Below, piece after piece: positions 1-64,000 of a stretch of DNA of 64,000 nt (position 1 is its first letter; every line of letters starts with the position of its first letter). The stretch is taken from contig NC_092376.1 in the NCBI RefSeq assembly GCF_030028105.1, positions 132,244,230 through 132,308,229 on the forward strand, read 5' to 3'. Below the pieces are notes generated by a model, which ran no database searches, was not told the DNA's origin, and worked only from the letters and a program-made list of their open reading frames with translations. A program made the translations under genes and the position numbers. The stretch is from Mobula birostris. Taxonomy: Eukaryota.

Positions 1-1528
1 AGCTAACACTGCCACCCAGCTTCGTGTCATCCGCAAACTTGGAGATGCTGCATTTAATTCCCTCATCCAAGTTGTTAATATATATTGTAAACAACTGGGG
101 TCCCAGCACTGAGCCTTGCGGTACCCCACTAGTCACCGCCTGCCATTCTGAAAAGGTCCCGTTTATTCCCACTCTTTGCTTCCTGTCTGCTAACCAACTC
201 TCCACCCACACCAATACCTTACCCCCAATACCGTGTGCTTTAAGTTTGCACACTAATCTCCTGTGTGGGACCTTGTCAAAAGCCTTCTGAAAATCCAAAT
301 ATACCACATCCACTGGTTCTCCCCTATCCACTCTACTAGTTACATCCTCAAAAAATTCTATGAGATTCGTCAGACATGATTTTCCTTTCACAAATCCATG
401 CTGACTTTGTCCGATCATTTCACCACTTTCCAAATGTGCTGTTATCACATCCTTGATAACTGACTCCAGCAGTTTCCCCACCACCGACGTTAGGCTAACC
501 GGTCTATAATTCCCCGGTTTCTCTCTCCCTCCTTTTTTAAAAAGTGGAGTTACATTAGCCACCCTCCAATCCTCAGGAACTAGTCCAGAATCTAACAAGT
601 TTTGAAAAATTATCACTAATGCATCCACTATTTCTTGGGCTACTTCCTTAAGCACCCTGGGATGCAGACCATCTGGCCCTGGGGATTTATCTGCCTTCAA
701 TCCCTTCAATTTACCTAACACCACTTCCCTGCTAACATGTATTTCGCTCAGTTCCTCCATCTCACTGGACCCTCTGTCCCCTACTATTTCTGGAAGATTA
801 TTTATGTCCTCCTTAGTGAAGACAGAACCAAAGTAATTATTCAATTGGTCTGCCATGTCCTTGCTCCCCATAATCAATTCACCTGTTTCTGTCTGCAGGG
901 GACCTACATTTGTCTTTACCAGTCTTTTCCTTTTTACATATCTATAAAAGCTTTTACAGTCCGTTTTTATGTTGCCTGCCAGTTTTCTCTCATAATCTTT
1001 TTTCCCCTTCCTAATTAAGCCCTTTGTCCTCCTCTGCTGAACTCTGAATTTCTCCCAGTCCTCAGGTGAGCCACTTTCTCTGGCTAATTTGTATGCTGCT
1101 TCTTTGGAATTGATACTATCCCTAATTTCTCTTGTCAGCCACGGGTGCACTACCTTCCTTGATTTATTCTTTTGCCAAACAGGGATGAACATTTGTTGCA
1201 GTTCATCCATGCAACCTTTAAATGCTTGCCATTGCATATCCACCGTCAATCCTTTAAGTGTCATTTGCCAGTCTATCTTAGCTAATTCACCTCATACCTT
1301 CAAAGTTACCCCTCTTTAAGTTCAGAACCTTTGTTTCTGAATTAACTATGTTACTCTCCATCTTAATGAAGAATTCCACCATATTATGGTCACTCTTACC
1401 CAAGGGGCCTCTCACGACAAGATTGCTAATTAACCCTTCCTCATTGCTCAAAACCCAGTCCAGAATAGCCTGCTCTCTAGTCAGTTCCTCGACATGTTGG
1501 TTCAAAAAACCATCCCGCATGCATTCCA
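1..1528 (-). mobile_element. CR1-clade LINE, 5'-truncated ORF2 fragment (APE endonuclease C-terminus into RT), runs off the window start
   Basis: ORF 1287..1541 contains TREQAILDWVLSNE...LGKSDHNMVEF (APE motif). The minus strand near 1-130 encodes [13 protein letters not shown]...KFADDTK (RT). Confidence 0.95.
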
Positions 1529-1529
1529 T

Positions 1530-1558
1530 TATGCTAACCACTATGCTACCATGCTGCT
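1530..1558 (-). mobile_element. Remnant 5' head of a tRNA-derived (V-type) SINE
   Basis: Minus strand GCAGCATGGTAGCATAGTGGTTAGCATA is A-box-like and resembles the head of the SINE at 12157. Confidence 0.5.
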
Positions 1559-4500
1559 AAATGCATCATTAAATATCTGATAATGTATTTAGAATGTCTT
1601 GTTGAATAGTTAATCTTACAAATTGTAAGATGTAGGTATGAGGCTTGAGCATTAGACATGTAAGGATCTGGTGGAACGTAAGACTGTTATATTCTAGTCC
1701 TGTTTGTTCAACAATGATGACAGATAAATGAAGGAGGTGTCATGCATTTGACGCTGTCTAAGGTAGTGGTTCTTTTCATGGGATTCTGGCATTTGAAGAT
1801 GTGTTCACTGGCTTTGGCAATGCATATGAGTTAATTGAATGTTTTAATATCTTTAAACTTTAAATCACTGCCTTTTCTCTCTGCTTTAGAACCATAAGAC
1901 TGGAGGGCTGGCTGTTCCACTGGAGAGATGGGTAATGATCAGTCTTAACACTTTATCCACCAAGGTCTCTATGCATTACTTAAATCCATATAGCCTACTT
2001 CTCTCTTGCTATGCTATTCTTGAATATCTCCAAATCAGAATAAATTCCAAAATGATTACCAAAATGATGGTGCTTTTCCCCTTTAAAAGGGGGCAGGTTG
2101 GCCTGAATTAGCACCAGCTAGATTTAACCAGTCCTAGCTATTCATAAAATTGGGCTTCCTCTCGAGATAATAAGCCGGTGAATAGCACGATTAGTTCAGG
2201 CAGCACCTAGCAAATTGTGCAAATGAATAGGAAGCACAACGTTGGCTTGCTGTCTGCATCAGAAACTATGAGTGTAAATTGATCTCTAAATTTTGCATGA
2301 GTATCTCTGGGCTATTCAGCTTAACCTTTGTGTAATCTCCATCAGAATGTGGCCTTAATTGTGACTGGAAAGAGTGTTAACAGTATTTAATTGACATATT
2401 GAGAATTGGTATAATGATTGCTAGTTTATTTTCTCTTCATTTTTTCCATGGTTGATGTAAGTCTTAAAAAAAGTGGAACAAGGTATAATATTAACAGATT
2501 TTTAAAATAATGTTAGAATTAGGGCTGATTTAAAAAATATATATTTTCTGGAGTCCTGGCAAGGACACCACTTATAACTCATCCCTAGTTGTGGGTGTGA
2601 AGCTTGAGCAGTGAGAGAGTAAAAATGTGGTGGAATATATAACTGCTATGCTCTAGTACTGGTCAAGGGGAGTCGGTAAAGGAGTACTTTCCTTATTGTT
2701 GTTAGGATAGGAGTTCTAGAATTTTGTGTCAACAATAACAGAGGAGTATTTCCAAAGGAGGATTGTGTATGATATGGAGCAGACGGACATGCTGAAGTCA
2801 CCTTCTAACAATTGTCATTTAGAACACTCCTGTACAGAAGCCACGACCATGCATTCTGTAGGAGTGTCGACAAAAATCAATACGAGTGTAATTACTTCCA
2901 ACATACACTTTATCCCGACCGCAAACAAATGGTGACATTATATATAAGAAAAAGCCCCACCCCCAATACATAATAACATACAACACATAACAAACATGGT
3001 GAACTTAACCCTTAACAGTCTGGGTAAATTCTGCCTAATGAAATTAAGGCGTCCCTACAATTCCATCGAACTTTGTAACCATGCTTTACTGGTAATAGAT
3101 AGAGTGAATGCCCAAGATAGTGAACAGAATGCTAATCCACCTGGATAATACAATATGTTTTGTGTGTTATACACCCACAGTTATTGTGGCAAATGGAGTG
3201 TGCTCCATTGGTGCCTGACTTTGCCTTGAAGATGAAAAGGCCTAAGGAACTTTGGATCTGAGTCAGTCATTGTATCAAACCAAATTTCTGACCTGCCTTA
3301 CAGCCATTTTATTTTTGTGGTTGGTACAGTTATATTTCTGGTCAACGACAAAAACATTTCAATAATGTTCCATTGATGTGACCATTAACATTTGCATCTT
3401 GGCTTGATTTGTTTTAGTTCGTCCATATATTCCTGATGTGCCTCAGAAACACATTTGTTAGGTAATGCTAATGAAAAATTTCTTGGGATGTTTAACTACA
3501 TTAAATAAATGTTATCAATCCAAGTTGCTTGTTTAGAGAAAGCTGAATGAAGGAGGGGCAATTCAAAACTAAACAAAGATGTTTGCAAAAGTGTTCTCCG
3601 AGCATTGGGACTGCCAACAGGATTGCTATGAACTTGTGTAATGTTCATTCCCTGATTTGGATGGTAGTGGATGAACCACTTGCATAATCACAAAATTTCC
3701 TTCATGTTAAGCATGGTGAGCTTCAACTAATCATTGATCTGGTATTGATAGACTATTGCTTGTTGTGAGTTTACCCACTATAAGGTGAAAACAATATTGA
3801 GAGAACTGTCTTCTGTATTAATTTGGTTGATTTACTCTGCATTGATCTCATTGATTGGACAGATAGTCAATAACGAAATGCAATATTTGGTTTTATGATT
3901 AAACCTTGAGATAAAAATTTCTTGGCAAGAAACAACATTAGGAATAAACACTCAGCAGGTCAGACAACATATGAGGATAGAGTGATAGCTGGACTGCATG
4001 TTAATGATTCTTCTTTACATTGATTCTGTCTGGCCTGCTGAATGTCTGTAACATTACCTGTTTTTATTAAGGATTGCCAGATCTGCAGTTTTAGAAAAAT
4101 TCCATATTTTTGAAACATAAATCTTGTCAGAATTGGAAGTAGTCTGACAACGCTTGGGTGAAATTTAAAAAAAATAAAATCACTTTTAAGGATTACCTAT
4201 GCTTCAAGAATTCGAATTCCCATTGCATTGGAATGACAGGGTTTTATGAGATATTTGGATGGCAGATGAAAAAGGAATCTCCTGGAACTAAAAGAAAGTT
4301 GGGAAAGTTTGTAATATAGCTAACTTAAGTGTCATACAAATTAGAAAGTGATCTTAGGAAAATAGGCCAGTACTGCAGGTGGCTTAAAGGTCACTTAGAA
4401 AGAATGTAGTGCTACTTAGATTATGGGAGTGTTTAGATTGCAGAACATAGCTACCTCGAACAAAGGGAAACAAAAATGGAGTTTGTGAAATACGAGTAAT

Positions 4501-5102
4501 TGGAGGAAAACTGACTGTTAGGCCGACCCAGTCGCAACAGAAGAACAAGACCATCAATCAGAAACACAGTTGCAGGGAGAATGAGGGCAATTCTTGTCTG
4601 GCAAGGGAAGCAAATCCCATTTGTCAGGAAGTTAGAGGCAACCCTTACAGAGTTAAAACAATGATCCACTACGAAGTGGGTTATTGATGAAGCAGTGGAA
4701 TTCACATGTAGCTATTAGTAATCTGAACACTATAAATTGCTGCAAGTGTTTCGGGCCACTAGATTATCTTTGTGGTCTCACTTGAATTGCTCCCCAGTGT
4801 ACACTGTAACAGGACCTGAATAAATCAACTTATTTGAGAAACCCGCTTCTGCGGGGAAAAGGAAATTTCCTTTGTGTGCTATCCAAATCAGAGGCATAAT
4901 TAAGAGGGAGACTGTGCCCACATAAATGCCAGATTCAGGATGCAAGCTTAATATAAACTAGACAACCGGGTGACCCGTTGGGGCACCCTTTGACGGAAAG
5001 GTAGAATAGTCTGATGTGATGTGCTTTGGAAATTAAAGAAGAAAAAGACCAGTTTATTAAAGAAGAAAGACAAGTAGCAAGACAAATATAGCTCCTCCTC
5101 GT

Positions 5103-6464
5103 TTAATGAAGGACATTTTTGATGACAACATTTCTGGCTGTTCCGCCACCCTTCAAAAATATTCTAACGTTTTCATTTCTTTTTCCCTGGCTTAAAGCCA
5201 CAAACAGCTGACCATGCTGGAATACCGATTTCTCCAAATAAACCAACACATTCTCCATGGTTTGGCCTTGCACCTTATGTATAGTCATAGCAAAGCATAA
5301 CTGTATCGAGAACTGGCTCCGCTGACGAGGGACATCTTCCCCTTCTGATAAATTGAGAGTAATTCTTGGGATCATGACAATGTCATTTTTGAATGCACCA
5401 ATGTTTATCTTTGCTACAATGAGATCATTGTGCAGTTCTTCCACCATCATTCGCATTCCATTGCAAAGCCTTGGTGGATCCAAGTTCCTCTTTGAAATGA
5501 TGGGAGATCCCCTCTTCAATTCCAGTTTATGTGGTGACAATCCAGAGAGTTCGACCGAATCAAGGAATTCTATTGGAAAATGAGTGGTGTTAGCTCATTC
5601 AGTTATGGCATTGAAGGAACAGTATTCTTTCATGATTCCAGGGAAGCATCTAATGCATGTGAAGTTCATTTATCGCATCATGTCATTGAGAGGAACCAAG
5701 ATAGAATTCCTTGAGAACAGTTCTGCAGGATTGTCCAATGTCGGGGAGATGATATCAATGCATTCTTCCATAGTTTTTGCTGGCAGAATCATATCTTCAG
5801 GTAATTCAATTTCATAGTTTTCATTTTTCTCAATTTTGTCTTCTCCAACATCCAATAAGAACTCAGTATATCATCCTTCTCCCTCACTCAATTGCATGTT
5901 TCTCTTCAATTGAAACTTGAAGCTTCTCTACACGTAGGACTTTTTTATGCACGAATTCTCCACATCAGCGTCATTTCCGCGTTTCACAACTGCTAGAAGC
6001 TGACAGAAATCACCATAGCAAATGGTTAAAATACCCCCGAAGGCCTCATTCTTGCCGCATACATCATGAAGAGACCGGTCCATGGCTTTGAAGCTCTCCC
6101 TCCTAATCATAGGGCACTCATCCCAGACAACAAGCCTCACATTTTGGAGTACATTTGCAGTATTGGTGTTTTTATTGATGTTACAAAGGGCATCTTCATT
6201 GCCTTTGAGGGGTATTTGGAATATTGAATGTGCTGTCCTACCACCAGGCATCAATGTTGCTGCAATACCTTATGATGCTACAGCAATACTTGACAATGCT
6301 ACAGCAATAGCAACACCTCCATCTCCCCTCACTTTAGCAAGAATCAAGTTGATGATAAATGTCTTGCCCATTCCTCCTGGTGCATCAATGAAAATCATTG
6401 AAGAGAAATTCCTTTCCATGCAGTCACACACATATTCATATACTTCTCTTTGCTCATTTTTCAA
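5103..6464 (-). pseudogene. Helitron PIF1-family (SF1) helicase domain, disrupted by stops and frameshifts
   Basis: ORF pieces carry FIDAPGGMGKT (motif I), GGRTAHSIF, VVWDECPM (II), FGG...GDFCQL (III), RNLDPPRLCNG, FAMTIHKVQGQT and HGQLFVALS. Confidence 0.93.
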
Positions 6465-6595
6465 TAGGGTACTCTTTGCCGCATATTATCGAGTTGATCT
6501 TTCCTTTTCTCCTCTGTCTCTTCCTCTCTCCTCCTTCTCTGCCGGTTTTGGTCATTCTAGAGACACGCACCCTTTCATCCTTCATCCCTTCACCT

Positions 6596-6951
6596 TGTTG
6601 CAAGGACATGGCTGGGGGTGAACCCAAGTGCAGGACACAGATGCTGAGGCAGAGTCGTAGGTGTTAGCACCACCGTGAACGGGGAGCTGGTATCCGGGAA
6701 GATGATGCAAAGCTTAGAACTAACAGTTCTCAGGAATAGGAGACAAGGTTTACTCTCACAAGAGTCAACCAACAAACTGGCAACTTATTGCTGTGGTCAC
6801 AGGGTTTTTATCCTGCCGTTTGATGGGAAGCAGGTGCGTGTAGTTAGTGGAACCTGGGAATGATTGCAATCTAAATGAGGTGATTGAGGCCCAATCCTTG
6901 AGGCAAATGGCAAGGTGGGGGATTGCCAGAAAGGACCATGACAGTATGACA
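6596..6951 (-). repeat. 3' LTR of the nested Gypsy element (~356 bp)
   Basis: Begins TGTCAT just after the polypurine tract and ends ...GCAACA on the minus strand. The distal boundary is inferred from TG...CA only. Confidence 0.7.
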
Positions 6952-8852
6952 GTACCCCCCCGCCCCCCCAATGGGAGCCTCCAGGCGATCCTCCAGGCCT
7001 GTCTGGATGGTCCCAATGAAAATCCTGGATGAGGGAAGGGTCTAGGATGAAGAAGCAGGGGACCCAGGAACACTCTTCTGGACCGTACCCTTCCCAGTCC
7101 ACCAGGTATTGGAGACGCCTGCCACGATGGCGCACATTTAGTAGTCGTCGGACGGTGTATGCTGGATGGTTGATGATACGGGCAGGTGGGGGAGTCTCGG
7201 CTGGGGGACACAGCGGGCTGATGGAAATTGGCTTTAATTGAGACACATGAAAGGTTGGGTGGATGCGCATGGATCTAGGCAGCTTTAGGCGGACCGCTGT
7301 GAGATTGATTCCCCTTTCAACCTTGAATGGTCCCAGGAAGCGAGGGGCGAGTTTTCTATGTTCGTTCTTGAGCGGGATATCCTTGGAGGCCAGTCACACC
7401 ATCTGCCCAGTGTGGTAATCCGGCGCCAGAATGTGGTGTCGGTCGGCTGTCTTCTTATTTCGATTTGTTGATTTGAACAGGGCTGTGTGTGTCTCCTCCC
7501 AAATCTTAAGGCACCAATTAATATGGTCCTGAACCGACAGTACTGCGATCTCTTCTTGCGCGGGAAACAGAGGGGGTTGGAACCCAAGGGAGCACTCGAA
7601 CGGAGACCTCCCAGTGGCTGAGCTCACCAGAGAGTTGTGGGCGTACTCAACCCACGGGAGGTGGTCGCTCCAGGTCGATGGGATGTTTGCTGTTACGCAA
7701 TGAAGCGTCGCCTCCAGGGGGGTGGTTAGCGGCTCGTGAGGTATTCCTGCCTGGGTGGCGATCTCTTTGTCCAACAGATTGCCCTCAGCACCAGAATCCA
7801 CCAAGGCGGATAGGGTCAGGGACTGTTGCTGGTAATGCACGGTTGCTGGGATCTGCATCCGAGCCTGGGTTGCTGAAGGGAGTATCATTCGGCTTACCAG
7901 AGCTCCCTTTCTCGCTGTTGAGCACCCCCCCACCCCCGCCCTTTTGGCTGCTGAGGACAGGTATCCCGGAAATGTCTTGGCTGGCCACAATAGTAGCAAT
8001 CCCCAGCTCTCCTCCTTCGAATTAGTTTGGCCGGGGAGAGACGGTTCCATCCCAGCTGCATTGGTTCCTCCCCTAAGGGGGTGGGGACAGTCGGAGCAGG
8101 AGCCACCCTGGGAGCGGCTGGGGAAGGAGGCCTGGCTGAGACTAGTAAGGTGGGCTGTGGGCTTTATCCTTTATCTTGTCCGAGAGGCCCTGTCGAAACA
8201 CCTCCCGGAGGGCCTCGTCATTCCACCCGGAGTCTGAGGCTAAGGTCTGGAACTCAATGGCATACTTGGCCACACTTCGCAAAGCTTGACAAAGAGTAAG
8301 CAACCACTTCGCAGCGTCCTTACCCGGAATGGATTGCTCAAATAATTTCCTCATTTCTGCGAGGAAGGAGGAATAGGAGGAACAAATCTCTGGTCAGTTG
8401 TCCCATATGGCGTTTGCCCAAGCCAAGGCATCCCCTCGTAGCAGCCCAATGATGTATGCAATCTTTGACTTATCGGAAGTGTACGTACGTGGCTGCAGTT
8501 CAAAGACTAGGGAGCATTGTAATAGGAAAGCCCGGCACCTAGCTAGGTCCCCAGCATAGGGTTTGGGCTTAGGTACATACCGCTCTTGAGGGGATAGTGT
8601 TGCTGATTCCAGGGGCGAAGCCATCCCAAGCAGTGCGGTTTGGGTAGCCGGGGTTCTTGGAGGGGATGGAGGAAAAGAAGCAGAGAGTCGGTCCACTTGT
8701 TCACTGACCTTCTGCACAGTCGTGGATAGTGTCCAAAGGGTTTCCGTGATCTCCTGAAGTAGTCGGTCATGGGCACCCAATAGGTAGCCCTGGCTGGCCA
8801 GGGCCTGTTACACGGGGTCTGTGTCCACTGGGTTCATGCTTGGCCAGTTCTC
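6596..8852 (-). mobile_element. Ty3/Gypsy chromovirus (sushi-like) LTR retrotransposon, internally deleted, 5' LTR absent, nested in the Helitron
   Basis: gag from ATG 8837 with PKPYAGD...CRAFLLQC, zinc knuckle [14 protein letters not shown], protease ALVDSGA, integrase C-terminus [24 protein letters not shown], chromodomain [16 protein letters not shown]-rich PPT ~6955-6970, then LTR. Confidence 0.93.
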
Positions 8853-9189
8853 ATGAAAGGTGGAATCGGCTCTGTGAGCATCGTGAGGCGCTGCTGAGGC
8901 TGGCCGTGTGCATGCGTCGTGGTGTCGCATCGCGGTTTCCATGGAAGGTGGAATCCGCTCAGGTCGTGGAAAGCGGGGCCTGTAGATTGACGAGTGAGCA
9001 ATTTTATACGAATAAGTAACCCTGAACTTTCATGCATTCTGTAAGTTAGCACATTTAAAGTCGATTTAGTCAAAAAAAGTGCCACTGTAATGCATCTCGT
9101 GCTAATTGGAGGTCAAAAACAGACAAACAGACAAACAGAGCCTGAGAATTTTAGTAGTATATAGATAATCCTTCGACATCAACCGCAGC

Positions 9190-9365
9190 ACAAACAAAAT
9201 GCTGGAGGCACTTAGCATTTCAGGCAGCATCTCTGGAGTCTAGCCCTGATAAGGGTCTTGGCCCAAAACATAGTCTGCGTATTTTCTTCCATACAGGCTA
9301 TCTGAGCTGCCGAGTTTCTCCAGCATTTTGTGTGTTTTGCTCAAGCACCTGCAGAATCTCCTGAG
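9190..9365. mobile_element. Penelope-like element terminal foldback with decayed hammerhead
   Basis: Inverted arms ACAAAATGCTGGAG...CTCCAGCATTTTGT flank CTGATAAGGGTCTTGGCCCAAAAC. Confidence 0.8.
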
Positions 9366-9539
9366 CCTTCTTCACAACAGTATTGGCAATATGATCAATG
9401 CAAGCTGATGGAATGGTGAGGTGTGAAAGATGGCTTGGAGAATAGCATACAAACTCTCATTGGCCCAGTGAGCAGGATCACATCTCAAAGTTGGCTGCAG
9501 TTCCATCCAGCATCCTTGTCTGCTGGCTATTACAGACCT

Positions 9540-9975
9540 TAGTCAGTCTGGATTGGCACAACATTTCCTCCATGATCTCCATCAGCACAGCTGCACCACA
9601 AGGCTGTGTGTTTAGTCCCCTGCTTTATTTGCTTTACTCTAATGACTGTGGCTCAGCACAGCTCCAAATCCATATTCAAGCTTGCTGATGATACCGCTGT
9701 TATAGGCTGAATCAAAATCAAAAGTGGTGATGAATCAGCATATAGGAGGGAAATTGAAAATCTGGCTGAGAGTTTGCCTAACAACAACCTCTGACTCAAC
9801 ATCAGCAAGACCAAGGAGCTGATTATAGACTGCAGGAGAAGAAAACCCGAGGTCCATGAGCCAGTCCTTGTTATGGTTATTATTCTATAGATTTATTGAT
9901 ATACCCACAAGAAAATGAATCTTAGAGTTGTATATGGAGACATTTATGTGCTTTGATAAGAAAATTTACTTTGAA
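9540..9975 (+). mobile_element. Rex1/Babar-type LINE RT fragment joined to its 3' tail
   Basis: STAAPQGCVFSPLLYLLYSND and KLADDT motifs, followed by the tail AAGAAAATGAATCTTAGAGTTGTATATGG...TTTACTTTGAA. Confidence 0.8.
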
Positions 9976-11367
9976 TGTTTTATTACTGGCCATTTGCAGT
10001 CACTTCTCTGCTTTCCCTAAGGCAATTTCAGCTGTTATCTTTTGCCATGATGCACTTATTATACTGTTGAAATCTATTCTCATCAATGTAATAAATATAT
10101 CCACATCAATGAACTTAATCAATCATGCAAAAAGTTGTTCATACACTTCTATTTTTTTAAAACTCATAATGCTTAATCATTGGTTTTGGCTGAATGTATG
10201 CAGCGCCGCATTTTAGATGCTTTACAATTCAATTCAAAGAAAAGTGGAATTAATAAGATCATCCAAATTCCACAATGTTTATGATTTTATTTCTGTGAAC
10301 TTCATACAATGCACATGTTAAGATTCCAAGTCCATAATTTTCCATCAGAGTGTGTAGCTCTTTTTAACTTTGAGTCATTCATGCCTTAACAGTGTCTGTA
10401 TGACCTATGTTAAGTCCTAGTTGCTTGCTGAGAAGTTGCCTTGTTTGGGTCCTATTTGAGGGAGATACATACTTGCTCTCTTTTGGGCCCCATCATAAAC
10501 TGAACCCGTCTCACAAATTCCCAAGCCAAACACACCCAAGCTTTGAGCCTCTGCAACAATTAAATTCCCATCACGACTTCACAATACTCGCCCTCCACCA
10601 CAACCATTAGCTTCCCCAGCCCGATCCTCCATCACCATCCTTATACCAGGTGTCCCAAAACTATTAAACCTGATTATCAATCCTCTAGCTATCAGTCCCT
10701 CCAAAATCAATTGCACATTCTGCAAATGATTTATAACAGATGATGAATATTAAAAATTGTAAAGGCCTTATCTATTTTACTATACGTTAATATTTTGTAT
10801 TAAGCCTTCCTGAAACAAAGCTTTAAAAATTTAATGTGCTGTCTGTTGAAGTCCATCATAGAAAGGAGAAAAAATAAATCCCTCAAAAGATAAGTGATTC
10901 CTCTTTAACTTTTCAAATTACGTGGCTGCACAGATTAGATGCTGCAAATGTCTGCAACCCACGCTCAAAGACTTTGTGCAGCCTCACCGCAGAGAACATT
11001 TCAAAAGCTTCGTTAAGGATGTGCTTGATGTAAAAAATTTAGATGAAAAATTAAGCAGAATTAACAGAAAAAATCTATTATTAATAAGTCTCCTTCCCCA
11101 GTCCTATTATAACAGTTGAAAATTGTTCTCTATTAGGACTTCATAATTATGTAAATAAAAGGCACAATGAGTTATTGATGTGGGATATGTTTTGGAATGT
11201 TTGTGTGTTTACACAGCTGTTTCTTAATAAATGTACAATTTACCAGCTACCTCTGAGGCATCCTGTAGTATTAAACATTATGGAAATATAATGAGAATCA
11301 TTCATAAATTTTCAGGATATTAGTTTTATAGACATGCCATGAAACAATTTTTCAGAAATACTTCTTC

Positions 11368-11890
11368 AGTCAAGTCAAGTCAAGTCAAGTCACTTTATTG
11401 TCATTTCAACCATAACTGCTGGTACAGAACATAGTAAAAATGAGACAATGTTTTTCAGGACCATGGTGCTACATGAAACAATACAAAAACTACACTGAAC
11501 TATGTAAAACAACACAAAACTACACTAGACTACAGACCTATCCAGGACTGCATAAAGTGCACAAAACAGTGCAGGCACTACAATAAATAATAATAAATAA
11601 TAAACAAGACAGTAGGCACAGTAGAGGGCAGTAGGTTGGTGTCAGTCCAGGCTCTGGGTATTGAGGAGTCTGATGGCTTGGGGGAAGAAACTGTTACATA
11701 GTCTTGTCGTGAGAGCCCGAATGCTTCGGTGCCTTTTTCCAGATGGCAGGAGGGAGAAGAGTTTATATGAAGGGTGCGTGGGGTCCTTCATAATGCTGTT
11801 TGCTTTACGGATGCAGCGTGTGGTGTAAATGTCTGTGATGGTGGGAAGAGAGACCCCGATGATCTTCTCAGCTGACCTCACTATCCGCTA
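11368..11890 (-). mobile_element. Rex1/Babar-type LINE 3' end with (CTTGA)n tail, young
   Basis: ORF 11642..11881 encodes KDPTHPSYKLFSLLPSGKR...NSFFPQAIRLLN. (CAAGT)4 at 11371-11390. Confidence 0.9.
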
Positions 11891-12156
11891 CAGGCCACTG
11901 CAATTTAAGTGGACACTGTCAACAAAATGCAAATCTCAGAAACTGCTTTTAGTAAATGTATTTTCGGGCCCAAAGGCATCCTGTGGGATACTAGTGATCA
12001 ACAGTTAGGTCCCTCCCATTCTCTTTCCCCAGGACAGCACCAACCAAGTTTTGTTGTTGGTGAAGCAGGATGCCAAAGTTTGACCCAATGTAAAGATTGG
12101 GATGGTATCTGCTTATTCTGAATATTCATAAGTCACAAAATGAACTGGATAGAACA

Positions 12157-12398
12157 GGGCAGCAAGAACCGTAGTGGTTACCACAATGCTTTACAGTACA
12201 GGTGACATGGGTTCAATTCCCACCACTCCCTGTAAGGAGTTTCTATGTTGTCCCTGTGACCGTGTGGCTTTCCTCCCACATTCCAAAGACGTACCGATTG
12301 ATTGGTCATTGTAACTAGGCTAGGATTAAACTGGGAGATTGCTGGACAGTGTGGCTGGAAGAGCTTACTCAGCCCTATTATGTCAATAAATAAATAAA
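12157..12398 (+). mobile_element. tRNA-derived V-type SINE (HE1-like)
   Basis: A-box-like GTAGTGGTTA, B-box GGTTCAATTCC, core GGAGTTT...TTTCCTCCCACATTCCAAAGAC and (TAAA)n tail. Confidence 0.75.
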
Positions 12399-12571
12399 CA
12401 AATGAAGTGGGCTTTTGATCACTGAAAAAGCACAAAGAAATCTCAACTAACCCAACTCTCTCCCCAGAGGAAATAATTTAAGGATGTTAATGAGGCAAAC
12501 ACTGAAGATTCTGATGCAAAGTTTAGCAGAAGGCTGACCTAAGATTTGGATTGACCAGGTATAAAACTATA

Positions 12572-13375
12572 CACTCAGTGTGTTTTTTATGTACTGCCTG
12601 TTCTCTAGGCTATCAGACTACTGAATTCCCTGCCACCACACGGGTATCATCAAGTATGAAGTGACAGTATCATTATACTGCTTACATTTTTATTTGTGTC
12701 ATAAACACACCTGATTATTTTATTAATGCATTTGTGGTAATATTACTTAGTGTTGTGTGTGTGTGAGTTATATGTACTGTGTTGTGCACCTTGGTCCGGA
12801 GAAATGTCGTTTGGTGGGAAATGTGTGTAAGGTTGAATGACAATAAACTGAACTTGTACCTAATGTTTGTACTCTTCTGCAGCCAAAACTCATCCATTGC
12901 AAGTTTCAACATGTTGGGTATTCAGAGGTGCTCTTCTGCACACCACTATTCTAACGTGTGGTTATTTGAGTTACTGTTCCCTTCCCGTCAGCTTCAACCA
13001 GTCTGACCATTTTTCTCACTCTCGCTCTCTCATTAACAAGGCTTTTTTGCCCACTGAACCTGTGGTCACAAGATTTTCTTTTGTTTTTTTCACCATTCCC
13101 TATAGACAGTAGAGTCTGTTTTGTGTGAAAATCCCAGGAGTTCAGCAGTTTGAGAGGTACTCAACCCACCCCATCTGGCACCGATAATCATTCCTCAGTC
13201 AGCCACTTCAATCACACTCCTTCCCCATTCTGATGTTTGGACTGAGCAAAAACTGAACCTCTTGACCATGCCCATGCACTTTTATGCTTTGAGTTGTTGC
13301 CACATGATTGGCTGATTAGGTCTTTTCGTTAATGAGCAGGTGTACAGGTGTACCTAATAAAGTGCCTACTAGGTG
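12572..13375. mobile_element. Tc1-derived non-autonomous DNA element containing a nested LINE 3' tail (~12605-12860)
   Basis: Degenerate TIRs TA|CACTCAGTG... and ...AATAAAGTGCCTACTAGGTG|TA with TA flanks. Confidence 0.65.
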
Positions 13376-14064
13376 TATATTGAAAACATGCTATCTGACT
13401 TATAAATGGACATGGAGTATAAAGAATAAAATAGTAATGGAATAGAGCAGGGGCTCTATCTATTGTCAAGCATTAAATACAAGCCAATCATGTTACCGTT
13501 GAACATCTGAGACAGTATAAACACATAACTCTCAACCAGTTGGTTCTATGTCATCATTTTTCAGAGCTCTCTGATGAGTCCCTTTCCTAGTGTCTTCATC
13601 AGTATTGCTGTGTTTTACCCCCTTTTAATTTAATTTTCATTTCAGAGTTACTGGGAAATATTTTTCTTTCATGTATCAGATTTCAGATCAAAAACATGTA
13701 TTAAAAAAAAGTCCCCCATCTCCTAGTGTTGCCATAATAAACTCAATCCACAAGGTTCCCATCTATTTTCTGCACTCAAGCAGCTCAGGGAAACTGTACT
13801 GCTCAATAGAAGGAGAAACAAGAAATTTAGTGGATACACAGGAGAACAAAAAGCACCAAAATGGCCCATAGAGGCCACAATCCACAGAGAAACAGGCACT
13901 ATCCCATCAGAGAATCATTATCCTGCATTTTTTTTTTTTATTTTATTCAAGGGAAACACTGAGTGCATGCTCCCTCCAACAACTGGCGTTGCCAAACTCT
14001 GAAATCCCACAACGTATTGAATGAATGATTCTAAGTCGATGTTTGTTTACGATTTTAAAAAAGT

Positions 14065-14540
14065 AGCTTACTCCATTTATCTTGCTTGCATGTACTGTGA
14101 TGGCCTGAACATTGCTTTCCCCATTGGGTATTTTTTTCCTTCCTTTTTCTTTTCTCCTCCCCATTTCCTCCTCTTCGATTCTCACTCTGACCTCTTACCT
14201 CTTCACTTCATCTGCCTCCTGTCACTTACCCCTGGGTTCCCTCCTCCTTCCTTTTCTCCTATGATCCACTCTCCTGTCATATCAGATTCTTTCTTCTCTA
14301 GCCCTTTATCTGTCCCACCCAACTGGCTTCACCTATCACCTTCCAGATTATCCTCTATTCCCTCCCCTCTCCTTTTTATGCTAGCACCATCCCCCTTCTT
14401 TTCCAATTCTGAAGAAGGGTCTCAGCCAACACACGACTCTTAATTAATTTCCATAAATGCTGCCTGACCTGCTGAGTTCCTCCAGTATTTTCTGTGTGTT
14501 GCTCTGGAATTCCATCACCTGCAGAATCTCTTGTGTTTAT
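14065..14540 (+). mobile_element. Penelope-like element 3' fragment, degenerate
   Basis: Pyrimidine-rich 3' region and terminus (CTGAAGAAGGGTCTCAGCC...GCTGCCTGACCTGCTGAGTTCCTCCAG) are homologous to the copies at 31271 and 35905. Confidence 0.8.
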
Positions 14541-14737
14541 GTTTGTTGATAAAAATTAAGGGAAATAATAATCATATTATTATTATAATCATATGATAAT
14601 AATAGTCATTATTATCCCTGCTTGTCAGCCAATTACAATGAAGGAAAATACTACATGAAACAGAAAGCTCATTGCAATAATATGAAAAGTTTAAGTGGTA
14701 CATTAAGCGGTGGATATTGCTAATTGGCTTCGGACAA

Positions 14738-15115
14738 GAGATTAGATAGATACTTTATAGATCCCAAAGGAAGTTACAGTATCACAGTAGCATTACAAGT
14801 ACACAGATATACAAATATTAGAGGAGAAGTAAGAAAGAATTAAAAAAACATGTTACCTCAAACAGTCTAATAGGAGAGGGTCATCACTTCCCTAGCTATA
14901 CGTTGACTCACTATAGAGCCTAATAACCCAGAGTAAGAATAACCTCATATCGTGTTCTTTGGAGCAGTGCAGTTGTCTTAGTCTATTAATAAAAGTGCTT
15001 CTCTGTTTAGTCAAGATGGCATGCAGAGGGTGACAAACACTCTTAGGAATTTCTGTAGGGTCTGTTGTTCTGCCACAGCTTCCAGTGTGCCCAGTTTGAC
15101 TCCTATAACAGAGCA
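14738..15115 (-). mobile_element. Rex1-like LINE 3' end
   Basis: HPLHAILTKQRSTFINRLRQLHCSKEH...RLY C-terminus and a (TCTA)-like tail at ~14740. Confidence 0.7.
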
Positions 15116-15642
15116 GAGTCAGATAATGGGGTTGTAAGATATACAAGTATTTTATAATGCACCACATGCAATAGTCCATTAGTTATATCCTGGAGATTCT
15201 AGAGTGCTTTGTTCTTGTTTAGGAACTGTATTTATACAAATATTGTTGGTGTGGAAGTTAAGAAAGCCAGTAACCTCCAGTATCATTTACTGTGGCTTGT
15301 AATGGCTTGATAGCCTTGTATCAGCCACCATGCTATACTCTGTTATGTAAAACCCTCTGTCTTGTAGGTTATAGAGTCACAGAACACTGCAGCACAGAAA
15401 GTTGTGCTTATCATTGATCCTCCTCTCCTTTTCTTGCCCCACTATAGCAAAGCTTAAATTAAGTCCACTGAAGAACCTCTCTGACCAGTACTTCATACAC
15501 TTTTGAGATATTACTTTCTTGTGAGGATTAAGGGTCAAGAAGCTTTAACAAGGTAGCTGGGAAAAAAAAGTTATTTTCCCTACCTGGTGACTTGATTATC
15601 CAGCATAACATCAAATCATAAAGGAAGAGCTGAAGAAATTAA

Positions 15643-16020
15643 GACCAAAAGACATAGGAGCAAATTTATGCCAATTAGACCATGACTTTTGCTCCACTAT
15701 TTGATCATGGCTGATTTATTATTCCCTCTCAACCCCATTGTCCTCCCTTCTCCCTGTATCCTTTGACAACCTTTCAACCTCCGCTTCAACTATACCCAAT
15801 GACTTGGCTGCCATAGCTATTTGTGGTAATGAATTCCACAGATTCACACCCTTTGGCTAAAGAAATTCTGACTCATCTCTGTTCTAAAGTAACAACAGTG
15901 AGACTCTCCCACTGTTGGAAACATCTCCCACATGTCCATTCCATGCAGCCTTTTGATTTTCAGTAGTTTTCAATGAGATCCCTGCTCCTCCTACTGAACT
16001 CTGCCAAGTACAGGCCCAAT
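15643..16020 (-). mobile_element. CR1 LINE 3' end
   Basis: Tail AGACCA.AAGACATAGGAGCA and ATCATGGCTGATTTATT are shared with other CR1 ends in the window. Confidence 0.85.
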
Positions 16021-16745
16021 CTTGTATTCACCATTCCTCATCTCAACTTTGTTGTTGCCAGAAATTAAATTCATAACCTTTCCTAAACTTTGTCTATTTT
16101 TTTTATTCTGGAGAATCCAATAACCTCTCCTTCCCTTTTCCTTTTTACTTCATGTATATTTTTCCTATAGATTAAGCCTACTCCCTGCTATTTAGCTGGA
16201 GATTTTAGAATGGAGCTGATAGATGAAGGAAACTCATTAACTTAGCTTGCAGGCATTCAAATCTGGCACTGCAGTGATCATATCCCGTTGTTTTCACAGT
16301 TAGGTTTCCCAGAGTCAAAGGATATGAAAGATGACCCTAAATGAGAAGGCATTGGGAATGTCCAAAACCCCATGAGTTCCAACACAGAAACAACACTTGA
16401 GTACAACGCTCTTTCACCCAGAATTTCCTTTAAACTTTAGAAGTGAGTGAAGAAAACCATGAGGCAGCTGTTAAAATGTTCTATTTGTTCATTTAAAAAA
16501 AATTGTTTAACAGTGAAAACTTGAACATCATGCAGTTGATTTTCCAGGCAGTCTCTCTCATTATTTAATTTTGTATCAGTGCTTTCAGCAGTCTTTGAAT
16601 ATCTTAAGAAGTTTTTAAATGTATTTATTGTTCTTTGAGTTTGTATTTGTGGCCTCCTGAGCTGCCATTTTCTTTTCCTGTTTTTCTATTTATCATCCCA
16701 TTCTTACTTTGATCTTTTGCATTGTTACACTTCATCATCCATGAA

Positions 16746-18205
16746 CAGTGCCTTGTAAAAGTGTTCAGCCCCCAACTCCTTGTTCACATAAATGAGCATT
16801 ATTACCAGGGATTTTAATCCATTTGACTGAGAATTTGTGAATCACATGCTCTTTTTTTTCACAGTAAAGCTAAAAAAACAAGGAAAATTGTAAAGTATGA
16901 AATACTGATATATCAGTAGTTCAAAAGTATTCATCGTCCTTTGCTCAGTACTGAGTTGAACCTCCACTTGCAGCTATTCTTTCTGGAAAAGCAATGTGAT
17001 GGAGTGATATTTGCCCATTTTCCTTACAAAATTGCTCAAGCTGTGCCAGGTTAGTTAGTGAGCAACCTTGAGGTCATGCCAGAGATGTTCGATTGGGTTA
17101 AGGTCAGAACTCTGACTGGGACACTCAGTGACATCCATTTTCTTCATTTGACGTCACTCCATGGTAGCTCTGGCAGTGTGCTTTGGGTCATCGTGCTGCT
17201 GAAAGTCAAACTTCCTCCCTAGTTTAAGCTTTGTGGCAGAAGCTAGCAAGTTTCTATGTAGGATCTCTCTGTATTTAGCTGTATTTGTCTTCCCATCAAT
17301 CCTGACCAGATTCCCAGTCCCTACTGCTGAACAGGATTCCCATAGCATGATGCTATCTCCACTATCTCCACACCATCCAGTGGGGATGGTGTTACCTAGC
17401 TGATGTGCAGTATTAGATTTATACCATATGTACTGCTTTAGTGTTGAGGCTAAAAAGTTCCACGTTATTCTCATCTGACCACAAGACCACCTTCTACATG
17501 GTTACAGTATATGCTAAGTGATGCTTTGCAAAGTATTTACGGGGTTCTTCCTTGCCACTCTTCCATGAATACCCTTTTTGTGCAAGGCCTTAGAGATTGT
17601 GGACCCACAAACTTCATCTCCAGTTGCAGCCACTGACTCCTGTAGCTCATTCAGACTGAGTGTTGACATCACAGTAGCCTCCCTTGTGTTGGTCTTCTTT
17701 GGTGACTAAGTTTAGAGGGGCAGCCTGGCCTAGGCAGTGTGGCTGTGATTTGTGACAGAGAATTAAAAATATGAAATCACAGCCACATTTCCTAGATCAG
17801 GCTGCCTTTCATCACTGGAGAAGAATGACACTTGTGAGAGAGGTATATTCAGTGCCTTTGAGATAGTCTTATACCTTTTTGCAGATTAGTGCTTCTCTAT
17901 CATCATTTCCCTGACTTTCCTTGAATGTTCTTTTGTCTTCATTTTGGCTTAGTCTGTTGAAAATCTACTGTACTGTTGGACCTTACAGAAAGAGAAGTAC
18001 TTATTCTTATGAATTCGTTGAGAACAAGTGATTCTCCAGTTTTCTACATCAACAAATTGGGTGAGTTAGTAAGGTAATATACAGTATTGCACCTGGGGAA
18101 AGTTAGCGTGGTAATTAAAATGGGGAATAATACTTCTTCAGCCTCAGTTTTGGTTTTTAATTCTTAGTAAATTGTTCAGAGATTTTGGAATTTTTGATTT
18201 GACAA
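16746..18205 (-). mobile_element. Tc1-family DNA transposon, degenerate, distal TIR incomplete
   Basis: TIR CAGTGCCTTGTAAAAGT at 16746. The transposase ORF 17154..17474 contains GDSIMLW...GTGNLVRIDG...FQQHDDPKHTA. Confidence 0.88.
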
Positions 18206-18324
18206 ATCCTTTTTCAATATATTCCAAATTTAGAAAATGGGACAGTAAAAGGTGAAAATAGCTGTGGAGGCTAAGTACTTTTTCAAGACACTAAATACAC
18301 AGGGCAGGACTCTCCAGATCTCCA

Positions 18325-18550
18325 ATAGAGACATGAGAGTCTGAAGATATTGGAATCTGAAGCAAGAAACAACCAGCTGGAGAACCTCACTGAATTCCTG
18401 TGTCCCCATTCTCCTTTTCTTCTTTATGCTGTCCATTTGCCCTCACACTCTCTGTCCTGATGCAGGGTTTCATCACAAAAAATTGACAGCTGTTTTGTGC
18501 TCACAGTGCTGTTCGACTAGCTGAGTTCCTCCACCAGATTGTTCATTGCA
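18325..18550. mobile_element. Penelope-derived foldback, old
   Basis: Arms CTGGAGAACCTCA / TGAGTTCCTCCA, with the hammerhead remnant CCTGATGCAGGG. Confidence 0.6.
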
Positions 18551-18757
18551 GCAAGTTCCCCGGTCTTGGGTAACCTGCTTTTTCTTACACTTAGCATTTT
18601 GTTGTTTTTTCAGTTCAGTCAATACAACACTCCCCTGACTATAAATACCTCATACAACCAAAAAAACTTAATGTCATCTTAATTGCCCCAATATTTTACC
18701 TGTTGCCTTCTCTGACCTTCTCAGCTACCTAGACTATCTTGTTTCATTTTCTTAATA

Positions 18758-19503
18758 AAGTTCAAAGTAAATTTATTATCAAAGTGTAAATGCCACCATA
18801 TGCAAACCTGAAATTCATCTTCTTGCAGGCATTCATAGTAAATACAAGAAACACAATAGAATCAATGAAAGACCATTCCCAATGGGAAAGACAAACAATG
18901 AATATGCAAAAGACAAACTGTGCAAATACAAAAATAAATAGAAAGTAGAAATAACAATAATAAATAGACAATAAATCTCAGGAACAGATCTCAGGCAGTC
19001 CTTGAAAGTGAATCTATAGGTTGTGAGAACAGTTCAGTGATGAGGTGGGTGAAGTTTTCTCCTCTGATTCAAGAGCCTGATAGTTGAGGAGTAATAACTG
19101 TTCTTGAACTTGGTGGTACAAGTACTCAAGCTCCTATACTTCCATCCTGATATCAGCAGTGAGATAAGAGCATGACCTGGATGGTGGGGGTCCTTGAAAA
19201 TGGATGCTGCTTTCTTGCAACAACAGTCCATGTAGATGTACTCAGTGGAGGATCAGGCTTTACCCATGATGGACAGGGCTGCATCCGGTACTTTTTGTAG
19301 GACTTTCCATTTAAGGTTTTTGGTGTTTCCATGCCAGATTGTGATTCAGCCTTTCAATATACTCTCCACCACACAATTATGGAAGTTTGTCGAAGGCATA
19401 GATGACATGCCAAATCTTCGCAAACTCCTAAAGAAGTAGAGGAACTACCCTTCTTTCTTCGTAATGGCATCTGCGTGCTGGACCCGGGTCATATCATCTG
19501 AAA
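18758..19503 (-). mobile_element. Rex1/Babar-type LINE 3' fragment
   Basis: KKAASIFKDPHHPGHALISLL.SG...FKNSYYSSTIRLLN and the tail TTTACTTTGAACTTT. Confidence 0.85.
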
Positions 19504-22500
19504 TGAAGGTGAATGGACCAGAACCTGAAACATTAACTGTTTCCCTTTCCACAGAACTTGCCTAATCTGCTGGATGTTTCCAGCATTTACTGCTTTTCGT
19601 TATGTGATTACTTCTTTATACCCCAAAGGCAGTCATTATTTACAGACGTAGCTTTATCCAGGTTGGAAAACAAAACAAAATCTATGGAAAATTGTGACAA
19701 CATACAAATAGTTAGTGAATTTGTTCATATCTCCAATGTAACATGAATGGAAGAAAATGAATAATTTCTGTAGGAGTATAAAAATGCACTTAATGTTTCA
19801 AATATAACGAGAAAAGCAAATTAAGCAATTTGTTTTTCAAGCTATTAAAATACAAGTTTTTGATATATGCCAGATATATTCCTTAGACAATTACCTTTTG
19901 CCGAAGTAATACCATGAGGCCAAAGGGGAATATATATTTTATTTCAATAGAAAATTAAAAAGCAGTCTATTGCATTTGCTTGAAGAACTTACAGAGTTAT
20001 TATGCAGTTATTGTTTAGTATGAGAAAGTGAAAAAGATGTCATCAAGCCATGAAAGGAAAATGACGTATAGTGTAAAACTCTCACTGAAGTGTTTTCTCA
20101 TTTACATAGATGCAGTATATAAGAGAAATTGCTGAAATATTTTCTTCAAATTGAAAATTCTCAGCCAATCATCTCAGGCACACTTGACTGTTATCCAGCT
20201 AGAATCTTATTTAAAAATTATTCACTGTATTACATGTACTATAAATAAAATACACATTTATATAATTTGACAAAGAATCATGAACAATTACCATAAATCA
20301 TGTAGGCTATTTATTCTATCCAACTGGTGGAAATGTTTTTTCTCCATATTTTCCACAATAGCCTCTCTCAGGAACTTATGGAGCATCTTTTAATGTACAT
20401 CTTTTTCAAGTTCAGTATCTAAGAAAACAAAATAGTAAAGCGTAAAGATCAAATGGAGATCTTAGCCACAGTCTTGGCTCAAAATCTACTTTAACTCCCA
20501 GACTTCATTAATGTTTGAAGGACAAGCTAGCTTCTCCATCAGCTGCAAAATTGGGCAGCCAGCCCACCTGACAATCTGATTTTGAAAAGCGCTGACCATA
20601 CCACCCTGAGGCAGATGCTGTGGGACTTAGAGATGCTATCAAAATAAACGCTGATATTTCAACTTTGTTCCATAATTCCCCAAATTAATGAATAATCTAC
20701 TAACTCTTACATCTCAAATCAATGTTCCTCACATGTAACAATTAAACCTTTTGTGTTAGACAGAGAATGAGATTATCATGACAGAGTTTTGTGCCTAAAA
20801 ATTAGTTTTCACACCCTACAATGTCATTGTTCTTCACTCCAATTCTCCAAAGGGCCATATATTAAAAAAGTAAAAATAGGATAAGATTCAACATAAAATA
20901 TCATTAAGATGACTTATACTCCAATAATGTGTAAGTTTTGATAGAATCAAATTTTGCATGGTGAGGTAAACAAGAAAGTGAATCAGCCCAATCTCTACGG
21001 GACATACATCTCAGAATGATGTATTTTATCTGGAGTGAGTGTTACTTATATGGTAATATAGGGTCATTTTATCAAGTTATTTAAATATTGTATTCAGGAT
21101 TGGTTCACTATAAAAGATGAAATGCAGGTGGACCTACATAATTTGAGTATGAGGCAATTTTGACTTATCTGGGCTCCCCTAGCTGATTATTGATAAAGCA
21201 TGTGGGCATATGAGGTGGAAAAGTCTTGCTTTGGGAAATATAATCTTACACACCCCTTATTAATTTTTTTTGTCTTTTAGAGAATCACTTAAATCTTGTA
21301 CTAAGAGTGCCGGTCTCCTCAACTCAGCTTGGGATGAGCAGAGACATCCCCTGGGTTGATTCCAACTTCCTCCCGCTCATGGTTTGTATACAATCACTGC
21401 ACAAGTTTAATTTTATAACATTTGGCATGAGTGAAAGATTAGATCCTCAAAAATAGATCACACCACTTATCCATCCCTGAGAATTCCAAACATGGCTTAA
21501 GAGATGGAGATTTCTGGACTTTATTTTCTGGGTACCTCCATGCATGACGCACAGTTTCATAGAGGAATCTAAAATAAAAATCAGGGCCATTTTAATCTTT
21601 GTTCTAAGTTATTGTTTTATTTTTCTTTTTATGCACATCCATATTGTACATGTACAAAAATCCATATTGTATTTTTTTGGTAGAAGTTATTTCAATTTTC
21701 ATCATAGGCTTACAATGCTATGCTTCTTGTGATACTTCCAGCTCTGTATCCTCTCAAAAGTTCCAGTCAAATTTTGCTTCAAGTCAAAGAAAAGAATCTA
21801 TGGAATTCCCTCTAATAACATATTATTACATACTACTTTAAGTGTTACATTATATAATTAAATTAGGGGACAATGAGGTGAGAAAATACATGAGCATTAG
21901 ATACTCAGGCCTTAACGTAGACTTGGGCCCAATAACATTCTTTACGACAGTGACAAAGACATATCATTGAGTCATTTCTTGAGGCAACCCGTTCTATGAG
22001 AGCAATTGTACATTTCTGGCAGCTACCCAACAGTCAAGGTGAAATTTCACCCTATGAAAAAAGTCCACCTTAATCTAATGATCCCCTCCTAAGGACTGAC
22101 AATAGAAAAATATCAAATGTTCAACAATAGCACAATAAATGATCTTCATGGGCTATAATTCTCGCCCATTCTTTGTTTTGTTTTCTGCCGGATCCATTCA
22201 GCTCCTGTCAAAAACACAACCTTGATCTGGACACGCGTGCAAACACTGACTGGCTGAAAAGCTGAATTCAACTTCAAGGCAGCATTGAACTGAGTATGAA
22301 TCAAAGACCTCTCTCAAACAGGTCAATGAGGGTTGATGGTTGCAGTCAGGCATGCTACTAGTGAATACAGTGGGCTCTGCTATTTGCTTTTCACAATGTT
22401 TCTTGTAACATTCTCCTGTTCCTTCTGGAAAGCAGCTATTTTATATAACAATAAAAACCTAAATGGAAAGAGAAACTAATATTGAAAACGTGGGATTAGC

Positions 22501-23196
22501 CTGAATAGGTTATTTTTTGTCAACGTGGCCAAGAAGGATTAAATAGCTTGCTTTTTCTCTGTAGCAAATGTCAGCAATTTAGTAATTCCATGAAATCAAT
22601 TTATAAGTTGCATTTAAAATGTTTTTAATGTACAGTTTAAAACCAAGTTACAAGTTCACAAATAAAATAAGATTCAGGTAATGAAACCTACATCAATCTG
22701 TTTCCCTTTTTTAAAAAAAATGCTAATCAGCATTTCCTGCAGGGTATGCCACCAGTACTCACATCGCAGTGGGATAGCATGGCAGGAAGCTCACCCACAT
22801 GGAGTTCATTGCTTTTATCACTTGCATAATGTGAAGTGTACTGTACTTTCCTGAACAGCAAGTCAAAGAATCCAACCGGTGTCATGAAAACAAAATAATC
22901 TTCTTTGTGTTTTCAACGTTCTAGTGGGATGGGCAGTCTTAGCAAGGTATTTAGCAAAGCTGCCTAATACTTATAGAGAAGATGGTGGTGAAATACTGCC
23001 TTCCATGTGGTAGAGCTAGTTCTGCAGTGTTTTGTGGAAAGGACATTCAGAAGTTAATTCCAACATCAGTAAAGCAATGATAATATATATCTCGGTTAGA
23101 ATGGTGTGTGACTTGGAGAGGAGCCTGCAAGTGGTGGTACTTTTCTGTCCTTTAGCTTCTATGAGGATCAGTGCCTGAGAGATCCTTATACAAAAG

Positions 23197-24070
23197 AGTC
23201 ATAGAATAATGCAACACAGGAACAGGCCCTTCAGCCCTAAATAACTGTGCTGTGCAATATGCCATAATAAACTAACTCCTCCTGATTGCAGAGGATCCAA
23301 ATCCCTGGGAACACATTCTAGGTACCTACCAGTCAGTGATTTAAAAAAAAAAATTCCCTTCAAACTGACCTTCCTCATCTTAAAACTATAACCTCTAGTA
23401 GTTGATATTTCTACCCTGGGAAAAAAATGATTCTGACTGTTTATTCCTCTCAGAATTTTATAAACTTCTATCAGGTCTTCCCCTCAGCTCTTGACGCTCT
23501 AGAGAAAACAATCTAAATTTGTCCAAAATAACTAATACTCTCTAATCCAGGAAGCAAAGGTGGGAAAACGCTTCTGATAACCCTCAAAGGTTCCACATAC
23601 TTCTATAACAGGGTGACCAGGCCGCACACAATAATCCAAATGCAGACTAATCAAAAACATGAGAAAAACTCCTAATGAAGGGTCTCATACACTGGAACTA
23701 GACACTAGACACTAGTCTTGGCCCATAACAACCGTTTACTCTTTTCCATAGATGCTGCCTGGCCTGCTGAGTTCCTCCAGCATTTTCTGGGTGTAGCTGC
23801 AGACCAATCAAAGTTTTATACAACTGCAACATGATTTTCTATTAGAAACAGGCCCTTCGGCCTATCTAATCCATGCCAAACTTTTCTGCCTAGTTCCATC
23901 GGCCTGCACCTGGACGATATCCCTCCATACTCCTTCTATCCGTGTACTTATCGAAATTTCTCTTAAACGTTGAACCAAACCTGGAAACAACACTTCCACT
24001 GGCAGCGTATTCCACACTCTCAGTACCCTCTGAGTGAAGAAGTTTTCTCTCATATTCTCCTTAAACATTT
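23197..24070 (-). mobile_element. Two adjacent CR1 3' fragments, the first interrupted by a Penelope terminus
   Basis: ORF 23862..24068 encodes RENFFTQRVLRVWNTLP. Two ACAGGCCCTTC.GCC tails are present. Confidence 0.8.
23656..23797 (+). mobile_element. Short Penelope-terminus insertion with 15-bp TSD
   Basis: Flanked by TGCAGACTAATCAAA (23641-23655) and TGCAGACCAATCAAA (23798-23812). Confidence 0.8.
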
Positions 24071-24726
24071 AGGATAATAGATGGCATGCCCTGACAAGAC
24101 CTGCTTTGTTGTAGATGGTGTCAAGGTGTTTGAATATTGTTGAAGGTCCACTTATTCAGGCTGTAGATATCAAGATGTGAATTGCTTGCCTGAGGACACC
24201 CAGCCTCTGAGCAGCTCTTGTAACCATGGTTTTTATATGGTTGGTCCATTTTACATTATTGAACATAATCTCCTCAGTGGTCAAGTTGGGAGAATGAGTG
24301 ATTGCAATACCATGAATATTGAAGGAAGATAACTAGATACTCTCCTGTTGAAGACAATTCTCAGTCAATTATCCATGCTTGGGTGTTGAGTAAATCTTGC
24401 TGTTTGCAGGAGGAGACCACTTTGTTTAATGAGTTATGAATAGTAATAGGCATTCATCAACAAATATGCCCATTTGTGACACAGTGGAGTGAAAGTCATG
24501 AAGCAACTGAGGTTAGGTAGATCAAACACATGGATCTGAGGCAGCTGTGAGTGATCTATTTGCGTTGGGACTTTGCACCAGTGAATATTTTGAGTTATCT
24601 GTAAAGGAAGATTGATAAACAGATATCACAGTTTGGAACAGTTGGACATTTAGTCTTGCATATTTTTTCAGTATAATTGCCAAAAATGATTAAACTTTCC
24701 TAATTCAAAGTGAACGGCTGTTTAAC

Positions 24727-25284
24727 TGTAACCCTCAGGTTCTGTTGGCTATGTAAGTCTAGGGAAGACAATCTCTGGCCCTGCCAAATGGGGGAGATTG
24801 AGATGCAAGTCCACCCTTAAACCCCCTGTTTGTGTGGATTCTGTGTGATGTGTTACCTTGTTACAAATCAGTACCACAAAATAACAGACGGTGCACCGCA
24901 TACAAGTAAATGATTTAGCTTTATGATTCTTAATCTGACTACAGGGTTAGTGAAGAAAAAGCAAAAATAGAAAAGGGCCCATTTTAATGAAACAGTCTAA
25001 TGTGCACAAGTTGGTTTTGGAGCTCATGGCTTCCCCTTCAGCGATCCTCCTTCGATCTCCTCGGCCTTGGTCAGGTCATGGCTCCACTCAGGCATCTTCT
25101 TTCTTCATTTCCCGCCGAACAGAAGACCCAGATCACCCTGTTGTCAGGCACACAACACAAAAACACCCTCCTGTCCTTGGACGGCTCACATTCCAAAGCA
25201 CCTGTTATCTCTAACCATAACCCAAACACTGCTTCTACAGAAAGACCATTCCATTAGCACTGAAACCTTTCCCAGGGTGTTACA
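24727..25284. mobile_element. Solo LTR (558 bp), Gypsy-like
   Basis: TGTAAC...GTTACA inverted termini and a perfect 4-bp TSD TAAC (24723-24726 / 25285-25288). Confidence 0.88.
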
Positions 25285-25499
25285 TAACATAAATTGCACA
25301 ATATATCATTTATCACTATGTAAGATGTAAATAAAGAGAGAACTGTTGGATGTCCTATTACTTTCTTTAAACTACCATGTTTTGAAACCTCTTCAGAATG
25401 GTGAGATTTTCTTTGATAAATACTGTTTCAGGCTATGAGTTGTTAATATTTTTTCACAAGAAAAGCTTGAATTTATTCCCACTTAGTGATTTTTAATGA

Positions 25500-26142
25500 T
25501 TGCCTTATTTATCACATGTACATCGAAATATAAGAGTGAAATGCATAGCTTTGCATCAAAGAGCAACACAGACAAAGGATGTGCTGGGGGCAGCCTGCAA
25601 GTGTTGCCATGCTTCCAGCACCAACATTGCAAGTCAATTTACTAACGCGTATGCTTTTGGAATATGGGAAGAGACCGGATCACCAAGATTCATGCAATTA
25701 TGGGGAGAAAGTTTAACGCCTATTTATTATCAAAGTACATACAGTATATGTCACTATATATAGCACTATAAAGTGGGCAATCACAATAAGTACAAGAAAC
25801 ACAATAGAATCAATGAAAGACCACACCCAAGAGGCGGAGGACAGCCAATGGGCAGAAAAACTATGCAAATACAAAAAGAAAATGAAAAAACAAATAACAA
25901 TAATAATATATAAACAATAAATATCAAGAATCTGTGATGAAGAGTCATTTCAGTGATGGGGCAAGTGAAGTTATCCCATCTGGTTCAAGAGCCTGATGCC
26001 TTTTGAGGGGTAATCTCTGTTCCTGAACATGGCGGTGCAAGCTCTTTACAGACAGTGGCAAGAACAGAACCCCAGTTGTTAGCTGAACCCCATTGTAAAA
26101 CATTATGCTGGCTACCAAGTTACCATGCCAGCAAGCTATAAG
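25500..26142 (-). mobile_element. V-type SINE split by a Rex1-like LINE tail (~25711-26035)
   Basis: The SINE body (25500-25710) and tRNA head (26036-26142) are collinear around a tail homologous to 18758-19100. Confidence 0.6.
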
Positions 26143-26581
26143 ATTCAAGGTAAAGACAAGTAAAGGTGTTAGGGTACTCTTTCCAACAGGCAAATTGTGA
26201 TGTGAAAATGTCACCGGGCACTAATCTTGACCCTAGACATGTAATAAGCCCATGCCAGGTTAGCAGTTAATGGATCTAGGGCCCAAGCAAGTCCAGAGAA
26301 ACTTGTCTTTGAATATGCACAAAATCCTGATTCCTAAAAGCAAATCTCAGGTTTACAGTGTTCCTGGTTTCTAAATCTTTCTTTATCATTTTAACATTTT
26401 TGACAGCCCAGCTTGATGAAGGATGATCCAAAAGCCAAATATTTCATGTGCTTGAAATCTGAAAAGAAATGGATAACCCTGGAAACACTCAGGATGTCAA
26501 GCAGCGTCAGTGGAGGATGAAAAGTCAACAACCAGAGTTTTTTTTCTCTCTCTGAGCAGGTTTTGCTTGATTTACAGAGTA

Positions 26582-26809
26582 GAAGAAGAAGAAGAAGAAG
26601 AAGAAGAAAGCCCTTAACTACAAGTGGAATCATCGGGACGCTGTCATGACGGCGTTTTTTTAGCAGGCTTTCTTATTTTTACAAGGCCGAGTTGCTAGCT
26701 CGACACTCAACCCAGCATGGATGGAAAGCGTGCAAGGGAGCCGGCTGGATTCAGACTCGGGAGCCTTCGCTCCGAAGTCCGGCGCTGATGCCAGGACGCC
26801 ACCAACCGG
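26582..26809 (-). mobile_element. Young tRNA-derived SINE with (CTT)n tail, inserted in an old Penelope foldback
   Basis: Head CCGGTTGGTGGCG...GGACTTCGGAG...GAGTCTGAATCCAGCCGG, CpG-rich, (GAA)9 on the plus strand, AGTA on both flanks. Confidence 0.85.
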
Positions 26810-27048
26810 AGTACTTCAGAGATTTTCTGTTTTTTTATTACAACTAAGACTGTTTCTAGTGTTATAACATGTCAGGAATCCAGCCTGCTTGTTTCAATAG
26901 ATGAATCTTTGTTTGTCTTTTGTTTTAACAATGGGAAATGTCTATTTAATTTCAAGACAGTCCTATTGGTATGTCATTCTTTTTATACTTAGAGAAAAAA
27001 CTGGATCATGTAAGAAGATATTAAGTAAGTCATTTGTTTTTTAATTCT

Positions 27049-27524
27049 CTCGCTCTCTCTGGCTATCCATCCCATAGGATGATGATGGTTCATTTCAGTC
27101 AGTTAGCTGGGTGGTACCCCACACCTCAGAAAGGAACAGCGTGTGCGTGAGTGGATTTTAGGTGAGTAGGGGTTGCACAGGTCTAGTCCCACCCTCTCGA
27201 CATCCCCTGCCGGATCCAGCGGCATGGTGGGGTCCAAGACGGCTGGGGGAAGTTCTGTTGTAGTGAATGGCCAGACCAAGCTTCGATGAAAGGGATGCCC
27301 TTCCCGCGCTTCACAGCACGTGTTTGCTAGATGGCCGTTGACCCTACGAGAGGGTTCATCCGCTCCTTGACAGATCTTGTTTTTTGTCCTGCAGGGTATC
27401 TAGCCACCTTCCTCACTAGGCAAGCCTGGTGGGGGAGCTGGTTTAGTCGCCGACCACCCGACCATGCGACAGGTAGTACTGGGTTACATGGTACCAGCAG
27501 CACTCAGACGAGTGACCTGACCTG
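27049..27524 (-). mobile_element. Short non-coding RTE-type retroposon (family 2) with structured 5' head and (GA)n tail
   Basis: TSD AATTCT (27043-27048 / 27525-27530), GC/CpG-rich, no pol III boxes, microsatellite tail. RTE affinity is inferred from architecture. Confidence 0.7.
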
Positions 27525-28347
27525 AATTCTAGTGATTTATTTTGAGTACTAAAAATCTTGGTGATTCAGAACAAATAATACTTTAGCATTGTGGCTCAAT
27601 CATGGAATGTTATTCTTTTCAAATATAATAAATTAATTCAATAACTTGTAAATTGATCTCTCACCTCCTTTCTTTCTCTTTCTCTGCCCTTACTTTGTCT
27701 TTACTTCCCTTCAACCCTTATTCCTTCTTCAGTTATATTGTTTTTTCTTTACCTCAACTACTCAAATTGGATTACAGTGATGATCATTTCCTACAGAAAC
27801 TGCATCCAGCTGAGAAACTGCTCAGGCAGTACTGTGCACAATTTATTTGTGCATGGCTGATGTTTTTCTGGCATCCCTCATACACCCAACAATATCACAG
27901 ATCATACACTGAACATTTCTCCATTGCTGACATAAATTGGAGCTTTAACATGCGACCTATGAGCTTCAGTGATTGCTCAAAAAAATCTGGGAGCCTATCA
28001 TGCAGGAACTGGAAATCACATCTCATTTCTTTTTGAAGTCTCTATTATGAAATCAATGGGGAAACAGCATCAGTATCTTCAGTCTTCAGTGCTTGGGATT
28101 ACGGAAAATCATTTAAAGTGCTCCCTGCACTATTAGAAACCTTTTCGTTCAAACCATACCTGAGATGCATACTGGGCCCCTGATCAATTAACACTCTCCA
28201 TTACTATATTGATCCAGGTAAAACATCGAGTTTACCAAATGCCCAGGAGGTCAAAGTGCATCCCCTCTTCTGATCTCCCTTATCAGCATGTTGTCCTTCA
28301 TTGCAGTAGCTCTATGACTGCATGTAGAGAGAACTTAACTCTCGTTC

Positions 28348-29830
28348 ATAGAACATTGAACATATTATAGCATAGGAAGAGGCTTTTTGATATGTGTGCC
28401 AACCATGACACCAATTTAAACTACACACTTGCCTTTATATTATCTCTAACCATCCATTTCTTGGCTGTTCATTTGCCTGCCTAAATGTCTCTTAATCATT
28501 ATTATCACCTCCTCTGGCAGAATGTTCCAGGCAACAAACACTGTAAAAACAAAAACTTACTACATAAACAAGAGAAAATCTGCAGATGCTGGAAATCCAA
28601 GCAACACACACAAAATGCTGGTGGAACTCAGCAGACCAGGCAGCCTCTCGGAAAAGAGTACAGTCAACGTTTCGGGCCAAAACCCTTCAGTAGCACCAGA
28701 ACTTACCACATAACTCTATTTTAAGCTTTTCCCCATCTTAAATTAAAGCTATGTCCTCTAGCATTTGGCATGTTCATCTTGGGAGAAAAAGGCTTTGACT
28801 ATCCTGATATGAAAATGTTATTCTGCTGTCACCACGACCCTATTAATCATTCTCATGACCTCCCTCAAAAAAAGTCAATCAAATTTGTAAGACATGATTT
28901 CTCCTTACAAAAAACCATGCTGATTATCCCTAATAAGCCTACAATTTTCAAGATGTGAAAATGTTCTGATGAAAAGTTATGGTCCAAAACATTGACTTAG
29001 TTCCCTTCATATATGCAGTCTGACTTATTGAGTTCTGTCAGCATTTTATGTGTGTTAGCTATCTACCCTATCTGTACATCTTATAATTTTATATACTTAT
29101 ATCAAATCACCCCACAGCCTCTAATGTTCCAGAGGAAACAACCCAAGTTTGTCCAAAATCCCCTTATAGCTAATACTCTCTAATCCAGGCAAGATCCTGG
29201 TCAATCTCTTCTGAACACTCTCCAGATCTTCCACATCCTTCCACAAATGCACACAATGCTCTAAGTATGGCCTAAACAAATTTTTATACAGCCGGAGCAT
29301 GACTTCTTGACTTTTATACTGAATGCCCTCTGCAGTATACAGTATTGATGCTCCTGAGAGTCCTGCTACTTAACGTACACTTTCCTCTTCTATATGACCT
29401 CCCAAGGTGCAACATCTCACTCTTGTCCCAGCTAACCTCCTGTTATTTCTGCCATATTTCCATCTCGTCTACATCCATCTATGTCCTTTGACAAATGTTT
29501 TTAATAGCCACAACTCCACAATGTTTTACCATAACACAAACTGATCTACTGTCATTCATCATTCTTGTAACTTCACTCAAAAAATTCAATCAAATTTGTA
29601 AAAGATGACTACTTCCCAAACAAGGCTATGCTGTCTATCTTTTTAATCTCTTATAAGTCTATGCTTTTCCAAATGAGATTTGATCCTTTCCTTAAGAATC
29701 TTTTCCAGTAATTTCCCTACTATTGATGACTCATTGTCTTGTGATTTCCTAGTTTGTCCATATTGCCCTTCTTAAACAGAAGAACAGCATACTCTTTGAT
29801 CCAGTCATCTTGACACCTTGTCTGTGGCTA
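28348..29830 (-). mobile_element. Degenerate CR1 3' region with two nested Penelope termini
   Basis: CR1 tail CATAGAACAT... and RT remnants homologous to 340-500. Inserts at 28568-28699 and ~28805-29057. Confidence 0.75.
28568..28699 (-). mobile_element. Short Penelope-terminus insertion with 14-bp TSD
   Basis: Flanked by AACTTACTACATAA (28554-28567) and AACTTACCACATAA (28700-28713). Confidence 0.82.
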
Positions 29831-31270
29831 GATAGGTCTCATTTCCAGTGCTATAGTGCAACAATCATGCAATGGTTAGAGGCATTCATCCAGCTCCTAA
29901 TGGGGTCTGCCCAGAATCAAATGTAACATGTCATAGTGCCAAGGAGCAAAATGGATGAGAGCTCTCAGGGCAGCAAGTTTAGCTCATCAAGCAGATGAAA
30001 CCCAATTTCAAGGCACCATTGTTAAATCCTTGCTCAACATAATTAATCATGCATTTATAAACTGAAATGGTCAAAGGTTACAAAGTAGTTATACAAATTT
30101 TGTTGATGGTACTCATTGCAGCCTGTCTGCACTATTAGTTAGGGAATGGTAAAGGTGGAGGATAAGCACACAATCATGTAAGTAGCTTTGCCCTGGAAGG
30201 ACCTAAGATTGCTGTTGAGAGGGTATTCATCCAGGAAAACAAGGAGTATCTGTGCACTACTGACTTTTCTTGCACAGGTGATGGAGAGGCTTGGGTGAGG
30301 CAGAAATTGAATCAATTGCTGCGTGATTAAATAAGTTATGATTTGGTCACTGACAAGAATCTATGCAATGATGTGAAGGATAAAATTCCTTCAGCTTGGC
30401 AGTAGCTATGTGGTGTGCACATAGTTACTGTCAAAACACTCTTCACACCCACACAAAGCACAATTCAGCCCATGAATGTTAATAGCTTGTGCTGCAGCAA
30501 TGAGATTTGGAGGTTATTTTTCTGCAGCTGCTGCCATTTCATTTTTAATTTAAAAACCTTTCTGCAGGCTGTCTTAAGGTGACCTTTGGCATGGAAGTAA
30601 ATAGACATAATGCAGGCATTCATATTTAGTTATAACAAAGGACGTTTAACAATTTGTAATAGGCTAATCTTTTCTGCAGGCTGTTTTTCTTTTCATACTG
30701 CAGCATTGACTGCTTAATGGCTTCAGAAAGCGATAATGAACATTACTGCAGTACCAACCGCCACTGTATACAATAACAACATATATTTTTTTGGTAAGAG
30801 CACAGTAATGGAAGCTAATAAATATATTTCAGTCAATGATAAGTAAGTAGTTCAATTCAGCAACTTTAAAAAAAGATCGCTCACATTTTCACAAGTAATT
30901 CAACCACTTAGATGAATGTTTTTCACAATTTTTTAAGGGTTCAGGAAGCTGATTTTAATTTCTGACTTAAAGTACACCTGAAGGTACTCAAGATTTCATT
31001 CCTAAGTTCAAAGTTTAAACACCTGTCCGCTAACTTGCTATCATCTCACTAGCAGGTGGTTATTCAGCATGTAACTATGCTCAGTTATAAGTTCTTTGCC
31101 TATGTTATCAAGATCATGGATGGACTGAATCAAGCAAAGTCTTTTAACTTCAGAACAACCTAGCCAGCATTTCCCTTCCATCCATTGTAGTACAAGTCAT
31201 TTCAGGCCAATTCCAAGGGTCTTCATCCTGAATTATTTTGTTTACCTTTCCTTGACCAGTTGAGTTTTCC

Positions 31271-32360
31271 CAGGCCAGGCAGCGTCTACGGAAAAGAGTA
31301 AACAGTTGATGTTTCAAGCTGAGACCCTTCATCAGGACTGGGGAAAAAAGAAAGATTAAAAGTTACAGCAAGAATGTTGGGGGGGGGGGTAGGGGAGGAG
31401 GCAGTACCAGGTGATTGGTGAAACCAGGAGAGAGGGAGGGGATGAAGCAAAGAGCTGGAAAGTTGGTTGGTAGAAGAGATAAAGGGCTGGAGGACAAGGA
31501 ATCTGATAGAAGAGGATAGAGGACAATGGATGAAAGGGAAGAAGGAAGAACACCAGAGGGATGTGATGGGCAGGTAAGAATATAAAGTGAGAGAGAGTAA
31601 CAGGAATGGGGAATGATGAAGGGGGGGAGGGTGCAATTACCAGGAGTTCAAGAAATCAATTTTAATGCCATCAGGTTGGAGGCTACCCAGACGGAATATA
31701 AGGTATTGCTTCTCCAACCTGAGTGTGGCCTCATCGTGGTAGTAGAGGATGCCATGGACTGACATGTTGGAATGGGAATGGGAAGTGGAATTAAAATGGG
31801 TACTGGCTACTGGGAGATACCGCTTTTTTTGGTGGATGGAGCATAGGTGCTTGGTGATCCGATCTCCCAATCTAATTCCGGTCTCACTGATGTACAGAAG
31901 GCCACACTGGGAGCACCAGATACAGTAGATGACCCCAACATACTCACAGGTGAGTTGTCACTTCACCTGTAAGGACAGTTTTGGGCCCTGACTGGTAGTA
32001 AAGAGAAGGTGTAGGAGCAGATGTGGCACTTGTTCCACATTCAAGGGTAAGAACTAGGAGGGAGATCAGTGGGGAGGGATGAGTGGACAAGGGAGTTGCA
32101 TAAGGAGTGATCCCTGCAGAAAGTTCAGGGGGAGGAAAAGATCTGCTTGCTGGTAGGATCTGTTGGAAAAGGTGGAAGTTACAGAGAATTATATGCTGGA
32201 TGCGAAGGCTAGAGGGATGGTAGGTGAGGACAAGGGGAACCCCATCCCTGGTGTGATGGCATGAGGGTGGGATGAGGGCGGACATGTGCAAAGTGGAAGT
32301 GATGTGAGTGAGGGCAGCGTTGATGGTAGAGGAAGAGAAGCCCCCTTTGTTTTAGAAGAA
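31271..32360 (-). mobile_element. Penelope-like retroelement 3' part with GIY-YIG endonuclease pseudogene
   Basis: VPLVLTYHP (RT C-terminal region), VIYCIWCSQCGLLYISET (GIY-YIG) and HFNSTSHSHS...LIFRLGSLQPDG, followed by the terminal repeat. Confidence 0.9.
31303..31340 (-). ncRNA. Minimal type-I hammerhead ribozyme motif (best-preserved core in the window; stems partly decayed)
   Basis: Minus strand reads CAGTC-CTGATGA-AGGGTCTCAGCTT-GAAAC-ATC-AACTG. Confidence 0.65.
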
Positions 32361-32819
32361 GAACTTTGTCTGCTACATTTTGTACCTTTACAATCTCTTA
32401 TTAAAAATATTCCATTTATGTTATTGCTTGAAACTCTGCTTCCTTCCACTTATTAGTTGCCACTTAATTATCTTTTCATAATAGCTCCTAATCTATTTTG
32501 GTATTCCTGGTCTGACACTGAATGATTGCCATTAAATTTTAAACTATATTGCTTTTCAACCAATGTTCCCAAGTGGGGCTCAGCTATATTGGAGAGGGAA
32601 GAAAGAGTCCAATTGATTAATAAAAAATTGAAAACTCAGGAAGCAATCTTCAAGTTGGCAAGCGTCTGTGGAAAGAGGAAGAATGTTAATACTTCAGGTC
32701 TGAAACCTACCAGAGCTTGTTGTTTTGGTCCATTTTATGGGCAACATCATAGGAAAGAATAAGCAAGAGGTTCTGATCAGAGATTACCAGGGATCAGGAT
32801 CTGATGTTAATACTCCATG

Positions 32820-33630
32820 TAATACTGCTGCCTCGTAGAGAAGACCAAAGACTCAGGGTCATGAACGATTCCATTTCGAAGCGTTGAGGAAGATTGAAGC
32901 GTCACAGCGAATGCGGAGAAGGTTATCAGTCATTCTCCACAGATGTAGTGGGGTGGACGGTGGCTGGGTCACTGGCATTCAGACCCAGCATGGCGGTCAC
33001 TCTTTACGGAAGGACTGAGTTTGTGCGACCACTCTCCTCGATGTGGACGGGATGATGTTTTCAAAATTCTTAGATTTATGTGACCGTTGGATTATAGTTT
33101 ATATAGATCTCCTTCACTTTTCGGTATTTTCTTTCTTGTTTCCGATTGGCGGGTAGGGATATGTTACTTTTTATGTGAGGGAGGCATTGGGGATTTGGGG
33201 TCTGATGTTCTTCTTGGTGTTTTTCTGTGTGGCCAATCTGTTAGTTTGTGTGTGAGATGTGAGAAAGGGGATTGGGATTTGATGCTATTGTCATTATTCT
33301 TTTCTGCAAGGGAGGGAGTGTGGCAGGTTTGATATTATTGTCGCTGTTTTTTGGTGAAGGAGGAGGTTGAGGGTTTGGGGTTTGGCATTCCCAGCTACCA
33401 TTTTCTGTGTGGGTGATCTGTTAGTTTTTGTGCAAGGGAGGGGGTGGGGGTTTGAGGTTTGTGAGTTTTGTTTCTTTTTCTTTTTCCTGTGTTGGGGGTG
33501 TTTGATGTCTGTTCTTTCATCAAATTCCATGTTTTTTCAATATTTCATGGCTATCTGGAGAAGACGAATATCAGAGTTGTATTGTACATCCACACTTTGA
33601 CAATATAATGACCCATTGAGGCTTTGAACT
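32820..33630 (+). mobile_element. Non-coding retroposon with Rex1-like 3' tail
   Basis: GT-rich body ending GAAGACGAATATCAGAGTTGTATTGTACAT...CTTTGACAAT...CTTTGAACT, similar to the tail at 9910-9975. Confidence 0.55.
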
Positions 33631-34752
33631 TTTAATATTACAGAGGTGTAGTTTTGAAGGAACAATAGAACTGGGATAGAAATAAACTATTTCATTGGAA
33701 AACATTTCACTGACATAGACATTTACCAGGATCATACCCGAAAAAAAGTGATAAAGAAAGAGGGAAGTGAATCTTAGTGGAAAACTTAGAATACATTATT
33801 TTAAAACAGATGTTGAGAACGAGAGTTAGAATAATCAGAAATCTTGCTCTTCAGACTAAGGGGAATCTAGAATGCCTTATGTAATTGAAAGTGAGAAATT
33901 ATGACAGTTGATCGTGTCGCTACGCATTGCTGAAGTGTTGTTTATACAAAAGCATGGGGGATAAGGAAAAAATTCTGTCTGAGTGAAACTTGGTAATGAT
34001 TACTGAATTATAATTTGGAAGTCAATTGGACTGAATCATAAAATCAATAAGCAGGATTGCACTCTGTTATTTCTCCCATTTAGCAATGAATTTTAAAATG
34101 AAACTACTAAATGATAATGATTGTATAATAAAAGATAAGTGATCAGTGGAGAATTTATGGGTTAGAAATTTGTCCCTGGTAAGGTCAATGGCAATTCAGA
34201 AGAATTCCAATATGCACTTGTTTCTACATTGAATATTAAACTCAAGTGACAGGGGACATAGTTCAAAGGATAGAATCATTCAGTCAGAAAGAAGGTAAGA
34301 CTATAATGTAGTTGCAATTCCTGTAGTGGAGGTGTAATTCCTACAGTAGAGGCTGTGTATAATCTTAGTGTTCAGACAAGCATTCAGTAAATTCAGAATT
34401 GTTTAGTAAGAGCCTTTTACTAGTACGTAGATTGAAAAATATAATTCATCATTGGCTTCCTGCTATTCTTGCACTGCTTGGCAAGGTTGCAGTCCTGAGT
34501 GTCTGCATTGAAAATGGAACAAGGGTAAGGTTGTATTACTGGAGGAGGCAAGTGTGGAGTGATGGGTACATCAGCCCAGTTGCAAATGAGAAGAATGTGT
34601 GGGCTGAGGAGAAGGTGGGATGTGAGCAAATGCATTAGGTATGAGCATCATCCATATCAGATTTGAACCCACACTCTCGTTACAACACTGCTAGTAAAAT
34701 GACAAAACTGGAAAAGTTGACAAAATACTTCTCCTGAAAGCTATAAAAAGCA

Positions 34753-35342
34753 GGTAGGCCCTCCATTAGTTGGGTCAACCGTGGATGTTGTGTGATATCT
34801 GGCTACTTGCAATTTATATGCAAGCCAGGCCACTATGATATGGAGAGTAAGCTATTGCCAATGCAGCAATCTCCCCCTCTCCACACAGCTGGTGAATGGC
34901 AGAAATCGATTCATTTTGGCACCAATGGCATTGTAGGAGTTGCCATTCAGTGTTAAACTCAATGTTAGGGACTCCTTCTTTGGATTTGAGCTTACTCCCA
35001 AAGCCTTGTCCACGTGAGTGGGTATAACCCTAGAGGAGAGAGGTTTCAGATCAGAGTTTTCCTTCTCCTAGATGAACTGCCAACTGTGGTGAACTAGCCA
35101 CATCTGCCCGGAATGACTGGTTTTAAGATGCCAGTAACCTGTCTTTGCACTTTTTCCTGTCAGTAGAAACAGTTCCATTGGACTTAGTAGCTGAGCCACA
35201 CGTGAAGACCAGGAACTGGACTTGGGTATCAGAGGCTATTTGAAATACAACTATTGTGAGCATTTAATTGGTAGTGAAAGCTCATTCTCACTACTCACCA
35301 CCGACCTCCCCCTCCCCAAGCCTAAGATAATCTTAAGAAACC
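34753..35342 (-). mobile_element. Short non-coding RTE-type retroposon (family 1, copy A) with HDV-like head
   Basis: Homologous to 51037-51601. TSD ATAAAAAGCA / ATGAAAAGCA (34743-34752 / 35343-35352). Confidence 0.75.
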
Positions 35343-35904
35343 ATGAAAAGCAACTATGTCTTAAAACTCATGATAGATTTGAAATCTGCAGGCACGCCTT
35401 CTCAAATCATACTTACTTACCACATCTTCAATATTAGCACTGTGTCAGAGTGTTTAATCAAATCAATTATATATACTCCTCAGAATATCCTATACATTCT
35501 TTATTTATGAAACATTATTTGAATATCCTGTGACTAGATTTTAATATGATGTATTTACTCTTGACTCTTTCAATTTACCACTTTATTTTTAATCTGGAAC
35601 TCCATTCTGCACCTAGATCCCATTTTTTGAACAACCATGGATAATGTTGTTGGAGGTTAGGTCATCCAAAAAAGAAGTCATCCATCCACAAGCGAATGCC
35701 ATTACAGTTCCTTGCCACAAGATGCTACCTCTGAATATTGATATAAATGATTTTGTGAGGAAATTTTGGTTATTCCAAAAGCATAACTAATGCATCTCAT
35801 ACACTGCAAAATTAGTTTTGACAGTATACCTATCATCACACATAATCTTGTTAGGAGAATGGATAATCAGTGAGGTCTTGTGATATACAGTATCATGGAC
35901 GGGA

Positions 35905-36790
35905 TAAACAAGAGAAAATCAGTAGATGCTGGGCAGCAATAATGGAAAAGAGTAAACAGTCAATGTTTCAGGCCGATACCCTGCATCAGGACTGGATAAA
36001 AAGGATGAGAAGTCGGATAAAGAAGGTGGAGGGGACAGGAGGAAGAAATAGGAGGTAATAGGTGATGGGGAAATCAGGAGGAGGGAGGAGTGAAGTAAAG
36101 AGCTGGGAAGTCGATTGGTAAAAACGATTAAGGGCTGGAGAAGGGACAATCTGATAGAACAGGACAGAAGGCCATGGATAAAAGGGAAGGAGGAGGAGGA
36201 GCACCAGAGGGAGGTGATGGGTAGGTACTGAGATAAGGTGAGAGAGGGAAGTGGGAATGGGGAACGGTGAAGGGAGTGGGGGCATTACTGGAAGTTTGAG
36301 AAATCGATGTTCATGCCATCAGGCTGGAGGCCACCCAGACAGAAAATATGGTGTTGCTCCTCCAACCTGAGTGTGGTCTCATGGCGACAGTAGAGGAGGA
36401 CATGGACTGACATGTCAGAATGGGAATGGGAAGTAGAATTAAAATGGGTGGCCACTAGGAGATCCCATTTTTCCTGGTGGATGGAACGTAGATGCTCAGT
36501 GAAGCGGTCTCCTAATCTATACCAGGTCTCACTGATATTCAGGAGGCCACACCGGGAGCCCCGGATACAGTAGATGAGCACAACAGACTCACAGGTGAAG
36601 TGTCGCCTCACCTGGTAGGATTGTCTGGGGCCCTGAATGGTAGTGAGGGAGGAGGTGTAGCATTTGTTCCGCTTGCAAGGATAAGTGCCAGGAGGATCAG
36701 TGGGGAGAGATGAATGGACAAGGGAGTCAAGTAAGAAGCAATCCCTGTGGAAAGTGGGAGGGAGAGAAAGATGTACTTAGTGGTAGGATC
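35905..36790 (-). mobile_element. Penelope-like retroelement 3' part with GIY-YIG endonuclease pseudogene
   Basis: ORF 36285..36611 encodes HFTCESVVLIYCIRGSRCGLLNISET...RLGDRFTEH...HFNSTSHSHSD...GLQPDGMN. Hammerhead variant at 35957-35994. Confidence 0.92.
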
Positions 36791-39094
36791 AGTATGTATG
36801 CTGAATAAATGCAGTTCAATGTACTTCAAGACACCTTTCTGGTGATATGCTAAGCAGACTGGAATTCTGTAAGTGAAATTGAATAATATTTATCCCACAA
36901 TGTAATAAACACAAAGTGCTGGTAACAAGGAGGAGTAAAAGAGTTAAAATTTCAATTATGTGACCTTTATTTCAGATTTTCAGAACCTACAGTATTTCAC
37001 TTTTGAAATATAAGGCACATCATAAATTATGAGGTCAATTCTTCAGAAAATTGGAAAAAGAATGACCTTTCAAGTTCTTTGCTTCAGACATAGGTGTGTA
37101 GGGAATAGCACACAGCATATATCTATTCATATGAAATTAGTTCAGCAAACTCTGCTCCTGCAATTTTTGCACTTCTGCATTTTTTTTATATTTACAGGAA
37201 TGGCAGGAGATGGAGGGAAATGGGATTTGGATGATTCCCTTTGAAGCAAGCAGCATCTTCTGGTCAGGAGATGCTTTTTGCTTATAAATCGCATGATATT
37301 CCAACAAGGGGAATTGCTGCAGAATCCAGAGGGAATTTTCTGATATTGCATTACTATCCTCTAGTACAAGTTTTTAATAGGAAGAAGGTGATCTTATTCT
37401 CCAGATGGTGAACAGATTTTTGAAGCAAAGATCCCCCAAAAAGTTGCTGCATTAAGAGATATTGGGTGAATTAATTGACTCAAAGTCACTAGGGTGCGGT
37501 TTTAACTCTGCTGAAACATTTGTCCTCCACTTTCATTTCAGTCAAATTGTACATAGGTCGTGTTGGGGTTAGTGGCAAAGTAATGTGTGCTATAACAAAA
37601 TGCAGGCTTTAAACCTGCACACATGGTTACCAATATGAAAATGACAGAATTTAACTAAATGGATAAGCAAAACACACTTGTAAATTTAAAATTCAAACTG
37701 ACCTACAGCTGTGAGAGTTGAGTCAATATTGTCCGTTTTATCTTTAATTAAATATTCCTTATAATTAATATGTATCACAGGATTCTGCATTATTGTGCAT
37801 ATAAAAACAACCCAAAGTAATGACTCTTCCAAAAAAAATGCCAATATCATTGAAGGAGTCAGGAGTGCAGAATAAAAACATGTACTGCAGTAGGAGTGAC
37901 TATAAAGCCATCAGATATCTGACATAAAACTGCTAACAGACTTTACACAACAGTTGTCTCCAAATACAGAATGATATAGCTCTGCAGAGTACAGCAAAAT
38001 AGGAAAGCCTGAGGTCTACAGTTTCTGATTGAGTCTCTGATAGCTTTTAATACAACCTATTTACCAAAGCAACAGAAGTGGCAGAGAATCCAAAATGAAA
38101 TCCAATTGGTCTAAGCGGCCTGAAGCTCATTTTTGCCATGTAACAAGTAATCTTTACCAGGAAATGGGCACTGTCACTGATGCAGTCGATCGCTTGTGCT
38201 AATATTGTACTTTCAGCTCATTTCCATTACTGAAATCTCTTAAAATTTAACCTTTTAAACTTGCTGAAGGCAAGTTTCACCAAAAGCTGTTCACTGCTAT
38301 ATCTTTGATGAAGTACAGGATTACAATTACCTAAAGCTAAGACGATATCTTGCTAGTCCCTTAAATTATCCAGTACGACTCAAAAACTATTCTAGTTTGA
38401 ACATCTACCAAGTTTTAGTGCCTACGACTTAAAGTTTTTTTTAACCTTAGTCTATCATTATTTACCTTGAAATTACTTGTAAAATCTTTGCCAGACTCTT
38501 GTAAAATATTCTATTTTAGTCAGATGTTTTCTGTGCCAGAAGGCCTCAGATTTTCTAGCTATTTCCCATGGTTTGACCTGTCAGAGTGCTTCATCTGAGC
38601 TTGAATATGTCCTCTGTGCCTTAGTCATCACCAGCTACACAGGTGCTGGTCAATTAGAATGACATACAGTATATTTTTAGTAATACCACAGCCTCACAAG
38701 TCAAGCCACCGGGTATTAATTTTCCACCGTGTTATTTTAAATACTGATCCTATTGAATCCAAAGTTGTGTCCCAAGCCAACAACACACTTATTCAGGTGC
38801 CATTTCTTCAGCACATGGAGTGGACTTAAAGATTTCCTGCTGACAGAAATGTTATGGTTTCTTTTTAGTAGCAATACTTGATCCACCTCCCTGCTCCCAC
38901 TTTAATGATCTTGTGCAGACCTAACAATGGGTGGTCAGCGATCTATACTGACTATGACATTTGATTTTTAAAATGAAATGTATTTTAAAAGAAACTAAAT
39001 CCCTAAGTTTTACATATTAAGGGATATGAGTATAGTGCAAGGAAGTAGCACTGGTGCTTAAGAAAAGAGCAATATTCTTACTGATTTTATTTCA

Positions 39095-39745
39095 TAAGAC
39101 ATTAAGACATACGAGCAGAATTAGGCCATTCAGCCCATCAAAGTCTGCTCCACCATTCCATCACAGCTAGTTTATTATCCTTCTCAACCCTATTCTCCTG
39201 CCTGCTCCCCATAACTTTTGCACCCGACTAATCTACCTCCTCTTTAGATATACCGAATAACTTGACCTCCACAGCAGACTGCAGCAATGAATTCCACAGA
39301 TTCACTACCCTCTGGCTAAAGAAATTCCTCCACCATTTTGTTCTAAACAGACTTCCTTATTATGAGGCTGTGCCCTTTGGTCCTAGACTCCCCCACCATA
39401 GGAAACATCCTCTCTATATACACTCTATCTTGGCCTTTCAATATTTGATTCATTTCAATGAGAGCCCCTGTCATTGTTCTAAACTCCAGTGAGTAAAGCC
39501 CAGAGCCATCAAATGCTCCTCCTATATTAACCCTTTCATCCCTGGTATCATTCTCGTGAACCTCCTCTGGACTCATCTTATTGAAAGGTGGAGCTGGCAT
39601 GAGACCAAAAGACCATATGACATAGAAGCAATATTTGATCATTCATCCCATCACGTCTGCTCTGCCATTTCATTATGGCTGATTTATTATCCTTCTGAAA
39701 CCTATTTTCCTGCCGTCTCCCCGTAACCTTTGGCAGCCTTGCTAA
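39095..39745 (-). mobile_element. Two tandem CR1 3' ends
   Basis: LYSLEFR...GALIE...MFPMVGESRTKGHSL. Tails start at ~39095 and ~39608. Confidence 0.85.
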
Positions 39746-40491
39746 TAGAGGACTGAATAATCTTCTTTTATTGTTTTTATTGCAAATGATCTATGTTCCT
39801 ATCATATCATGTTACCAAAGGATCAACATAAGCCACTAATCTATTCATCTCCTTCGCTATAAATGGACAATAAAAGCTCTATCTGTTGACATTCTGCAGA
39901 AAGGTCTGGAGATGCGGACAACAATATATCTATGAACAATATTTATGTAAACAGAAACCTAAATGTCAAGTATATATTGACAGAGCTGCAGTTACTCAGC
40001 AAAAACAATGAGCAAGCAATTAATGTCTGCTTCTTCCCAAAAACAGGTGATCATTTATGTGCCATAGGAATACAGACTAAAAAAGAAATGGACAGATTAA
40101 TTAATAATTGGACAGAAGGTGTCACAATCACCTGATTTATGACAAGCATATACAAGGGGTCACTGCGGTAGGAACTAGTCTTTGTACTAATTTTGTACCT
40201 ATAGGTGCCTCAATTTGAAGAAATCTGTGAGAAAATGCCTACAAAAGATACAGGACACCAAATATCTTGTTGAACTTTGCGGCTCTGAATATGCTATCTG
40301 ACCATCTTTACATGTGTACTATTAAGGCAAGAACATAAAAATTAGCAGGAATAGGCAATCCAGACCTTATAGCCTGTGCATCATTCATCAATCATCAAGA
40401 ACTTGAATAATCTGCCACCTCACCTCAACTCTGTCTTTCTGCATTATCCCTATGTTCTTTGACTCCCCTACAATCAAAAGATCTGTCAACC

Positions 40492-41080
40492 TGTTTAGAA
40501 TGAATTTAAACATTGAATCTCATAGCTTTAACTGGTTTATTCACAATGCAGTGAGAGCGAGAGAACAGTGCACATGCATAGACAACGGCGCATGCGTAGA
40601 CAGCAGATCAATATGTAGTGTTAAGGGGAGGGGGTCCATACAGTACAATCATATTCCCTCTTCTTTGGCTCTTGTGAAGAGCTACTAAGTTCAACACTAA
40701 AAGCAATGTCAAAACAAACTTTTCAAGTCAGTTTTATCAATGAGATTTTATTTCAACTGTACATCCCCTAGAAGCCTCTTTTCAACGTGGCTTTGACTTC
40801 ACTAGTGCTTCTGTTCAATGTTAGCCTGGTTGTTGCCACATGCCACATGCCGGTGATAATAAACCTGATTCTGATTCTGATGTTAACAGGAAAGTCCCCA
40901 AAATGTAGTAGCAGAGATAGCATATGGTTTTGGAGAATGACGTTGAGCAGGCCAAGCCAGATATTTGGCTGCAGTCTGCACCATCTCATTATGGTTAACA
41001 CTAGTCCAGGTTGGGTCATTGACTGAAAGGCAACAGCAAAATTACTAGCAGAGGGCCAGACGTCTCAAAACCGAACTCAG
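40492..41080 (-). mobile_element. Possible short 3' LTR plus PPT and internal fragment of an LTR retrotransposon
   Basis: Minus-strand purine tract AAAGAAGAGGGAA is followed by TG at 40651, with AATAAA inside and CA at ~40492. No TSD. Confidence 0.4.
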
Positions 41081-41202
41081 GTTTTTTTTGATTCCTCTCA
41101 AGTGGCAGAGTCAGCAATGAAAGACATAACTCCACAAATAGTTTGATTAAGTAATTTTATTTAAATCTTAACTAAAAGGCAAATAAATTATTAAAGGAAT
41201 TA

Positions 41203-41353
41203 CAAACAACAGGAATTCTGCAGATGCTGGAAATTCAAGCAACACACATCAAAGCTGCTGGTGAACGCAGCAGGGTCTCGGCCTGAAACGTCAACTGCAC
41301 CTCTTCCTACAGATGCTGCTTGGCCTGCTGCGTTCACCAGCAACTTTGATGTG
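41203..41353. mobile_element. Young Penelope-derived foldback unit with perfect 14-bp TSD
   Basis: TATTAAAGGAATTA at 41189-41202 and 41354-41367. Near-perfect inverted arms of ~30 bp. Confidence 0.9.
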
Positions 41354-42896
41354 TATTAAAGGAATTAATTTGTTTAACTCATAATTATATCTCTTTCAAC
41401 TTCTAAGTACAATGACAAACCTAGTGTAATTCAACAAAAAGAACAAAACTTAGATTTTGTCTATTTGATCCTTCATTAATAAATCAAGTTCAAGGCTGTA
41501 TGCAATTCATAGTAATACTCATCAGCAATTAACTGTGAGCAGCATTACTTGTATATTCTTAACCACTCAATCCTTTAACTGCTGGGGAATCCCAACACTG
41601 ACAAGACATAAAGGGGCATCAAGATCCAGCCCACGGAGAAGCTCCAAGTATCCCTTAAGGAAACCTTACTATTGGACTGTTCAGAGTCTCCCTTAGCTCC
41701 CCTATAAATGAATAACAAAATCCCTGGTGTGCAATTTACTGAAAGCTACCACATGATTTCCATAAATCACCTCAGACAGGCCTATCTGCATAACTAGAGC
41801 CTAAAACAAAACTTGAATCTGTCATCTTGTCAACATATTCAACCTGCTGCAACAGGAAAATCACGAATTCTGCTTCATTTTATCACAGCAGGAGAGGAGG
41901 ATAAATGTGTCTTCCGAAGAGCGGACAACATTCTGATGGTCTTTGAATTCACTGTTTCTATGCAGAGCATCACTTCAGTTATCCTGATGATTGTTAGATG
42001 GTGGACTGATGGAATACAATAATACTCTATATGTCCCTTTCATGTCATGATGGCAGCAGCATTGAGATCTTACTGCACTGTGCATCTGAGTGACTCTTTC
42101 ATGTTTTGCAAGGAAGCTACAACACAACATGAACAAATACTGAACCCCACACCAAGCTCTTTGAAACTTTGACATTGGACCTTTTCTGTATCTTTAGAGT
42201 GCACACCGACCTTCTGGCAATTTTACCAATTATTGAATATCTGGAATGAAATATGCTAAAGGTCAATGGTACAGGAAGTCAGATAATTGAGTGGATTCTC
42301 ACATCAAAGAGCACTTTTAAATCAGAAGAGGGTGTTGCTGCAGAATTAAGAGTTGTGAAAAATATGGGTATAATGAAATTGTCATGTTTGATATTTTCAG
42401 GCACACCAGTGGTCACGGCCTTCACAAAATCCCACAACCCACCAGCTCTCTCTTTTCAACAAGCAGTAGGATGTGAATTTTGATTAGTTCTTGTAGCCTC
42501 CAACTGTGATCCACCCTACAAGATAGTCAGTTATCCATACATTTTTCTTCTATCAGATATGAAAGTACGTGAGTGATATGTCTGCCATTGTTAAACAGCC
42601 TACAGCTGCTGTAGGCTGAGAAACATAGAGAAATTTGCAGCAAAGATAACTATGTGCAGTGGTATATAGGGGCACTAGTTCTGAATCCTAAATGATGGAG
42701 ATCACTGGTTATTGGGAGAAAGTGAATTGAGCTGGTGGTGCAACTGGTAAGATAGGGGAACTGGAGAAATATTCATTAGCCTTGACCACTTGCTATTCTT
42801 CTAATTACAACCATTTTATTTTTTTAATATTATTATACAGATAAACAGGTTACATTCATAAATTTGATATTAGATGTTTTTCTTTATGTACATTTT

Positions 42897-43684
42897 TGTC
42901 AGTACCTCCAGTTCAACTCTGTCTTTATGTGAGTTTCCCTCTAGCTGTCAGTCTGTGGTTTTGTATTGCCATGTGCTTCTATCCCCGATCCTGCTCTACT
43001 CCAGCCCCTGTATTACTGAGTACTCCGTCTCTCATCAGTTTCTCATTATTACCTGTATTGCTGCCACCTGTGTCTCATTGCGCTCCACCTATCATCTGCC
43101 TCTCTGTTTATTGCTCAGTGTATTTCAGTCCTGTGTTTTCACCTGTTTGTTGTTAGATTGTGCCAGTGAATTTTCCTGAGTCTCTTCAGTATTTGTATCT
43201 GTACTCTGTCTGTTTGCATACTGACTGCCTGTTTCCTGATTCTGGTTTTTGGATTTCTCTGAATGTTTTGATATCTGCCTGAACTTTGATGCTGACTTTG
43301 TTTGCACCTCAGGATTTGTAACTCAATTAATATTACTGTGGGCAGGTGGCCAAATGGTTAAGGCATTCGACTAGTGACCTGAAGGTCGTGAGTTTGAGCC
43401 CCAGCCCAGGTGGCGTGTTGTGTCCTTGAGCAAGGCACTAACCCACACAGTGCTCTGCGACGACACCAGTGCCAAGCTGTATCGGCCCTTCCCCTTCCCT
43501 TGGATAACATTGGTGTTGTGGAGAGGGGAGGCTTGCAGCATAGGCAACTGCCCTGCACCCTGCAGAGTGAAGAATTTCCAGGCGCAGATTCGTGGTCTCG
43601 CGAGACTAACGGATGCCTTTTTATAATATCACCATGTGCACAGTACTGGGTCTGCGATTGGATGCCTGCTCCAGCGTCCTGACA
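42897..43684 (+). mobile_element. Solo LTR (Gypsy-type) with nested SINE
   Basis: TGTCAG...CTGACA termini and a 5-bp TSD ATTTT (42892-42896 / 43685-43689). Confidence 0.85.
43341..43623 (+). mobile_element. tRNA-headed SINE with RTE-related body
   Basis: A box TGGCCAAATGG, B box GTTTGAGCC. Degenerate TSD TAATATTACTGTG / TAATATCACCATG. Homologous to 52521-52838. Confidence 0.88.
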
Positions 43685-43724
43685 ATTTTGGGAAATAAAA
43701 CAGCTCAATGATTTATGACTTTCC

Positions 43725-43855
43725 AAGATGAAAAGTAATGGCCCAAAACATTGACTGTTTGTTCCTCTCCAGGGATGCTGTTAGGGTACTGAGTTCCTCC
43801 AGAATTTTGTGTGTTTTAATCTGGATTTCCAACATCTGTAGAATCTCTTGTTGTT
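43725..43855 (+). mobile_element. Penelope terminal repeat, degenerate
   Basis: GATGAAAAGTAATGGCCCAAAACATTGACTG...TGAGTTCCTCCAG...GAATCTCTTGT. Confidence 0.75.
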
Positions 43856-45658
43856 TATGATTTGCTATCAAAGATTTGTCCAGGCATTTACCTTACCAAG
43901 TCATTTTATAAACTACTTTTAAAAAATTGATACATTGTGATTTACAAATAAAAAGCTTCCAAGTTCAGATTACAAATGGATACTTCTAATAAATATTTAT
44001 TGTACTGGGTTAAATCATGTTTAGGACTTTGGAAGTGTGTGTATCAGTTTACTTAGCAAGAGTAAAGAACACTGCCATATCTGAAAACATGTCTGAAATG
44101 GAACCTAAAGTTTGGAATGAGAATCCTCTGAAAGATCAACTGTGTAAATCATCATATGAAACAAAAATATTCTGTATTTCAGGGTACTCAAAACAAATGA
44201 AGGAGTAGGAGAGCAAACTGATCTGGACCTTGCAATAGTAATGATGCTGAAACTATTGGCATTCACTGTCATTACTGCATTAAATAGTCAACACTTACTG
44301 TCATTATTCTGAGAGCAACTTAGGGATTTCAACATGTGTAAGACAGAAATCCCAAAGCTGCTGTCAGTAATTCACCAGAACTTGCTGTATGCTGTTTTTA
44401 GCCTTCTCCACAGGATTCAAGGGGCAATTACTTGAACTGACATGCATTTTGTGCAATTACAAGCTAATCTGCTGTAAAGAATACTGAAAATCTTGCTGTG
44501 TGTTGTATAAGGTCAAAGTTCCTGCTTAGCAAATCACTAAGCCCCAAAAACAATTTTTTTTGTATATGCATTGTAATTCCTTCGGAAGAGCAATTCAAAT
44601 TAAAGGACCTTGGAAATCAGAAAAGTGGATACTTAAGAAATTTGGATGTGTTGGGTGGATATGATGTGGACTGGGATATGGACAGTAGTAGATTTCATTT
44701 CCATTTATACAGAAGAATATCTTCAAAGTGCTTGAGACAGATGCTGTTAATCCATCTCAAGTAATTGAGTCTGCTATGCAGGCTCACACACCTTCCTAAT
44801 TATGATTCCTAACCAAACTTAGCTCAACACAGTTTCTCAATAACTCTCCTGGTTGCTGAGAAAAAGCCCCTGACTCCTGGCATATGGCAACCACCCTGTC
44901 ACAGTCACCAGTGTTCCCCAACTAATTAGTTACTCAGCAATGCCTTTCCCTTTGAACTCTTAATCTAGTCTCCATCACAATTATCAGCCCATGCTCCCAT
45001 TTCTAGTTTAGGATTATTAACTCCCACACCTGTATGATGTCCCTTCCACTCTTCAATTTCCAAACAATAACCCAGTGCTGAGTTATGATCACCAGTGCCT
45101 TGACAGTTTCTCATGCCACACTGAACCGCAAGCACTAAGTTTACTTCCTGATTTCCAGATATTAAAAGCTGACAATTGCACCAACAAAGCTCTCCCCTCA
45201 CTGCAAAGCCTGGAATTGGATCCTAAAGATTACAGTCCAGCATCCCTCACTCACAGCTCTGGACTACCCTGATTTCCTTTGTGTGTATAACACACAGAGG
45301 AATGATATTTCTGGATCTCAGGGCTATTTAGAAATACATGATTCCTTGGAGCTCATGTCACTTTGAAAGTAAGAGCCCACCCACCAATCATGTCTTTACT
45401 AGCGCTATTCAATTTCTCAACAAACAGAAAAATTTTTTTAAAATGTGATCTATGGGCAATTTTGCCTTTTTATACATCGAGTCCTCAGACAAAATATTCA
45501 TGGTACTGCCAAGTTTTTTTTCTATAAAATGGCAGTGCTTTTAAAAAAAATGCTTTCTTGTTTAAAGTTGCTAAGATTAGGACCTTTTCCAAAAGATTTT
45601 CCATAGCGATATGAAATGCTAGAATTATATACACCAATGTGTGATGGTTAATCCCCAA

Positions 45659-46070
45659 TGAATCAGAATCAGAATCAGGTTTATTATCACCTGCATGTGA
45701 CTTGAAATTTGTTAACTTAGCAGCAGCGGTTCAATGCAATGCATAATCTAGCAGAGAGAGAAAAAGTAATAGTAATAAATAAAATAAAATGTAATAATGA
45801 ATAAATAAGTAAATCAGTTACATATGTTGAATAGATTATTTAAAAATGTGCAAAAACAGAAAAACTGTATATTAAAAAAATTGAGGTAGTGTCCAAAGTT
45901 TCAATGTCCATTTAGGAATCGGATAGCAGAGGAGAAAAAGCTGTCCCTGAATCGCTGAGTATGTGCCTTCAGGCTTCTGTACCTCCAACCTGATGGTAAC
46001 AGTGAGAAAAGAGCATTCTCTGAGTGCTGGAGGTCCTTAATAATGGACGTTGCCTTTCTGAGACACCGAT
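45659..46070 (-). mobile_element. Rex1/Babar-type LINE 3' end with (CTGATT)n tail
   Basis: RCLRKATSIIKDLQH...LFSLLPSGWRYRSL...FFSSAIRFLNG and (GAATCA)3. Confidence 0.88.
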
Positions 46071-46689
46071 AATTTTTAACATCTGCATTGTTTACATTCC
46101 AATAGTGAGATATGCAGACATTGTAAATATATTGATTAAATTGGAGGAGCATCATTATGCCTTAATATCATACGATTTTATCACTACTAATATCCTAATA
46201 TTATCCTGTCTGGGAAAAAAGACTTGCTTTTTCATTTGCTATTATATGTTTGTTAGTGATGCAAATGCCTTCATTAGACTGCTTTAATGATTATTATTGT
46301 ATATAGAAAAACCCAAATCGTAACTAAACACTGAAACCTAATTAGCACTGTTTTGCATTTGTAACATGCTTGCCCTACACTTGCTTCTAAGCACTCAGGA
46401 AAAGAAAAGCCAGGCGTAACTGTGCAGGCGTAACCATGCAATCATTTTCAGTTTATTAACTATAATTAATATTAAAAGCCATTGAAGCCTAAAGAGAGGC
46501 GATATGATGAGTACCAAGACAAATGAGGCTGATATAAATGCAAATGACTGGAGTGAGTAGAACCGTTTAAAGCTTTCCAGAAGTATTGTTAAATACAAGA
46601 GCTTTTTGTCACCATATCACAAACTATAAAGCATATGATGCTGATACAGATAAGAAAAGGAATGAAGTATCTTATGTAGTAGAGCTACT

Positions 46690-47110
46690 AGGATTTGATG
46701 TTTCAATCCCTATGGTAAGTTGGCACTCTCGATGTTGGCAGTGGGCTTGGAGTGGTGACAAGGAGGAAGGGTAGGTACGTCATCGGGGTCATCAGGTGGG
46801 CACCCTCCTTTGGCGTTTCGTTGATAAGCCCACGACGTCTCCAGAGGGCTCAATGGTGCTACCTGGCGTCCCAGATACAACCCCCTCAGTTCCATACCCT
46901 CCTGTCTTCATCTTGCAGCCCAGTTGTTGTCTTTCCTTTTAATCCAAATCCAATTGCTGCTTTCTTCTGCTGCATTTGACAAGGACTTGACTGCTTGTTG
47001 GAGGAAGTGACCCCTCACCCCCATCTTCTTCAATAGACTGGTCGTAGATGTAGCAACGAATCCCCTGCATCCCACTTCTACAGGGAAAATCTTGGTCTTC
47101 CAGCCATTCG
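46690..47110 (-). mobile_element. 3' end of an RLE-type non-LTR retrotransposon (HERO-like)
   Basis: C-terminus GWKTKIFPVEVGCRGFVATS...AAEESSNWIWIKRKDNNW-stop, followed by a GC-rich 3' UTR. Confidence 0.8.
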
Positions 47111-47619
47111 GAATATATTGTGGTGTCATTATGGAGAAGGAAGTAGCCCTGATGAACATCTACATTTAAATTACGACAACTTGGTATAGTTAATGAGACT
47201 GATAAATGTGCATCAAAGTGTGTCTCTTCTTATTAGTAATGAAGCCTCTCAGATATCAATCTCCCCTTTAAATGCACTGTTAACCTAGGACATTGAGCTT
47301 TGTAAAACTTAGTTATTGTCAAAGTGAGTACTTGTTTCAATAGTTCGGCACAGAAAGGTCGTTATGAATTCTTCATAATCCACAAGTATCTGAGGCGGTC
47401 CAAGGCAAATATTGGGATCATTTGTTATTTCATTTCCTTTGCTCTAAAATGAATAAGGGAATGCTAGCTCCGATACTGTTGATGATGCAATCATGATTTC
47501 TAAATTAAAGCACATTTCGTTCAATAGGATAAGCTACAATGCAAATATAATACTTCACTATTTCCTATCATAGCAGAATTTCACCAATGCCTTTGTTCAT
47601 TTGAATCCATAACTAACTG

Positions 47620-47760
47620 TGCTCTGTCTTGACAAAAGGCCTCGGCTCAAAACATTGACTGTTCACTCTTTTCCATAGATGCTGCCTGGCCTGCTGAGTT
47701 CCTTCAGCATTTTGTGTGTGTTGCCTGGATTTCCAGCATCTACAGATTTTCTCTTGTCTG
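47620..47760 (+). mobile_element. Penelope terminal repeat
   Basis: GGCCTCGGCTCAAAACATTGACTG...CCATAGATGCTGCCTGGCCTGCTGAGTT...TTTCTCTTGT. Confidence 0.85.
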
Positions 47761-48794
47761 TACTTTTTTTGATGTAATTTCACAAGGCCAAAAGGAAATG
47801 GTGGGAGATGTAACAAGCACAGCTATACACCTAACAACAATGAAGCAGCAGAGTGATTTATGCAGTATTATACTCTAATTGAAGCACAGGAAGAAGATAT
47901 ATATGAAAGGATGAAGACTACCTAAATCCTTCAACAAGTAATTTTGTTTTAGAAACCAAAAGAACATATAAATTTATGAAAGGCACAGGGTTTGAAGGAA
48001 GATCATAACGTAATGAAAGACAGTGAATCAGATTTTATCAAAAGTCAAGCTTGTAGTTGACATGTTGAAATGATGTTTGTTTAAATATATTAAAAATGAA
48101 TTATATCAATTCCCAACACAACACCAAAAGGATACTTGTAATGAAGAGAAGTGAGAAGGAATAATTGCAGATAAATTGGTAGAGGCAGAACCACGTCTCC
48201 TCAAGCCAGTTAAACCATTCATTAAAATCAAGACAACATTTATCACCCAATCCCAGAATCCTTTATCTCCAGTTGTCCAAAAATGTACCCCTGAGAAGAC
48301 AATATTGTTTAAAAATTCTGGAACCTTCTGTTGCTCATTAAATTGCGATATCTACACATCCAAGACCAATGTCCTATAAAGTTCTTTTCTATAAAGGAAA
48401 CAGTCTATTAATTAGAATACATGCCATCAATTCAGAAGGTTACAACATCAGCCTTCTGTGCCCCAACTCAAGGAAAACATTATCTTATGAGCTTATGAAC
48501 AATACCTTTATCCATATATACACACAGGCCGCCAAAACACTTGATAGGTTGGCTGTCAGCCTGTGAGTTTCAGTACAGCTCATACTCACCTGCAAGCATT
48601 TTGTTATTTCATCATTAAATGGAACCAAATATACAGAAGCAATTACAACTGAGGCCGATGCTTTCTAAGGCATTTGATACCAATGGCCAAAGACAATTTT
48701 TCCCCAACACTTACATTCTAGATAAAAATGATAGATATATGTTAATAATATATTATAATTATATGATAAAACTATGTGCAGAACAGACTTACTG

Positions 48795-50370
48795 AACGTA
48801 AAACATTGAAGCAGAATTGGGCCATTCGGCTCATCGAGTCTGCTCTGCCATTCCATCATGGCTGATTTACTACCTCTCTCAATCCCATTCTCCTGCCTTC
48901 TCCCTGAAACCTTTGAAGCCCTGACTAACCACAAACCTATCAACCTCCACTATAAATATACTCAATGACTTGGCCTCCACAGCAATCTATGGCAATGAAT
49001 TCTAAAGATTCACTACTCGCTGCCAAAATAAATTTCTCCTCATCTCTGTTCTAAATATACTTCCCTCTGTTGTGCTGTGCCCAATGGTCACAGACTTCTG
49101 TACTATAGGAAACATCCTCTCCACACCCACTCTATCAAGGCCTTTCAAGTTTGATAGGTTTCAGTGCTATCATCCCTCATTCTTCTAGATTCCTGTGAGT
49201 AGAGGCCCAAAACCATCAAATGCTCCTCATATGTTAATCCTTTCATACACAGAATCATTCATGTGACCCTCCTCTAGACCCTATCTAATACCAGCATATC
49301 TTTTCTTAGATAAGGGGCACAAAGCTGCTCACAATACTCCAAGTGTGGTCTGAACAATGCCTTATAAAGGCTCAGAATTACACCCTTGTTCTTATATTCT
49401 AGTCCTCTTGAAATGAATGCTAACATTGTATTTGCCTTCCTTACCACCAACTCAACCTGCAAGATAGCCTTAAGGGAATCTTGCACAAGGACATCCAAGT
49501 CCCTTTGTAACTAGCAGTATTGAATTTTCTCCCCATTTAGAAAATAGTCCAGTCCTTTATTCCTTCTAATAAAGTGCGTGATCATACATTTCCCTACACT
49601 ATATTCCATCTGCCACTTCTTTGCCCATATTCCCAATCTGTCTAAGTTCTTCTGTAAACTCCCAGATTCCACCAATCAGAGACATTCATGACACTGGCAC
49701 ATGGGAGGAAAATTACCATCCAGGTGTCTCTTTCATGTCCACAGAATCTTCTGCCTGCTCTTCTAACTATGGAATCCCATATCTCAACTGCACTCCTCTC
49801 TTCTCCATGTGTTCTGAGCTACTGAGCCAGACTTAGTGGCAAAGACCCAGTCATTGCGTCTTCCAACTGGTAGGTCGTCCAACCCCTGCAACAATATCCA
49901 AAGCAGTATACTTATTATTGAGGTCAACAACCATAGGAGTACCCTACACTGACTGCCTATTCCCTTTCCCTCTCCTGACAGTCACCCAGTTACCTGCTAC
50001 CAGCAACTTGGTGGTGACCACCTCCCGGTACCTCCTATTATCCCCTAATTCTCCTGTACGAGTCGAAGGTCGTCGAGCTGCAACTCAATGCACTTCATGC
50101 AGATGTAGTTATCAGGGAGACTGAAGGTCTCCCAGAGTTCCCACATCTCACATGAAGAACGTACCTCTACCTTCAGACCCATTCTCAGTACACTATCTAT
50201 GTACTAATAGACAAGGAAAGAAAAAAAATTACTAGAAACTTACTTAGAACCTCTGCCTGTGCTTGCTTAAGCCTGCTTTTGCTGAAGCCTATTGGCCATT
50301 CTAATATTGGCCTGTGCCAACAAATGCCACTCCACCTACACCTCACTTCTTTTTATTGTCTCAAATAAAA
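48795..50370 (-). mobile_element. Internally deleted CR1 (5' UTR/ORF1 remnant joined at ~49660 to the ORF2 3' end and tail)
   Basis: ORF 49274..49498 encodes KANTMLAFISRG...LYKALFRPHLEYC. 49660-50150 resembles CR1 ORF1 (Cys motif and CFLPCASV, esterase-like). Confidence 0.75.
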
Positions 50371-50439
50371 CTTACTCCTAATGAGCCTCGTTCTTTTCAA
50401 ATGACTCCCACTCTACAATGACATCTCTCTCTCTCTCAC

Positions 50440-51725
50440 TCCTCCTGCGTATCTGAGTGGCGTCTACTACAGCCACTTAGGGAAGAAGGCGTAGGAGACG
50501 GCGCATGGTTCAACATATGGTGTAAGTATTTATCTTAAATTTTTTCTTTGTGAGCACAAGACTCTGTTGGACACTAGAAATATAAAATCCAGAAAGTCCT
50601 GTGCATTGGTTTATTGGTGAGACCATCGGCGGGGGAGCTGCATGGCCTCGGTTGTTGTGAGGACCAGGCCCTCACGCCACGGTGACATCTGTTACAGCCA
50701 TCCAGGTGAGGAGGCATCAGAGGTGGTGTGGGAGAGGACAGCAGTCCTGTTGGAATCTGTGCTGCATTGAGGGCTGGTCCCTGCATACAGGCTTTCCCAT
50801 TGGTGCTGCTGTCTAGTGCTCGGACCCCAGAAGACAAGCTAATTTGCTTTTGCTTGTGGCTAAACTAGCGCAAGATAAGGAACTGCTACATACTTGTTCT
50901 TGCAGAAACATGGCTTCAAGAAAATATCCCATGTACCATTAATCCTCAGGCCATGCCACTCACTGTGCTGATAATATTTTTTGTAATTACATATGCTATA
51001 TAGTAACTATATCGTATGCGATATAATCTGAAATCTGGTTCCTAAGGTTATCATAGCTGAGGTGGTAGTGGGAATAAGCTCCAAATGGCATGTGACTCTG
51101 ACAACCTCTGATAACCAAGTCCAACTTTTGGCCTTCACATGTGGCTTAGCTACTAGGCCCAGTGGAACTGTCTCTACTGACAAGAGAAGGGGAAAATGCG
51201 GACCACTGGCGCCTCAAAACCAGTTACTTTGGGCAGGTGGGGCTTGTCAGACTTGGATGGCAGTTCGTCTAGGAGAAGGAATCAACCTCTGCTGCCTTGT
51301 TGCCACACCCATCCATGGGAGAGGCTTCGGGAGTAAACCCCGAGGAAGAAATCCAGAGCCGGAGGTAGTTTGATGTTGTTTACAGCTCCACTCTGGCACC
51401 TGTGCAACGACACTGGTACCAAGTTGTCTCAGTGCTTGCCCTTTCCTTGGACTACATCAGTGACGTGGTGAGGGGGAAGCCTGCTGCATGGCCAATGGCC
51501 GGTTCTTCAAATCTTCCCACCCAGGCTTGCACCCTGGAGAGAACACAGCCCACCAGAAGTGCAAAGCCATGATCCCTGGGATCGACAATTGCCTACTACT
51601 AGTATGCCATATTATAGCTATATGTACTGTATGCTGTGAATTGCACCTTAGCCCTGGGAGTACACGGTTTCGTTCAGCTGTATACACGTGTATGGAGAGT
51701 GACAATTAAACTTGAACGTGAACTT
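50440..51725 (+). mobile_element. Internally deleted Rex1-like element hosting a nested retroposon
   Basis: CpG-containing 5' part, endonuclease remnant LVLAETWL (~50890-50920), and a tail ...GACAATTAAACTTGAAC like 12770-12860. Confidence 0.55.
51037..51601 (+). mobile_element. Short non-coding RTE-type retroposon (family 1, copy B) with HDV-like head and (CTA)n tail
   Basis: Homologous to 34753-35342. Flanked by GTATGCGATAT / GTATGCCATAT (51014-51024 / 51602-51612). Confidence 0.75.
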
Positions 51726-52064
51726 AATTCTATTCCCTGCATTTCACTCAGACCTGATTCTGTTATTGTAATCTTCCTCACAGAAAAATTAATGATAAAC
51801 AATTTTATTTAGCAACTCCTGCTGTAAGTAGCTGCATAAAGATAGAAAATAATTTTGTGCATTAATGCAGTTGTCAAATTCTGCACATTTATTCACTGGT
51901 TACAGAGTGGGTCATTTTGAAGGCAGTCACAGCATTTTTATATAATGTGAAAGTATGAAGTGTGAATGAGCAGTGTAATTCAGGGTCCAAGTTCCAAGAA
52001 TAAATGGATGAATTTAAAATAATACAGCAAGCCTATAGCCTTCATCTCAAGGGATTGGTATATA

Positions 52065-53133
52065 CAGTGGATTCTGGTTAGTTGGGCCATCGGTTAAGCA
52101 GGAAAGCTGCTTATTTGGGACAATTCCTAAAGAACAAAATCTAATTGAGAAAATAGCCAGTATTCCATTCATTTATTGGGATACCATGCTGCTTAATTGG
52201 GACAGGAGGTTGTTGCCAAACTGTTTCTAACTAACGCCAGCTTCACACACTTATGTAGACTTTATACCATGTTTAGAGTGAACAGTTTTTAAATGGTGTC
52301 AATTGAGTGTGTTTCTCATCAAAAAGGAATAATTTTTGTCACTGATAGTTGGCGAGAAATAAGCAGTGAAATGATTCAGAACTATTTTGCTTGCTGCATA
52401 TTCAAGCATTCAAGCTTGGAGATGGCAGAAATGGACAGTTGGAAACTATGAAGAACTTGAAGGTGTCGACAATCATCTCGAATATTATAATAAAAATGAA
52501 GATATGGAGGATGTAATCATGCGTGGGCAATTGGCCAAGTGGTTAAGGCATTGGACTAGCACCCTGAAGGTCGTGAGTTCGAGCCCCAGCCGAGGGAACG
52601 TGTTGTGTCCTAGAACAAGGCACTTAATCACACATTGCACTGTGACGACACCAGTGCCAAGCTGTATGGGTCCTAATGCCCTTCCCTTGGACAACATTGG
52701 TGTCATGGAGAGGGGAGACTTGCAGCATGGGCAACTGCTGGTCTTCCATACAACCTTGCCCAGGCCTGCGCCCTGGAGAGTGAAGACTTTCCAGGCGCAG
52801 ATCCATGGTCTCGCAAGACTAACAGATGCCTTTACTTTTAATCATCAAAGCGTGAAGCCAGTCCATTATCTCCACTAGGTGTGTGCACTGATTTTATTCA
52901 TTTACAGTCAATCAAAAGAACACAGCAGCATACACGAGATGAATTCCTCTGTCATTAACTATTACGAACTAATACAGAGTTTTTTTGTTCTGTAGTAGCA
53001 TTTGTGGTGTTCTAATTTGTTCTGTATTTCATTTATATTCATAATTCATTACTTATTTAATGCCTTTTTAACTATTTCCATGAAACGAAGGCTTAAATAG
53101 GCCAAATGTACTGGTACTGATGTGTCCCAATTA
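52065..53133. mobile_element. Tigger/pogo-like non-autonomous DNA element with nested SINE
   Basis: TA|CAGTGGATTCTGGTTAGTTGGG TIR and partial right TIR TGTCCCAATTAA. Homologous to 59347-60706. Confidence 0.75.
52521..52838 (+). mobile_element. tRNA-headed SINE with RTE-related body
   Basis: A box TGGCCAAGTGG, B box GTTCGAGCC, TSD TAATCAT (52514-52520 / 52839-52845). Confidence 0.9.
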
Positions 53134-53371
53134 ATTAGTATTGGGATCTAATTTCCCTTGCATAAAACAACGTAAAGGTGTATTGTTAAACATCTTTTTC
53201 TTATCAAAGAATGATAAATTTCATCAGAAGATTTTTAATGATCTGAATTGAAGTTTGGGAAAAACTCAGGGAACCCCTGTAGAAATTCTACACCAATGCT
53301 TTCTCAAAGAGAATGTGAAGAATTACCCTCAGATAACCAAAATGTAATCAGTTGCTTAAATAAAAACTCAT

Positions 53372-53563
53372 AGACACAAGAGATTCTGCAAATGCTGGAA
53401 ATCTTGAGCAACACACAGAAAATGCTGGAAAAACTCAGCAGGTCAGGTATCATCTGCGAAGGGCAATAGACAGTCGGTCTCAGCCCAAAGCATCAACTAT
53501 TTATTCCCCTCCACAGTTGCTGCCTGACCTGTTGAGTTCCTCCAGCATTTTCTGTGTGTTGCT
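53372..53563. mobile_element. Penelope-derived foldback
   Basis: Arms GCAACACACAGAAAATGCTGGA...TCCAGCATTTTCTGTGTGTTGC. Confidence 0.85.
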
Positions 53564-53920
53564 TGAGTAGAAAAACAGGCCTGCTTTTGTATAGCCCAAT
53601 GGTTCAAGTATGTTGCATGTCTCCTTTGTCGAATTGACTGCATAGTTGTGATCTTTGTCACCTCAACCTAAGAAGGGTGAGGAAAATATTAGGATTTCTC
53701 TTCTGATTAGTCATTTCTTTCAGCTGTGTGGACAAGAGAAGGGGAGGATAAAGTAGGAAGGGAGGAATTGACTGCTACAGCAAGCAATAATTTTATAATG
53801 TTGTTATTTTATACTTAGTCAATCTGTCCAATATTTGGATGTCTAAACTAAGTTCTGCAGTTCTCCAAGTGGGACTAACAATACCAGTCTCCCAGAAACT
53901 GAAGTCAAGCAGAAAATTCC

Positions 53921-54087
53921 ACAAACATAAGATCTGCTGATGGTTGAAATCCAAAGCAATGTGCACGAAATGATAAAGGAACTCAACAGGTCAGGCAGTA
54001 TTTATGGCTGAATCTTTGACTATTTACTCTTTTCCATAGATGCTGCCTGACCTGCTGAGTTCCTCCAGCATTTTGTTTGTGTTGCTC
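53921..54087. mobile_element. Penelope-derived foldback
   Basis: Arms AGGAACTCAACAGGTCAGGCAG / CTGCCTGACCTGCTGAGTTCCT. Confidence 0.8.
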
Positions 54088-55134
54088 TCATTCAGAAAGT
54101 TACCATTAGTAAATTAGTGTTAGTCATGGGGTCTGGTCAGTTTGTGCAGTAAGTCCCATCGTATTCAGGCTGGTTCATACCATGGGTCCAATTATAGGCA
54201 GGAAAGCAAATAAACTTGGTGGCTTGAGGGGGGATTAATAGTCTTCTCCTTTCTGTTTCACAATCTATACTGTAAAGTCTGTTATAGAGTATCTTGTCAC
54301 CTCTTTTAACTGCCAGGCCTAAATAGCCTATCCACAGGTTTTAACTCAAAGTAATTACATCACCTTAAGAAAAAGTAAATGATTAGTCTTATCTCTTGAG
54401 AACACATGAATTGTCTGGCCCACATTCAGTAAGTGCTTAAAGACAAATTAAGATCAGATTTAAGTATTTTAGTTATTAATTTCCATCGACCTCACACCTT
54501 GCTAAATCTTTGCAAATCATTGTTCATTTCAAGGCCTTGAAAGGGTTCAGAAGACCTTTACTAGAAAAGTACAAAGGATGAGAGTCTTCATTCATATGAA
54601 TGCATATGAAAAGCTGGGATAAATTTGTAGATGTCATCAAACTGAGGAGACAATGGGTTAAAATGCTATGACAAAGCACGTCATAGGCAAATTGGAAAGT
54701 GTTCAATGAGGTTCCATTTTGTAGACATCAGAAACAAAGATCATAAAAATGAGATACATATGCATGCATGCAATAGGTTAGTGGGCAGAATTTTACCTAC
54801 ATAATGGTTACAATATAGAACTTGCTATATAAAGGACTAGTTGAGACAAGAAGGAAATTAATACAAAGAAGGAGAAACAGATGAATTCTCAGAAGGCCAC
54901 CTTATCTTTGGTATAAGTTTATGTCTTTAGAAAAATTACTCAGTGGCCACTATTTTTAGAATCTCTTGTAAAAGGATGCACCAATTTTGTTAAAGTTCTT
55001 CTGGATCTTATTTAATATTTTGCATACTAAACAGTCTGTCCCTGCATAATTAAGTATCCAATCAACAGATGCAAATATATTTACTAATAACACTTTTAAA
55101 ATCAGCCTAAAGCTGGCATAAAAATTCAATTAGT

Positions 55135-56190
55135 AAGTTAGTTTATTATTGCCACAGGTATCAAAGCAGATTGAAAAACTTGTCCTTCATACCGTTGATA
55201 CATATCCATTCAGTACAATAGTGCATTAAGGTATACAAGGTAAATAACAAGAGAATGCAGAAAAAAGTGTTACCATTACAGTGAAAATGTAGTTAGACAA
55301 CAGGGTGCAAAGTCATAACGAGATAGATCAATGAGGTCGAGTGCCCATCTTATCATATCAGAGATACATTCAGTAGTCTTATGGCAGTGAGATAGGAGCT
55401 GTCCTTGAGCCTTTCAGGCTTTGCTATTTTCTGCCAAGTGTAAGGGGGGAGAAGAGAGAATATCAGGATAGGTGGGGTCGTTGATTATTTTGGCTTCTTT
55501 ATTGAGGCAACAAGTAGTGTAGACCAAAGTCATGGAGGGGAGGCTATTTTCCGTGATGTGTTGAGCTGTGTCCACAACACTCTGAGGTTCCTTACAGACA
55601 CAGGCAGGCCAGGCTCCATACCAAGCCATGCTGTATCTAGATAGGATGTTTTATACGATGCATCGATAACAATTAGTGAGGGCCCAAGAGGACATGCTAA
55701 ATTTCTTTAGCCTACTATGGAAGCAAAGGCATTGGTGAGCTTTTTTGGCCATGGCATCTACATGTTTGGAATAAGATAGGCTATTGGTGAAATTCGTTTC
55801 TACGAACTTGAAGCTCCCAACCCCTTCAACCTCAGCACCAGTGATATAAACAATAATTTGTACATAGCCCCCTCTCTTGAAGTCAAAATCCATCTCTTTT
55901 GATTTGCTGACATTGAGGCAAATGTTGTTGTTATGACACCATGACACTAGGCCCTCTTTCTCTATCCTGTACTCTGGCACATTGTCATTTGAGATCTTGT
56001 GGTATTATCTGCACACTTAGTGATGGAGTTGGTACAGAATCTGGCCATGTAGCTGTGAGTCAAAGGCTGAGAATACAACTTTGTGGGGCACCAGTGTTGA
56101 GGATGTTTGTTGCAGAAGTGTCTTTGCTTCCTGATTGTAGTGTTTTCGTCAGGAAATCAAGTATCCTTTCTCAAAGAGAGGGAAGGGAGG
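55135..56190 (-). mobile_element. Rex1/Babar-type LINE 3' portion, degenerate
   Basis: LVSWCHNNNICLNVSKSKEM...KKAHQCLCFHSRLKKF and IINDPTYP. Confidence 0.85.
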
Positions 56191-57379
56191 AGGATTGAGT
56201 TCTTGTTCTAGGATAAAGATACTTGTATAATTCTGGTGGGAGTAGCAATTCTCAATTGCCCCAAATACACCAGCAGAGCAGAGTACATGTAGAGTGTTGC
56301 CTTCAGAGCCAAAGAATAATGCAGGCCCAGATTATCGAGAATGGGGCCTGCAGATATACATACTAGCCTTGTTGCTTATTGCTGCAAAGATGTTGGAGTT
56401 GAGCAAAATGGTTCTGAGCAGCAGTGCCTCAAATGGTTTAAAGTGTGTGGATTGGAACAAGCCTCACACATGAAACCATTCAATGTTTTTAACGGATGGT
56501 AAAGGACCATCTCATGCCTTACCATGGAGCAAAACTGTTAAAATTCAATATTTCTGACTGCTTCTAATATTCAGAAATATTTGAGAAATATTCATATGAA
56601 CAGAAAACAACACAGAATGTTCAGCAATTTATTTTCTTTATCAACCAAAGTCATTAAAAATATAAAAATATCAACTGAAATCATTTTAAAAGACCTCAAT
56701 ATTAAAAAACACATTCAATTAAGACTTGGTTAGAACCTGTAACCTTTTAAATTCTAAACTTGCTTTGCAATCTTACTTTCCATGAGCAACTAAGTGAGGG
56801 TTAAACATGCAGAATCTGGGAGGAGATGCCCTCAAGAAGTGTTAGCATTCTGCCAGGACTACAAGTAAAATCTACCCATTAACTGATATTCTATAAATGT
56901 ATGTTGTATTTATGTGCCTGTATACATGAACTATTGGTTTACAGACCTCACACACCAGAATATAAATTGACTTAATATTGAGAATGTTTCTATCGTTCCC
57001 TTTGCAATAAGGAACTATTCTGTATCCATTTATACCAAATATCCAGCCTAAAATTAAATCCCTTCTTGGGAAAAACAAATCCTTAGAATACATAAAGCAA
57101 TAGACATCAAATTTTGCATTTCATTTTCTGAACCTCCCACACAAACGTATGGTTTGTGAGTAATAAAATGGAAAACTTTGGGAAAAATTCATTATTTTAG
57201 CAGAAGACGTTAATGTCATTGTTCACATGTTTGTGATTGATGTCATTTACCTCTGTAAATATCAGAAATTGGTGTGGAAGAAATGAAAACTGATCATCTT
57301 TCTACAGACATTGTTAATAAATAGAATCTTGGAAATATACAGTGCTGAATCAAATCATTAGGATTATCTTCTCCATTCA

Positions 57380-57842
57380 CAAACAAGAGAAAATCTGCAG
57401 ATGCTGGAAATCCAAGCAACACACACACAAAATGTTGGAGAAACCCAGCAGACCAGGCAGCATCTATGGAAAAAATACACTCGATATTTCGGGCCGAGAC
57501 CCTTCGGCAGGACAGGAGAAAATACTACCACACCTCCCCAAATTTCTATGATCAGATTTTTATTTTTCAAGATCAACTACAAATTTCCTTAAAAGCAAAA
57601 TTAAATTTCAAGGCAAATATTCATTTCAAAGTACATGTATGTCACCATATACAACCTTAAGAGAATTATAACCAAAATAAAATCAATGAAAGCCCACACC
57701 AACTTGTGCATTCAGCCAATATCCACTACTCATAAGTTTTTTCCAGTACTGCCAAAGGGCTTCAGCTCAAAAAGTCAGCTGTATTTTTTTTCCATAAATG
57801 CTGTTTGGCCTGCTGAGTTCCTCCAGCATTTTGTGTGTGTTA
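57380..57842. mobile_element. Two oppositely oriented Penelope termini (57380-57520 minus; 57740-57842 plus) around a Rex1-like tail fragment
   Basis: AAACAAGAGAAAATCTGCAGATGCTGG...TTTCGGGCCGAGACCCTTCGGCAGGAC and its degenerate reverse complement. Confidence 0.75.
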
Positions 57843-57884
57843 CTATCTTGTCTATGCTGGCTTTGATGTCTATCAACTCATTTA

Positions 57885-58585
57885 GACCATAAGGCATAGG
57901 AAAAATTAAGCCATTTGGTCCATCAAGTCTGCTCTGTCATTCAATCATGGCTAATACATTTTTCCCCTCCTCAACCCCATTCCGTGGTTTTCCCCTCTTG
58001 TAACATTTGATGCTGTGTCCAATCAAGAAGCTATCAAGTTCTGCCTTAAATACACCTAATGACCTGGCCTCCACAGCAGGCTGTGGTAAAAAATTCCCCA
58101 AATTCACAACCCTCTGGATAAAGAAATTTCTACACATCTCTGTTTTAAATGGACTCCCTTCCATCCTGAGGCTGTGCCCCCTTGTCATAGACTCCACCAA
58201 CATGGGAAACATCTTTTCCACATCCACTCTGTCTAGGCCTTTCAACATTCGAAAGGTTTCATTGAGATCCCGCTCATCCTTCTGAATTTCAGTGACCCAG
58301 AGCCATCAAACAATCCTGGTATGATAACCCTGAATCAATGAAAGACCACACCAACTTGGGCATTCAAACAGTGTAAAAAAGACAATGAACTGTGCAAATA
58401 CAAAAAAGAAATAAATAATAATAATAAATAAATGAGCAATAAATATCAATAACATGAGATGATGAGTCCTTGAAAGTGAGTCCATAGATTGTGGAAACAG
58501 TTCAGTGATGCAGTAAGTGAAGCTGAGTGAAGTCGAAGAGTAATAACTATTCCTGAACCTGGTGGTGTGAGTCCTGAGTCTCCTG
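57885..58585 (-). mobile_element. CR1 3' end (57885-58330) followed by a Rex1-like tail (58332-58585)
   Basis: ORF 57937..58248 encodes LKGLDRVDVEKMFPM...RNFFIQRVVNLGNFLP. Confidence 0.85.
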
Positions 58586-59346
58586 TCCCAGTATCCATCC
58601 TTTTGAAATATTTTAATGTAAAATGACTAGGAAAACATGAACTATCATAAACAGAGAGCAGAACAAGCCTTTTCCTTTGCATTTATCTGAGGCAGGATCA
58701 CTTCAGTGCTAACAGTTAAGTATTAAAGAACACTTAAGAATTTTCTTTAAAGTCAGAAGGTAAGCTCACTTGCTCACTCTAAAAGCTGTTAGAGGGAGAA
58801 AAATAACAACATGTAAGAAGTGTCTAGAAGAGCATGCACAAAAATATTTCCATCTGGTACATACTGTCATTCTTTCATCTTGGTTAACTGCAGATTAAGG
58901 CAGTGGTGAGGAAGACAAATGCAATGTTAGCATTAACTTCAAGAGAACTACAATATAAAAGTGAGGATGTAATGCTGAGGCTCTGTAAGACATTGGTCAG
59001 ACTGCACTTGAAATATTGTGAGTAGTTCTGGGAAAAGATGTGCTGGTATTGGAGAGGGACCAGAGGAGGCTCACAAGAATGAAAGAGTCAACATATCATG
59101 AGCATTTGATAGCTCTGGGCCTGTACTCACTGGAGTTTAGAAGAATGTGGCAGGATCTCATTGAAACCAATTGAATGTTGAAAGGCTAAGAGAGAGTGAA
59201 TGTGGAGAGGATGTTTTCAGCCTAAGAATAGAGGGACGTCTTTTTAGCACAAAGATTAGGGGGATTTTCTTTAGTCAGAGGGTGCTGAATCTGTGAAATT
59301 CATTGCCACAGATGACTATGGAGGCTGAGTCATTGAATGCACAATA

Positions 59347-60706
59347 CTGTGGATTTCAGTTAATAGGTCTACTGGTTAATCTGTGCAACCGCTTGTTGCG
59401 ACAACTCTTAAAGAACAAAAACTGATCTAGAAAATAACCGAGATACGTTTCATTTATTTGGACACTACGGCACTTAATTGTGACAGGAGACAGCTGCTAA
59501 ACAGTCTCTAACTAATGTCAATCGCGTGATTTTGTGTGGCCATTGGACACTATACCTTGCTTAGAGAGAACAGTTTTAAAACAGTGTACTTGTATATGTG
59601 TTCAAACAGCAGTCATTTTTATCACTGATATTTGGCAAGGAATAAACAGGAAGACAACTTATAATTGTTTTACTGACTGAGGTTTCAAGCATTCAGGCTT
59701 GAAGATACCAGAAATGGCCAGGAGTGAAAATGAAAGAATTTCACTACTTCAACAAGTTTGGACCTATGAAGAATTTGAAGGTATCAACAATCATCTTGAA
59801 TTTTACAATGAAAATGAAGATTTGGAGGATGTAATCATCAAAAGCATTATAGGGAGACATTATATTATCTACACTAGGTGTCTGTGCTAATTTTGTTCAT
59901 TTACATTTAATTAAAAGAACAGCAGCATATTGGTTATCCATCATATTTGAGATTTACAGTGAAACCATGCAGGAGAATTTTTAAAAAGGAAAGGACATTC
60001 TACTTTCTTGACTTCAGAAGGTTGGGTTCAGTGGTATGTGTGGTCATCAAAAATTGGGGTCTTTCTTGGTTGCAGTGGATAACCATACCTTTTTATGTGC
60101 CTAATCATGCCCTTTAATCTCCATGAAGCATTTAAGAAACTCCTGCTTGGCCATTCGATCTCATTGTTGATCTCATCTGTCCAATCCGCTGGAGCTGACT
60201 TCAGATGCCAGGACAGATATGTCCCTATTTCACTAGAGTATGAGGCCTACCGGCTGCCCTCACCTGATTTAGCCCACCTATTGAAGTAATATACTGTGGT
60301 GTGGCTGCTGTCACGTGGAAACAGATATTTGGAGCCACACATGGGAGTTGAGTATCTTGTGGGGACCAAAGGTGAGTGAGCTGCCCCAGAATGGACATGA
60401 CAAGCCCCTTCACTGGAGTGCTACACCTCAGTGAACACCGGATACATGGCCTCGCACACAGGATGATTTCCTCCATCAATAACTAGTAAGAACTAATACA
60501 GTTTTATAGCACTGTATTAGTATTGATAGTGTTCTAATTTTTCCTGTATTTCATTTAAATACATAATTTTATTCACTCAGTTAAATGGTAGTTTGCCTTT
60601 TGTTATAACTTTTTAACTATTCTGTGAAACAGGTTAATTCGGGCAGCCACTTAATTGGTCCAAAATGTACTGGTTGCAGTGTGTGCCAATTAACTGGAAT
60701 CCACTG
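59347..60706. mobile_element. Tigger/pogo-like non-autonomous DNA element, both TIRs, with nested retroposon
   Basis: TA|CTGTGGATTTCAGTTAATAGG ... CCAATTAACTGGAATCCACTG|TA. Confidence 0.8.
59935..60453 (-). mobile_element. Short non-coding RTE-type retroposon (family 3), degenerate, with structured head
   Basis: The segment is absent from the sister DNA element at 52065-53133. The head has an HDV-like helix order (see findings). Confidence 0.55.
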
Positions 60707-61867
60707 TATTTAAAGTGGAGACTATTCGGTTCTGGATTAGTCAGGGTATCAAAAGTTATGGGGAAAAGGCAAGGAAATGGGGTTGAAGGGGATAGTAAAT
60801 CAGCCATGATGGAATGGGAATGGTGGAGCAGACTCAATGAGTCAAATGGCCTAATTCTGCTCCTATGTCTTATAGTCCTATGATATGCCAACATTTGGAC
60901 TTTGGTTCACATGAATGGGCAGGTAGTGGGAAGGCTGAAGAGATTTTCATCAGTCCCATTGCCATTAGTTCCATTCCTCTCTGTAGTCAGTCTCTGAGGC
61001 TGAACCATCTCAATTTCATTCAACTGTACATCATATCAATCACCAAAATGACTTATTTCTATTTTCATAAAACGATCTGTCGCCATTCTGCCTTAGCTCA
61101 TCGATGCACATTTCACATACATGACTTCCAGATTGATTATTCCATGATCTCCTCTCTCTCTTTTTATTTTTTTATTCTTCACAAACTTACACGCAAAACT
61201 TTGTTGCTAGTTCCTACTGCATCATTTCATTCAGCCCAGCTAATGTGCATAGGCCATTGACAAAAAAATACAGGCTGCCAGAGCAACTTGGTGAGTCAAA
61301 TGTATCTGTAGTAGCAAAGTAATACTAATGTTGTTTGCTTCCACATCAGTGCATCTCACACAACAGCACACTCTTTGTTCTTGACATGTAGTGTTTCCAA
61401 ATTTACCTTCATTTGCTCCACAACGGAGCAGCACGGAAGGAACAGACAAAGATAATTATTGCAAACAACTGGTTAAGCAGTGGAAATTAATTTGAGGGTT
61501 TCTAAAATTGTAAGACCTAGATAACATGGATTAGACAGACCTAGCTCCACTTGAACAAGAGGACAGCAACACTGCGTAGATTTTAGGTGATTGACATAAG
61601 AACTAGTCAGAAGTTGAGGACATTTGTTCACATCAGAACACAACAGGACTGGAACTCACTTTTTGTGAAAATGGAAAGGACAGAAATTAAGCAAATGGAT
61701 GAATATTTGAAGTCTCACTATTACAAGCTTTCTGACAGATCTGGAAGTAAGATTAGATTCAATAGCTTTCTCTTGTTTGGCACTGTTCTGATGGCCAAAT
61801 GTTTTATATTTGTGCGAAAGACTTCTTTGATTTTATGAATGTAAATGCTCCTGTGAAAGTTAATGCA

Positions 61868-63022
61868 GACATAAGACCATAAGACATAGGAGCAGAGTGA
61901 GGCCATTTGGCCCATCAAGTCTGCTCCATCATTCAATCATGGCCGATCCTTTATCCCCTCCTCAGCCTTCGTAACCTTTGGAGCCATGTCCAATCAAAAA
62001 CCTATCAAGCTCTGCCTTAAATACACCCAGTGACCTGGCCTCCACAGCTGACTTTGGTAATAAGCTCTACAAATTCATCACCGTCTAGCTAAAGGAATTT
62101 CTCCACATCTCTGTTTTTAATGGATGTCCCTCTATCCTAGGGCTGTGCACTCTTGTTAATGACTCCCCCACCATGGGAAACATGTTTTCCACATCTACTC
62201 TGTTTAGGCCTTGCAACATTCAAAAGGTTTCAATAAGATCCCGCCCTCCTCATCCTTCTAAATTCCATTGAGTAAGACACAGAGCTACCAAACGTTTCTC
62301 ATATGGTAAACTATTCATTCCAGGAAACATCCTTGTGAATCTCTTCTGCACCCTCTCCAAGACCAGCACATTATTTCTTAGATGAGCAGCCCAAAACTGT
62401 TCACAATACACAAGGTTGGACCTCAATGGTGTCTTGTAAAGCCTCAGCATCACATCCCAGCTCTTGTGCTCTAGACCACTTGAAATGAAGGCTAGCATTG
62501 CATTTGCCTTCCTCACCACCGACTCAACCTGCAAGTTAGCCTTTAGGATGTTCTGCACAAGGATTCCCAAGTATCTTTGCATTTCAGATTTTTGGATTTT
62601 CTCTGTTTAGAAAATAGTCTGCACATTTATTTCTACTACCAAAGTGCATAACCATGCATGTTCCAACATTGTATTTCATTTGCCATTCTCTTGCCCATTC
62701 TCCTAATCTGTCTAAATCCTTCTGCAGCCTACCTGCTTCCTCAACACTACCTGCCCCACCACCAATCTTTGTATCATCTGTAAACTTGGCTACAAAACCA
62801 TCTATTCCATCATCTAAATCATTGACGTAAAGCATAAAAAGAAGTGGTCCCAACACTGAATCCCTGCAGATCACCACTAGTCACTGGCAGCCAACCAGAA
62901 AAGGATCCCTTTATTCCCATTCACTGCCTCCTACCAACTAGTCAATGCTCTAACCATATTAGTAACTTTCCTATGATACTATGGGCTCTTAACTTGGTAA
63001 GCAGCCTCATGTGTGGCACCTT
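61868..63022 (-). mobile_element. CR1 LINE RT and 3' end
   Basis: SVLGPLLFMLYVNDLDDG...KFTDDTK, KANAMLAFISSG and tail (CATAAGAC)n. Confidence 0.93.
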
Positions 63023-63069
63023 GAATCTGCTGAGGGCTAGATTGGTGGCACTCACTTTGATGGACAGAA

Positions 63070-64000
63070 CATGGAGGCACCTTCACGAGTTCATAGAGCT
63101 CCTGAAGATCATGTGATTTCAGTCTCTGAGGCCTACATGAGAACATCCTTCAGGAGGGTGAACCTATGGGAGGCATCTGCACCAGATGGTGGATGTGCTT
63201 AAATACTAAAGAGTTGTGCTATTCAAATGCTTGGATTATTTACTGATATCTTTAATTACCTGATTCGGGAACCTGAAGTACTCACTTGCTTCAAGCAAGC
63301 TTCAATTATACCTGAGTCCAAGAAGAACGTGGTGACCTGCTTTGATGATAATTGTCCAATAGCATTTACATGCACTGTGATGAAATGTTTTGAGAGGTTG
63401 GTGATGAAACATATCAACTTCTGCCTAAGGAACAAATTGGATCCATTCCAATGTGCCTACCTTCACAACAGGTCAACAGCAGATGTTATTTCATTGGCTC
63501 TTCCCTCAACCCTGATACAACTGGACAGTGAAGATGCATATATCAGGATGTTCTTCATTGATGACAGCTCTGCATTCAATACTATCATCCTCTCAAAACT
63601 AATCAATAAGCTCCAAGATCTAGGCCTCAATACTTCCTTGTGCAACTGGGTTCTGGATTTCCTCACTTGCAGACTCCAGTCAGTTCAGATTGGCAACAAC
63701 ATCTGCTCCACGATCACTGTCAGCACAATTATGTGCTTATTTCCGTGCTCTACTCACTTTTCACTTATGGCTGTGAGGCTACGCACAGCTCCAATGCCAT
63801 ATTTAGGTTTGCTGACAACACCACAGTTGTTGGCCAAATCAAAGATGTGATGAATCAGCATATATGAGGGAGATTGAAAATCTGGCTAAGTGGTGCCACA
63901 ACAGCAACCTCTCACTCAATGTCAACAAGACCAAGGAGATGATTATTGACTTCAGGAGGAGGAACCGAGAGGTCCATGAGCCAGTTCTCATCAGGGGATC
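63070..64000 (+). mobile_element. Rex1/Babar-type LINE RT fragment, runs off the window end
   Basis: ORF 63227..63850 encodes VMKCFERLV...LDPFQCAY...RSTADVI...FIDDSSAFNTI...CNWVLDFLT, with RFADNTTVVG downstream. Confidence 0.92.

Follow-up and report, generated by a model that had tools for sequence, protein, structure and literature searches.

HDV-like self-cleaving ribozymes have been reported at the 5′ ends of RTE retrotransposons (PMC5786205; PMC6765202). The loop L3 contributes to the active site of the HDV fold and is assumed to have a constant length of 7–8 nt, and one design descriptor takes G1-Y, the L3 bases U20, C24 and G25, and the C of J4/2 as fixed points (PMC6326823). Around this core the described members vary: CPEB3 opens with a G1-U37 pair (bioRxiv 10.1101/2022.09.22.508989), a P1 of 6–7 bp straight after P3 is normal in R2 ribozymes (PMC3774820), the loss of P4 is normal in R2 (PMC3774820) and minimal ribozymes (PMC10879173), and a P1.2 domain speeds drz-Agam-2-1 (PMC4908430). 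Two-ended remnants of LINEs have been described for RTE, Ingi, Vingi and R2 (PMC5786205), and ribozyme-headed remnants are known from the R2 SIDEs (PMC3414825).

The locus compared with these systems lies in a window of 64,000 nt of the Mobula birostris genome (assembly GCF_030028105.1, contig NC_092376.1, positions 132,244,230 to 132,308,229, forward strand), and coordinates are those of this window. An earlier note, made from the letters alone, had placed an atypical HDV-like ribozyme at the head of a short non-coding retroposon at 51037–51186. The retroposon and, as a prediction, its HDV-like head were borne out, but the helix register was not, because three helices had been misassigned. 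Judged from sequence, it is rather probable that the locus is the decayed remnant of a LINE, likely of the RTE clade, the family head of which would form an HDV-like fold and likely cut the RNA just before its first base, G1.

A search of the 4.0-Gb genome identified the flagged 150 nt as the head of a non-coding retroposon of ~600 nt that is present in thousands of copies. The first look yielded 3,645 and 3,861 candidate copies for the two window copies, and exact-pattern matches alone occurred at 1,405 and 1,099 places. The 30 copies nearest to the window copy gave an element of 598 columns, with 90–95% identity to their own majority, which starts with GGTTCC, ends with a TAC repeat and has no tRNA-derived head. 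The sister copy reported in the earlier note is real, with TTCCTG/CAGGAA present and the whole element extending from 35342 to 34760 on the minus strand; it is 76% identical to the window copy over 177 nt and belongs to subfamily B, the window copy being a member of subfamily A. Candidate target-site duplications were detected by script in 32 of 55 full-length A copies, most of them ending a few bases from G1; in the window copy, 9 extra bases separate the likely duplication from G1. The features are listed below, with helices named after the predicted fold.

51037..51601, plus: two-ended non-autonomous retroposon of subfamily A (LINE 5′ part, LINE 3′ part, TAC-repeat tail); profile match 51037–51594 to model 1–599, tail 51594–51601
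51014..51027, plus: likely left target-site duplication, 12/14 identical to 51602–51615 (flanks read by eye)
51037..51042, plus: 5′ strand of P1, with P1′ as its sole partner in the head; G1 is the first base of the element and the predicted cut site
51046..51116, plus: structured J1/2, closed by an 8-bp P1.2 (51046–51053 with 51109–51116); its inner hairpin is short by 20 nt
51125..51133, plus: 5′ strands of P2 (51125–51130) and P3 (51131–51133)
51134..51140, plus: L3 core, 7 nt; the G25 equivalent has decayed to A (family majority UUCACGU)
51141..51160, plus: hairpin insert of 20 nt that separates L3 from P3′ and sets this variant apart
51161..51170, plus: P3′ (51161–51163, GGC decayed at CpG to AGT), P1′ (51164–51169) and the G of P1.1 (51170)
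51171..51186, plus: 6-nt linker replacing P4 (51171–51176), J4/2 (CUGA; its C at 51177 is putatively catalytic) and P2′ (51181–51186)
51228, plus: U213 equivalent, the second 5′ start of many short copies
51546..51547, plus: junction of the LINE 5′ and 3′ parts
34760..35342, minus: sister copy of subfamily B (profile match), more decayed, in which P3 fails

Subfamily A matches the 5′ and 3′ ends of a LINE joined together (LINE nt 1–547 plus the last ~52 nt, no ORF) and is therefore a two-ended, internally deleted LINE. The independent SINE-type element proposed in the earlier note thus gives way to an element of a known kind. The partner LINE was found through a chance locus (L236) at which head and body continue into an endonuclease frame, and a search with the endonuclease region of this locus returned 215 candidates. 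Full LINE copies of ~4.0 kb carry model nt 1–550 in front and 547–599 behind, with a sharp junction after nt 547. In broken copies the LINE frames match PF14529 and PF00078 (APE and RT), the clear PF00078 match being that of a second, related LINE family, C, which shares the head; the A piece scores below the cut-off. Among the 120 of 295 protein matches listed, relatives with both domains are 1,030–1,060 aa long, share 56–66% identity over the query and come from crab, lancelet, coral, mollusc, urchin and skink. A single APE and RT ORF of about 1,050 aa is a trait of the RTE clade and fits the partner LINE; within the local sequences compared, RT scores reach up to 91 bits against DUF6451-bearing LINEs versus up to 55 bits against PF14529-selected loci. 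The partner LINE probably belongs to the RTE clade, given that it has one APE-RT frame, that its RT scores higher against the DUF6451-bearing LINEs, and that its motifs fit. One match is named F52C9.6-like, a name linked to RTE. A LINE partner of B was not found among the LINE copies of this genome that were examined.

Several other candidates for the partner were set aside: four DUF6451-bearing LINE families sought by Pfam, the tails of which differ; 30 PF14529 loci, with only a flanking SINE piece in common; and Vingi, a lead that was abandoned after the actual LINE was identified. Two other DUF6451 LINE families are represented by near-full copies with different 5′ ends (L192/L199/L205 and L193/L197/L200). 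In six LINE copies (L304, L308, L309, L312, L315 and L326), the head is inverted relative to the body in a twin-priming-like arrangement, and a reverse-transcriptase remnant with ~25% identity to a local LINE RT lies at 74–901 on the minus strand of the window. The window also contains two SINE copies (52523–52831 and 43338–43618) with a tRNA-like head (by eye; ARAGORN detected none), behind which come ~100–140 nt from the 5′ UTR of the family C LINE and then the final 48 nt of this LINE. More than 20 near-identical, internally deleted B copies are strung along one contig (L267; G000 C12, ~35–54 Mb), probably in segmental duplications.

The A element resembles the bipartite non-autonomous LINEs, which consist of the 5′ end and a short 3′ end of an autonomous LINE without an ORF (PMC5786205), and the R2 SIDEs, which likewise join two LINE ends without an ORF and retain the 5′ ribozyme (PMC3414825). 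Unlike these elements, as far as the accessible text describes them, it is not site-specific, numbers thousands of copies, has a 5′ part of 547 nt, and shows a second fixed start in many copies.

The majorities of A, B and C fit the canonical HDV order of P1, P2, P3, L3, P3′, P1′, P1.1, J4/2 and P2′, with P4 absent. P1 would be formed by the first 6 nt of the element and the strand that the earlier note took for the 5′ strand of P4, which is better read as P1′ and is the single partner found in the head; its 6 bp open with G1-Y, namely G1-U in A and C and G1-C in B. P3′ is the second GGC, which adjoins P1′, as the fold demands (PMC3774820). The L3 core reads UUC(A/U)CGU with U20, C24 and G25, and P1.1 consists of C22-G and a U-U. 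Between L3 and the second GGC, all three families carry a 20-nt insert that forms a hairpin of 7–8 bp, and the resulting L3 of 27 nt (7-nt core plus 20-nt hairpin) exceeds the 7–8 nt of HDV-like ribozymes, the single defining feature from which the fold departs. P1′ is followed by G, a 6-nt linker, CUGA and P2′, the last of which can be extended by just 3 further pairs past a 2×2 loop. The CUGA pattern is kept in 58/60 A and 40/41 B heads; it has U as its second base, where one design descriptor (C-R-R-A) has a purine (PMC6326823).

All strings quoted in the earlier note are in place (CTTTTG at 51125–51130, GCC, TTCACATGT, GGC, TTAGCTAC and TAGGCCC, as well as CTGA at 51177–51180, CAAGAG at 51181–51186 and TAGCTGA at 51054–51060), and it is their assignment that has changed. 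The P1 proposed there (TAGCTGA/TTAGCTA) pairs only in the decayed window copy, since the A and B majorities have a C-A mismatch and that of C has two mismatches. The J1/2 of ~64 nt is really ~100 nt in the family majority, the window copy having suffered a 20-nt deletion of a J1/2 hairpin (window 51075) that recurs in 8/60 A heads and lies between two short direct repeats. The oddity had been seen in ~15 nt separating P3′ from P4; the actual departure is the 20-nt hairpin between L3 and P3′ together with the absence of P4. An alternative hairpin does exist in all three families, as had been suggested, but as the insert rather than as a competing switch.

A descriptor that allows, but does not demand, a hairpin insert finds a single match in each of the three family majorities, beginning at nt 1 every time; with the insert barred it matches none of them, in agreement with the earlier expectation that standard descriptors would miss the fold. 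When the A head was dinucleotide-shuffled 20,000 times, the descriptor never matched, and when the upstream 109 nt were shuffled, a P1 at nt 1 appeared in 0.027% of cases (chance ~0.0003), figures that are optimistic because the descriptor was written after the fold was seen. Nested ensemble folding, which covers pseudoknot-free structures, assigns probabilities of 0.94–1.0 to the inserted hairpin, 0.22–0.70 to P1 and 0.0 to both candidate P3 helices. The values for the revised P3 and for P1 arise because L3 bases can extend the inserted hairpin; the P3′ of the earlier note is one arm of this hairpin (7 bp). Rfam ribozyme models, a comparison that the earlier note had proposed, gave no match to six better-kept loci even at E ≤10 and none of relevance in the window; the flagged stretch itself matched no Rfam family.

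The ribozymes that begin RTE elements and further non-LTR retrotransposons (Ruminski et al. 2011, as cited in PMC5786205 and PMC6765202) have the helix order and the role predicted for the Mobula head, which likewise occupies the very 5′ terminus of a probably RTE-clade APE-RT LINE. The Mobula head is set apart by the 20-nt hairpin between L3 and P3′ and by the missing P4, although a form with an L3 insert may already be described there. It resembles drz-Agam-2-1 in a large structured J1/2 closed by P1.2, short linkers, an extendable P2 and a 6-bp P1; unlike the Mobula fold, with its P2 extension of only 3 pairs, that ribozyme has no L3 insert in the accessible description (PMC4908430). By analogy with drz-Agam-2, the structured J1/2 would pinch P1 and P2 together. 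The L3 of CPEB3 (U21 C22 A23 C24 G25 U26) is identical in A and B, as is P1.1 with C-G and U-U, but in CPEB3 the L3 of 7 nt lies directly within P3, J1/2 is short and P4 is present (bioRxiv 10.1101/2022.09.22.508989). The minimal and theta ribozymes (PMC10879173) and the silkmoth R2 ribozymes (PMC3774820) also lack P4 and keep the catalytic C and the constrained A; they reside in other hosts and elements, and their accessible descriptions contain no L3 hairpin. In the genomic HDV ribozyme, L3 has an eighth base at the very location of the insert (bioRxiv 10.1101/2022.09.22.508989; PMC1874588), and the inserted hairpin may be looped out at this point. Ribozyme-headed RTE elements and two-ended remnants are thus known, and what is apparently new is the L3 hairpin: no HDV variant carrying one was found in the literature searched, and a prior description is possible.

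Most copies have decayed at CpG, which hides the P3′/P1′ arrangement. A contig-ordered list of 100 matches comprises 75 from B and 25 from A. In those from B, the first CpG of the P3′ region reads CG in 11, TG in 20 and CA in 33, and the second reads CG in 18, TG in 25 and CA in 27 (hand counts); the occurrence of decay products of both directions at each CpG implies that GGC at P3′ is ancestral. The G1-U of the A master is reflected in TG in 20 of the 25 listed A matches, the B master having G1-C. All core features are present by alignment in 5/101 heads, the whole fold is found by the descriptor at 5/319 loci, L004 (1501–1680), L007, L019 and L025 among them and none in the window, and the exact letters of P3-L3-P3′-P1′ occur at 200 places genome-wide, some of which are near-identical repeats on one contig. 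In the window copy, P3 and L3 fail, with P3′ and G25 lost through CpG decay, and the stretch alone shows no folding advantage over shuffled sequences (z −1.06); it is probably a dead copy.

Across the three masters, 33 of the 39 pairs in six helices are invariant, 4 are changed on one side and still paired, 1 is compensatory and 1 is broken, the latter a J1/2 hairpin pair in the B majority. The compensatory pair lies in P2 and reads U-A in A but C-G in the other two families. The earlier note had drawn attention to three changes in P2, of which this one is fixed between families and the other two are private mutations. P1 shows one consistent change and P3 none, and P1, P3 and J4/2 have no compensatory change in these three close masters. 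In eight of eight copies, family C differs from A and B in L3 solely at position 23 and in the insert solely within the loop. Invariance proves little, because the masters are close kin, and the changes are consistent with the fold but do not amount to significant covariation. Of the public sequencing runs listed, 20/24 contain part of the stretch, and in the four compared neither the A and B variants nor the 5′ start differ, with no new covariation.

Two helices outside the head were also noted. At 51525–51570, the LINE 5′ and 3′ parts pair across the deletion junction in A, and the letters are changed but still pair in B and C; as a special long-range pairing this helix (−28.6 kcal/mol) was rejected, as at least 6 of 652 other LINE windows are equal or better (median −16.3). 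At 51235–51290, a helix of 9–10 bp with several compensatory changes among A, B and C surrounds a 3-bp hairpin (by eye), in an order that resembles HDV without the catalytic residues, and it is partly deleted in the window copy.

Mapping of 5′ ends, which the earlier note had also suggested, places the start of the element at G1, precisely at the predicted cut of the revised fold. Among 85 copies selected by body or tail, independently of the head, 41 start at nt 1–14, 25 at 190–222, 5 at 245–260 and 14 elsewhere. Within the first group, 27 could be anchored, of which 15 reach G1 and 21 reach nt 1–3. Within the second, the 21 copies that could be anchored comprise 13 with a start at U213, 6 that begin one base downstream and 2 one base upstream. 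The A-LINE copies chosen by their ORF start at nt ≤17 in 18/28 cases and at 190–222 in 0/28. This absence argues against an intrinsic cut or stall at U213 and for a cause specific to the short RNA, for instance a short master copy of its own; short A copies starting at U213 carry no fixed diagnostic change. On the other hand, the 3 B copies among the 21 anchored starts point to a preferred site. Of 40 C-LINE copies chosen by RT, 7 have a UTR match, and in 2 the start falls within a few bases of the U213 site, to one side or the other. A stem or H-type pseudoknot ends directly before U213 (partly by eye), and no HDV fold was found there. The T at position −1 in 36/68 clean starts was set aside as evidence, as this base derives from the new target. 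In the window, a possible H-type pseudoknot just upstream of this site (51190–51225) comprises two 4–6-bp stems, a variable first loop and an A-rich last loop, and is present in A, B and C (by eye).

Other ribozyme classes were considered as well. The head has twister-like features, with U-A-A after the first 6–7 nt and an AAGC loop; a twister reading was rejected by eye since its cut would fall within the element and its P2 has to be short. For the head and the U213 site, readings as hammerhead, pistol or hatchet were discarded because their core motifs were not seen by eye.

Outside this genome, homologous heads had 0 matches in viral contigs and 5 candidates in metagenome contigs, none matched by the element profile. 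The LINE protein search found none in viral contigs or phages, and in prokaryote assemblies it found 4 short contigs (L320–L323) from three assemblies, two of which include the ORF start with ~260–270 nt upstream, too short for a head; these LINE pieces are likely host contamination.

The most likely model is that LINE and remnant would be read from host promoters as parts of read-through transcripts and that the HDV-like head would cleave itself just before G1 and free the element RNA. Reverse transcription by the LINE protein would then start at the 3′ end common to both, so that the remnant would need no promoter of its own. The sharp 5′ end at G1 could also arise from a transcription start, and one alternative builds on this: the inserted hairpin may have silenced an ancestral ribozyme, with an internal Pol II promoter in the LINE 5′ UTR setting the 5′ end and the structure serving protein binding or translation. 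The 5′ end of L1Tc is reported to be both promoter and ribozyme (PMC3383444), nested folding disfavours P3, and U213 demonstrates that a second sharp start is possible without an HDV fold. However, the catalytic positions are all kept in the three masters while linkers and loops vary, and the first base of the element is the very base at which the cut is predicted, so this explanation seems unlikely.

The hairpin might instead be a switch between a silent state, in which it is formed, and an active state that uses the first GGC in P3, the register of the earlier note. In every master, GCC is also able to pair with the first GGC, and L3 loops of the CPEB3 type have alternative conformers (bioRxiv 10.1101/2022.09.22.508989); a P3 with the first GGC nevertheless leaves no P1 of 6–7 bp, the P1 of that register is mismatched once in A and B and twice in C and would cut 18–19 nt inside the element, and its nested core energy is 4.4–4.7 kcal/mol worse, all of which makes a switch very improbable. 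We attach still slightly less weight to a chance arrangement of helices, devoid of ribozyme ancestry, in a GC-rich, structured LINE 5′ UTR. Scarce core covariation, the lack of an Rfam match and a descriptor picked after the fact are compatible with chance, but the failure of all 20,000 shuffles to fit, a fit that begins at nt 1, an L3 and P1.1 equal to those of CPEB3, and the reports of such ribozymes at RTE 5′ ends (PMC5786205; PMC6765202) speak against it. The preferred reading therefore remains a LINE remnant whose family head would be an HDV-like ribozyme.

It is tempting to go further and speculate that the head is catalytically active and represents an HDV architecture not reported before, with an L3 hairpin in place of P4, that it is carried by a widespread animal RTE lineage and missed by standard searches, and that a second RNA processing signal makes the U213 end of about three in ten short copies; this extended proposal is doubtful and is offered tentatively. 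If the ribozyme is active, a natural form with a 20-nt L3 hairpin would widen the rules of the HDV fold and add a site for engineering, and descriptor-based surveys would have undercounted ribozymes in animal retrotransposons. If true, it would also support the proposal that 5′ ribozymes explain the promoter-less two-ended remnants of RTE, Ingi and R2 elements (PMC5786205).
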